From NCBI GenBank assembly GCA_048941265.1, contig JBHLNT010000030.1:1-33517 (forward strand): a stretch of 33,517 nt of DNA, read 5' to 3'. How positions within the stretch are numbered: position 1 is the stretch's first letter; every line of letters starts with the position of its first letter. The position numbers and the translations under genes are program-made. The notes beneath the pieces were generated by a model. That model had not been told where the DNA came from, did no database searches, and saw only the letters and a program-made list of their open reading frames with translations. This DNA comes from Promethearchaeota archaeon (GTDB lineage Archaea > Asgardarchaeota > Lokiarchaeia > Sigyniarchaeales > SOKP01). This document shows, piece by piece, positions 1 through 33,517 of this stretch.

Positions 1-2
1 TG

Positions 3-950
3 CTAATAGAAGATCTAGATGAAAAGAGCAAAACATCAAGAGTAAGAGCGCTTAAATGTTTAGGAATTTTTAACTCACAACATACTCTTAACGTTGCTTT
101 TATTAGTTCAAATGAAAAAAAAGAAATGTTTAGCAAAATAATTCCAGCCGTTGCAGCTTGGGATATATATAATCCGTGGGCTAAATATCTTCAACTTTTT
201 AGTACACATCCGTTAACTGCAAAAAGAATTATGCGTTTAAATGATCAGTGCGCACTATTTAATCTAAAACCATTGATTGATTTCGCATATGCAAAAAAAA
301 TGAAAGAAGAACAAGTCGGAAAAACCATGATACCCGAATTTTTAACTGATTTATGTATAGATACAATACCTTTTTTATTATTTATCTCCTTACTACCTCT
401 GCTAATAATCTATCTCATTTTAAGACCATTATTTAACTATAAAATATCCCCTGAATTTACAATAATTCTAGGGTTTGGTTTAATGGTATTAGCATTTGGA
501 TTATTTGTAAAAACAAAATTCAAGTATAAAAATGGCTTCAGACTATTTAATATTGACAGACTTTTAGGACATATTAATGTGAGCTCTGTCAGACCAGTTC
601 CTGCTATTATAGAAGGGCAAATAGTAGGTCGTGGGATTCCAGGATTCATTTTAAGTGAAGATTTATATTTGCAAGACAAAACAGGGTTGCTATATCTTGA
701 TTACCATTTTGGTTTAGGATTAATGGATCTAATTTTTGCAATAACTAAATCGAAAAAGTTAATAGGTCAAAGAGTTAGAGTAAAAGGATGGTATCGCCGT
801 AGTATAATTCCTTTTTTTCAAATTAAAACTCTTGAAACAGAAGACGGAAAAATACATCGTAATTATGCAGACAACGTTAATGTTATATGGTCTATTCTAT
901 TTTTTTTAATTGGCTTACTTTTATTCTTGGATCTGCTAATAACTTATTAA
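3..950 (+). CDS. htpX: HtpX/M48-family zinc metalloprotease, C-terminal part (5'-truncated by window edge) with membrane helices and an OB-fold-like C-terminal region
   Basis: Frame is open from position 3 (LIEDLDEKSK...) into the 126..950 ORF. It has the M48 C-terminal motif LFSTHPLTAKRI and hydrophobic helices. The HExxH motif would lie outside the window. Confidence 0.7.
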   Translation, partial: LIEDLDEKSKTSRVRALKCLGIFNSQHTLNVAFISSNEKKEMFSKIIPAVAAWDIYNPWAKYLQLFSTHPLTAKRIMRLNDQCALFNLKPLIDFAYAKKMKEEQVGKTMIPEFLTDLCIDTIPFLLFISLLPLLIIYLILRPLFNYKISPEFTIILGFGLMVLAFGLFVKTKFKYKNGFRLFNIDRLLGHINVSSVRPVPAIIEGQIVGRGIPGFILSEDLYLQDKTGLLYLDYHFGLGLMDLIFAITKSKKLIGQRVRVKGWYRRSIIPFFQIKTLETEDGKIHRNYADNVNVIWSILFFLIGLLLFLDLLITY

Positions 951-1020
951 AAAAACCATTTTAATTATAAATTCTTTTTTTTTATTTTTTGACTTTATTG
1001 TATAATTTTTCTGAATTTCT

Positions 1021-1491
1021 TTATAAAATAAGGAGATTTATCCAATCGGCAATAACAGCGGGTTTATCTTGCCCTTTTATTTCAATTACATGGTGCGATG
1101 TAAATTTCATACCCCTTTTAACCAACTCAACTTTTGAAATATTTGACACATCACGTATAAAAGAACCTACTGGAACAGCAGATATAAACCTTATTTTATC
1201 AAAACCATAATTAAGTATTGATTTTGCATCTGTTATATAAAACTGCATTGAATCTCTATCTCCATCCTGCAAAGTGAAGAAACCGAGCATAGATAAAACA
1301 AAGAAGCCATGGGCCACAGTTTTTCCGTATATTGAATCTTCTGCTCTTTCAGGACTAATGTGAATATATTGATGGTCTTTTGTGAGATCTGCAAATTTAT
1401 TAATAGCTTCCTGAGTGACCTGATACCATCTTGTATAGAATTTTTTACCAATATAATCTTTTATTTCAATAGCTTTTATCTTATTGACCAT
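1021..1491 (-). CDS. MaoC-family (hot-dog fold) dehydratase
   Basis: Motifs FADLTKDHQYIH, TVAHGF and NYGFDKIRF are typical of MaoC/NodN hydratases. Confidence 0.9.
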   Translation of the reverse strand: MVNKIKAIEIKDYIGKKFYTRWYQVTQEAINKFADLTKDHQYIHISPERAEDSIYGKTVAHGFFVLSMLGFFTLQDGDRDSMQFYITDAKSILNYGFDKIRFISAVPVGSFIRDVSNISKVELVKRGMKFTSHHVIEIKGQDKPAVIADWINLLIL

Positions 1492-1693
1492 CTTTTTTTT
1501 TCCTCTTATGAATATTATATTATTATTATCTAATCGTTTATTAAACCTTGCTTTAGCATATTCTATGTTTCGAAAAATTATTTATCCCTATACTGAACAT
1601 ATTAAAAATCAATGAAAGATTATTATTAACACAATTAAAAAGAACCAAATCTTAATTTTGATTATAACCTTAAATATATGAGAGACATAACTT

Positions 1694-3868
1694 ATGCCTG
1701 ACAAATCTATTTTTTTACCTATTGTTTTTCACTTTCACCAACCAGTTGATAATTTTGGATGGGTTATTGAGGACTCTTTTAAAAAATCATACGAACCGCT
1801 AATAGATAATATTTTCAAATATCCGGAAGTGAAAATTACTCTACATTTTTCGGGAAATATATTGGAATGGTTTTTACAAAATAAACCTGCCTTCATTGAA
1901 AAATTAAAAATCATGGCTAAAAGGGGCCAGATTGAAATGATAGGTGGGGGTTATTATGAGCCCATTTTTGCCATTATCCCTTATCGAGATAAAATAGCCC
2001 AAATGAGAAAATTATCAAATCTTATAAAAAATAAATTCGGATTGGAAGTAAATGGTGCTTGGTTATCTGAACGTGTCTGGGAACCAAATTATCCTTCTTT
2101 TTTAAGCGATGTCGGATTAAAATATGTCTTAGTAGATGATAATCATCTTAGATCTTGTGGATTAACTGAAGATGATACTTTTTACACTTATGTTACTGAA
2201 GATGAGGGAAAAACATTACGAGTATTTCCAATTAATGAACATTTGAGATATTTAACACCCTGGAAACCAACATATTATAGTATTGATTATTTAAGAAAGA
2301 TGGCCGATGAAAAAGGAGACAGAATGGCACTTTTGATCTCTGATGCTGAAAAAATGGGCGTATGGGGATCAACGTATCAGATTTGTTATGTGGATGGTGC
2401 TGGCCATTGGGATGGGGATAATACAAAACCCTTTATTCCCACTTTTTTTGAGCAGATAATTCATAATAAGTGGATTAAATCCATAACACTCTCAGAATAT
2501 ATGAAAAATTACCCCGCAAAGGGATTAGTTTATATTCCAACCGCTAGTTATGATAAAATGGAAGAATGGGTGCTTCCCACTCCAATCAGAAAGAATTTTA
2601 AAAAAGTAAGAAAAGAAATAAAGGATAATGAAAAAAGGCAAATAGAATATCAATTTTTAAAAGGGGGTTTTTGGCGCTATTTTTTAGTTAAATATCCCGA
2701 ATCAAATAATATGCATAAAAAAATGCTGTATGTGCGGGAAAAGTTGATTAAGGTAGAAGAATATCTTGATAAACTAAAAGATAAAGATATAATTTCAAAA
2801 GTAAAACAAAAAGCAGAAGAAGCCTGGGATGAAATATATAAGGCTCAATGTAATGACTGTTATTGGCACGGCTTATTTGGAGGAGTATATTTACAATTTT
2901 TAAGATTTTCAGTCTATACCCATTTAATAAATGCCGAAAGAATGATTGATGAATTAAATATGCTTATTTTTCCTATTCAAAAATCTTACAGAACCTTTAT
3001 TCCTCTCGATTTTAATAAAGATAGTAGATTGGATCTTCTCATAGAATCAGATATCTTAAATGTATATATCAACCCTTCTGATGGAGGAACTATTTTTGAG
3101 CTTGATTATAAACCTAAATTTTATAATTTATTAAATACTCTAACAAGATGGCCTGAGGCTTATCATGAGAGTGAAAAAATCAAGACTGAAGAATTAATGG
3201 TAGATAGATTTAGAAGAACTATGTTAAGATTACGATTCATTCACGATGATGTTTCTCTTAGCCAACTTCATACTGATACTTATTATGAATTTGGAGATTT
3301 TATTGATAGTGAGTTTAAAATGATTAAAACTGAAAAAGATGAAGCTTCCGTAGTTATTGAATTGGAAAAAGAGGGAAGCATCAAAGACATAAATAGTGAT
3401 GATAGACATACTTGCAAAATAGTTAAAAAAATTTTGGTCGAAGAGGAAAGAATTCTCATAGCAATAAAAGGAGAATTCAGTGAAATTGCGGGAATGGAAG
3501 ATATTCTAAGAAGAATTCTCGAAAATTTATACCTCGTAGTAGACCTCCCATTTTTCTTTAATGGAGATACAAACAAATTCAAATGGGAGAGTGCTTTTGT
3601 AGAATTGGTTAATGATAATGAAAAAAATCTATTAGAACCTTTTCAATATATCGGCGACCATTTTAAAGCCTACGATGAGACGTATGATTTGAACTTTGAA
3701 ATCTTATTATCAAGTGATACTGGCGAAGTTAAGATTAACAAATTTCCTATAATAGCTTATGCATATACCGATGAAGGCTATAGAACGATATATCAAGGAA
3801 TAACTTTAGCACCTCAGTTCAAACTCAAGAAAAATTTTCAACTTAATATAGAATTAATTATTTCCTAA
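1694..3868 (+). CDS. GH57 alpha-amylase / 4-alpha-glucanotransferase
   Basis: HFHQP, GGYYEPI, WLSERVWEP (catalytic Glu), SDAEKMG (catalytic Asp), AQCNDCYWHGLFGG; long C-terminal beta domain. Confidence 0.92.
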   Translation: MPDKSIFLPIVFHFHQPVDNFGWVIEDSFKKSYEPLIDNIFKYPEVKITLHFSGNILEWFLQNKPAFIEKLKIMAKRGQIEMIGGGYYEPIFAIIPYRDKIAQMRKLSNLIKNKFGLEVNGAWLSERVWEPNYPSFLSDVGLKYVLVDDNHLRSCGLTEDDTFYTYVTEDEGKTLRVFPINEHLRYLTPWKPTYYSIDYLRKMADEKGDRMALLISDAEKMGVWGSTYQICYVDGAGHWDGDNTKPFIPTFFEQIIHNKWIKSITLSEYMKNYPAKGLVYIPTASYDKMEEWVLPTPIRKNFKKVRKEIKDNEKRQIEYQFLKGGFWRYFLVKYPESNNMHKKMLYVREKLIKVEEYLDKLKDKDIISKVKQKAEEAWDEIYKAQCNDCYWHGLFGGVYLQFLRFSVYTHLINAERMIDELNMLIFPIQKSYRTFIPLDFNKDSRLDLLIESDILNVYINPSDGGTIFELDYKPKFYNLLNTLTRWPEAYHESEKIKTEELMVDRFRRTMLRLRFIHDDVSLSQLHTDTYYEFGDFIDSEFKMIKTEKDEASVVIELEKEGSIKDINSDDRHTCKIVKKILVEEERILIAIKGEFSEIAGMEDILRRILENLYLVVDLPFFFNGDTNKFKWESAFVELVNDNEKNLLEPFQYIGDHFKAYDETYDLNFEILLSSDTGEVKINKFPIIAYAYTDEGYRTIYQGITLAPQFKLKKNFQLNIELIIS

Positions 3869-3907
3869 AATGTCTAAATAATGCTACGAATTTTGTCGGT
3901 TTTACGT

Positions 3908-3921
3908 ATCTTTATAAAGAT
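3908..3921. promoter_or_regulatory. Perfect 14-bp palindrome ATCTTTATAAAGAT upstream of micro-ORF 3964
   Basis: Self-complementary sequence read directly; followed by an A-rich/TATTTAAA promoter-like stretch. Confidence 0.3.
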
Positions 3922-3963
3922 TGAAAAGAAAATATATTTAAAGTTAATAAAACAGAATCGGTA

Positions 3964-4116
3964 ATGAAAATTAAGAACAATTATACTTTTGAAAGACGTA
4001 ACTCTTGCACTGTAAATAATAAATCGGAAAAAAAGAATCTCCAAACAAGCGAAAATATAAAAAATATAAGAGCTAAATTAATGAAAAAAAAGCTTAAAAA
4101 GCAGTTTCCAAAATAA
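3964..4116 (+). CDS. Small basic protein (50 aa), not in the ORF track
   Basis: ATG at 3964 to TAA at 4114-4116: MKIKNNYTFERRNSCTVNNKSEKKNLQTSENIKNIRAKLMKKKLKKQFPK. Its C-terminus resembles that of the next micro-ORF. Confidence 0.5.
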   Translation: MKIKNNYTFERRNSCTVNNKSEKKNLQTSENIKNIRAKLMKKKLKKQFPK

Positions 4117-4208
4117 TCTTATTTTAATCAACCTAATTTTTGTTTTAAAACCTTCTTGTGTGAAAAGATTATATTTCTTAATTTCATTCTTCTTTCCTTC
4201 TATGCTCT

Positions 4209-4230
4209 ATAATAAGAACGTTCTTATTAT
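4209..4230. promoter_or_regulatory. Perfect 22-bp palindrome ATAATAAGAACGTTCTTATTAT, putative operator
   Basis: Exact inverted repeat about 58 nt upstream of the ATG at 4288. Confidence 0.55.
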
Positions 4231-4287
4231 TTCTTTTTCTGTCATTAATTGGATAGTGATATAAAATATATAGAAGTGAGGAGAAAA

Positions 4288-4434
4288 ATGGCCAGTGCAT
4301 GTGGTATTGAAAAATTTTTCTGCTGGAATGGATGTGAAGAAAAACTACATGATTGTATTGAAAGATCGAAGTTTGTAAAAGACATCCGAAAAGATTTGGC
4401 TAAAAAAAAATATAAGAAAAAGTTCAATTCTTAA
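4288..4434 (+). CDS. Small Cys-containing basic protein (48 aa)
   Basis: GTGAGGAG SD-like sequence just before ATG 4288 (ORF track uses TTG 4249). Sequence MASACGIEKFFCWNGCEEKLHDCIERSKFVKDIRKDLAKKKYKKKFNS. Confidence 0.6.
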   Translation: MASACGIEKFFCWNGCEEKLHDCIERSKFVKDIRKDLAKKKYKKKFNS

Positions 4435-4460
4435 TTTCATAAGGTAATCTTTATTAAATT

Positions 4461-5159
4461 TTAAGAGTCAAAACCATACTCCCCAATTAATGGAACAAAT
4501 CGTACTCCTGTAATCTTTTCAGTTTCAAATTCTTTTCCATTTTTGGTAACGATGTATAAATTTTGTCCCCAACCTTTGGATCCCGCAGGAATACAAAGAA
4601 TACCTCCATCTTTTAATTGGGTTTTAAGTGGAGGGGGAACTTTTTCAGGGGATGCGGCAGTAACCAGAATTTTGTCGTAGGGAGCTTCTTCGGGATACCC
4701 GAGAGTACCATCTCCATGGATGACTGTGACCCGATTATCGAAACCTGCATTTTTAAGATTAATTATCGCTTTATCTACTAATTTTTTATGCCTTTCAATG
4801 CTATAGACGTGACCTGGAGATTCGGAATTTTGAGGAGCTACCAATTCAGCGCATAATGCTGCGTGATATCCTGAACCAGTTCCAATTTCTAATACTTTTT
4901 CACCCTCTTTAAGTTGTAAATATTCGCACATCATCGCATTCATATGAGGTGCACTAATGGTTTGTCCTAATCCAATCGATAGAGGAGAATCCATATAAGC
5001 AGAAGATTTCGCTTTTTCTGGAACAAATTCATGCCTCGGAACTTTGATCATAGCTTGTATAACTTTTGGTTGAGTTAAGATGCCCCTTTTAATTAAACTC
5101 TCCACTAATTTTTTTCTTTTCTTCTCAAAATCCATATTTTCTTCCAAGTCTGCCTTCAT
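4461..5159 (-). CDS. pcm: Protein-L-isoaspartate(D-aspartate) O-methyltransferase
   Basis: [52 protein letters not shown]. Confidence 0.95.
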
Positions 5160-5189
5160 TTTAGCTTTTAAATTCCTTAATTGGTCGCT

Positions 5190-6428
5190 TCATTTCTTAG
5201 AAAGAATATAAATCTTATCATCGCATTCTACTACACTTTCTAAGGGTAGATTAAATTTTATTGGATTATTATTGGTCTTTCTTACTATACTTTTAACCTT
5301 TGTTCCATTTAATATTAATTTTTTAACTTGCTCAACACAATATGAGTTTTTTCCAATAATTATAATTTGATCACCTACTCTTAAAAATGATTCTCTATTT
5401 TCAATTAAAACATTAGCAGACCTACTTGCATTATCATATGATAAAATTTTACCTAAGTATATCTTCTTGTATGGTGATATATTTCCTCTTATCCCCAATT
5501 CAATGTTTTCTATTGTAGGTCTTTGAAAATAAAAACCACTGTGAAATCCTCGATTATAAACCTTAGATAATTTTTTTAACCAATATTTTACTTTTTCTTC
5601 GGTATATGTTCCCTCAAAATAACAATCAATGGCTTCCTTATAACATTCTACAACCGTTTTTACATATAAAGGATCTTTCATACGCCCCTCAATTTTAAAT
5701 GCATCTATTCTAGCGTTGATAAGTTCGGGGATATATTCTATCATGCAGAGATCCTTAGCGTTAAGAAATAATTGTCCATCATAGATAAATTCATTATTCT
5801 CATCATCTATTACTCGCCATTGTCTGCGACATGGTTGAATACAGTTACCCCGATTCGCTGAATATTCTTCAGAATCACATATCGTTGCGGAAAGATAACA
5901 CCTTCCTGATATTGAAGTACACATAGAACCATGGACAAAGCATTCTATCTCTGTATTCTCTAACTTATTTTTAATATTAGCAATTTGTTCGAGAGACAAT
6001 TCTCTCGCCAAAATTAATCTTCCAGCATCAAGCTCTTGGTAGAATTTGGCAGCTTCTATATTTGATATGTTTGCTTGTGTTGAAATATGAAAATTCATAT
6101 TATATTTTTTCGCAATATTAATTGCTGCGATATCATGTACGATTATGGCGTCTATACCAGAATTTTTTGCACTTGAAATTAAATTTTCTAAATCTCCTAA
6201 CTCTGAATCATATACTAAAATGTTGGTGCATAAATACGCATTAATACTTGGGACATGTTTATGACAAAAATTCACAACTTTTTTAAGTTCACTTAATTCA
6301 AAATTTACTGCTTTTGCTCGCATGTTATAGTCTTGTACACCAAAATATACTGAGTCTGCTAACCCTTTTATTGCTTTTAATGTATGCCAATCCTGAACTG
6401 GAGCTACTATTTCTGGACGATTACTCAT
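5190..6428 (-). CDS. Peptidase U32-family Fe-S protein (TrhP/RlhA-like RNA hydroxylase)
   Basis: HISTQAN, LARELSL, ECFVHGSMCTSISGRC, NRGNCIQPCR, KIEGRMK. Confidence 0.9.
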   Translation of the reverse strand: MSNRPEIVAPVQDWHTLKAIKGLADSVYFGVQDYNMRAKAVNFELSELKKVVNFCHKHVPSINAYLCTNILVYDSELGDLENLISSAKNSGIDAIIVHDIAAINIAKKYNMNFHISTQANISNIEAAKFYQELDAGRLILARELSLEQIANIKNKLENTEIECFVHGSMCTSISGRCYLSATICDSEEYSANRGNCIQPCRRQWRVIDDENNEFIYDGQLFLNAKDLCMIEYIPELINARIDAFKIEGRMKDPLYVKTVVECYKEAIDCYFEGTYTEEKVKYWLKKLSKVYNRGFHSGFYFQRPTIENIELGIRGNISPYKKIYLGKILSYDNASRSANVLIENRESFLRVGDQIIIIGKNSYCVEQVKKLILNGTKVKSIVRKTNNNPIKFNLPLESVVECDDKIYILSKK

Positions 6429-6562
6429 AAAGAATCTTATTGATTATAATAAAAATTCATATTTGCAGTTAGAAATAAGATTAAAAGCAATTTATTAATT
6501 ATTAATAAATTAAAAAAAAAGCAAAAAAACAAATATAATCAAATTTTAAAGGAGTTTCAAAA

Positions 6563-7138
6563 ATGAAAGTTGTTGTATTTAATGCAAGTCCCCGGAAAGA
6601 GGGTAACACTACCCTTTGTTTAAATGTAGTTATGGATGAATTAAAAGCTAATGGCATTGAATGCGAGTATATTTGGATTGGTAAGGAAAAATTACACGGT
6701 TGTATATCGTGTTATAAATGTTTTTCAAATAAAGATAAAAAATGCTCTCAAACCAATGATAAAATGAATGAATTCATTGAAAAAATGATAGCAGCAGATG
6801 GAATTATTTTAGGCTCTCCAACTTATTTCGCAGATGTCACTACTAATATGAAAGCATTAATCGAACGAGCCGGATTAGTGGGTAAAGCCAACGGAGATAT
6901 GTATAAATATAAAGTAGGAGCTGCAGTCGTTGCTGTAAGACGTGCTGGTGCGGTACACGTGTTTTCGAGCATAAATTTCTTCTTTTTAATCGCAGAAATG
7001 GTCGTAGTTGGCTCAAGTTATTGGAATCTCGGTATTGGCTTGGCTCCCGGAGATGTAAAAAAAGACGGGGAAGGGATGCAAACGTTCAAGAATTTAGGAA
7101 AGAATTTTGCGTATGTGCTTCAAAAACTAAATAGCTAG
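6563..7138 (+). CDS. Iron-sulfur flavoprotein (Isf-like) / NADPH-dependent FMN reductase family
   Basis: SPRKEGNT, CxxCxxC-x7-C (CISCYKCFSNKDKKC), GSPTYF; AAGGAG SD upstream. Confidence 0.9.
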   Translation: MKVVVFNASPRKEGNTTLCLNVVMDELKANGIECEYIWIGKEKLHGCISCYKCFSNKDKKCSQTNDKMNEFIEKMIAADGIILGSPTYFADVTTNMKALIERAGLVGKANGDMYKYKVGAAVVAVRRAGAVHVFSSINFFFLIAEMVVVGSSYWNLGIGLAPGDVKKDGEGMQTFKNLGKNFAYVLQKLNS

Positions 7139-7303
7139 ATTATTTTTTTTCTTTATTTATTTCTTTTCACTTATTTCCCGGGAGAAAAGAGTATAGAATA
7201 TCTCTAATATGAAAATTTAAATAAGAGTTAAATTTTAAAGTAAAGTAAAGAATTAATGATTCGTTTTAATTTATAACTTAAATATTTCGAAATTCTAAGT
7301 TCT

Positions 7304-9637
7304 ATGCTAAATTCAAGAAATAAAAAAATTGCTATTTTATCAGCAGTGGCTATTTCTATCTTAATTTTAGGATTATTTCAAAATATAAAAATTGCATATG
7401 CGCAAAATTATGAAGAAACTATGACGTTATCCCAAAATTTCAGCATAGATGAATTTTCTGAAAATGAGGGTGTAATGGAAAATATTACTTCAATTGACAT
7501 AGACTTAGGCTCTTCTAGATGGAATGTAACAGATATAGAGCTGAATTTTACAAATATAAAACTTGAACGTCAAACAAAATCCATTGAAGATAGTCAAGCC
7601 GGATGGCAATACAAAACAATTCTTAAAACCCATCCGAATTTTTATTATGCCGGTCTTGGAGTAGAAATGTATTTGCCAGAACCTACTTTGATTTATGGAG
7701 TTTATATCTACGGATATAAACAAGATACCACCGAACCTGTCTATATTCAAATTAGAGATTATGACGGTGCTACTAATAAACCTGTTGATTCTTTTCTTTA
7801 TAGTCAATTATTAAATATTTCACTAGTTCCAAAGTGGTATTTCCAAAATTTTAGCACCCCCCTCCCTCTTTCTGCAGGTAGATATTATTTAGTGCTATTT
7901 AACCAATTTTATGGTGATACTTCTGCTGCACATTTTTGGGGATATACCAATAGTCCTAATAATTCAAGCCTACATACTGCAGAATATTATACTCAAGCAC
8001 CGATTTATTGGACTAATGTACAACAAGGTCACCCATTTTTATATAAGTTACTACAGAAAGTGAATAAATCTTATTATCCAGAGGATATTGAAATGGCAGT
8101 TACGGTTAATGATAATAGTTATAACATTACAAATGGTAATGAGATAGGATCTGGAAATGTTAGCATCTCTACTAATTACTCTCCAAATACTAATATTTTT
8201 CATATTCCAATAACAAATAATATCTCTGCTAAGTTAAACTTTTCATTAGATTATCGTATCTATTTGAATAATAGTCTTTTTGTTGATGGAAATGTATTAA
8301 TCAGAGAAAATTCTTTATATCATCCATGGACTTTAAGTTTTTATTTAGAGAGATCTGATGGAAATTATACCGTTAAATTCTCATATCCAAATAGTTGGAC
8401 GATACTTTCAATTTTAAGAAATGATATTTCACTAACAGACGGTGTTGACTTTATAAATAATACCGTTGATAAAGCTATTTATATATTTAATAAGACTATT
8501 CCATATGAAAATGTGCCTTGGGAAATTATTGCTGAATCACCTAATATACCCATAAATTTTAATGGCCCGGATCCCGAGATTACAGCAGGATCTGAATCGA
8601 TATCTGGAGTAACTTCTCCTTTAAATGGCAATTATACATATCTATTGTATGCAGGTGCATATGAAAAGTATAGAAATTCAACATTTTATACCGGTGGAGT
8701 ACTTTCCTTCTCGTATATTATTCCAAGTACCGGTCCTAATGGGGATTGGACGGCAGTAATTTATTGGAATAATGGAACTGATGCGGGTGTAGCATCCTCG
8801 GACTTTACAGTGACAGGAGGCGTAACAATTATTTCTGGAGGTGGAGGTGGAGGAGGCGGTGGAGGTGGCACAACGGTCACTGGGTTAGATCCTTTGGTAG
8901 TTTATACAATTAGCTCCATAATAATCATAGGTGTCGTCGCTGGTTTAACATCTTATCAAGTAGCCAAAAAAATTAAAAAAAATCGCGAATTAGAACTTAA
9001 AAAACTCCATAGTAAATTTATTGATATTCTGAGCTTAAATTATCTCTTAGTAATAGATAAAAAAACAGGATTAAACGTTTATGAACAATTTTTTGCTGGT
9101 AAGGTTATAGATGCCAGCTTGATTTCGGGTTTTCTTGAAGCAATTCGAAATTTTGGAATTGAATTGACTGGTACGTATTCGCAATCTCAAACGGTAAAAT
9201 TAGAATACCAAGAATCGAAAATACTTATGTCTGAATTTAAAGATTTTAGGATAGTGTTAGTTATGGCCGAGAATCCCTCGGATGATTTCTTAAATTCAAT
9301 AACCACATTATCGTACGATGTTGACAGAAATTTTGGAGAATTAATCCAAAATTTTAAAGGAGATACTACTCAATTTAAAGGCATTAGTCAGTGTGTAGAA
9401 AAGAATTTCAATGTGTCATTCATCGCTCCCTTGACAATAGGGGATGTTGGAGATATCAAATTAAAAGATGCAGAAATAGCAATGATAAATAAAGCAAAAG
9501 CAATAATGAAGCAAAATAATTTGAATTTCTTTTTTACAAGCTTTTTACTTCCTGAGCAAACCTACGATCCTAAAAAAACCAGAACAGTATTTGATTTAAT
9601 TGAGAAGAAAATCTTTGTGCCAACCAAAATAACTTAA
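7304..9637 (+). CDS. Large single-pass membrane protein: N-terminal signal, N-glycosylation-rich beta ectodomain, poly-Gly linker, TM helix, cytoplasmic longin/roadblock-like domain
   Basis: Hydrophobic N-terminus; many NxS/T sites; G11 linker; TM VVYTISSIIIIGVVAGLTSY followed by KKIKK; cytoplasmic LNYLLVIDKKTGLNVYEQ...DASLISGFLEAIRNFGIEL matches the longin beta-beta-alpha pattern. Confidence 0.7.
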   Translation: MLNSRNKKIAILSAVAISILILGLFQNIKIAYAQNYEETMTLSQNFSIDEFSENEGVMENITSIDIDLGSSRWNVTDIELNFTNIKLERQTKSIEDSQAGWQYKTILKTHPNFYYAGLGVEMYLPEPTLIYGVYIYGYKQDTTEPVYIQIRDYDGATNKPVDSFLYSQLLNISLVPKWYFQNFSTPLPLSAGRYYLVLFNQFYGDTSAAHFWGYTNSPNNSSLHTAEYYTQAPIYWTNVQQGHPFLYKLLQKVNKSYYPEDIEMAVTVNDNSYNITNGNEIGSGNVSISTNYSPNTNIFHIPITNNISAKLNFSLDYRIYLNNSLFVDGNVLIRENSLYHPWTLSFYLERSDGNYTVKFSYPNSWTILSILRNDISLTDGVDFINNTVDKAIYIFNKTIPYENVPWEIIAESPNIPINFNGPDPEITAGSESISGVTSPLNGNYTYLLYAGAYEKYRNSTFYTGGVLSFSYIIPSTGPNGDWTAVIYWNNGTDAGVASSDFTVTGGVTIISGGGGGGGGGGGTTVTGLDPLVVYTISSIIIIGVVAGLTSYQVAKKIKKNRELELKKLHSKFIDILSLNYLLVIDKKTGLNVYEQFFAGKVIDASLISGFLEAIRNFGIELTGTYSQSQTVKLEYQESKILMSEFKDFRIVLVMAENPSDDFLNSITTLSYDVDRNFGELIQNFKGDTTQFKGISQCVEKNFNVSFIAPLTIGDVGDIKLKDAEIAMINKAKAIMKQNNLNFFFTSFLLPEQTYDPKKTRTVFDLIEKKIFVPTKIT
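8837..8869 (+). repeat. GGN codon run encoding 11 consecutive glycines
   Basis: gga ggt gga ggt gga gga ggc ggt gga ggt ggc. Confidence 0.9.
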
Positions 9638-9699
9638 ATGCATTATAATTAGACTTATTAACCTAAAAAATTCAATAATTAAGAAACAAAATATTATTA

Positions 9700-9720
9700 T
9701 TTTTTTCTTTTTTTTTTTTT
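9700..9720 (+). terminator. Long oligo-T tract, possible archaeal intrinsic terminator
   Basis: T7-C-T13 run downstream of the 7304..9637 gene. Confidence 0.35.
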
Positions 9721-9740
9721 ATCTTGTGAGGTTAGTTAAA

Positions 9741-10292
9741 ATGAATAGCACTGTAAAGGATCAAAATATTATAAAAATTATAATAATGGGATTAGATAAT
9801 AGTGGAAAATCCTCTATTCTATTGAGCTTTAGAGAAGATACAAACTTGCTATCTTATTTTTCTCTTTATCCTACTAAAGGAGTAAGTATTGAGAACCTAA
9901 TTTCTCCGCAGTCTAATATGATAATATGGGAGTTCGGAGGTCAGGAGCGGTATCGCGAAGATCACATTAAAAATCTTAATAAATACCTAAAAGACATTGA
10001 TAAAATAATATTTGTTATTGATATTCAAGATATTGAGAGATACGATTTGGCTTTAGATTATTTCATGGAAATAATGAGTATACTTGAAAAATTTAATATT
10101 AAAGTGGATATCTCAATATATCTTCATAAATATGATCCAAATTTAACAAAACAGGAGAAGTTTAAGGATCTAGACAAAATAATCACTCCAAACTTAATTA
10201 ATAAAATCGAAAATTTAATCCCGTCTGAATATATTTGTAGTTTTTATAAAACTAGCATTTATACGATATTTGAGAAGTTTTTAATAAAGTAA
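9741..10292 (+). CDS. Small GTPase, Rag/Gtr- or Arf-like (copy 1)
   Basis: G1 GLDNSGKSS, G2 PT, G3 WEFGGQ, G4 HKYD, G5 TSIY. GTGAGGT SD-like sequence before ATG 9741 (track start 9726). Confidence 0.88.
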   Translation: MNSTVKDQNIIKIIIMGLDNSGKSSILLSFREDTNLLSYFSLYPTKGVSIENLISPQSNMIIWEFGGQERYREDHIKNLNKYLKDIDKIIFVIDIQDIERYDLALDYFMEIMSILEKFNIKVDISIYLHKYDPNLTKQEKFKDLDKIITPNLINKIENLIPSEYICSFYKTSIYTIFEKFLIK

Positions 10293-10316
10293 ATGAATTT
10301 TAAACATTAAATTTAT

Positions 10317-10760
10317 ATGGTTAACTATATGAATAAAATAGATTGGATTTATATCATTGATGACACTGGAGCAACTATTTTTAGCTATGAGATTCATGTC
10401 CAAGGATCGGGTAATGTTAGTCATGCCTTATTATCCCACTTCCTTTTTGCTTTACAATCAATTGGGAAAAATCTTAAGGATAGTGAAATAAAAAGTATAG
10501 AAATGAGTAATAATAAATTTCTTTTAAGCAAAGAAAAGACAACTCACAATCTCTTTATTTTAAAATCAAATCGGGATGCAGATCCTCAATTAATTAAAAC
10601 ACTTTTAAAACAAATTCAAGATAAATTTGTTAAGAAATTTTTTGGATATAAGAAACTATATGCTGATGACAAAATAGAACTTTTAAATTCTTTTAAAGAA
10701 GATATTAGAGAAATTCTTAAAGAAAAAACTAATATTGAGAAATTTTCTGAAACCTTATAA
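10317..10760 (+). CDS. Stand-alone longin/roadblock-like domain protein (copy 1)
   Basis: WIYIIDDTGATIFSYE...LLSHFLFALQSIGKNL...IKSIEM...LFILKS...LLKQIQDKFVKKF; size and pattern fit a longin fold. Confidence 0.7.
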   Translation: MVNYMNKIDWIYIIDDTGATIFSYEIHVQGSGNVSHALLSHFLFALQSIGKNLKDSEIKSIEMSNNKFLLSKEKTTHNLFILKSNRDADPQLIKTLLKQIQDKFVKKFFGYKKLYADDKIELLNSFKEDIREILKEKTNIEKFSETL

Positions 10761-10901
10761 ATAGCTCAGTTTAATTCCCCAATTTTGATATATTATATTT
10801 TTAATTACCAAGAACAGTTACAGAAAAAACTCAAAACATAAATAATTTTAATTTTATTAAATAGGTATAATTTTTAATATCTTCAAAGGTTGAGTTTAAA
10901 A

Positions 10902-11468
10902 ATGAAGGATACAAGTCAGATGGATAAAAAGATCATGTTAATGGGACTAGAGAACAGTGGAAAATCCTCTATCTTGTTAAGCTTAAAGGAAGATACAAAT
11001 TTATTATCATTCCTTTCCCTAAAGCCTACAAGAGGGGTAAAAATTGAGAATTTTAAAATACCACAATCTAATTTGATTATATGGGAATTTGGTGGACAAG
11101 ATCAATATCGTCAAGAATATTTGGAACATTTTGACAGATATTTTGATAAAGTTGACAATATAATCTATGTTATTGATATCCAAGATATTGATAGACACGA
11201 ATTATCTTTAAGATATTTCAAGGAAGTATTAGATTTACTCAAAAAAAACAATATAAAGGTTGATATTTCAATATATTTCCATAAATTCGATCCACACTTA
11301 ACCAAACAAGAAAAATTCAAAAACATTGATACATTAACTACTCCAGATCTAATTAGGAAAATAAGACAAATTATTCCTACAGAATATAAATATAAATTTT
11401 ATAAGACAAGTATTTATACAGTATTTGACACAATTTTAATAACAACATCCGATGAAAATTTTGCTTAA
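10902..11468 (+). CDS. Small GTPase, Rag/Gtr- or Arf-like (copy 2)
   Basis: GLENSGKSS, KPT, WEFGGQ, HKFD, TSIY; clear paralog of 9741..10292 (track start TTG 10890). Confidence 0.88.
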   Translation: MKDTSQMDKKIMLMGLENSGKSSILLSLKEDTNLLSFLSLKPTRGVKIENFKIPQSNLIIWEFGGQDQYRQEYLEHFDRYFDKVDNIIYVIDIQDIDRHELSLRYFKEVLDLLKKNNIKVDISIYFHKFDPHLTKQEKFKNIDTLTTPDLIRKIRQIIPTEYKYKFYKTSIYTVFDTILITTSDENFA

Positions 11469-11487
11469 ATAGTAAGGTTCCAAAAAC

Positions 11488-11919
11488 ATGAATGTGATAA
11501 ATTGGATTTATATCATTGATAGTTCTGGAGCAACAATTTTAAGTTTTGAAAATCAAATCCAAGGAACCGGTGTCAGTACTTCTGCTTTATTGTCTCATTT
11601 TCTTTTTGCATTACAATCTATTGCGAAAACTCTACAAAACAATGAAATAAGAAGCGTTGAGATGAGTAACAATCGATTCTTTTTATGCAAAGAAAATATG
11701 ACTAACTACTTATTCATAATAAAAACTAATAGAGATGCTGATACTCGCGTTATAACACCAGTGTTGAATGAAATAAAAAACAAATTTCTCGAGAAATTCA
11801 AAGGACATTTTAGACTAGACATTGAAGATAAAATAGCATTGTTAAACGCATTTAAAGAAGAGATTAAGAATATTGTTAATGAAAAAACCAATATCGAGAA
11901 ATTTGTTGACACCCTTTAG
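11488..11919 (+). CDS. Stand-alone longin/roadblock-like domain protein (copy 2)
   Basis: Paralog of 10317..10760 (shared WIYIID, LLSHFLFALQSI, EMSNN, EKTNIEKF). Confidence 0.7.
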   Translation: MNVINWIYIIDSSGATILSFENQIQGTGVSTSALLSHFLFALQSIAKTLQNNEIRSVEMSNNRFFLCKENMTNYLFIIKTNRDADTRVITPVLNEIKNKFLEKFKGHFRLDIEDKIALLNAFKEEIKNIVNEKTNIEKFVDTL

Positions 11920-12040
11920 GAAATTAAATTTAATTTAACTATGAACCTAAATTATTTTATTTTGAAAAAAAGTTTTAAAAGCTCTAAAAATCTTATTAAT
12001 CTTTAATTAAGATTGAATCATAATGTAAAAAGTAAATCAA

Positions 12041-12652
12041 ATGAGGTCGGATAGTGTTTGCACATGGAAAAACTCTCAGATTTGCGAAAATTGCGCACTT
12101 AAGGATAATCTAAAATGTAAATTTAACATAAAGCATTTGTTAAGTTTTCTAGCCACCTTTTTAATTTTCGCAGTTCCCTCAATTATTGGTGTGATTATTT
12201 CAGGTTATGGTTGGTTTTTGTTAGGTTGGTTTGGATTTTGGTTATTTTTTTTCAATTTCTGGGAAACTCGTATTCTCTGTCGGCATTGTCCTTTTTATGC
12301 TGAAGAAGGCAATATTCTCCATTGTAATGCCAATTATGGATGTTATAAACTTTGGAAATATAGCCCTAAACCTATGAATAAAGTAGAAAAGGTCCAACTT
12401 GTGATCGGATTCACAATACTTAGCGGATATCCTTTGATATTTATAATTCTTGCTAAACAATATCTCTTCTTAATAATCTCATTAGCAGGATTAATGATTT
12501 TTTTTGGTATTTTATTAATTAAGACGTGTTCTAAATGCATTAACTTCTCATGTCCTTTAAATAGAGTTCCAAAACAGGTTATTGATGCATATCTCAAACA
12601 GAATCCTTTGATGAAAAACGCTTGGGAAGCTGCGGACTATATCATTAAATAA
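12041..12652 (+). CDS. Cys-rich four-TM membrane protein of unknown function
   Basis: Four hydrophobic segments; Cys clusters CENC, CRHCPFY..LHC, CSKCINFSCPLN. Confidence 0.65.
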   Translation: MRSDSVCTWKNSQICENCALKDNLKCKFNIKHLLSFLATFLIFAVPSIIGVIISGYGWFLLGWFGFWLFFFNFWETRILCRHCPFYAEEGNILHCNANYGCYKLWKYSPKPMNKVEKVQLVIGFTILSGYPLIFIILAKQYLFLIISLAGLMIFFGILLIKTCSKCINFSCPLNRVPKQVIDAYLKQNPLMKNAWEAADYIIK

Positions 12653-12786
12653 ATCTGAATTTTTAATGATGGTTTTTTGATTTTTTAAGATATAAATATT
12701 ATTAATATTAATTTATTGTATTCCTTACATTTTTTAAGAATGACCCTATTATCTTTTAGATATTAATTACTTATCACTTTTGCAAA

Positions 12787-13401
12787 ATGAGTAATAATTC
12801 AGAAGACTTAAAAGATCTTAAAGAAGAAAAGGAACAATCCCAATATGAACCAGAAAACTCAGCTGAAAATTTAATAGAAAAAAAATCGGAAAATCATAAT
12901 AAAATTGAAAGCCTCCTAAAGAAAATTCATGAATTAGAGAGTCTTAATAAACAGTTAAATGAAAAAATCGAAGAGATAAACACCTCTAATCTGGAAAATC
13001 AAATCAGTAATCTTAAGCAAAAATTAACAGAATTAGAAAATGAAAAAACGACTCTTTTAGAAAAGAATAAAGAATTAGAGGCCAAGCAGGAATATACTGG
13101 TTTTCTAGAAACAGAAATTCGCCGAATGGAGAATATTATTGACAATTTACAGACTTCAGTCCAGGAACTCGAAGAAGAAAAAAAAATTATGAGTAAATCT
13201 TTTGAAGAATCAACAGATCAAAAAATGGAAGTAGAAGGACAAATTTCCGAAATAAGAAGAGCCTGTCCCCTATGTGGAAATAATATTTCTTCCCAAATCC
13301 GTGAAATGATTGATAAGACCAATCTTATTTCTGATTATCCGAAATTATACGGAAAGAAATATCAATGCGGACAATGTGGTACAGAATGGCATAAATCATA
13401 A
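12787..13401 (+). CDS. Coiled-coil protein with C-terminal Zn ribbon
   Basis: E/K/L heptad-rich body; CPLC...CGQCGTEW; paralogous C-terminus to 22106..23308. Confidence 0.8.
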   Translation: MSNNSEDLKDLKEEKEQSQYEPENSAENLIEKKSENHNKIESLLKKIHELESLNKQLNEKIEEINTSNLENQISNLKQKLTELENEKTTLLEKNKELEAKQEYTGFLETEIRRMENIIDNLQTSVQELEEEKKIMSKSFEESTDQKMEVEGQISEIRRACPLCGNNISSQIREMIDKTNLISDYPKLYGKKYQCGQCGTEWHKS

Positions 13402-13584
13402 TAAAATCCTAACATATTTATGACATAGAGAAGCTTCAAAGTTGATGTAAAGAATTTAAGAAATATAAAATGATCTTCATTATCTTTTTTTATGTTATAT
13501 CTTTTCTGAACTTAATTTTTTGGATAAAAGAATTAAATAATATGAGATTTAAATACATTCTATCTGAAAAATTTAGGTGTTAAA

Positions 13585-14469
13585 ATGGGTAGGCTTGATG
13601 GGAAGGTAGCAGTAATTACGGGGGGAGCCAGTGGAATTGGCAAGGCATCCGTTGAGATTTTTGTAGCAGAAGGTGCTCATGTCGTATTTGGAGATATTCA
13701 AGATGAGAGAGGCAATGCACTTGTAGATAAGCTAGGACCAAATGCATTATATCTTCATACAAATGTACGTAACGAATCTGAAATTAAGGCATTGATCGAT
13801 CGTGCTATCGATAAATTTGGACGCCTTGATGTTATGTTTAATAATGCGGGATTTGGAGGTGCCTATGGTCCGATAGATGAAACCCCTGTGGATGCATTTG
13901 ATGTAACTATAGAAGTGCTGTTTCGAAGTGTGTTTCTCGGCATTAAACATGCAGCATTAATAATGAAGAAGCAAAAATCAGGAAGTATTATTAATACCGC
14001 AAGTGTTGCAGGTCTTAGGACAGGTATGGGACCTCATCTCTATAGCGCGTGTAAGGCAGCCATAATTCAATTAACTCATACTACTGCTGCTGAATTAGGT
14101 GAATTTAATATTCGCGTAAATTGCATATGTCCCGGAGGTATTGCAACTGCTATATTTGGAAGAGGTCTTGGATTGCCCCAAGACGCGGCAGAAAGAATGG
14201 CTGAATTTTTAAAACTCCGTTTAAAAGAAATACAACCGATTCCATGTGCAGGGTTACCAGAAGATGTTGCTAAAACGGCATTATTTCTTGCAAGTGACGA
14301 TTCCTGCTTTGTATCAGCGCATGCTTTAGTGGTAGATGGCGCATTAATTTGGAAAGGAGTTATTGAGCAGAACTGGGAAGAACTTAATGATTTTTTGGAA
14401 AAGTTGGGCATGGGAACTATAGAAGAGGTTTACAAAAAAGTGAATGCAGATATCGCAAAAATGAAATAA
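13585..14469 (+). CDS. Short-chain dehydrogenase/reductase
   Basis: TGGASGIG, NNAG, YSACK catalytic motif, NCICPG. Confidence 0.95.
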   Translation: MGRLDGKVAVITGGASGIGKASVEIFVAEGAHVVFGDIQDERGNALVDKLGPNALYLHTNVRNESEIKALIDRAIDKFGRLDVMFNNAGFGGAYGPIDETPVDAFDVTIEVLFRSVFLGIKHAALIMKKQKSGSIINTASVAGLRTGMGPHLYSACKAAIIQLTHTTAAELGEFNIRVNCICPGGIATAIFGRGLGLPQDAAERMAEFLKLRLKEIQPIPCAGLPEDVAKTALFLASDDSCFVSAHALVVDGALIWKGVIEQNWEELNDFLEKLGMGTIEEVYKKVNADIAKMK

Positions 14470-14642
14470 TATCTAGTTCTTATATTATCAATTTATTTGT
14501 TTCTTTTATTTTAAAACTTTTAAATAATGTAAAGTCGAATTATTTAATTAAGTTAAAAATTTGTTAATTAATTCAAAGAAATACCAATAGTTAAATTTCT
14601 TGTAAATATCAAAAAAGTCCAAATAATAGAGGTGTCTTTTAA

Positions 14643-17600
14643 TTGTCATCTGAATTTGAAGCAGAATTCTCTTCAACATTCGAAAGTGGTAAAGCTTACT
14701 TTGAGCAAGGTAATTATAAAGATGCGATTAAAAAATTGGACATCGCTCATTCATTTAAACCCACCCATAGAGATACATTAAAACTTCTAGGAGCCTCTTA
14801 TTTAAATATAGGAGCTTATCAATTAGCAATAGCAAAATTTAAAAAAGCAATAGAGTTATATTCTGAAGATAAAGATTTCTATCTTTATCTTGCAAAAGCT
14901 TATCGCGAAGAAAAAAATTACCAAAAGGAAACAGAAATCTATCATCTTCTCTCAGAAAACATTCCTGGTTTTAAAGATTCATTCTTTTTCGAAGCGTTAT
15001 CTTATTATAGAGAAAAAGAATTTATAAAGATTGAAAATATTTTATCAAAAGCAACCCAATTTGATCCATTAGACGACAAAGAAATTAATTTATTAATAGA
15101 ATTAAAAAATTATATTGCAAAAATTCAAGCAAAATTATTGGAGAAAAATTTTTCTAAAAAAACTGTTTATTGGAGGGTTGTATTCTTCCCGATCTTAAAA
15201 AAATATTATTTTTTTACAGAAAGTATTACCCCAGAATGTTTTAGGAATGATGTAAGAAATATGTTGCTCAATATAAGAAATCTTAATGAAATTATTTCGA
15301 TCATTGACACATGTGGATACACTCCACTTTTAATAATGAGTTCAAATCAAGATGAGTATTATGATATTAGGAATCAGATATTTAAAAATATTGATTTTGA
15401 TATTCAGACAGAACACTCATCTTATTCAGTAAAGATCGAAAAAAGATTTGGGATAATTATAGGTGATAAATTTCAAGAATATATCGATTTTTTTAAAGAG
15501 AGAAGTGGATTTGCAGATTTTTTAGAATTAATTAATGAAATCCAAATCAACACTGAAAGAGATATCAATATTGATGTAAACATATTTAAAAATTATAATA
15601 AAGCAGATAAAATTGAATATCTAAAAGAATGTTTTATAGAGTTCTCCAAAATAAAGGATATCATTGATGAGAGATATCATAAGTTAAGATTAAGTAAATT
15701 TAAGGATTATGAGAAATTAAAATGGTGGTTTGATCTTCTAGACAGAAATGAAGAAATATTAAAATTTTCTGATTTTATGCTTTTCGTTCCAATTTCTATT
15801 CCAAAGATCTTATCATATGTGATGATTCGGTTCACTCCTAAAACTAAAGATAAATTGTTAAAGATTATGCTAAATGAATTTAAGAATGATGCTATTATTG
15901 ATGTATTTAAAATTCAAGCTGCAGCACCAGAATATCTTTTGATAATGCAGGCAGATTCATTGTTTGAGTTTTTTGAAATGATAAATTCGATGTTTGATGA
16001 GAAAGGTGTTCATGTGATTGAAACTAAATGTGTTTTACGTCTTTGGAAATATGAAAATTATATTAGTCCTCTTCAACCAAAACCAATTTATACATTTGAT
16101 TTTAAAAATTTGACTAAAGATAATGTGAAAGAGGAATTAAGACCTGAAATTATATGCGGCAAATTATGGAATGAATCTGAAATTATTAACTTTAGAAAAA
16201 ACTACAAATTAGAAGAAAATATTGAAATATCTCGCTGTAAAGATGATTTACATTTTGAAATAGAATATGATAATAAAGATTATAATAAAATAATTAATAG
16301 CAATTCGCTATTTGACGATTACATATATAAAATATCTATAAAATTAGAACGGAGAGATTGGTTGAAGGTATTAATAATGTTAAAATCGATACCAGGTAAA
16401 AAACAAGAAGTTGAGAAACGTATACGCGAAAATATTCTTAACATTGAAAAAAATTATTTTTCTCGCAAGTATTACACAGTTCGGGGTTTATTTGATTATA
16501 TTATATATACGGATTGGCGTAATCTTAATAGTCTTAGAAAGTTTCGGGAAAAAATGACTCAATATTTTAAAGATAACATAATCATTAATTTTCGTTCTTA
16601 TATAGAAGGTAGATTTCTGTCTAGAGATCCAAATCCTCAAAAGCTAAAATCTTATGATATAAATCTTTTAAATGGAATAATTGCGAATTCATTGGATTTA
16701 GCATCAGAAAAAAAAAAAAGAAATTCAGGCAAAATTGATAGTTTACGTAAGAAGTTTTTATTTTTATTAGATAATCGATTGATAAATATTACCGAAAAAC
16801 CTAATTTTTCCAATTATGCTATTGAAATGCATATTGAAAATTTTGTTCATGCATTCATAAGATTTAAAGTTCGAGATTATGAACATTTTGTTAATAAATG
16901 GAAAGAAATGGAAAATAAATTATTTCTTCTAAGGACATTTGAACCCTTAAGTGATCCCTTAAATTTTATGTGTATTATTATAACAACAAATTTGAGGACT
17001 TTGTTTTGGTTTATTAAAAAGTTAGATTGTTATTGTTCATTTATCTCGATAAGTTTGATTCATAAACAGGGATTTTATCAAAAGAATTTTAGTATAGATG
17101 AATGGATTCATAATAGATGCAAGCCCTGTATAAAAGCTTTAGAAGAATTCAATTGTGATGGGTGTAAATGGTATGCTAAACGACGAACAATTCCTTCTAT
17201 TTATCCTTTCACAAATGAGAAGTTAAGAGAATGTATAATAAATTTTCGTTATCCTGAAAAGGATTTTGAAGAATGTAAAATTGCAATTATAAAATTATCT
17301 CTAAACTTCGATGAATGTATCACTTATGGTGATCTGGAAAATGTTTACATAAAAAATTTTTATAAGGATGAAATAATTGATAAGTTTCGTGAAGCATTGA
17401 ATACTGGAGCTAATATTATTCTCTTTCCGGAACTAACTATTCCTAAAGAAGAGATAATTGAAGAAATAATTAAAATTATAAAACAGGGTAATTTAAAAAA
17501 TGAAAATGGTCAGTATCCTCTTGACCAAAATTTTCTTGTTGTCGCAGGATCTTTATATGCAAAACGGGGAAGCTTTTACTTCAATCAAGCACCGATCATT

Positions 17601-18314
17601 ACAAACTTTTATAATCACCCTTTAAGTAAAGATAAGAATATCAAAAGATTTGATGCTATTAAATGTTATTTATCATCTAGAGAAAAAGATCATAACAAAT
17701 ACTATGAGGACAGGAGGATCTATAGAGGGAATGGATATATTATTTTAAAAAATACCCCTTTCGGAGACATTGGTGTTGTAATTTGTCGAGATTTTTTAGA
17801 AAGTGCTGTTATAGATAAAATAAAAGAAAAAGTTGATATATTATTAGTCCCTTCAGCTAATAAAAGTGGAGAATTTTCGGATAAATTATCTACTATAGCA
17901 GGAGAGAACTATATTTTTATCGCATATGCTAATAATGAGTATCATGAAAGCAAAATGCATGATGATATCAAAACAACAGGATTTTACGGTCCAGTTCGTA
18001 AAAATAGTAAAATCCAAACTGATGCAGAATATTGGGAGAGAAAAATACCACCAAAAAAAGAAAAATATCGGATAATTTATCAAGATTTTGACGTTAAAGA
18101 GTTGGATTATTATAGAGCAAACAGAGGAGGACTTTCTAATGATGGGCTCTGGTATTATCCAGACTGCTCAAATTATAAAAGACATAACATTACTTATCAT
18201 AATAAATTAAATCGTGAATTTAAAAAAGCTAGAAAAAATATGATAAATTTATTTTTAAGCATAAATAGAACAAAAGCTGATGAGACTTCAAAAAAATTTG
18301 AGCAATATCTCTGA
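14643..18314 (+). CDS. Multidomain protein: N-terminal TPRs, repeated Lrp/AsnC RAM-like domains, Cys4 cluster, C-terminal carbon-nitrogen hydrolase (nitrilase-family) domain
   Basis: GAGGTG SD before TTG. TPR motifs (GKAYFEQGNYKDAI, LGASYLNIGAYQLAI). RAM-like segments such as VLIMLKSIPGKKQEV...YYTVRGLFDYII. Nitrilase triad ILFPE (E930), K1007, VICRDF (C1048). Confidence 0.7.
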   Translation: MSSEFEAEFSSTFESGKAYFEQGNYKDAIKKLDIAHSFKPTHRDTLKLLGASYLNIGAYQLAIAKFKKAIELYSEDKDFYLYLAKAYREEKNYQKETEIYHLLSENIPGFKDSFFFEALSYYREKEFIKIENILSKATQFDPLDDKEINLLIELKNYIAKIQAKLLEKNFSKKTVYWRVVFFPILKKYYFFTESITPECFRNDVRNMLLNIRNLNEIISIIDTCGYTPLLIMSSNQDEYYDIRNQIFKNIDFDIQTEHSSYSVKIEKRFGIIIGDKFQEYIDFFKERSGFADFLELINEIQINTERDINIDVNIFKNYNKADKIEYLKECFIEFSKIKDIIDERYHKLRLSKFKDYEKLKWWFDLLDRNEEILKFSDFMLFVPISIPKILSYVMIRFTPKTKDKLLKIMLNEFKNDAIIDVFKIQAAAPEYLLIMQADSLFEFFEMINSMFDEKGVHVIETKCVLRLWKYENYISPLQPKPIYTFDFKNLTKDNVKEELRPEIICGKLWNESEIINFRKNYKLEENIEISRCKDDLHFEIEYDNKDYNKIINSNSLFDDYIYKISIKLERRDWLKVLIMLKSIPGKKQEVEKRIRENILNIEKNYFSRKYYTVRGLFDYIIYTDWRNLNSLRKFREKMTQYFKDNIIINFRSYIEGRFLSRDPNPQKLKSYDINLLNGIIANSLDLASEKKKRNSGKIDSLRKKFLFLLDNRLINITEKPNFSNYAIEMHIENFVHAFIRFKVRDYEHFVNKWKEMENKLFLLRTFEPLSDPLNFMCIIITTNLRTLFWFIKKLDCYCSFISISLIHKQGFYQKNFSIDEWIHNRCKPCIKALEEFNCDGCKWYAKRRTIPSIYPFTNEKLRECIINFRYPEKDFEECKIAIIKLSLNFDECITYGDLENVYIKNFYKDEIIDKFREALNTGANIILFPELTIPKEEIIEEIIKIIKQGNLKNENGQYPLDQNFLVVAGSLYAKRGSFYFNQAPIITNFYNHPLSKDKNIKRFDAIKCYLSSREKDHNKYYEDRRIYRGNGYIILKNTPFGDIGVVICRDFLESAVIDKIKEKVDILLVPSANKSGEFSDKLSTIAGENYIFIAYANNEYHESKMHDDIKTTGFYGPVRKNSKIQTDAEYWERKIPPKKEKYRIIYQDFDVKELDYYRANRGGLSNDGLWYYPDCSNYKRHNITYHNKLNREFKKARKNMINLFLSINRTKADETSKKFEQYL

Positions 18315-18469
18315 TATTGAATAAAATTATTTTTCAATTTATTCTTAATCTTTTACTAATGATAATCTCTATGTACTAAGCATTATGCAAAGCTTAAATA
18401 TCAAAAATTCAAATTATAATTATTTAATATTATAATCTGATTCAAAATATTCTAAAAATTTTAATTAAA

Positions 18470-18709
18470 GTGGTAAAAATCGTTGAAATTATTGTCCATG
18501 AAGAGAATTGCACAGGATGCCGCATATGTCAATTAATATGTTCATCCACTTACAAACAAAGATTCTCTCCAGCTGAAGCTTTCATCCAAATCGACGATGT
18601 CTATGAAATAACTCCCAAAATTTCATTTTCAGATAGTTGTATTCTCTGTGGTCAATGTGCAAGACATTGTCTTTATGGAGCATTAGAATTGAAGGAGGTT
18701 GAGGATTAA
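18470..18709 (+). CDS. Ferredoxin (2x[4Fe-4S] type), AOR partner
   Basis: CTGCRICQLIC and CILCGQCARHC; stop overlaps the AOR start (TAATG). Confidence 0.88.
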   Translation: MVKIVEIIVHEENCTGCRICQLICSSTYKQRFSPAEAFIQIDDVYEITPKISFSDSCILCGQCARHCLYGALELKEVED

Positions 18710-20613
18710 TGGATTTCTATGGCTATACTGGTAAAATTCTAAATATTAATTTATCTAATAATAAAGTTTTCCTTGAAGATGAGAAAGTTGAGGATTTAAC
18801 TAAATTCATTGGTGGCATAGGAATGAACTGCAAACTTGGAGCTGAACGTCTTAAACCTAATACGAATCCTTTTTCTCCTGAGAATCCCATTATTTTAGGT
18901 GTAGGACCTTTAGTTGGAACAATAACTCCAGGAGCTTCTCGAACCGTAGGGTTATCGAAATTTCCAGCAACCGGAGCTATCGCAAATTCTTGTGGAAGCA
19001 TGAGTTTTGGTTTCAATTTAAAACAAGCAGGGTACGATCATGTAATCATTTCAGGTAAATCAGAAAAGCCTGTTTATCTTCTCATCTTAGATGATCATGT
19101 TGAACTTGCGAATGCATCAGAATTATGGGGTCAAGATATAGTTGAAACGACTAATAAACTATGGAAAGACCATCAAGGTTGTGGAGTGATTTCAATAGGT
19201 CAAGCGGGTGAGAATTTAGTGTTCGGGGCTCTAACTCTCATTGATAAAACTGCAACATTCGGTCGTGGAGGTCTAGGAGCGATAATGGGTTCAAAAAATC
19301 TAAAAGCTATAGTAGCAAAAGGTACTAAGGGAATCTCCATCTCGAATCCTAAAGAATTTAAAAATCTTTATAAAAAACAAATCGAAAGAATTCGAAATTA
19401 TCCTCAACGTGATTCATGGATTGAATTAGGTATGTTAAGAAGTTTACCTATTAATTTAATGTTAGCTGCGAAAGGACAAAAAGAAAAAGTAAAACAGGCA
19501 AGTGAAAAATTTTATCTCAAGGAATTGAAAAAGCGGCGTATTGCATGCCCATCGTGTCCTATGGCAGATAAAGATATTCTTGAAATTAAAGAGGGAGAAT
19601 TCAATGGATTAATAAATTATACCTCATCAATCATAAACCCATTATTAATGCTTACTCTTGATAGTTTAGAAAATGCCCATCAAGCAGTTAAGATTTTTGA
19701 TCTTATTGGAAGATATGGATTAGATTCCTTAACTATAACCTCTCTTTTTGAATTTTTAGGAAAAATGCATGATAAAGGAGCAATCACTAATGATGATCTC
19801 GGTTTTGAATGGAAACAAGATTTTAATACTTTAATTCGTTTGATTGAAATCATTGCAAATCGAGAAGGAAGCTTTGGAAATACTCTTGCCGATGGATGGA
19901 AAAAATTAGCAGAATTTAATGACACCTTTGCAAATGAAATGCTAACTATCAAAGGATTAGATGTGGTCTTTGAGCCTCGCTTCTTAAGACTTGGTACAAT
20001 GGAATTCGAGCAAGTGGTCAATCCTAAGGGAGCACATGTAGCTTCAGGAGGGTCTCCCACTTATGTAGGTGCTGGAGGAACAATGGAGAAATTTAGAAAT
20101 CATTTTAAACGGATGGGAATCCCCAATTCAGCAATAGCTCGGGTGTTTATTCCGCCAATAAGAGAAATGGGAATACATGTGGGTCGGTTGACTCGATATT
20201 CAGAGGATTGGTATACTGTTTTAACAAGCTTAGGATTATGCGCAAGAGCTCAGATAAATCGTTTTTGGGGACTTGAATTAGCTACTGAATTTTATAATGC
20301 TGTGACCGGTTTTGAATTAGTATCAGATGATTTAAGAAAAGCTGCTGAACGATCTTGGAACCTTCTTAAGATTATGAATATGAAAGAAGGATTTACACGA
20401 AAAAGTGATGCATTTCCTAAAGAATGGTTCAAACCACTTAAGTTAGGTGAGAATAATCTTGAATTTAAGGATTTTTTTGGAGGGACCATTATTACTATTG
20501 ACATTGCAAATCAATTACTCGATGATTATTATGATGAACGAGGATGGAATAAACAAAATGGTGAACCAACCCAAGAAAAGATAGAAGATTTAGGATTGAC
20601 CAAATTTCTTTAA
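18709..20613 (+). CDS. Tungsten-dependent aldehyde:ferredoxin oxidoreductase family protein
   Basis: GYTGKILNINLS, FIGGIG, GRGGLGAIMGSKNLKAI, YGLD, SLGLC, LDDYYDERGW. Confidence 0.92.
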   Translation: MDFYGYTGKILNINLSNNKVFLEDEKVEDLTKFIGGIGMNCKLGAERLKPNTNPFSPENPIILGVGPLVGTITPGASRTVGLSKFPATGAIANSCGSMSFGFNLKQAGYDHVIISGKSEKPVYLLILDDHVELANASELWGQDIVETTNKLWKDHQGCGVISIGQAGENLVFGALTLIDKTATFGRGGLGAIMGSKNLKAIVAKGTKGISISNPKEFKNLYKKQIERIRNYPQRDSWIELGMLRSLPINLMLAAKGQKEKVKQASEKFYLKELKKRRIACPSCPMADKDILEIKEGEFNGLINYTSSIINPLLMLTLDSLENAHQAVKIFDLIGRYGLDSLTITSLFEFLGKMHDKGAITNDDLGFEWKQDFNTLIRLIEIIANREGSFGNTLADGWKKLAEFNDTFANEMLTIKGLDVVFEPRFLRLGTMEFEQVVNPKGAHVASGGSPTYVGAGGTMEKFRNHFKRMGIPNSAIARVFIPPIREMGIHVGRLTRYSEDWYTVLTSLGLCARAQINRFWGLELATEFYNAVTGFELVSDDLRKAAERSWNLLKIMNMKEGFTRKSDAFPKEWFKPLKLGENNLEFKDFFGGTIITIDIANQLLDDYYDERGWNKQNGEPTQEKIEDLGLTKFL

Positions 20614-20758
20614 ATTTCTATAAAAAATATGAGAAGGTATCAAAGATTCACAAAAAAAATTAAAAATGAATTTAAATACATCAATAATATTATTTAAATA
20701 ATACACTTAATTAAAAAAAAAAAGAAGTAAATCCAATATTAAATGAAGGTGTTATACT

Positions 20759-21277
20759 ATGGGAAAAGGAAAAAATTTAATCTTAATTGGTGGAATTGTA
20801 TCTCTTATTGGGACATTTTTATTCACATGGTACCAATTTAGCTATGAAACGGTGCAATATGCTAATGGAATCGGAGGGATTATCAATTTTATAAATCTGA
20901 TAATCCCTAGTAATTTTTATGTTCAAAGACTTGAACTGGAAAGGTGGCAAATTCAAGTAATAGCAATTTTAATGCTTTTATTCTTAATTTCAGGGATTCT
21001 GCAGCTAATTGGTAAAAAGAATCGCAAAGTGGGGCTTTTGGGGACCATAATGCCTCTGCTTATGGGTATAGCTCTTGTTTTGGGAGGAACCATCTCACTA
21101 TTTGGATTTTTTCTGAGATATTTTGAAATTTATGGCACATCCGACTATTTAATTGAAGGAGTTATTCCATTCCATATTGTAGTCGTTGGTAGAGCTGCAC
21201 TCGGTTCTTTTATAGTTCTAGCTGGAGGCGTGTTAGGTCTTATTGGCGTACTTGTGAGTAAAGAAGAATTTTATTAA
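20759..21277 (+). CDS. Hypothetical multi-pass membrane protein
   Basis: About four hydrophobic Gly-rich helices; GAAGGTG SD-like sequence upstream. Confidence 0.75.
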   Translation: MGKGKNLILIGGIVSLIGTFLFTWYQFSYETVQYANGIGGIINFINLIIPSNFYVQRLELERWQIQVIAILMLLFLISGILQLIGKKNRKVGLLGTIMPLLMGIALVLGGTISLFGFFLRYFEIYGTSDYLIEGVIPFHIVVVGRAALGSFIVLAGGVLGLIGVLVSKEEFY

Positions 21278-21406
21278 ATTTTTTTTTAAATTTTTCTTAA
21301 CTTTTTTTTTATTAATATTTTTATCGTTCAAAAAAAACTTATTTTCTTATTCTTTTAAAATTTTTAATGATTAAATTTAATGATAAATAATTAAGATAAA
21401 TCGGCT

Positions 21407-21949
21407 TTGAAAAAGTCAAAGGGTTTAAAAGCTAAAATAATTGAAAATGGTAACTTAAATGCTAAACTTTTTAGTGGGCAATTTAAAGATTACTTTTTAA
21501 AAATAATACCTAAAATAGGAAAGAGCCTTCAGAAAGCAACTAGGGATTATAAAAAAGAACTTAGAGATCATGTAAAAGAAGATAGAGTGGCTACGTCAGA
21601 ATTTTGGGATGAAATAAGAAGGCAAGGTCTTTTTATCACCAAAAAATTTGGACCAAGGCAAAGGTTATCTATGATCGCAACCAATGCATCACCGCTTCCT
21701 AAAATGGCAGAAGAAGATTATCAAATCTCTGAATATTGTGATAAATGCGGTACATGTATTAAAATGTGTCCGGTAAATGCCATATTAGAAGAACCTATCG
21801 AACATGAAGATGGAACTGTAACCCGAATTGATAGTAATAAATGCTTCCCATACTTTTATGAAAATGTAGGTTGCTCAATCTGTATTAAAGTATGCCCTTT
21901 TCATAAAGTAGGGTATGATAAATTATTTAAATTAAGATTTTATAGCTAA
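21407..21949 (+). CDS. 4Fe-4S dicluster protein of the QueG/reductive-dehalogenase-like family, apparently internally deleted (possible pseudogene)
   Basis: GLFITKKFGPRQRLSMIATN followed by CDKCGTCIKMCP and C-x8-CSICIKVCP; the expected upstream cobalamin-binding segment is absent. Confidence 0.6.
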   Translation: MKKSKGLKAKIIENGNLNAKLFSGQFKDYFLKIIPKIGKSLQKATRDYKKELRDHVKEDRVATSEFWDEIRRQGLFITKKFGPRQRLSMIATNASPLPKMAEEDYQISEYCDKCGTCIKMCPVNAILEEPIEHEDGTVTRIDSNKCFPYFYENVGCSICIKVCPFHKVGYDKLFKLRFYS

Positions 21950-22105
21950 GATTTGTTTTTCTTTTTTTTTTCTAAAACATGCAAATAAGTAGAATTGTTC
22001 CAGTTTTATTCTTTTTTTTTCCTACTTCCTAAAATTTTTTAATGATAATTATCTTAATGTTTAACAGATGAAATTTAATTAATTACAAATTTGGGAGATC
22101 TCAAC

Positions 22106-23308
22106 ATGAGTAAAGATATGAATAGCGATTTAAATGGAATAGATGATGTGCAAGTGTTAAAAGACATGCTTAATTCTCAGAGAATAGAGTTAGAACAAAA
22201 ATATCAAGATGTCAAATCGTTAGAAGCCACCATAAACGAATTAATTGCTGAACTAAAAAATTATAAAAAGTTGGCAGAAAACTATGATGCTCAAAAACAA
22301 AATGACACCGCCTTAAAAAATATGCAGGGATATGTTGTAGAGTTAGAAAATAAGGTCTACCAATTAAATGAGCAAATTTCTGAATTAGTAAAAGAGAAGA
22401 GTAGGATAATTCAAAAAAGTGAAAAATTACCCTCTGAGGAAGAATACACTTCCACATTAGAAAATAAGATTGTTGAATATGATGAAAAAATTGATAGCCT
22501 TGAAAAAGTTAATAAACTTCATCGTAATACAATAGACAAATTAAGTGCTGAACACTCTTCTACGGTTTCTAATCTAGAAAATAAAATTAAAGAACAAAAC
22601 GATTACGTCGCTTCCCTAGTAAAAGAAAATAGAGAACTTCGAAAAGCAGCTGAAATAAATAAGCTTGATCAACTCGGTGGGGATATTGAAGGTAATGTAA
22701 TTAGGCTGCAAAAAGAAATTACTATTTTGAAAAAAGAGAATAAAGAATTAATTGAAAAGAATCAGGTATTGAAAGCAGCTCTACTGTTACATGTAGATGT
22801 GGAAACAAAAGAATTAACTGATACTATAATCCAACAAGAATTGCTGGGTCAAAAACAAAACACCTCAGGAATTAACGAAAAAAATGATAGCGAGAAAGCA
22901 GAACAGATTACAGATATATCTACAGGGAAAGTTCAAGAATTAGTGAAAAAACGACATGAAGCTATCGAAACTCGAGAAGTACCTATCTCTTTGCCAGAAT
23001 CTAATATAAAACCTCTAAAAACCATCGAAGAACCAATAAATGAGCAAATTCGTAAAGAACAAGAAATTATGGCTCCATTACAGGAAAAAATTACCCCAAA
23101 AAGTCCACCTCAAGCTGCTGAAATACCAGATATCGATGAAATCGGAGTTATTGAAACTATTGATGGCAGAAGGAAGTGCCCGATATGTGCTAATGAAAAT
23201 CTAAGACAAATCAGAGAAGTTGAAGATAAAACGAAAATTATATCGGCATATCCAAGAATGTACGGGAAAAAATTTAAATGTGGACAATGTGGTGCTGAAT
23301 GGCGGTAA
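22106..23308 (+). CDS. Long coiled-coil protein with C-terminal Zn ribbon
   Basis: GGAG SD before ATG 22106 (track TTG 22091); heptad coiled coil, Pro-rich linker, CPIC...CGQCGAEW. Confidence 0.82.
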   Translation: MSKDMNSDLNGIDDVQVLKDMLNSQRIELEQKYQDVKSLEATINELIAELKNYKKLAENYDAQKQNDTALKNMQGYVVELENKVYQLNEQISELVKEKSRIIQKSEKLPSEEEYTSTLENKIVEYDEKIDSLEKVNKLHRNTIDKLSAEHSSTVSNLENKIKEQNDYVASLVKENRELRKAAEINKLDQLGGDIEGNVIRLQKEITILKKENKELIEKNQVLKAALLLHVDVETKELTDTIIQQELLGQKQNTSGINEKNDSEKAEQITDISTGKVQELVKKRHEAIETREVPISLPESNIKPLKTIEEPINEQIRKEQEIMAPLQEKITPKSPPQAAEIPDIDEIGVIETIDGRRKCPICANENLRQIREVEDKTKIISAYPRMYGKKFKCGQCGAEWR

Positions 23309-23380
23309 ATTTTCTTTTTAAATTTCTTGAAATTAATCTCATATCTGTTTAATTTTTGTTAAAAAGAAATTTAATTTTGA

Positions 23381-24211
23381 TTAGTTATGTTTCTCTAACC
23401 AATTTCTAAGATCAGTGAGAACCTTTTTTCTTTCTTGTTCCACTTCATTGTAAACTTCATGATATAGTCCCTCGTAAATAATTATGGTTTTATCTCCCAT
23501 CATAAACAAGTTTTCTAATTTCTCACTTCCAGTAATCAATTTATCTTCCGATCCGCTTTGAACTAATAAATCAATTTTTAGATCTTTAACGAAAGATTCA
23601 ACATTTTTCAAGCTATTAAAAAATTCAAACGCTAATCTTGCGGTGATTTTATCAGCATTCACTAAAGGATCTGTCTGATATGCCTTTACTACCTCGGGAT
23701 CATGACTTAAAAATTCTGCATTTAAATTAGGAGGTATCTCCATTGTTGGATTCTCCTCTGAAAATTTAGATACAACTTTTAATAACGAAACACCTCCACC
23801 CCCAACATCTGTACCTACTCCTGACAGAATTAACCCCTTCAAAAGATGTTCATATTTTTTTGTAAAGTAGAGCGCTATAGTTGAACCCATAGAATGGCCT
23901 AGCATAAATATAGGTAAGTCTGGATGCTGTTGCCCTATAATATCGTACAATTTTTTTTCATCTTCTATATATTGATCGAAAGAATCAACATAATTCCTGA
24001 TACCTTCTGACTTTCCATGACCTCTATGATCATTTGCATATATTGCATATCCTAAAGGTATTAATTCTTTCACTACATTCATATACCTTCCAGAATGTTC
24101 AGCAAATCCATGAACAATCAGTAAAACCGCTTTTGGGTTATCTGGAAGCCAATATTGGTAATATATTTTCAAACCTGCTATTCCTTCATATTCATTCTCA
24201 AAACGTTTCAT
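23381..24211 (-). CDS. Alpha/beta hydrolase, lysophospholipase/monoacylglycerol lipase type
   Basis: VHGFAEHSGRY, DHRGHGKS, GHSMG nucleophile, YHEVYNE. Confidence 0.93.
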   Translation of the reverse strand: MKRFENEYEGIAGLKIYYQYWLPDNPKAVLLIVHGFAEHSGRYMNVVKELIPLGYAIYANDHRGHGKSEGIRNYVDSFDQYIEDEKKLYDIIGQQHPDLPIFMLGHSMGSTIALYFTKKYEHLLKGLILSGVGTDVGGGGVSLLKVVSKFSEENPTMEIPPNLNAEFLSHDPEVVKAYQTDPLVNADKITARLAFEFFNSLKNVESFVKDLKIDLLVQSGSEDKLITGSEKLENLFMMGDKTIIIYEGLYHEVYNEVEQERKKVLTDLRNWLEKHN

Positions 24212-24427
24212 TTAACTTTTTCCCTCATTTATCCATCTAATATTTTACATTATGTTAGTGTTATTCTGATTTTAAATTTATGTAAAAATATCAATGTTTT
24301 TTCTCATAATCACTGAGTATAAATTTTTTAAATTGATCCTCAAATTCTTTATTAGGATTAGATTTAAGTATTTAAACTTTAATTCAACATATAGAAATTA
24401 AGAACATAAAGAAATTTTCTCAATTCA

Positions 24428-25984
24428 ATGACAAATTCAATAAAAACCAAGAAAAAAATTAAGGTATCCAATAAGTTAAATGAATTAACTGCTAAAGAAT
24501 GGTTGATAAATACAAAGAGTGTGTGGGAATATTCAGATTATCATCTAAATACTGAATATGATAGAGAAATCCGCCATTTGAGAAATCTAATATTATTTTT
24601 CACGAAGAAGAATGATGTCATATTAAATCCTGATAATACTAGAGAAATTGGCGTCGTTGCGGAAAGGGAAGGGCGAGTAATTCTCACTAAACCAAATAAA
24701 GAAGTAGATTTTATTTTAATACAAGCACATAGAAACTTTCCTAATTTAAGATTCTATAAAGATATGCTTCTTTCTGATAAAATTAAATCAGATTTCGTTC
24801 ACTATTTGGATCTTTTAAAAATTGATAAATACCTATGTGTTATGGTAAGAGATTTCTATTTTGGAAGAACTTCGGGGCTGATTTTATATCATTACGATTT
24901 AACTAATCTATTAATAAGTCTTGGATTTAACCTGAAAGGCCTTACGGTATGGATTTCTGATGAAAAAAAAAATACCGATTCTATTGAAGATCCAAATAAT
25001 TCAATCATCAATGATTATTTTCTAATTTTCAGAAAGGAAAAGAAAAAAAAGGAGGATCTAATAAAGAAATCATTTGAATTTCAATTAAATTATGATGAGA
25101 AAAACTATCTAACTAAAAAAACATTATATTATGATAGTTATATAAAAAGTATCACCCCAACAAGGGATAAATTTAAAACTCAGCATCCTGCAACTTTTCC
25201 TGAACCGGATATTAAAAATCTAATTGAATTTTATACCAATTCGAGCAAAAAACCTAAAATCTTAGATCCATTCTCAGGCGTAGGGAGCACTCTTATCGCA
25301 TGTTCAGAATTAAATGTTAACGGATATGGCATCGAATTAACAAAAAAGTGGATTGAATTAACAAAACTTAGATTCTTTTTGAGGGGATTACCTATAAAAA
25401 TTAATGGACAAAAGTTCAATCCTCAACAAAAACCTTTTAATCTTCTCATCAATGAGGCGGATAAAAAGCAACTATTAATTCAAAATATAGAACATGGAGA
25501 TGTGAAAGAAAAAATCCTATTGTTTCCCGATAACTTTTTTGATTTCATAGTAACTAGTCCTCCTTATTGGGGCATATTGACGAAAAAAGCTGACCATAAG
25601 ACCAAAATGGAAAGAGTGAAGAAAGGGTTTGCTACCAAATACACAATTGAGGGTAAAGACCAGACATTTCACAAAGATTTAGCAAATATAGAATCCTATT
25701 CTAAATTCCTTAATCAGCTAAAAATCATTTATAAACATTGTTATAAAAAGTTAAAAAAGAATAAATATATGGCAATAATAGTATCAGATTTCAGAGATGG
25801 TCCCGATTTTTATCTATATCATGGTGATACAGCAAGTATGTTAAAAAATATCGGATTTAGATTAACGGGATTAACCATATTACACCAAGATAATAAAAAT
25901 CTCTATCCCTATGGTTACCCCTATTCCTTTGTTTCAAATATTCATCACCAATTTATTATTATTGTTAAAAAAGAAGGATTATAA
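24428..25984 (+). CDS. DNA methyltransferase (N4-C/N6-A amino-MTase) with a degenerate duplicated N-terminal half
   Basis: HPATFP, motif I DPFSGVGST, motif IV TSPPY; the N-half repeats the C-half motifs without the catalytic residues. Confidence 0.85.
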   Translation: MTNSIKTKKKIKVSNKLNELTAKEWLINTKSVWEYSDYHLNTEYDREIRHLRNLILFFTKKNDVILNPDNTREIGVVAEREGRVILTKPNKEVDFILIQAHRNFPNLRFYKDMLLSDKIKSDFVHYLDLLKIDKYLCVMVRDFYFGRTSGLILYHYDLTNLLISLGFNLKGLTVWISDEKKNTDSIEDPNNSIINDYFLIFRKEKKKKEDLIKKSFEFQLNYDEKNYLTKKTLYYDSYIKSITPTRDKFKTQHPATFPEPDIKNLIEFYTNSSKKPKILDPFSGVGSTLIACSELNVNGYGIELTKKWIELTKLRFFLRGLPIKINGQKFNPQQKPFNLLINEADKKQLLIQNIEHGDVKEKILLFPDNFFDFIVTSPPYWGILTKKADHKTKMERVKKGFATKYTIEGKDQTFHKDLANIESYSKFLNQLKIIYKHCYKKLKKNKYMAIIVSDFRDGPDFYLYHGDTASMLKNIGFRLTGLTILHQDNKNLYPYGYPYSFVSNIHHQFIIIVKKEGL

Positions 25985-26566
25985 GCATTTCTATTTTATA
26001 TTCTGTCCTCATTTAAAACTGGTATCATTACCATAAAAAATTTAAACATAATTCAAAAATTCTCTTCTTTCATTAAAATCTTCATAATAAGTCAAAAAAT
26101 CACTTCTTAGTTGACTACAACTATTATCCATATTTCAATAATAAAGATTTTTATTAGGATTTAACCACAAAATTACTTACTGATTATACCCAGAATGAAT
26201 ATGATCTATCATAGATAGAGGATGAGAGATATTAATTCAAAATTTTTTAAATCTCTAAATAGTAATAATAAAATAGAATTAAAATAAGAATTAACCATAG
26301 TTCGAATAATAATTATTTTCATTATGAAAAAAGTGAATCATTTTTTGTTGTATAATCATTTTTATCAACATATCAATATTTGAAATCATAGTTTTGTATA
26401 AAGAATATTGTCGAAATTTTTTTGATTTAACTTCGTCAGAGTTTACTCTTTCATCAATAAGTTTAAATAGAGCTTCGGTTAATTATTAACTAACAAAATA
26501 TCATTAAAAATTAACCAAAAAAATAAAATTAAATCTTTAAAAGATTTTTTAAAGGAGGAATAAAAA

Positions 26567-26785
26567 ATGGCTAAAAAGAAACAAGCGTTTGCATGGAGCC
26601 CAATTCGAAGGCTCATGAAACAACAAGGTGCCTCAATAGTTGCCAGAAACGCTGTAAATTTGTTAATTGAACATCTTGAAAAATCTGCTGTCGGGTTGAC
26701 TGAACAAGCTCGAGCCTTTACCATGCATGCGAACAGAAAGAAAATAACCAAGAATGACCTCTTACTTGCAATTAAGTATAAGTAA
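26567..26785 (+). CDS. Archaeal histone (single histone fold)
   Basis: SPIRRLMK..GASIVARNAV...ARAFTMHANRKKITKND; strong AAGGAGG SD; T-rich run downstream. Confidence 0.93.
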   Translation: MAKKKQAFAWSPIRRLMKQQGASIVARNAVNLLIEHLEKSAVGLTEQARAFTMHANRKKITKNDLLLAIKYK

Positions 26786-26913
26786 AAAGAACAATCATTC
26801 TTACCCATTTCAAAATTTTTCTATTTTTTTTCTTATTTTCAACTTGAATACTGAGATCTGATTTTTTAAGAAGATGATAGAGTCCGTAATGAATAATGTT
26901 CACATATAAAGTG

Positions 26914-26944
26914 GAAATCAAAAATTTCGGAAGAAATCAAAAAT
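26914..26944 (+). repeat. Two 12-bp direct repeats GAAATCAAAAAT upstream of tnpB
   Basis: Exact copies at 26914-26925 and 26933-26944 (19-bp period). Confidence 0.6.
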
Positions 26945-27025
26945 CTACTTCACTCTTATGGTTTTAATGAAAATGTGAATATGTTTTCTTTAAATTCTTA
27001 TGTTAGAAAGAGATATGAATTGAAT

Positions 27026-28546
27026 ATGATTCAAACTGCTATATTCCGCTTGTATCCCACACCTATGCAGGAAAAAAAATTAGGAACTATTTTCACAGTT
27101 TATAATAGAGTAAAGAGAATTGGATATAACTTACTTTTTGATCTAAAAGATATGGATTATACTAAAACAGAAAAGAGAAAGATAATTCAACCGAAATTAA
27201 TGGAGATTTGCAAGAATAATCCTTATGTAAATACTATTTTAATTCATAATGAAATGAAAGTTGAACAACAACAAACGTGGTATAAAAAAAGAGGAAAATA
27301 TATGAAATTGCAAATTGACACAATTCAAGATAAAATCAATCAAATTAGAGCAAATGACAGGAAAGATAGAAGGTTAAAAGGATTATATAGCCGTTTATCA
27401 TCGATTCAAAATAAATTGAATAATTTAAAGCTTAAGTCCGTAGTATTTGGGACAAAATCTTTATTTCGACAGAGAATCTTAGGAAAAATTAGCAGAGAAG
27501 AATTTAGAATTAGAAGGGATTCTTCATTTTGTTGTATTGGAAAAAAACAAGGAATTAATTTAAATCTTAAAATTCTCTCCAATGAAGCTATTTGGATTCG
27601 TACTTTTTCAAAGGTAAAAGGTAAAAAATGGCTGCTTATTCCACTTTCAGTTAATCAAAGACAAACTAAATGGTTTAATGAGATCTTCGAAGTAGAGAAA
27701 TATACGGTAACTATCAAGCGGAGAATAGTTAAAGGAGAAGTACGATATTTTACCCATGTTTCTTATGAAATTCCCGAATCAGAAATGCGATACGATTTTA
27801 ACAACGGGGTAGTAGGACTTGATTTTAATTATAATTTTGTATCTTTAAGCAATATAGACCAAAACGGGCTTTTTAAGAGTTATCATGAAATATCCTTTAG
27901 AAATATGCATACATTAAGAAAGAATAGACGCCTTGATTACATTAGCTACAAAATGGATAAAGTAGTAAATTATTGCATTAATAAGAAGAAAGGAGTAGTA
28001 ATTGAGGATTTATCTTTTGTACAAAAATTTTCATATAACAAGACACTTAATCGTAAATTAAGCAATTTCAAGATTAAAGCATTAGAATTATTAGAGAACA
28101 AGTGTATCAAAAAGGGTGTAGCTCTTAGAAAGGTTCACCCTGCTTATACTTCTCTCATTGGTAAATATAAATACTCACGTTCACTTAACTTATCTACTCA
28201 CATTTTAGCAAGTTATGTGATTGCTCGAAGAGGGATGGGATTTAAGGAAATATTTCCACCCATTTACAAGTGGTTACTCTCACAAGTCGGAGATAATATA
28301 AAACTCCGTTTGAAAAAGGGTAGTCCCTACAGTAAATGGTCGCAAATCCACGACTTTTTCAAGCACAGCGGGATAACATCCTTCAAGGCTCCCGACGTAA
28401 TGAAAAAAACATTACAAATGAAGTATGCCTTGAATCCGGCGACGGGCGTACAGCCTGATAACCTTAGGGCTGGTCTTTCCCCTTCGGGAAAGATTGAAGA
28501 TTATCATAAATTTTGGAATTTTATAGAATTTTCCAATTTTTTATAA
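27026..28546 (+). CDS. tnpB: TnpB-related RNA-guided RuvC protein (Zn-finger-less clade)
   Basis: N-terminal QTAIFRLYPT; RuvC-I GLDFN; RuvC-II VIEDL; VHPAYTS; STHILASYVIARRG. Likely ATG is 27026 (track start GTG 26975). Confidence 0.85.
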   Translation: MIQTAIFRLYPTPMQEKKLGTIFTVYNRVKRIGYNLLFDLKDMDYTKTEKRKIIQPKLMEICKNNPYVNTILIHNEMKVEQQQTWYKKRGKYMKLQIDTIQDKINQIRANDRKDRRLKGLYSRLSSIQNKLNNLKLKSVVFGTKSLFRQRILGKISREEFRIRRDSSFCCIGKKQGINLNLKILSNEAIWIRTFSKVKGKKWLLIPLSVNQRQTKWFNEIFEVEKYTVTIKRRIVKGEVRYFTHVSYEIPESEMRYDFNNGVVGLDFNYNFVSLSNIDQNGLFKSYHEISFRNMHTLRKNRRLDYISYKMDKVVNYCINKKKGVVIEDLSFVQKFSYNKTLNRKLSNFKIKALELLENKCIKKGVALRKVHPAYTSLIGKYKYSRSLNLSTHILASYVIARRGMGFKEIFPPIYKWLLSQVGDNIKLRLKKGSPYSKWSQIHDFFKHSGITSFKAPDVMKKTLQMKYALNPATGVQPDNLRAGLSPSGKIEDYHKFWNFIEFSNFL

Positions 28547-28565
28547 ATAATATGAAGGTTTTCAA
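28315..28565 (+). ncRNA. Putative omega-RNA/reRNA scaffold overlapping the tnpB 3' end
   Basis: Locally GC-rich hairpin cluster: AGGG/CCCT; TTCAAGGC(28382-89)/GCCTTGAA(28427-34) enclosing GTAATG/CATTAC; CAGCC/GGCTG; TCTTTCCC-CTTC-GGGAAAGA (28474-28493). Boundaries are approximate. Confidence 0.5.
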
Positions 28566-28670
28566 CTTGAATTTAGTTTATATCTTGCGAAAAATTTTAT
28601 AAATAAATTATTTGAACTCTAATTGGTATAATTATAGTTTAATTCAGAATAAGCACAATAGAGAAGAATT

Positions 28671-29768
28671 ATGTCAGAAAAATTATGGTATAAAGCAGCA
28701 AGAAAATTTGTAAACGCGGGAAGACTTCCTCTACCAATAACTGATAATGTTATTGAAGTATTAAAAACGCTATTAACTGAAGAGCATGCTAAATTTATCG
28801 TAAAATTTAAAAAGAAATCTTATAATAACGAAGAAATTAAGTCCTTAACTGATTTAGATGATAATGCGCTTGATAAAATGCTTAATGACCTTATGTATGC
28901 CGGAGCAATTACAGGAATCCCCAGTAGGACTACTGGCATTATGGTTTATCGATTAGCGCCGCTACTGCCAGGTTTACTTGAGTTTACCCTAATGCGGGGA
29001 GAATACGGAGAAAAAGATAAAAAATTAGCAAATTTACACAAAGGATTTTTTGATGATTTAGTCGAAGGAACTCAAAAAAATTATGACCAACTCATGAAAG
29101 AGTACAATAGAGTTCCCGGAATCGCCAGAGTTATTCCTGTAGAAGAAGAGATTGAACCAAGACAAGAATTAGTACTGCCTTTGGAAGAACTATCTAAAAT
29201 TTTAGATAATTACGATACCATCGGAGTGGCTTCTTGTTATTGTAGGCACCGAAAAGATCTTATTAATGAGCCATGTAAAAAAACAGATGATAGGAAAAAT
29301 TGTTTCTCCTTTGGCAGAACTGCAGAATTTCTAATATCTCAAGGCTTTCAGGAGCGAGTCTCAAAAGAGGAAGCGATGAAAATCTTAAAAAAATGCGAAG
29401 ATGACGGACTTGTTCATAAAGCTTTTCACACTAATCTGGATCCTGAAAAGGAAATAGATGGTATATGCAACTGCTGTCAATGTTGTTGTGGAACTTTTGA
29501 GGCTCATTACGCTGGAGCATTTCCATTAATGGATATTTCAACTTACTTAGCAAGTGTCAACACAGATGACTGTGTGGGGTGTGGCACATGTGTTGAAAAT
29601 TGTAATGCCAATGCTATAGAACTTCAAGATACTGTTGCTGTTATAAACGAAAAAAGATGTGTAGGGTGTGGTATTTGTGCTCATTTATGTCCCGAAAGTG
29701 TGATAACTATGAATAGAACTGAAATGAGAAAAGTATTTGTTCCGCCACCAAAATTAACCAGCATATAA
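28671..29768 (+). CDS. 4Fe-4S dicluster-binding protein with additional Cys clusters
   Basis: CYCRH, ICNCCQCCCG, CVGCGTCVENC, CVGCGICAHLCP. Confidence 0.88.
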   Translation: MSEKLWYKAARKFVNAGRLPLPITDNVIEVLKTLLTEEHAKFIVKFKKKSYNNEEIKSLTDLDDNALDKMLNDLMYAGAITGIPSRTTGIMVYRLAPLLPGLLEFTLMRGEYGEKDKKLANLHKGFFDDLVEGTQKNYDQLMKEYNRVPGIARVIPVEEEIEPRQELVLPLEELSKILDNYDTIGVASCYCRHRKDLINEPCKKTDDRKNCFSFGRTAEFLISQGFQERVSKEEAMKILKKCEDDGLVHKAFHTNLDPEKEIDGICNCCQCCCGTFEAHYAGAFPLMDISTYLASVNTDDCVGCGTCVENCNANAIELQDTVAVINEKRCVGCGICAHLCPESVITMNRTEMRKVFVPPPKLTSI

Positions 29769-29870
29769 AGCATATCTTACGTTTTAATTCAACAACACTT
29801 TTTTTTAAAATTTTTTTTCTGGGTTATAATATAATTCATAAAAATTAAGCAAATGTTTGATTTTATACAA

Positions 29871-30617
29871 TCAATGCGAATTTAAGCTTACTTTTTGTAG
29901 TGCTTTATTAAGGATTTCTGCCATTCGTTCTACTTGTAGAGAAATAATCTTTTTCCCTTCTTCGGGACTAGCAAATTCACGAGGATCTTTACCATCAAGC
30001 CCGAGTGGTTTTTCATTCATGTCTTTTGAAAGATTTTCAATTTTCACTAGTTCTGGTCTTAAACCCATCATAAGAGATGTTTCATTTGCAGCCGCGTGAT
30101 CGATTTGTATTCCCAGCCCATCTGATTCATTATTTCGCCAACACGTAAATAATTCAAGGTCAAACTCTTCCCTCCACTTCTTACTACTCTGATAGAAAGT
30201 CATGGTCGAAGGATCGTGCCCATGTGCTACTACTATCTTAAAACCCGCCCTTTTAAGCTGTTTTAAAATTTCAGCAATAATTTGCTTAAATAAGCTTTTT
30301 TTTACCCAATAAGCGCTCCCTAGAAGTTGTTGAGGATGATGTGAGGGAAAACTTTGAATATCCATCCCATAATATTCTTTTCCGTCAATAGTTTTGGAAT
30401 TGTCAGGTCCTAGAAAGAGCATGGGAAGAACAATACCTCCAACTTTTTGAGCAAGTTCAATAAAAAAACCTGAAGATATCAATCCATCTGCACCCAATGG
30501 CATATGTTTTCCATGCCATTCAAGAGTCCCTAAAGGTAAATACGCAATTGGAGCTTTTGCTAATCGTTCTTTAAACTCTTGAGGTGTTAATTCGATATAT
30601 AATACTTTTTCATTCAA
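29871..30617 (-). CDS. Creatininase/amidohydrolase family protein
   Basis: LPLGTLEWHGKHMPLGAD, VAHGH, DHAAANETS, RPELV. Confidence 0.9.
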   Translation of the reverse strand: MNEKVLYIELTPQEFKERLAKAPIAYLPLGTLEWHGKHMPLGADGLISSGFFIELAQKVGGIVLPMLFLGPDNSKTIDGKEYYGMDIQSFPSHHPQQLLGSAYWVKKSLFKQIIAEILKQLKRAGFKIVVAHGHDPSTMTFYQSSKKWREEFDLELFTCWRNNESDGLGIQIDHAAANETSLMMGLRPELVKIENLSKDMNEKPLGLDGKDPREFASPEEGKKIISLQVERMAEILNKALQKVSLNSH

Positions 30618-30855
30618 ACTGAACTACTTTTTTAGATTTATTAGAAATATTATTTGTATTTCACAAGTAAAAATTAAGGATACGATAAATAGCTTAATTT
30701 TAAATATTTAATCTTTTATTAATTCTTTAACGTTAGTGTCAGAAATGCATTAAATATCTAATAACAAGAAATTGTGGGTAATTAGATAAGGAGTTATGAA
30801 AAACTCTCCTATATTTATTTTCAATAGAGGTGAATAAATTATAACAATTAACGCA

Positions 30856-31299
30856 ATGTATATAATTTATAATGGAATTTGTCTTGTTTCCCGTCAATAT
30901 AATGAGAAATATAATAAAAAAGACCATTTATTATCGGCATTTATATCCGCAATAGATAGTTTTGCTAAAGAATTCTCCCATAAAGAATTAAAGAGATTAG
31001 TATTGGAAGATGATGTTTTTTCTTTTTCTAAAATTAATGATGTCATATTCGTTTTTACCCACGATAATTTGAAAAAATCTAAATTAGAATCGATCTTTAC
31101 TCAGATAAGCAGCAAATTTTTTGAACTTTATAATTCAGATTTTAAAAATTGGAACAGTGATATCTCAATATTTAAACCATTTGAGCAAGAAGCAGATAAA
31201 ATTATTACTTCAAATGGCAAATCCAAACTCATTGAAATGGAAAATTTTCTACAGAATCAGAAAAAAAAGAGATTAGATAGGAAAAAAAAATTAGATTAA
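30856..31299 (+). CDS. Stand-alone longin-like domain protein
   Basis: YIIYNGICLVSRQY...LLSAFISAIDSFAKE...FFELY...FKPFE resembles longin/sigma-adaptin-like folds. Confidence 0.7.
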   Translation: MYIIYNGICLVSRQYNEKYNKKDHLLSAFISAIDSFAKEFSHKELKRLVLEDDVFSFSKINDVIFVFTHDNLKKSKLESIFTQISSKFFELYNSDFKNWNSDISIFKPFEQEADKIITSNGKSKLIEMENFLQNQKKKRLDRKKKLD

Positions 31300-31309
31300 T
31301 TGCTTAAAA

Positions 31310-31795
31310 TCATTTTGGAATCCATTGTGGAACCCATCTTTTATATGCTAACCAATTATCACCAAATAATTCTTCAAGAACTTTTTCTTCGTAATTCACT
31401 ATTTTATTAAATATTAGGATCACAACAATAAAAAAGTCTAAGCTTATACGAGAAATCGATAGGAATAGGAAAGCCATATAAATTAAAAGCACTCTAAGAT
31501 ACATCGGATTTCTTACATGATTAAGAATTCCATTCGTAATAAGGGTATTAGATGGTTGATTATGACTGAAAAGGGCATCATGAGCTAATTCTATAAGGAT
31601 TAAAACTATTCCTAAAGTAATTACACTTAGAATTAAATTTGAGATAAAAGGAACAACCTCATTTAAACCAACAGAAATCCGGAAAATAAACGTATCTAAA
31701 TGTGAGTTTATGATAAAACTTATAGGGAAAACTGCTCGTATTAAATGAGAATCCCTTGTCTCCCTTCTCTTTATTATCTTTTGATGGCATTTCAT
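31310..31795 (-). CDS. Isoprenylcysteine carboxyl methyltransferase/PEMT-family membrane protein, possibly degenerate
   Basis: LITNGILNHVRNPMY, EEKVLEELFG..W..YKRWVPQWIP; some charged residues fall inside predicted TM segments. Confidence 0.7.
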   Translation of the reverse strand: MKCHQKIIKRRETRDSHLIRAVFPISFIINSHLDTFIFRISVGLNEVVPFISNLILSVITLGIVLILIELAHDALFSHNQPSNTLITNGILNHVRNPMYLRVLLIYMAFLFLSISRISLDFFIVVILIFNKIVNYEEKVLEELFGDNWLAYKRWVPQWIPK

Positions 31796-31926
31796 GTTCT
31801 TTAATCTTTATTTTATAAATTTGGACAAATTACGTGTTTTTATTAATTGAATAATAATATGTTCTTTAAATAGGAAGGATCTAACTATCTTGTATAGGAG
31901 TTCTTAATAATTGGTGAAACTTATCC

Positions 31927-32205
31927 TTGTTAGTCCTCAAAAAAAAAAAAGAAAATAAACTATTTAGGAATCATCTAATAAATTATCTTCAGAAATATTG
32001 GAAACAAAATTGTAATCCAAGTCTTAAAGAAATTAAAAACGACCTACATATAAGAAACATTCAACTATTAAAAAAGACATTACGACATTTGAGAACGGAT
32101 AAGATTTTAGATGGAGCATATGATGATAATGGGGTATATAGAATTTATCCTTTCAAATCGCTCAAATCGGAATCAATTCTTTATTCAAACACAACTGAGC
32201 TATAA
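31927..32205 (+). CDS. Small basic winged-helix-like protein
   Basis: PSLKEIKNDLHI...LKKTLRHLRTDKILDG pattern resembles a LexA-type wHTH; start codon uncertain. Confidence 0.5.
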   Translation: MLVLKKKKENKLFRNHLINYLQKYWKQNCNPSLKEIKNDLHIRNIQLLKKTLRHLRTDKILDGAYDDNGVYRIYPFKSLKSESILYSNTTEL

Positions 32206-32242
32206 ACTCAATAATCCCTAAAAAATTTCAAATAGAAAAGTC

Positions 32243-33046
32243 TTAACTCCAACCATTTATTCCTACCTTTTGAGTTTTCACTTTAGTTTTGTTTAGCCTT
32301 TTTATGGCATGTTTCACATAACTCTCATTAAGTTCTATCCCAATACAAAACCTATTTAAAATTCTGCATGCAACATTCGCAGTTCCTGTACCCACAAAAG
32401 GATCACATACTAAATCATATTCATTTGATGATACGGTAATTAAGTGCTTATACAATTCTAATGGTTTCTGGGTTGGATGTAAGGTTGCGTTTTTTCCTTT
32501 TTCTGTTTTCTTTGTCGCGTGTTTTAATCTCTCATTGCCCATACATATCGGAGTCTCTATTAAATTATGCATTTTATTTTGCCCTAAGAAATTAAATGTT
32601 GGCTTCCCTTTTACCATGAATAAGATGCTTTCCGTGGAAGATACAAAACCACTTTTTCTAATTTTAGGTGCTGGATTTGTTTTATGCCAGATGAGAATCC
32701 CTTTATATTTTAAACCGTGGTTTAGACAGATATTCATTAAATCAGTAATATATTGTACAGCAAAAAATATATACAAGGACGAATTTTGCTTCATTTTATC
32801 AATAATAGTCGTAATCCACTTTTTTGTAAATTTTAAGTAATCCTTATAAGAAGTGAACTGATCAAATTCAACTCCTTGCTTAATATCAGTACGATGTGTA
32901 AACTTTAAATCCTCTTTATTCATTACATTGAAAGGAGGATCGGTTATGACGAGGTCAATAATTTCATTAGGCAATTCTGATAAAATTTTTATGCAATCAC
33001 CTTGGATTACAGTGTTAATTTTATAATTTTCGACACTCATTATCAA
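32243..33046 (-). CDS. DNA methyltransferase, beta-class amino-MTase (N6-A/N4-C)
   Basis: Motif IV TDPPFN precedes HPTQKP and motif I DPFVGTGT; GIELN. Confidence 0.92.
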   Translation of the reverse strand: MIMSVENYKINTVIQGDCIKILSELPNEIIDLVITDPPFNVMNKEDLKFTHRTDIKQGVEFDQFTSYKDYLKFTKKWITTIIDKMKQNSSLYIFFAVQYITDLMNICLNHGLKYKGILIWHKTNPAPKIRKSGFVSSTESILFMVKGKPTFNFLGQNKMHNLIETPICMGNERLKHATKKTEKGKNATLHPTQKPLELYKHLITVSSNEYDLVCDPFVGTGTANVACRILNRFCIGIELNESYVKHAIKRLNKTKVKTQKVGINGWS

Positions 33047-33181
33047 TAAGGATTAATTTTTCTCATAATATATACTTGAATTTAATTTTTAAAAAATTAT
33101 ATAATACATTTGATATATTTAAAGCTTAAGGATTCATTAATATATAATAAAAATTGAAATTTTAAAAGAGATGTGTAAAAA

Positions 33182-33517
33182 ATGGAATTATTACGTACGC
33201 CAGATGATAGGTTTGAGAATCTTCCCGATTTTCCATACGAACCTCATTACTTAGAGGTTGATGGAATTAGAATTCACTATGTAGATGAGGGTTCGGAAGA
33301 TGCTGAAGTAATTTTACTCATGCATGGTGAACCATCATGGTCATTTCTCTACAGGCATATGATCCCTATTTTGTTAAAAGCAGGATTTAGGACGGTGGCG
33401 CCAGATTTGGTAGGTTTCGGACGATCTGATAAACCTACTGAGCAGAACGATCATACATATGCCAAGCATGTAGATTGGATGAATAAATGGCTTAAATTGG
33501 TGAATTTAAAGAGAATT
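33182..33517 (+). CDS. Haloalkane dehalogenase (DhlA/HLD-I-like alpha/beta hydrolase), 3'-truncated by window edge
   Basis: Manual translation: [23 protein letters not shown]...[18 protein letters not shown]...[13 protein letters not shown]. Confidence 0.88.

Follow-up and report, generated by a model that had tools for sequence, protein, structure and literature searches.

Closest described systems

Several described groups of proteins share parts with the protein considered here, which is encoded in a 33,517-nucleotide stretch of Promethearchaeota archaeon DNA, analysed as a whole (hereafter, the window). The DRT1 (UG1) and UG5 RT-nitrilases of anti-phage systems (9yfd; PMC13275509, PMC9226505, PMC9122126) are likewise large single proteins of ~1200 aa, ending in a nitrilase of the same divergent clade, with catalytic residues intact as in the window protein. 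The passages of PMC13275509 cited here describe the DRT1 nitrilase as an effector that requires oligomerisation and whose substrate is not known, and the section of PMC9226505 concerned places class 3 RT-associated hydrolases in a clade of their own. In contrast, the family of the window protein has neither a reverse transcriptase nor an alpha-repeat domain, and its sensor part consists of four Lrp/AsnC modules and a Cys4 knuckle. Pfam reverse transcriptase families match neither the window protein nor any of 33 homologues, while the PADLOC matches cover the nitrilase part only; with no reverse transcriptase in the family, an assignment of the window protein to the DRTs is ruled out.

The CARF-nitrilases (PADLOC PDLC01989, 'CARF_m7--CARF_nitrilase') likewise fuse a small-molecule sensor to this type of nitrilase. 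They are predicted to be cyclic-oligoadenylate-activated ancillary effectors of type III CRISPR systems. Their sensor fold is Rossmann-like (CARF), whereas that of the window protein is ferredoxin-like (RAM); Pfam CARF families match neither the window protein nor the 33 homologues, and there are no CRISPR genes nearby. As the region before the nitrilase folds as RAM units in the model and matches no CARF family, we rejected this assignment too. Nitrilases are also named among the cOA-activated effectors in the part of PMC8157118 cited here.

As for the sensor, Lrp/AsnC (feast/famine) regulators and stand-alone RAM proteins (FL11/PH1519, LrpA 1i1g, Grp 2e7w, STS042 2zbc) have the same RAM fold with a lead-in strand, and the family appears to share with them a G-x-x-D motif (in RAM3), a T-x-T motif (in most members, in RAM2) and, ahead of RAM3, an HTH-like part. 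However, the regulators are ~15-kDa monomers assembling into octamers, whereas the window protein has four modules in one chain, with degenerate HTH parts, fuses the array to an enzyme and fails Pfam AsnC_trans_reg. A precedent for tandem Lrp/AsnC-like modules in one chain and for their non-transcriptional use is provided by the siroheme decarboxylases NirDL and AhbA-AhbB (4czc, 4czd), although NirDL has two modules rather than four and no nitrilase. Finally, Asgard repeat(TPR)-nitrilase proteins (for example, those of G353, 837 aa, and G003, 1238 aa) likewise combine N-terminal TPR-type repeats with a nitrilase of the same broad clade, ~22-30% identical to that of the window protein, but lack the RAM array and the Cys4 knuckle. 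No published description of a four-Lrp-module plus nitrilase architecture was found in the literature, nor had the original prediction, made from the sequence alone, recognised it as described.

The gene and its locus

The gene is a single unbroken ORF, located as follows:

14643..18314, + strand: whole ORF, TTG start, 1223 aa (the homologue P0003, 71% identical, has exactly the same length)
13585..14469, + strand: SDR, upstream neighbour outside the system (Pfam adh_short_C2, E 3.2e-55)
18470..20613, + strand: downstream neighbours outside the system, a 79-aa 2x[4Fe-4S] ferredoxin, then an aldehyde:ferredoxin oxidoreductase (AFOR)
14470..18469, no strand: segment inserted relative to the same-genus genome G003, i.e., the ORF with AT-rich flanks of ~170 nt and ~155 nt

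On contig C17 of G003, the small ferredoxin ORF and AFOR (88% identical) come ~330 nt after the SDR gene (90% identical). Because these genes, which flank the ORF in the window, are direct neighbours there, the gene for the window protein is a clean, precise single-gene indel between the two genomes, and this synteny confirms the earlier view of a lone gene placed between unrelated metabolic genes as an accessory insertion would be. The GC content of the ORF (26.5%, at the 5th percentile, vs 30.5% genome-wide) is only mildly low, which counts against the effector reading proposed below.

This lower GC content, and the origin of the sequence from a metagenome-assembled genome of 361 contigs, could also be taken as signs of an assembly chimera or of a decaying, functionless gene. 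However, near-identical contigs from two other sequencing runs span the ORF, both junctions are bridged, also by contigs of another sample, a second study contains the gene at 99-100% identity, the frame is intact over the entire length, as in the equally long P0003, and the catalytic and Cys4 residues are kept across ~30 homologues. These contigs come close to refuting this explanation, and we consider it extremely improbable.

Domain anatomy and the Lrp/AsnC-type array

The domains were assigned from ~30 remote homologues, an AlphaFold (AF2) model built on their alignment (pLDDT 76.2, pTM 0.74), structure matches and profile-profile comparison. The window protein alone misses the Pfam cut-offs, a point against the effector reading. 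N-terminal TPRs, four ferredoxin-like RAM units, a Cys4 knuckle and a C-terminal nitrilase-superfamily domain follow each other in one chain, almost residue for residue the fusion that had been proposed. All features are on the + strand:

14670..15077 (aa ~10-145): TPR array (Pfam TPR_2/TPR_11; PDB consensus TPR)
15168..15446 (aa ~176-268): RAM-like unit 1, lead-in strand included (model residues 27-119; hhalign)
15468..15776 (aa ~276-378): helical insert before RAM2, HTH-like by structure only (model helices 127-229)
15777..16052 (aa ~379-470): RAM unit 2 (VIA structure matches; profile vs PH1519; hhalign)
16116..16322 (aa ~492-560): HTH-like module before RAM3 (hhalign; structure match 8q90)
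16323..16604 (aa ~561-654): RAM unit 3 with the Lrp loop motif G615-x-x-D618 (model; residue conservation)
16650..16811: linker, one helix, then a low-confidence stretch (model helix 521-532; the previously noted 'LKSYDINLL...' remnant)
16812..17075 (aa ~724-811): RAM-like unit 4 (model)
17094..17192: Cys4 knuckle CxxC-x8-CxxC, presumed zinc site (C826, C829, C838, C841)
17226..18122 (aa ~862-1160): nitrilase-superfamily domain (E930, K1007, E1014, C1048)
18201..18308 (aa ~1187-1222): C-terminal long helix of low confidence (model helix 1038-1073)

The TPRs, anticipated at about aa 10-140, consist of tandem 34-residue helix-turn-helix repeats and are recognised both by Pfam (TPR_2, E 5.2e-7; TPR_11, E 9.1e-7) and by consensus-TPR structures (aa 12-143, E 2.3e-28). 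At the opposite end, the C-terminal helix has an average pLDDT of 43-62 in 10-residue blocks and falls below 50 at model residues 1038-1056.

The central region, as predicted by the model, folds into four strand-helix-strand-strand-helix-strand units, i.e., the beta-alpha-beta-beta-alpha-beta RAM domain of Lrp/AsnC proteins, with the first core strands at aa 189, 389, 574 and 735 (186, 391, 575 and 736 had been expected); the anatomical part of the claim of a single-chain multi-Lrp array ahead of a nitrilase is thus supported. AsnC_trans_reg matches 22 of the 33 family members and has no match at E<=1 to the window protein alone; a genome scan with PF01037 at E<=0.01 did not recover the ORF either, which speaks against the effector reading. 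The repeats match each other in hhalign at E 2.6e-5 to 5.9e-4, compared with at least 0.13 for linker controls, and the family profile matches PH1519 (E 4.6e-8).

Preservation is best in units 2 and 3. RAM2 superposes (VIA) on LrpA 1i1g with Z 9.0 and rmsd 2.1, on MtbAldR (Z 11.3), AhbA/B (Z 9.8) and the stand-alone RAM 2zbc (Z 8.8), and matches the genome's own Lrps in hhalign (P 93.5%, E 2.2e-7). In RAM3, the loop motif is kept almost throughout the aligned homologues (G615 in 28/29, D618 in 29/29). In Grp, the ligand backbone binds to the equivalent residues, G99 and D102 (PMC2504300, in the part cited); according to the sections used of that paper and of a review (PMC2995911), the G-x-x-D and T-x-T positions of Grp bind the amino-acid backbone, and the ligand stabilises the octamer. 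Most family members also keep the RAM2 loop motif and the T-x-T in the last strand of RAM2, but in the window protein both ligand motifs of this unit are degraded, the loop-motif Gly being lost, and this again argues against the effector reading. RAM-like unit 1 matches the genome's own Lrp proteins in register with RAM (P 59%, E 9.2e-5) and also RAM2 (E 5.9e-4), and is barely covered by the fold search, while unit 4 has a weak sequence signal (P 8%, E 0.0043). The match of model residues 419-663 to the tandem ferredoxin-like 3mcs (Z 10.1, 179 aligned) suggests that units 3 and 4 pack as an intramolecular pair, the one hint of the ligand-modulated assembly of dimers into octamers typical of Lrp/AsnC proteins.

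Model residues 364-665 also match NirDL 4czc (Z 9.8, 213 aligned). Taken with the similarity of RAM2 to AhbA/B, this could mean that the array is a substrate-binding scaffold, as in those proteins, and that the nitrilase acts on, or feeds ammonia to, a bound cofactor-like substrate; CN-hydrolase domains do serve as glutaminases in NAD+ synthetase. Yet the matches to ordinary Lrp regulators are just as good (Z 9-11.3), the sequence is 8% identical to that of NirDL, and no tetrapyrrole or cofactor genes are found nearby, which makes a scaffold function quite improbable.

The helical parts between the units need separate consideration. Of the two Lrp-HTH-start-like remnants previously proposed, the first (aa ~143-154) turned out to be only one helix before RAM1, and the second (aa ~672-687) consists of one helix, after which comes a low-confidence stretch (pLDDT <50 over model residues 532-572). 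A better HTH-like module, missed at that time, precedes RAM3: aa 486-665 match the genome's full-length Lrp alignment (P 90.5%, E 1.3e-6) at template positions 9-127, and the match therefore takes in the Lrp HTH; model residues 345-510 match the halophilic Lrp 8q90 (Z 8.5). The helical insert before RAM2 lies within the region (model 138-324) that superposes on full-length AsnC 2cg4_B (Z 9.6, rmsd 4.8, 137 aligned), and the matches to full-length AsnC/Lrp structures extend over the helical parts (rmsd 4.5-5.7). These similarities might point to a giant one-component DNA-binding regulator, in which the HTH remnants bind DNA and the nitrilase provides an enzymatic or substrate-sensing input. However, Pfam HTH families match none of the 33 family members, the insert before RAM2 is missing from the shorter bacterial-type subfamily (P0016-P0031), the linker before RAM4 is predicted at low confidence, and the conserved catalytic residues argue for an active enzyme. 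Thus, such a regulator seems improbable.

Between the array and the hydrolase, the foreseen CKPC-x8-CDGC at aa 826 is present, with each of its four cysteines found in 28/29 aligned homologues and P828 in 29/29. The knuckle probably binds a metal, presumably zinc.

The nitrilase domain and its relatives

In the model, the C-terminal domain has the four-layer alpha-beta-beta-alpha sandwich fold of the nitrilase superfamily; it is matched by 24 entries of this superfamily (Z 15.5-21.9; Foldseek E 2.4e-9), mouse Nit2 among them (VIA: Z 21.9, rmsd 2.6, 222 aligned). The CN_hydrolase profile gives the window protein 11.1 bits (E 0.24), below the Pfam gathering cut-off of 23.2, and matches 11/33 family members (best E 2e-9); some homologues pass the cut-off, for example P0009 at 28.6 bits. 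The domain is thus a very divergent member of the CN_hydrolase (PF00795) superfamily, and the domain alone has no match in the PDB at E<=10, a point against the effector reading. The catalytic Glu-Lys-Cys triad and the second Glu are all present: E930 and C1048, named before together with K1007 as an intact triad, are invariant in 27/27 sequences, as is E1014, the fourth catalytic residue, absent from that list. The position of K1007 is occupied by Lys in 19/27 and by Arg in 8/27, and the Arg counts against the effector reading.

A link to the nitrilases of DRT systems had been suspected, and the PADLOC profiles support it more strongly than could have been known from the sequence alone. RTasNitrilase (PDLC03804, DRT) matches the window protein at E 7e-7 over profile positions 167-309 of 397, and the profiles RTasNitrilase, RT_UG5-nitrilase, CARF_nitrilase and Drt1a match 24/33, 16/33, 10/33 and 8/33 members, respectively (best E 8.4e-27). 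Scanned against the genome, PDLC03804 finds the window ORF only, and PF00795 finds six other loci and misses the window ORF. With a family nitrilase HMM, members of the family score 136-224 bits, compared with 64-134 for the nearest outsiders and at most 27 for the genome's canonical CN hydrolases. Of these nearest outsiders, 20/21 match DRT/CARF nitrilase profiles (the CARF-nitrilase profile itself matches 20/21), one is fused to an nSTAND3 NTPase, and their profile matches the DRT1 structure 9yfd at E 1.6e-24, compared with 1.1e-8 for the best ordinary nitrilase. The window nitrilase is, by these profile comparisons, not of the housekeeping type and lies close to defence-type profiles; its tie to the solved DRT1 is indirect, running via the outsider proteins. 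Against the effector reading, the family profile itself does not list 9yfd at E<=1 and matches the glutaminase domain of NAD+ synthetase (E 3.9e-7).

The family node has a support of 82 in a quick tree built without DRT and CARF sequences. The nitrilase clade also occurs in the Asgard repeat-nitrilase proteins, in 135/399 other genomes and with 58% identity across families; this spread looks more like that of a conserved cellular family than of a sporadic defence gene. Since the clade is so widespread in these proteins, 'defence-type' is perhaps too narrow a name for it.

Distribution and proposed function

Among the Asgard genomes searched, the RAM-nitrilase family is found in one only: in the 399 others there is no full-length relative and no match to the RAM array, those 135 genomes having matches to the nitrilase part alone. 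The relatives are scattered among Hodarchaeota, Helarchaeota, Methanophagales, Methanoperedens and Brocadiales, so that the distribution is patchy, and presence or absence differs within a genus. No neighbour gene is common to the three contexts seen. One of them adjoins an MNT-HepT toxin-antitoxin pair, but in the window and on the Methanoperedens contig the neighbours (SDR, AFOR, 2-oxoacid:ferredoxin oxidoreductase-like) are metabolic and not defence genes, which is unfavourable to the effector reading.

These redox/metabolic neighbours in 2/3 contexts fit the main rival, a metabolic amidase under allosteric control. In this view, the protein would be an accessory enzyme of catabolism or detoxification that takes no part in conflict, and its Lrp-type modules would exert feast/famine-like amino-acid feedback on the hydrolysis of an ordinary amide or carbamoyl compound. 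Reporting amino-acid status is the classical role of RAM domains (PMC2995911, in the portion cited), one homologue is named 'predicted amidohydrolase' in one database, and the glutaminase match and the common, well conserved occurrence of the nitrilase clade in other Asgard proteins point the same way. On the other hand, the nitrilase is distant from the genome's six canonical CN hydrolases and near to defence-protein profiles, the contexts share no conserved operon partner or pathway, presence within a genus is variable, and a simple catabolic enzyme would not usually be so large or carry TPR/Zn add-ons. We regard this rival as serious but unlikely.

The best reading, to which we give a probability of roughly 0.45, is that of a stand-alone, horizontally mobile sensor-effector, i.e., a ligand- and assembly-gated nitrilase. 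Its functional side (ligand gating, amidase activity, a role in conflict) is drawn by analogy. The four Lrp/AsnC-type modules in one chain would form a built-in pseudo-oligomer that senses a small molecule, for which an amino acid or a related metabolite is the likeliest candidate. Upon binding of the ligand, the array could shift its conformation or self-association and, via the Cys4 knuckle, control the C-terminal hydrolase, whose clade is elsewhere found joined to the reverse transcriptases of defence systems (DRT1, UG5) and to CARF sensors. The assembled, active hydrolase might then cleave a C-N bond of an essential metabolite, and the cell or virus would be arrested.

A further step is possible but doubtful, namely that the protein is an immune or suicide effector under the control of an Lrp/RAM-type metabolite sensor, the first of its kind. 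Its single chain would mimic half of an Lrp octamer, read an amino-acid or nucleotide pool perturbed by infection, assemble and activate a DRT1-type nitrilase. In this case, RAM domains would take a place beside CARF, SAVED and WYL among the sensors of prokaryotic immunity, and a simple, RT-free handle on the still-unknown substrate of defence nitrilases would be available in the archaea most closely related to eukaryotes.

The N-terminal TPRs may add a protein-binding surface in the window protein and its closest relative. Family-wide, the array occurs only in these two proteins, the window protein and P0003; TPR families match 1/33 members of the family alignment, the first row of which begins at aa 150, and in P0004 and P0007 the starting M lies immediately ahead of RAM1.

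Architecture of the giant protein

The gene under study and the genes flanking it are as follows.

13585-14469: SDR gene
14643-18314, forward strand: giant ORF, one uninterrupted frame (1223 codons) starting with TTG
18470-20613: ferredoxin/AFOR genes

The source genome comprises 5.0 Mb in 361 contigs, with a completeness of 91%. Both ends of the gene are spanned by contigs of another sample from this study (13828-15200 and 17435-18731), and a second study has contigs that cover the gene at 99-100% identity. The giant ORF is therefore not an assembly artefact; we place that explanation well below the effector and amidase readings discussed below. Two contigs from other sequencing runs conflict with the arrangement in the window, one joining 14520 to 19478 with 36 unrelated letters between them (run X3), the other skipping 15723-17455 with a side of 24 letters (run X4). 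These discordant joints may represent other strains or organisms.

The original prediction described the protein as a succession of TPRs, four Lrp/AsnC-type RAM units, a Cys4 knuckle and a nitrilase-superfamily domain, and as a whole this description proved correct, unit 4 being the weakest element by sequence. The TPRs are recognised directly (Pfam TPR_2, E 5.2e-7; consensus TPR structures, E 2.3e-28, aa 12-143). The remaining domains of the window protein escape Pfam when scanned singly: AsnC_trans_reg gives no match at E<=1, and CN_hydrolase reaches 11.1 bits, the cut-off being 23.2. ESM Atlas provided no usable match for aa 150-880, and for aa 860-1223 only clusters labelled 'hypothetical protein'. 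When aa 150-1223 were searched by HMMER against 1.84 billion representatives, 50 proteins were retrieved at E<=1e-3, about 30 of which have the central region together with the C-terminal domain, the others the C-terminal domain alone. When the family members are scanned individually, Pfam detects AsnC_trans_reg in 22/33 and CN_hydrolase in 11/33; a 20-member family profile matches the Lrp/AsnC regulator PH1519 (E 4.6e-8) and also, at E 3.9e-7, NAD+ synthetase in its CN-hydrolase domain.

AlphaFold modelling of aa 150-1223 yielded a pLDDT of 31.6 from the single sequence and of 76.2 (pTM 0.74) with the 33-row family alignment. The alignment-based model contains four strand-helix-strand-strand-helix-strand units, each with an extra Lrp-like strand ahead, and their core strands begin at residues 189, 389, 574 and 735, no more than 3 residues from the predicted RAM starts (186, 391, 575 and 736). 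All 48,161 PDB representatives were aligned to this model, unit 1 being barely tested by this search. Nitrilase-superfamily entries scored Z 15.5-21.9, with mouse Nit2 on top (rmsd 2.6, 222 aligned). The second-ranking block of matches falls on unit 2 and consists of Lrp/AsnC proteins (MtbAldR, Z 11.3; LrpA, Z 9.0, rmsd 2.1) and of a stand-alone RAM protein (Z 8.8). Model 138-324 and 345-510 align with full-length chains of AsnC and Lrp at Z 8.5-9.6. NirDL, an enzyme made of two fused Lrp modules, aligns to model 364-665 (Z 9.8, 213 aligned), and units 3 and 4 resemble tandem ferredoxin-like proteins (Z about 10).

Profile-profile comparison with the full-length Lrp regulators of the same genome gave P 93.5% for module 2, 90.5% for module 3, 59% for unit 1 and only 8% for unit 4. 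The repeats align with each other in register at E 2.6e-5 to 5.9e-4, as against E>=0.13 for linker controls. An HTH-like part is detectable by sequence only in the module ahead of RAM3, and the alignment of module 3 to the genome's own Lrps begins at the HTH start. The Cys4 knuckle is conserved, each Cys being present in 28/29 homologues, and so is the predicted catalytic triad: E930 and C1048 are found in 27/27 members, and position 1007 holds Lys in 19/27 and Arg in 8/27. A fourth conserved catalytic residue, E1014, occurs in 27/27. The Arg at the K1007 column of the 33-row alignment (e.g., in homologues P0010, P0020 and P0027) represents either a slight shift in the alignment, by a few residues, or an active site of unusual type.

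Distribution and genomic context

Profile searches of 400 Asgard genomes detected the RAM array in the window's genome only, and 135 other genomes matched in the nitrilase part alone (profile positions about 570-860; best E 5.4e-40). The named relatives belong to MAGs of Hodarchaeota (about 50% identity), Helarchaeota, Methanophagales, Methanoperedens and Brocadiales and are annotated as 'hypothetical protein' or 'predicted amidohydrolase'. Word-indexed searches returned only the window protein, its same-length homologue P0003 (71% identity) and P0004. Among genome contigs, the profile of alignment A2 found no relative and that of A7 one locus, in Methanoperedens; among metagenome contigs, A2 found two loci. 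No relative was detected in viral contigs with the profiles of A3 and A2, nor in plasmids by tblastn with the nitrilase part and with homologue P0017. Within the family the TPR array is present in the window protein and P0003 only, P0004 and P0007 beginning directly at RAM1; it is a late addition.

At one of the other loci (L004) the homologue is a lone gene after an MNT-HepT toxin-antitoxin pair, amid housekeeping genes. At another (L048) it stands alone ahead of 2-oxoacid:ferredoxin-oxidoreductase-like genes, named by translation and not by family scan. The contexts read (the window, L004 and L048) have no partner gene in common.

The gene had been regarded as a lone accessory insertion, and comparison within the genus agrees with this. 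In genome G003 the gene order matches that of the window (orf203, SDR, small ferredoxin, AFOR, orf172, Fer4 protein, orf405, orf276, orf518), with 90% identity for SDR and 88% for AFOR; the SDR-AFOR gap measures about 330 nt in G003 versus 4.24 kb in the window, the difference being the giant ORF with flanks of about 170 and 155 nt. Since two further genomes of the genus hold other genes at this spot, the site is locally variable. Both G005 (L015:6042-10318) and G009 (L016:6400-10681) carry an OYE-type flavin oxidoreductase and a coiled-coil protein there, accompanied by an alpha/beta hydrolase in G005 only. This coiled-coil protein is related to orf405 of the window (22091-23308), a 405-aa coiled-coil protein weakly matching yeast spindle-pole-body BBP1_C (E 8.3e-6).

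Close to the two ends of the indel, an exact 13-nt direct repeat (14603-14615 and 18395-18407) lies on either side of the giant ORF; as the AT-rich stretch of 4.35 kb contains three further exact 13-nt repeats, this one may be a coincidence and is treated as such. Low GC was set aside as a sign of transfer, the GC content of the giant ORF being only mildly low.

Type of the nitrilase domain

The suggested affinity to the nitrilases of DRT-type defence systems is supported by profile searches. The PADLOC RT-nitrilase profile matches the window protein (E 7e-7) and 24/33 family members (best E 8.4e-27; the best Pfam CN_hydrolase E in the family is 2e-9), and further matches come from the profiles of UG5 RT-nitrilase (16/33), CARF-nitrilase (10/33) and Drt1a (8/33). 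In the window's own genome PF00795 finds six canonical CN hydrolases, the giant ORF not among them, and the RT-nitrilase profile finds the giant ORF only; in control genomes the two profiles match 12/14 and 1/14, respectively. With an HMM built from the nitrilase domain of the family, members score 136-224 bits and the 21 closest proteins outside the family (outsiders) 64-134 bits; the canonical CN hydrolases of the genome stay at or below 27 bits, only 3/6 of them being detected. DRT and CARF nitrilase profiles match 20/21 of these outsiders, whose joint profile gives E 1.6e-24 with the solved structure of DRT1 and 1.1e-8 with the best ordinary nitrilase. Pfam analysis of ten outsiders revealed fusions to an nSTAND3 NTPase plus PUA, to a phosphoribosyltransferase and to a class II aldolase (one each).

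In a quick maximum-likelihood tree with midpoint root, built without DRT and CARF sequences, the six canonical enzymes stand apart (support 93), and the family groups with two short fragments (82). According to Mestre et al. (PMC9226505), RT-associated hydrolases form a clade separate from other nitrilases. Two results count against a direct link to DRT1: in the PDB search the family profile does not match 9yfd (DRT1) at E<=1, and the window nitrilase domain alone gives no match in the PDB. A same-class genome, G060, encodes a 462-aa protein (contig C1, L047:91-1479, minus strand) whose nitrilase domain does match 9yfd directly (E 6.5e-13) and is recognised by the profile of the family as well (E 5.4e-40). 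Next to this gene, on the opposite strand, is a 1135-aa ORF.

Proposed mechanism and biological role

To our knowledge, enzymes of the nitrilase class are active only as oligomers. As to the sensor part, RAM domains of Lrp proteins dimerise via their sheets, with ligand pockets between dimers, and ligand binding commonly leads to the formation of octamers from dimers or to altered conformation (PMC2995911). In Grp, D102 holds the amino group of the ligand, and its carboxylate is bound by the G99 backbone together with T132 and T134 of the neighbouring dimer (PMC2504300). RAM3 of the family retains the Grp-type G-x-x-D (G 28/29, D 29/29); RAM2 has G-x-x-[DN] and T-x-T in most members, these motifs being degraded in the Asgard subclade that includes the window protein. 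This retention leads us to propose that one or more composite pockets are still present and that the array of four modules represents a built-in pseudo-oligomer. Ligand-dependent conformation of the array, or ligand-dependent association of chains, would then control the nitrilase, and the TPR array may dock a protein partner.

The nitrilase domains of DRT1 and UG5 are proven anti-phage effectors whose mode of killing is unknown; in the DRT1 structure the nitrilase is the effector, oligomerisation is required, and the substrate is unknown (PMC13275509). We give a probability of about 0.45 to a comparable gated effector in the window, in which a predicted ligand would release activity on a putative substrate. 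Such a conflict or suicide role is favoured by the affinity of the clade, by the scattered occurrence of the family and by the indel of a single gene; against it count the two of three contexts that are devoid of defence neighbours and the presence of the same nitrilase clade in abundant, well-conserved Asgard repeat-nitrilase proteins. Considering the 58% identity of the latter between distant families, this clade may have cellular roles too. A regulated metabolic amidase is a possible but distinctly less probable interpretation, and we rate a regulator or a scaffold well below both.

The repeat-nitrilases form a separate common family, found in 135/399 other Asgard genomes, often in two copies, with ORFs of about 830-900 or 1240-1295 aa. 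In these proteins TPR-type repeats at the N-terminus are combined with a nitrilase of the DRT-like clade at the C-terminus, and both a P-loop and an RT are lacking. Examples are listed below.

L044:3721-7437, repeat-nitrilase in G003 (same genus)
L045:3266-7057, repeat-nitrilase in G131 (another Asgard genome)
L046:2232-4745, repeat-nitrilase in G353 (another Asgard genome)

On five Asgard genomes the Drt1a profile gave matches in two, to nitrilase parts only, so these common proteins are not DRT1.

Relation to known systems

All parts of the giant protein are already known, and DRT1 and CARF-nitrilase are precedents for the logic of coupling a sensor to a nitrilase effector. A full-text literature search, its scope excluding supplements and much of the subscription literature, found neither a fusion of Lrp/AsnC or RAM domains to a nitrilase nor an Lrp-type sensor in anti-phage defence; the fusion should therefore be called 'not found' rather than 'absent', and supplements on UG/Abi or DRT1 systems or CARF classification papers might list it. 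The giant ORF exemplifies an entire oligomeric regulator built into a single chain. If it is a gated effector, the same nitrilase type joined to a classical small-molecule sensor, with no reverse transcriptase, would be a simpler system that could help to identify which signal activates such nitrilases and which substrate they act on, and it would extend the short list of ligand sensors in prokaryotic conflict systems by the Lrp/RAM fold. If the family is metabolic, it is still an uncharacterised and unusually elaborate allosteric amidase.

Other genes of the window

At 9726-11919, upstream of the giant ORF, the window contains two tandem pairs, in each of which an ORF of 143-147 aa comes after a small GTPase of Gtr1/RagA/Arf-like type (188 aa and 192 aa). 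These paired GTPases are in keeping with a Lokiarchaeal genome, as is the fact that the closest named relatives of the giant protein are from Asgard archaea. The small ORFs have no Pfam match and may encode putative Roadblock/longin-type partners. A related GTPase/small-ORF pair is present in G009.

What the first reader, a model, noticed from the sequence alone, without database searches (positions are those of the whole stretch)
26836..28572. Solo tnpB-like gene bracketed by a perfect 14-bp direct repeat with a palindromic core, inserted behind the histone gene
Seen: TTTTCAACTTGAAT at 26836-26849 and 28559-28572, containing the interrupted palindrome TTCAA-C-TTGAA. Removing 1723 bp would leave one copy just after the histone T-tract. 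Known: IS200/IS605 and IS607 elements normally make no target-site duplication, IS608/ISDra2 right ends finish in TCAA, and the TnpB guide derives from the sequence flanking the right end. Alternative inferences: (a) mobilisation by att-like recombination or by another transposase that makes long duplications; (b) the downstream copy, which follows GG, is the guide and matches the upstream copy, giving self-targeting or autoregulation; (c) chance overlap of end motifs.
Basis: partly seen in the sequence, partly recalled or inferred. Interest (0 to 1): 0.7.

Follow-up and report, generated by a model that had tools for sequence, protein, structure and literature searches.

The report
Solo archaeal TnpB transposon, 14-bp flanking repeat
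A transposase-less copy of an archaeal IS607-type mobile element carrying an RNA-guided TnpB-like gene sits between a histone gene and an iron-sulfur gene, and its odd 14-base flanking repeat is real, leaves one copy in element-free strains, and makes the element's predicted guide RNA match its own left end.

Summary
TTTTCAACTTGAAT occurs exactly at 26836-26849 and 28559-28572, P about 0.002 by shuffling. Element-free alleles keep one copy: a congeneric genome, and a near-identical metagenome contig that skips exactly 1723 bp.

The element is not IS200/IS605. It is a tnpA-less member of an IS607-type family. In 5 of 19 related loci a MerR-HTH/resolvase serine transposase lies upstream of the same TnpB-like gene. 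The protein has a Cas12f/TnpB fold, an invariant His at the RuvC-III position and no zinc finger. The last ~210 nt fold into a covarying omega-RNA-like scaffold ending at the right end.

All 34 copies read end in ...AAGG-TT. All 22 main-type left ends follow TATT. One main-type copy with three empty sites duplicates only TT.

So the 14-mer is the canonical TT core plus 12 extra bases shared by the left-end terminus and the right flank. That flank is the predicted guide position, and the left copy follows TATT, so guide bases 1-12 match the element's own left end. Sixteen other copies share only 2-7 of 12.

The target also resembles the family's left-end palindrome. How the 12 extra bases arose is unresolved. 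The element is an ordinary family member with an unusual junction.

The parts
26567..26785 (+). Archaeal histone gene (72 aa), the left neighbour; it is followed by a T-rich tract up to about 26833.
   Evidence: Pfam CBFD_NFYB_HMF, E 3.8e-8. The orthologue in G003:C120 is 93% identical.
26834..26837 (+). TATT, the target-adjacent motif (candidate TAM). Its last two T (26836-26837) are the left copy of the TT crossover core.
   Evidence: TATT directly precedes all 22 main-type left ends read. In the empty sites for L031 the TATT belongs to the target. This parallels TGGG with a GG core in the CboIStron (passages of 10.1101/2023.11.20.567912).
26836..26849 (+). Upstream copy of the 14-bp repeat: TT core plus a 12-mer (26838-26849) that occupies the position of the left-end terminal segment.
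   Evidence: TATT + 13 nt + CTGAGAT matches the family layout of TATT + 13-14 nt + (C/T)TGAAAT (read by eye).
26838..27025 (+). Left-end non-coding region, presumably holding the promoter. It contains two 12-nt direct repeats GAAATCAAAAAT at 26914-26925 and 26933-26944.
   Evidence: 26850-27025 aligns with the region upstream of the tnpB-like gene in L042 (z 7.6, 0 of 200 shuffles as good). It is 78% identical to a remnant in G003:C331. Direct repeats: family D15.
27026..28546 (+). TnpB-like gene (506 aa). D266 and E327 are invariant, H392 is invariant at the RuvC-III position, and there is no zinc finger.
   Evidence: NCBIfam TIGR01766 scores 41.2 bits against a cut-off of 32. Alignment A2. 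AF2 model pLDDT 76.6. Foldseek: Cas12f 7wju E 2.4e-9, ISDra2 TnpB 8exa E 4.8e-5.
28352..28560 (+). Omega-RNA-like structured region overlapping the 3' end of the gene. Helix 1 pairs GACUU (28352-28356) with the terminal AGGUU (28556-28560).
   Evidence: RNAalifold on 24 copies gives 43 pairs in 7 helices. 97.1% of cells are paired. Nine pairs show compensatory change against 2.7 +/- 1.2 in shuffles (0 of 500), and slid controls give at most 4. Coordinates. Single-sequence fold z -3.67.
28559..28560 (+). TT, the right copy of the crossover core and the last two bases of the conserved right end.
   Evidence: 34 of 34 distinct right ends read ...AAGG-TT and then diverge (24, 10).
28559..28572 (+). 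Downstream copy of the 14-bp repeat.
28561..28580 (+). Predicted guide-encoding flank (length assumed 16-20 nt). Its first 12 nt equal 26838-26849.
   Evidence: Position inferred from the scaffold end and from IS607 TnpB precedent. No RNA data are available.
28671..29768 (+). 4Fe-4S dicluster protein gene, the right neighbour.
   Evidence: Pfam Fer4, E 2.2e-11. The orthologue in G003:C120 is 84-85% identical.

Best explanation
The segment 26838-28560 is a non-autonomous, tnpA-less member of an IS607-type transposon family of Asgard-like archaea.

Full members carry a MerR-HTH/resolvase serine transposase, a TnpB-like RNA-guided-nuclease homologue (RuvC D-E-H, no zinc finger), and an omega-RNA-like scaffold in the last ~210 nt.

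The family inserts at 5'-TATT-3' by exchange at the TT core, so normally only TT is repeated. Here the repeat is that TT plus 12 further bases that are identical in two places. One is the terminus of the left end, directly after TATT. The other is the right flank, directly after ...AAGG-TT.

The 12 bases pre-existed in the target, as the empty alleles show. They resemble the family's left-end palindrome (TTCAAC...TTGAA), so the element sits in a pseudo-left-end site.

I infer a canonical TnpA insertion at that left-end-like TATT site. A later homogenisation of the similar left-end terminus and flank then produced the perfect identity. Possible routes are recombinational repair or homing after a TnpB cut, or flank capture through an alternative TT.

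One consequence follows directly from the sequence: the predicted guide (from 28561) matches the element's own left end for 12 nt next to a TATT.

Shown: family membership, ends, TT core, TATT, empty alleles, RNA covariation.
Inferred: TAM function, guide use, nuclease activity, and the origin of the 12 bases.
For: Repeat and chance.

Empty alleles with one copy: G003:C120 and the run X3 contig that skips 1723 bp with 14 shared letters. Exchange between TT 26836-37 and TT 28559-60 removes exactly 1723 bp.

Family: a 208-aa TnpA (Resolvase 1.2e-22, HTH_17 2.5e-11, MerR 1.1e-8) lies directly upstream of the homologous gene in 5 of 19 loci with a large tnpB match, and a 33-aa remnant in a sixth.

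Right end: 34 of 34 copies read AAGG-TT and then diverge.

Left end: 22 of 22 main-type copies read TATT-N4-CAAC-like arm.

Canonical insertion: L031 reads GCTTAA-TATT-ATTCCAAC...GAAGG-TT-AATATTAG, against the empty site GCTTAATATT|AATATTAG in G009, G004 and G005.

Identity between the left-end terminus and the right flank, in register: window 12 of 12; 16 other copies 2-7 of 12.

Likeness of the target to a left end: TATT-N0-4-CAAC-N0-8-TTGAA occurs 34 times in the 5.01-Mb genome, against 21 for the reversed control.

Protein. A clade with RuvC-III Asp-to-His and no zinc finger is described in PMC10691335 (passages).

RNA.

Precedent for a TAM that contains the core, and for a scaffold that ends in the core: 10.1101/2023.11.20.567912 (passages). 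IS607 makes no target duplication and exchanges at a 2-bp core: PMC6188088 (passages).
Against: A 12-bp identity beyond the core is not produced by any described IS607 reaction, and no other copy shows it. My step from 'similar' to 'identical' is therefore ad hoc.

Sixteen other copies show no preference for left-end-like targets (2-7 of 12), so target mimicry is not a family habit.

The window's left end is a rare variant. It aligns with L042 only from (T)ACTGA, immediately after the upstream repeat copy, and L042's preceding bases are unrelated. That alignment can also be read as 'the element starts after the 14-mer', which would make the repeat behave like a true target duplication.

No cognate TnpA was found in this genome (91% complete).

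The empty alleles could equally be derived from the occupied allele, by TT-core excision or by slippage between the repeats. They therefore do not date the repeat.

No RNA data exist, and nuclease activity with His at RuvC-III is unproven.

The left-end-likeness pattern was defined after I had seen the sequence.
Confidence: 0.6

Rival explanations
1. Scar of RNA-guided homing. An ancestral canonical copy sat at this TATT. TnpB with its guide cut an empty allele. During recombinational repair from the occupied allele, the broken left end kept its 12 TAM-proximal target bases and primed synthesis from the left end's second palindrome arm (TTGAAT/TTGAAAT). This replaced the native 13-14-nt left-end terminus with target sequence.
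For: The repeat starts exactly at the TT core on both sides and lies entirely within the predicted guide-matched target. The 12-mer replaces a segment of almost the same length (13-14 nt) in the family layout. The target ends in TTGAAT, a microhomology to the left end's second arm. This route needs no TnpA in the genome, and none was found. Occupied and empty alleles exist in near-identical strains. TnpB homing is established for IS605 and IS607 elements (passages of 10.1101/2023.11.20.567912).
Against: There is no evidence that this His-type, zinc-finger-less TnpB cuts DNA, or where it would cut. No canonical ancestral allele has been seen. The model needs an unusual repair outcome. It leaves a guide that seeds on the element itself, which might be harmful.
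Confidence: 0.15
2. Flank capture in two TnpA steps. The element first inserted at a TT about 12 nt further right (AATT at 28570-28573 in target numbering). It was then excised using the better upstream TATT and pseudo-left-end as its left site, carrying 12 nt of flank. Finally it reinserted at TATT in an intact copy of the same locus.
For: L042, the only other copy with this left-end type, is flanked by AATT rather than TATT. The target has TATT plus a left-end-like palindrome that could serve as an alternative left site. IS607 TnpA tolerates non-canonical dinucleotides (passages).
Against: The model predicts ...GAA-TT-ACTGAG at the left junction, but the sequence reads ...GAAT-ACTGAG, one T short. 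It needs three events and return to the same locus. No TnpA was found in the genome.
Confidence: 0.1
3. True 14-bp target-site duplication made by an unrelated enzyme that cuts with a 14-nt stagger (for example a Cas1-type casposase or a DDE transposase acting in trans). The element would then run from ACTGAG (26850) to GAAGG (28558).
For: Homology with L042 starts right after the upstream copy. The empty alleles have one copy. That casposons make 14-15-bp duplications is recalled knowledge, not taken from any call.
Against: The duplication would have to start by chance with the TT that all 34 of 34 family right ends carry after AAGG. It would also have to follow TA so as to give the family's TATT, and it would have to resemble the left-end palindrome. 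No terminal inverted repeats appear among the 25 longest of 66 inverted pairs. No other copy has such a duplication. I did not search for Cas1.
Confidence: 0.08
4. The 12-mer is the element's native left-end terminus, and its identity with the flank is pure coincidence; or the whole 14-mer repeat is chance.
For: The DNA is AT-rich (GC 29.7%). Exact 12-nt repeats do occur by chance in this 2.9-kb stretch (families D14 and D15).
Against: P is about 0.002 for 14 nt or more between the two intergenic stretches. There are only 3 exact copies in 5 Mb. The repeat is in register with the core on both sides. The 16 other copies share 2-7 of 12.
Confidence: 0.04

Closest known systems
IS607-family transposons with TnpA_S + TnpB + omega RNA, e.g. 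the CboIStron of Clostridium botulinum (10.1101/2023.11.20.567912), IS607 and IS1535 (PMC6188088)
   Same: The serine transposase has an N-terminal MerR-type HTH and a resolvase domain and lies upstream of tnpB. No terminal inverted repeats were seen. Exchange is at an identical 2-bp core present at both junctions and in the target. The target-adjacent motif includes the core (TATT here, TGGG there). The right end and RNA scaffold end in the core with a different -3/-4 (GGTT here, TCGG there). Solo tnpB derivatives are common.
   Different: The core is TT and the motif TATT, not GG and TGGG. The host is archaeal. The TnpB has His at RuvC-III and no zinc finger. This copy carries 12 extra identical bases beyond the core, which IS607 elements are not reported to make (PMC6188088, abstract and passages).
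TnpB clades with a rearranged RuvC-III (Asp to His) and no C4 zinc finger ('RIIIr-4'), and archaeal serine-recombinase-associated clades ('Ser-6'), in Altae-Tran et al. 2023 (PMC10691335)
   Same: His is invariant at the RuvC-III position and the zinc finger is missing. The family is associated with a serine recombinase and is found in archaea. Conservation of the substitution suggests retained activity (the paper's argument; passages).
   Different: I could not place this protein on their tree. The supplements are closed and no sequences from the paper were available, so assignment to RIIIr-4, Ser-6 or another branch is open. RIIIr-4 is described as including MazE-associated and virus-borne members, and neither was seen here.
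   Same: They carry a TnpB-type gene with a 3' omega RNA, the guide comes from the right flank, and they normally make no target duplication.
   Different: No Y1 (HUH) transposase is associated with the family; a serine recombinase is. The right end is GAAGG-TT, not TCAA. Insertion is by 2-bp core exchange.
TldR / nuclease-dead TnpB-like repressors (recalled from memory; no paper read here)
   Same: Both are TnpB relatives with an altered RuvC site. A guide with a partial match near a promoter-bearing region suggests possible binding without cutting.
   Different: This family is multicopy, mobile and associated with a transposase. D and E are intact and the His is invariant. I have no evidence of inactivation or domestication.

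Membership tests
IS607 family | Serine-recombinase transposase with an N-terminal MerR-like HTH and a resolvase catalytic domain, encoded upstream of tnpB | tested here: met
   Met for the family: L032 TnpA (208 aa) scores Resolvase 1.2e-22, HTH_17 2.5e-11, MerR 1.1e-8. It is adjacent in 5 of 19 loci. The window copy itself lacks tnpA, and none was found in the genome.
IS607 family | Identical 2-bp core at both junctions and in the target; no further target duplication | tested here: met
   Family: L031 compared with three empty sites duplicates only TT, and 34 of 34 right ends carry TT. The window copy deviates: TT plus 12 further identical bases.
IS607 family | No terminal inverted repeats | tested here: met
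   None of the 25 longest of 66 inverted pairs joins the two termini.
IS607 family | Short directly repeated subterminal motifs that bind TnpA | tested here: inconclusive
   TATAAA(W)(W)T-like motifs recur in main-type left and right ends (by eye), but they could be archaeal TATA boxes. The window's left end has GAAATCAAAAAT twice. No binding data exist.
IS607 family | Excision as a circle and reintegration by TnpA | not testable with these tools
   The only support is indirect: the empty allele equals the product of TT-core excision.
TnpB / OMEGA RNA-guided nucleases | TnpB/Cas12f-like fold (WED, REC, RuvC) | tested here: met
   Foldseek against PDB: 82 matches at E of 0.001 or less; the top is Cas12f 7wju at 2.4e-9, and ISDra2 TnpB 8exa scores 4.8e-5. 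TM-scores are modest (0.3-0.47) and model pLDDT is 76.6. NCBIfam TIGR01766 is above its cut-off. Sequence evidence is weak elsewhere: Pfam matches are all below cut-off, and a PDB profile search gave 0 hits at E of 10 or less.
TnpB / OMEGA RNA-guided nucleases | Canonical RuvC D-E-D triad | tested here: not met
   D266 and E327 are invariant, but the third position is an invariant H392 in 15 of 15 sequences. This matches the described 'rearranged' clades. Activity is unknown.
TnpB / OMEGA RNA-guided nucleases | C4 zinc finger between RuvC-II and RuvC-III | tested here: not met
   There are no Cys pairs between YTS and NLS.H in alignment A2.
TnpB / OMEGA RNA-guided nucleases | Structured omega RNA overlapping the 3' end of the gene and ending at the right end, followed by a guide taken from the flank | tested here: met
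   Covariation: 9 pairs with compensatory change against 2.7 +/- 1.2 in shuffles (0 of 500) and at most 4 in slid controls. The scaffold ends at AGGUU. Expression and processing are untested. No Rfam family matches.
TnpB / OMEGA RNA-guided nucleases | TAM-dependent, guide-dependent DNA cleavage | not testable with these tools
   TATT as the TAM is inferred from 22 of 22 left flanks and one set of empty sites.
IS200/IS605 | Y1 HUH transposase; subterminal hairpins; insertion 3' of a tetra- or pentanucleotide; right end cleaved after a TCAA-like motif | tested here: not met
   The associated transposase is a serine recombinase. The right end is GAAGG-TT. Insertion is by TT core exchange. I did not search the whole genome for Y1 transposases.
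Transposons making long target duplications (casposons and similar) | Terminal inverted repeats and a fixed-length 14-15-bp duplication at every copy | tested here: not met
   No terminal inverted repeats. Among ten other full copies, the right flank shared exact words of 8-13 nt with the upstream region, but in only three was the word at flank offset 0, and none lay in register with the left-end terminus. L031's 9-mer at offset 0 is explained by a repetitive target. In register, other copies share 2-7 of 12. I did not search for Cas1.

The most novel reading that the evidence does not exclude
The 12 extra bases are a natural scar of RNA-guided homing in an Asgard-type archaeon. TnpB cut the empty allele, and repair copied the element in while keeping the TAM-proximal part of the target. 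The element now carries, next to a TATT, a 12-nt seed match to its own guide at its left end. This could make the TnpB-RNA complex bind its own end without cutting it, giving autoregulation or protection of the end. It would also record where this His-type, zinc-finger-less TnpB cuts.
Probability: 0.12. Interest if true: 0.7.

Novelty: new member of a known kind. Interest (0 to 1): 0.4.

Why it matters
The work defines the ends, the TT core and a candidate TATT TAM for a large IS607-type TnpB family. More than 300 clusters at 90% identity were found, and their sources label them as Asgard-group MAGs. The enzyme has His instead of Asp at RuvC-III and no zinc finger. The work also gives a covariation-supported scaffold for the family's guide RNA, which makes the family directly testable as a compact RNA-guided system.

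The locus itself is a natural occupied/empty polymorphism, and at it the guide matches the element's own end. That could inform how TnpB elements tell self from non-self, and whether homing leaves scars.

If the 12 extra bases turn out to be a simple accident of recombination, the locus is an ordinary solo-TnpB insertion.

Tried and rejected
Searches that found nothing:
- Rfam search of 26500-28900 at E of 1 or less: no match.
- PDB sequence search with the family profile at E of 10 or less: no match.
- Pfam: only sub-threshold matches for the TnpB-like protein.
- No RNA holder is listed among the sequencing runs, so expression could not be examined.

Closer relatives:
- No locus closer than 68-70% aa was found in genome contigs or metagenome contigs.

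Empty sites for other copies:
- L042 (G008:C4): the right-flank gene is found in G001, G000 and G009, but the left-flank ORF is not adjacent there.
- L043: the nearest relative differs upstream, so there is no clean comparison.

G003:C331 left-end remnant: its left boundary is ambiguous, either right after GGATT or about 36 nt further on. It therefore does not settle where this left-end type starts.

Further searches for the window's left-end type in 40 relatives and in 135 genomes of the family found only G003:C331 and a 40-nt hit in G101.

Ideas I dropped:
- That the solo copies' left regions are remnants of the tnpA 3' end. Alignment of 26850-27025 with five tnpA 3' regions gave z from -1.3 to 1.6.
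- That L031's 9-bp repeat TTAATATTA is a target duplication. It comes from a repetitive target, TAATATT-AATATTA.
- A 5'-truncation / retroposition-like origin. The window's left non-coding region (176-188 nt) is not shorter than in other solo copies.
- A pre-existing tandem duplication of the 12-mer in the target. The X3 empty allele has one copy, though that allele could itself be derived.

The third exact 14-mer in the genome (C300) has an unrelated context.

Supplements of PMC10691335 and of the bioRxiv preprint were not available. They may hold the clade assignment and the omega-RNA boundaries for this family.
Full report
**Observation.** The 14-mer TTTTCAACTTGAAT is present without mismatch at 26836-26849 and 28559-28572, 1723 bp apart. 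The identity stops on both sides: A versus G before the copies, A versus T after them.

I compared the stretch between the histone stop and the tnpB-like start (240 nt) with the stretch between the tnpB-like stop and the 4Fe-4S start (124 nt). A shared exact word of 14 nt or more arose in 9 of 5000 mononucleotide shuffles and 13 of 5000 first-order Markov simulations. The whole 5.01-Mb genome holds three exact copies. The third lies in an unrelated context. The repeat is real and is not explained by chance.

**The gene.** The frame 26975-28546 is open, but all homologues align from about residue 15-20. The likely start is therefore ATG 27026, giving 506 aa.
- Sequence searches are weak. Pfam gives only sub-threshold matches to HTH_OrfB_IS605 and Cas12f1-like_TNB. 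NCBIfam TIGR01766 'TnpB-related' scores 41.2 bits against a cut-off of 32, and guided_TnpB 41.8 against 100, both covering only residues 310-401. A profile of 15 family members finds nothing among PDB sequences.
- An AlphaFold2 model built from that alignment (pLDDT 76.6) matches Cas12f (7wju, E 2.4e-9), Cas12k, Cas12g and ISDra2 TnpB (8exa, E 4.8e-5).
- In the alignment (A2) D266 (GLDFNY) and E327 (IEDLS) are invariant. The position of the third RuvC aspartate is an invariant His (NLS.H[IV]LASYVIARRG). No zinc-finger cysteines lie between RuvC-II and RuvC-III.
- Passages of Altae-Tran et al. 2023 (PMC10691335) describe exactly such TnpB clades: RuvC-III Asp to His, no C4 zinc finger, some archaeal and associated with serine recombinases. 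The authors argue from conservation that these enzymes are active. I could not assign the clade because the supplements are closed.

**The family and its transposase.**
- Homologues at 56-71% identity occur in 15 of 61 related genomes. At E of 1e-200 or less they occur in 15 of 161 genomes of the class.
- The large protein collection holds 307 clusters among the 8000 candidates scored. Their sources label them as Promethearchaeota/Lokiarchaeia, Hermod- and Thorarchaeota MAGs, and NCBI names several 'IS200/IS605 family accessory protein TnpB-related protein'.
- Many hits are only the last 40-110 codons, often at contig ends.
- In 5 of 19 loci with a large tnpB match, a 208-aa protein is encoded directly upstream; a sixth keeps a 33-aa remnant. 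That protein has HTH_17/MerR and Resolvase domains. This is the IS607 transposase architecture.
- The window copy has no tnpA. None was found in the genome with this query (the genome is 91% complete, so absence is not shown).

**Ends.**
- Right end: in 24 distinct copies and 10 more the sequence ...TTTTTTATAAATAATTAGAAGG-TT is conserved and everything after TT differs, 34 of 34. The third base in the first 24 is A 13, G 7, T 3, C 1.
- Left end: 22 main-type copies read TATT-N4-CAAC-(T/A)GTTNG-TTGAAAT-TTTATAAAA... with unrelated sequence before TATT. I left out seven loci: the window and L042 (a variant left end), L087 (no left end in view), L090 (deviant), and L153, L155 and L158 (left end outside the stretch shown).
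- Empty sites for one main-type copy settle the boundary. In G006:C180 the junctions are ...GCTTAA-TATT-ATTCCAAC... and ...CGAAGG-TT-AATATTAGTTT. In G009, G004 and G005 the site reads ...GCTTAATATT|AATATTAGTTT.
- So TATT belongs to the target, only TT is present twice, and the left end starts directly after TATT.
- This mirrors the experimentally studied IS607-type CboIStron. There TnpA_S targets TGGG with a GG core, TGGG is also the TnpB TAM, and the omega-RNA scaffold ends in UCGG (passages of 10.1101/2023.11.20.567912). It also agrees with IS607 making no target duplication (PMC6188088, abstract and passages).

**RNA.** I aligned the last 250 nt plus TT of 24 copies. They are far more conserved than the rest of the gene. 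RNAalifold predicts 43 pairs in 7 helices. On that structure:
- 97.1% of cells are paired;
- 9 pairs show changes on both sides, against 2.7 +/- 1.2 in shuffles (0 of 500 reach 9) and at most 4 when partners are slid by 1-3 columns.

The alignment and structure come from the same sequences, so the paired percentage is inflated; the compensatory counts are the more telling measure. In window coordinates the structure spans 28352-28560, and helix 1 pairs GACUU (28352-28356) with the terminal AGGUU (28556-28560). The window sequence alone folds with z = -3.67. No Rfam family matches. I read this as an omega-RNA-like scaffold that ends with the TT core, so a guide would start at 28561. No RNA data are available.

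**The repeat in this frame.** The upstream copy is preceded by TA, which gives TATT at 26834-26837. The downstream copy is preceded by GAAGG. Both copies therefore begin with the TT core, in register with the family's junctions.

The extra 12 bases (TTCAACTTGAAT) are the first 12 bases after TATT on the left and the first 12 bases after GGTT on the right. In 16 other copies with both ends identified, the same comparison gives 2-7 identities out of 12. Five of the 21 rows printed by that call are false hits of my pattern without the CAAC arm, and I dropped them. A long repeat is therefore not a property of the family.

**Empty alleles.**
- In G003:C120 the histone and 4Fe-4S genes are 183 bp apart with one related copy...CTTATTTTCAAATTCAACTTAAAATTGG.
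- In run X3 a contig joins 26835 to 28559 with 14 letters fitting both sides, with 0 differences over 140 nt on the left and 3 over 241 nt on the right.
- Runs X1 and X2, from another study, carry the occupied allele across the left junction (records 3 and 11).
- Exchange between the two TT cores would remove exactly these 1723 bp, and so would slippage between the repeats. The empty alleles therefore show that one copy is the unoccupied state. They do not show which state is older.

**Is the 12-mer element or target?** The evidence points both ways.

For the target:
- It is present in the empty alleles.
- The window's left region aligns best with L042 (z 7.6), and that alignment starts at (T)ACTGA, just after the upstream copy. 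L042's preceding bases are unrelated.

For the element:
- The family layout TATT + 13-14 nt + (C/T)TGAAAT is kept in the window (TATT + 13 nt + CTGAGAT) and in L042 (TATG + 13 nt + CTGAAAAT) (by eye).
- The 12-mer looks like the main-type terminal palindrome without its loop: TTTCAAC[TGTTTG]TTGAAA.
- A TATT followed within 4 nt by CAAC-N0-8-TTGAA occurs only 34 times in the genome, against 21 for the reversed control. I defined that pattern after seeing the sequence.

My reading is that the target was a pseudo-left end. The element's own terminus and the flank, similar at first, then became identical. Alternatively the terminus was replaced by target sequence during TnpB-triggered repair, or through flank capture at an alternative TT. 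None of these steps is shown.

A plain 14-bp target duplication by an unrelated enzyme needs three coincidences: starting with TT after AAGG, following TA, and resembling the left end. It also finds no support in other copies.

**Consequence.** Whatever its origin, the predicted guide (from 28561) equals the element's own left end for 12 nt next to the family's TATT. In the CboIStron, self-cleavage at the RNA template is avoided by a difference at TAM position -3. Here the right end has GGTT against TATT, which is analogous. But the left junction offers TATT plus a 12-nt seed. Whether that leads to binding, cutting or nothing is untested.

**Comparison and novelty.** The element works like, and by its tested features belongs to, the IS607 family. 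Its TnpB comes from a catalogued 'rearranged RuvC-III' type. The TT/TATT specificity, the family-wide end definition and the RNA scaffold are new details for an Asgard-associated family. I found no paper on them with two full-text searches (the only paper holding 'Asgard', 'TnpB' and 'IS607' together is PMC10691335). The 12-bp extension of the core repeat is, as far as these searches go, not described for IS607 elements. It rests on one locus.

**Verdict.** The element is a new member of a known kind with one unusual, unexplained junction. Interest 0.4.

Noticed in passing
relatives, e.g. L037, L038, L039, L040, L046-L048, L051, L094-L102: Very many copies of only the last 40-250 nt of the element (the RNA-scaffold region plus AAGG-TT) survive without the rest of the gene, often at contig ends. 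L040 and L099 begin abruptly about 170-190 nt before the right end. These could be solo omega-RNA remnants or assembly breaks at repeats.
   Followed up: partly
window 24428-25984 (+): A 518-aa ORF upstream of the histone gene matches DNA methylase N6_N4_Mtase (E 6.3e-23) and, below its cut-off, the Eco57I methylase family.
   Followed up: no
window 26914-26925 and 26933-26944: Two exact 12-nt direct repeats GAAATCAAAAAT, 19 nt apart, lie inside the left non-coding region (D15). They align with the A-rich 'AAATTCAAAAAAATC' block of other left ends. They may be a promoter element or a TnpA-binding element.
   Followed up: no
L104 (G003:C331), about 1100-1673, minus orientation: A ~140-nt remnant 78% identical to the window's left region sits in a ~540-nt insertion between uvrC and a small Zn-ribbon gene. 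That insertion is absent from G007, G000 and G001. The rest of it is unrelated to tnpB, and its boundaries are unclear.
   Followed up: partly
L087, 1350-1686: Directly upstream of this family member, the DNA appears to encode the C-terminus of a canonical TnpB (my translation by eye reads ...ADVNGAFNILRR...). That suggests two different TnpB types in tandem.
   Followed up: no
L032, about 3160-3235: About 70 nt after the right end of the full tnpA+tnpB element there is what looks like a tRNA gene on the opposite strand. It was not run through the tRNA finder.
   Followed up: no
own genome: The 4Fe-4S neighbour has 22 matches at E of 1e-20 or less in this genome and many in relatives, so it belongs to a large paralogous family. 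Only G003:C120 is clearly the orthologous locus.
   Followed up: no
L090, L155, L158, L160: upstream of tnpB: Several 'solo' copies keep short remnants of the tnpA 3' end or internally deleted tnpA. This was shown by tblastn for L090 and seen only by eye for the others. It suggests repeated independent loss of tnpA.
   Followed up: partly
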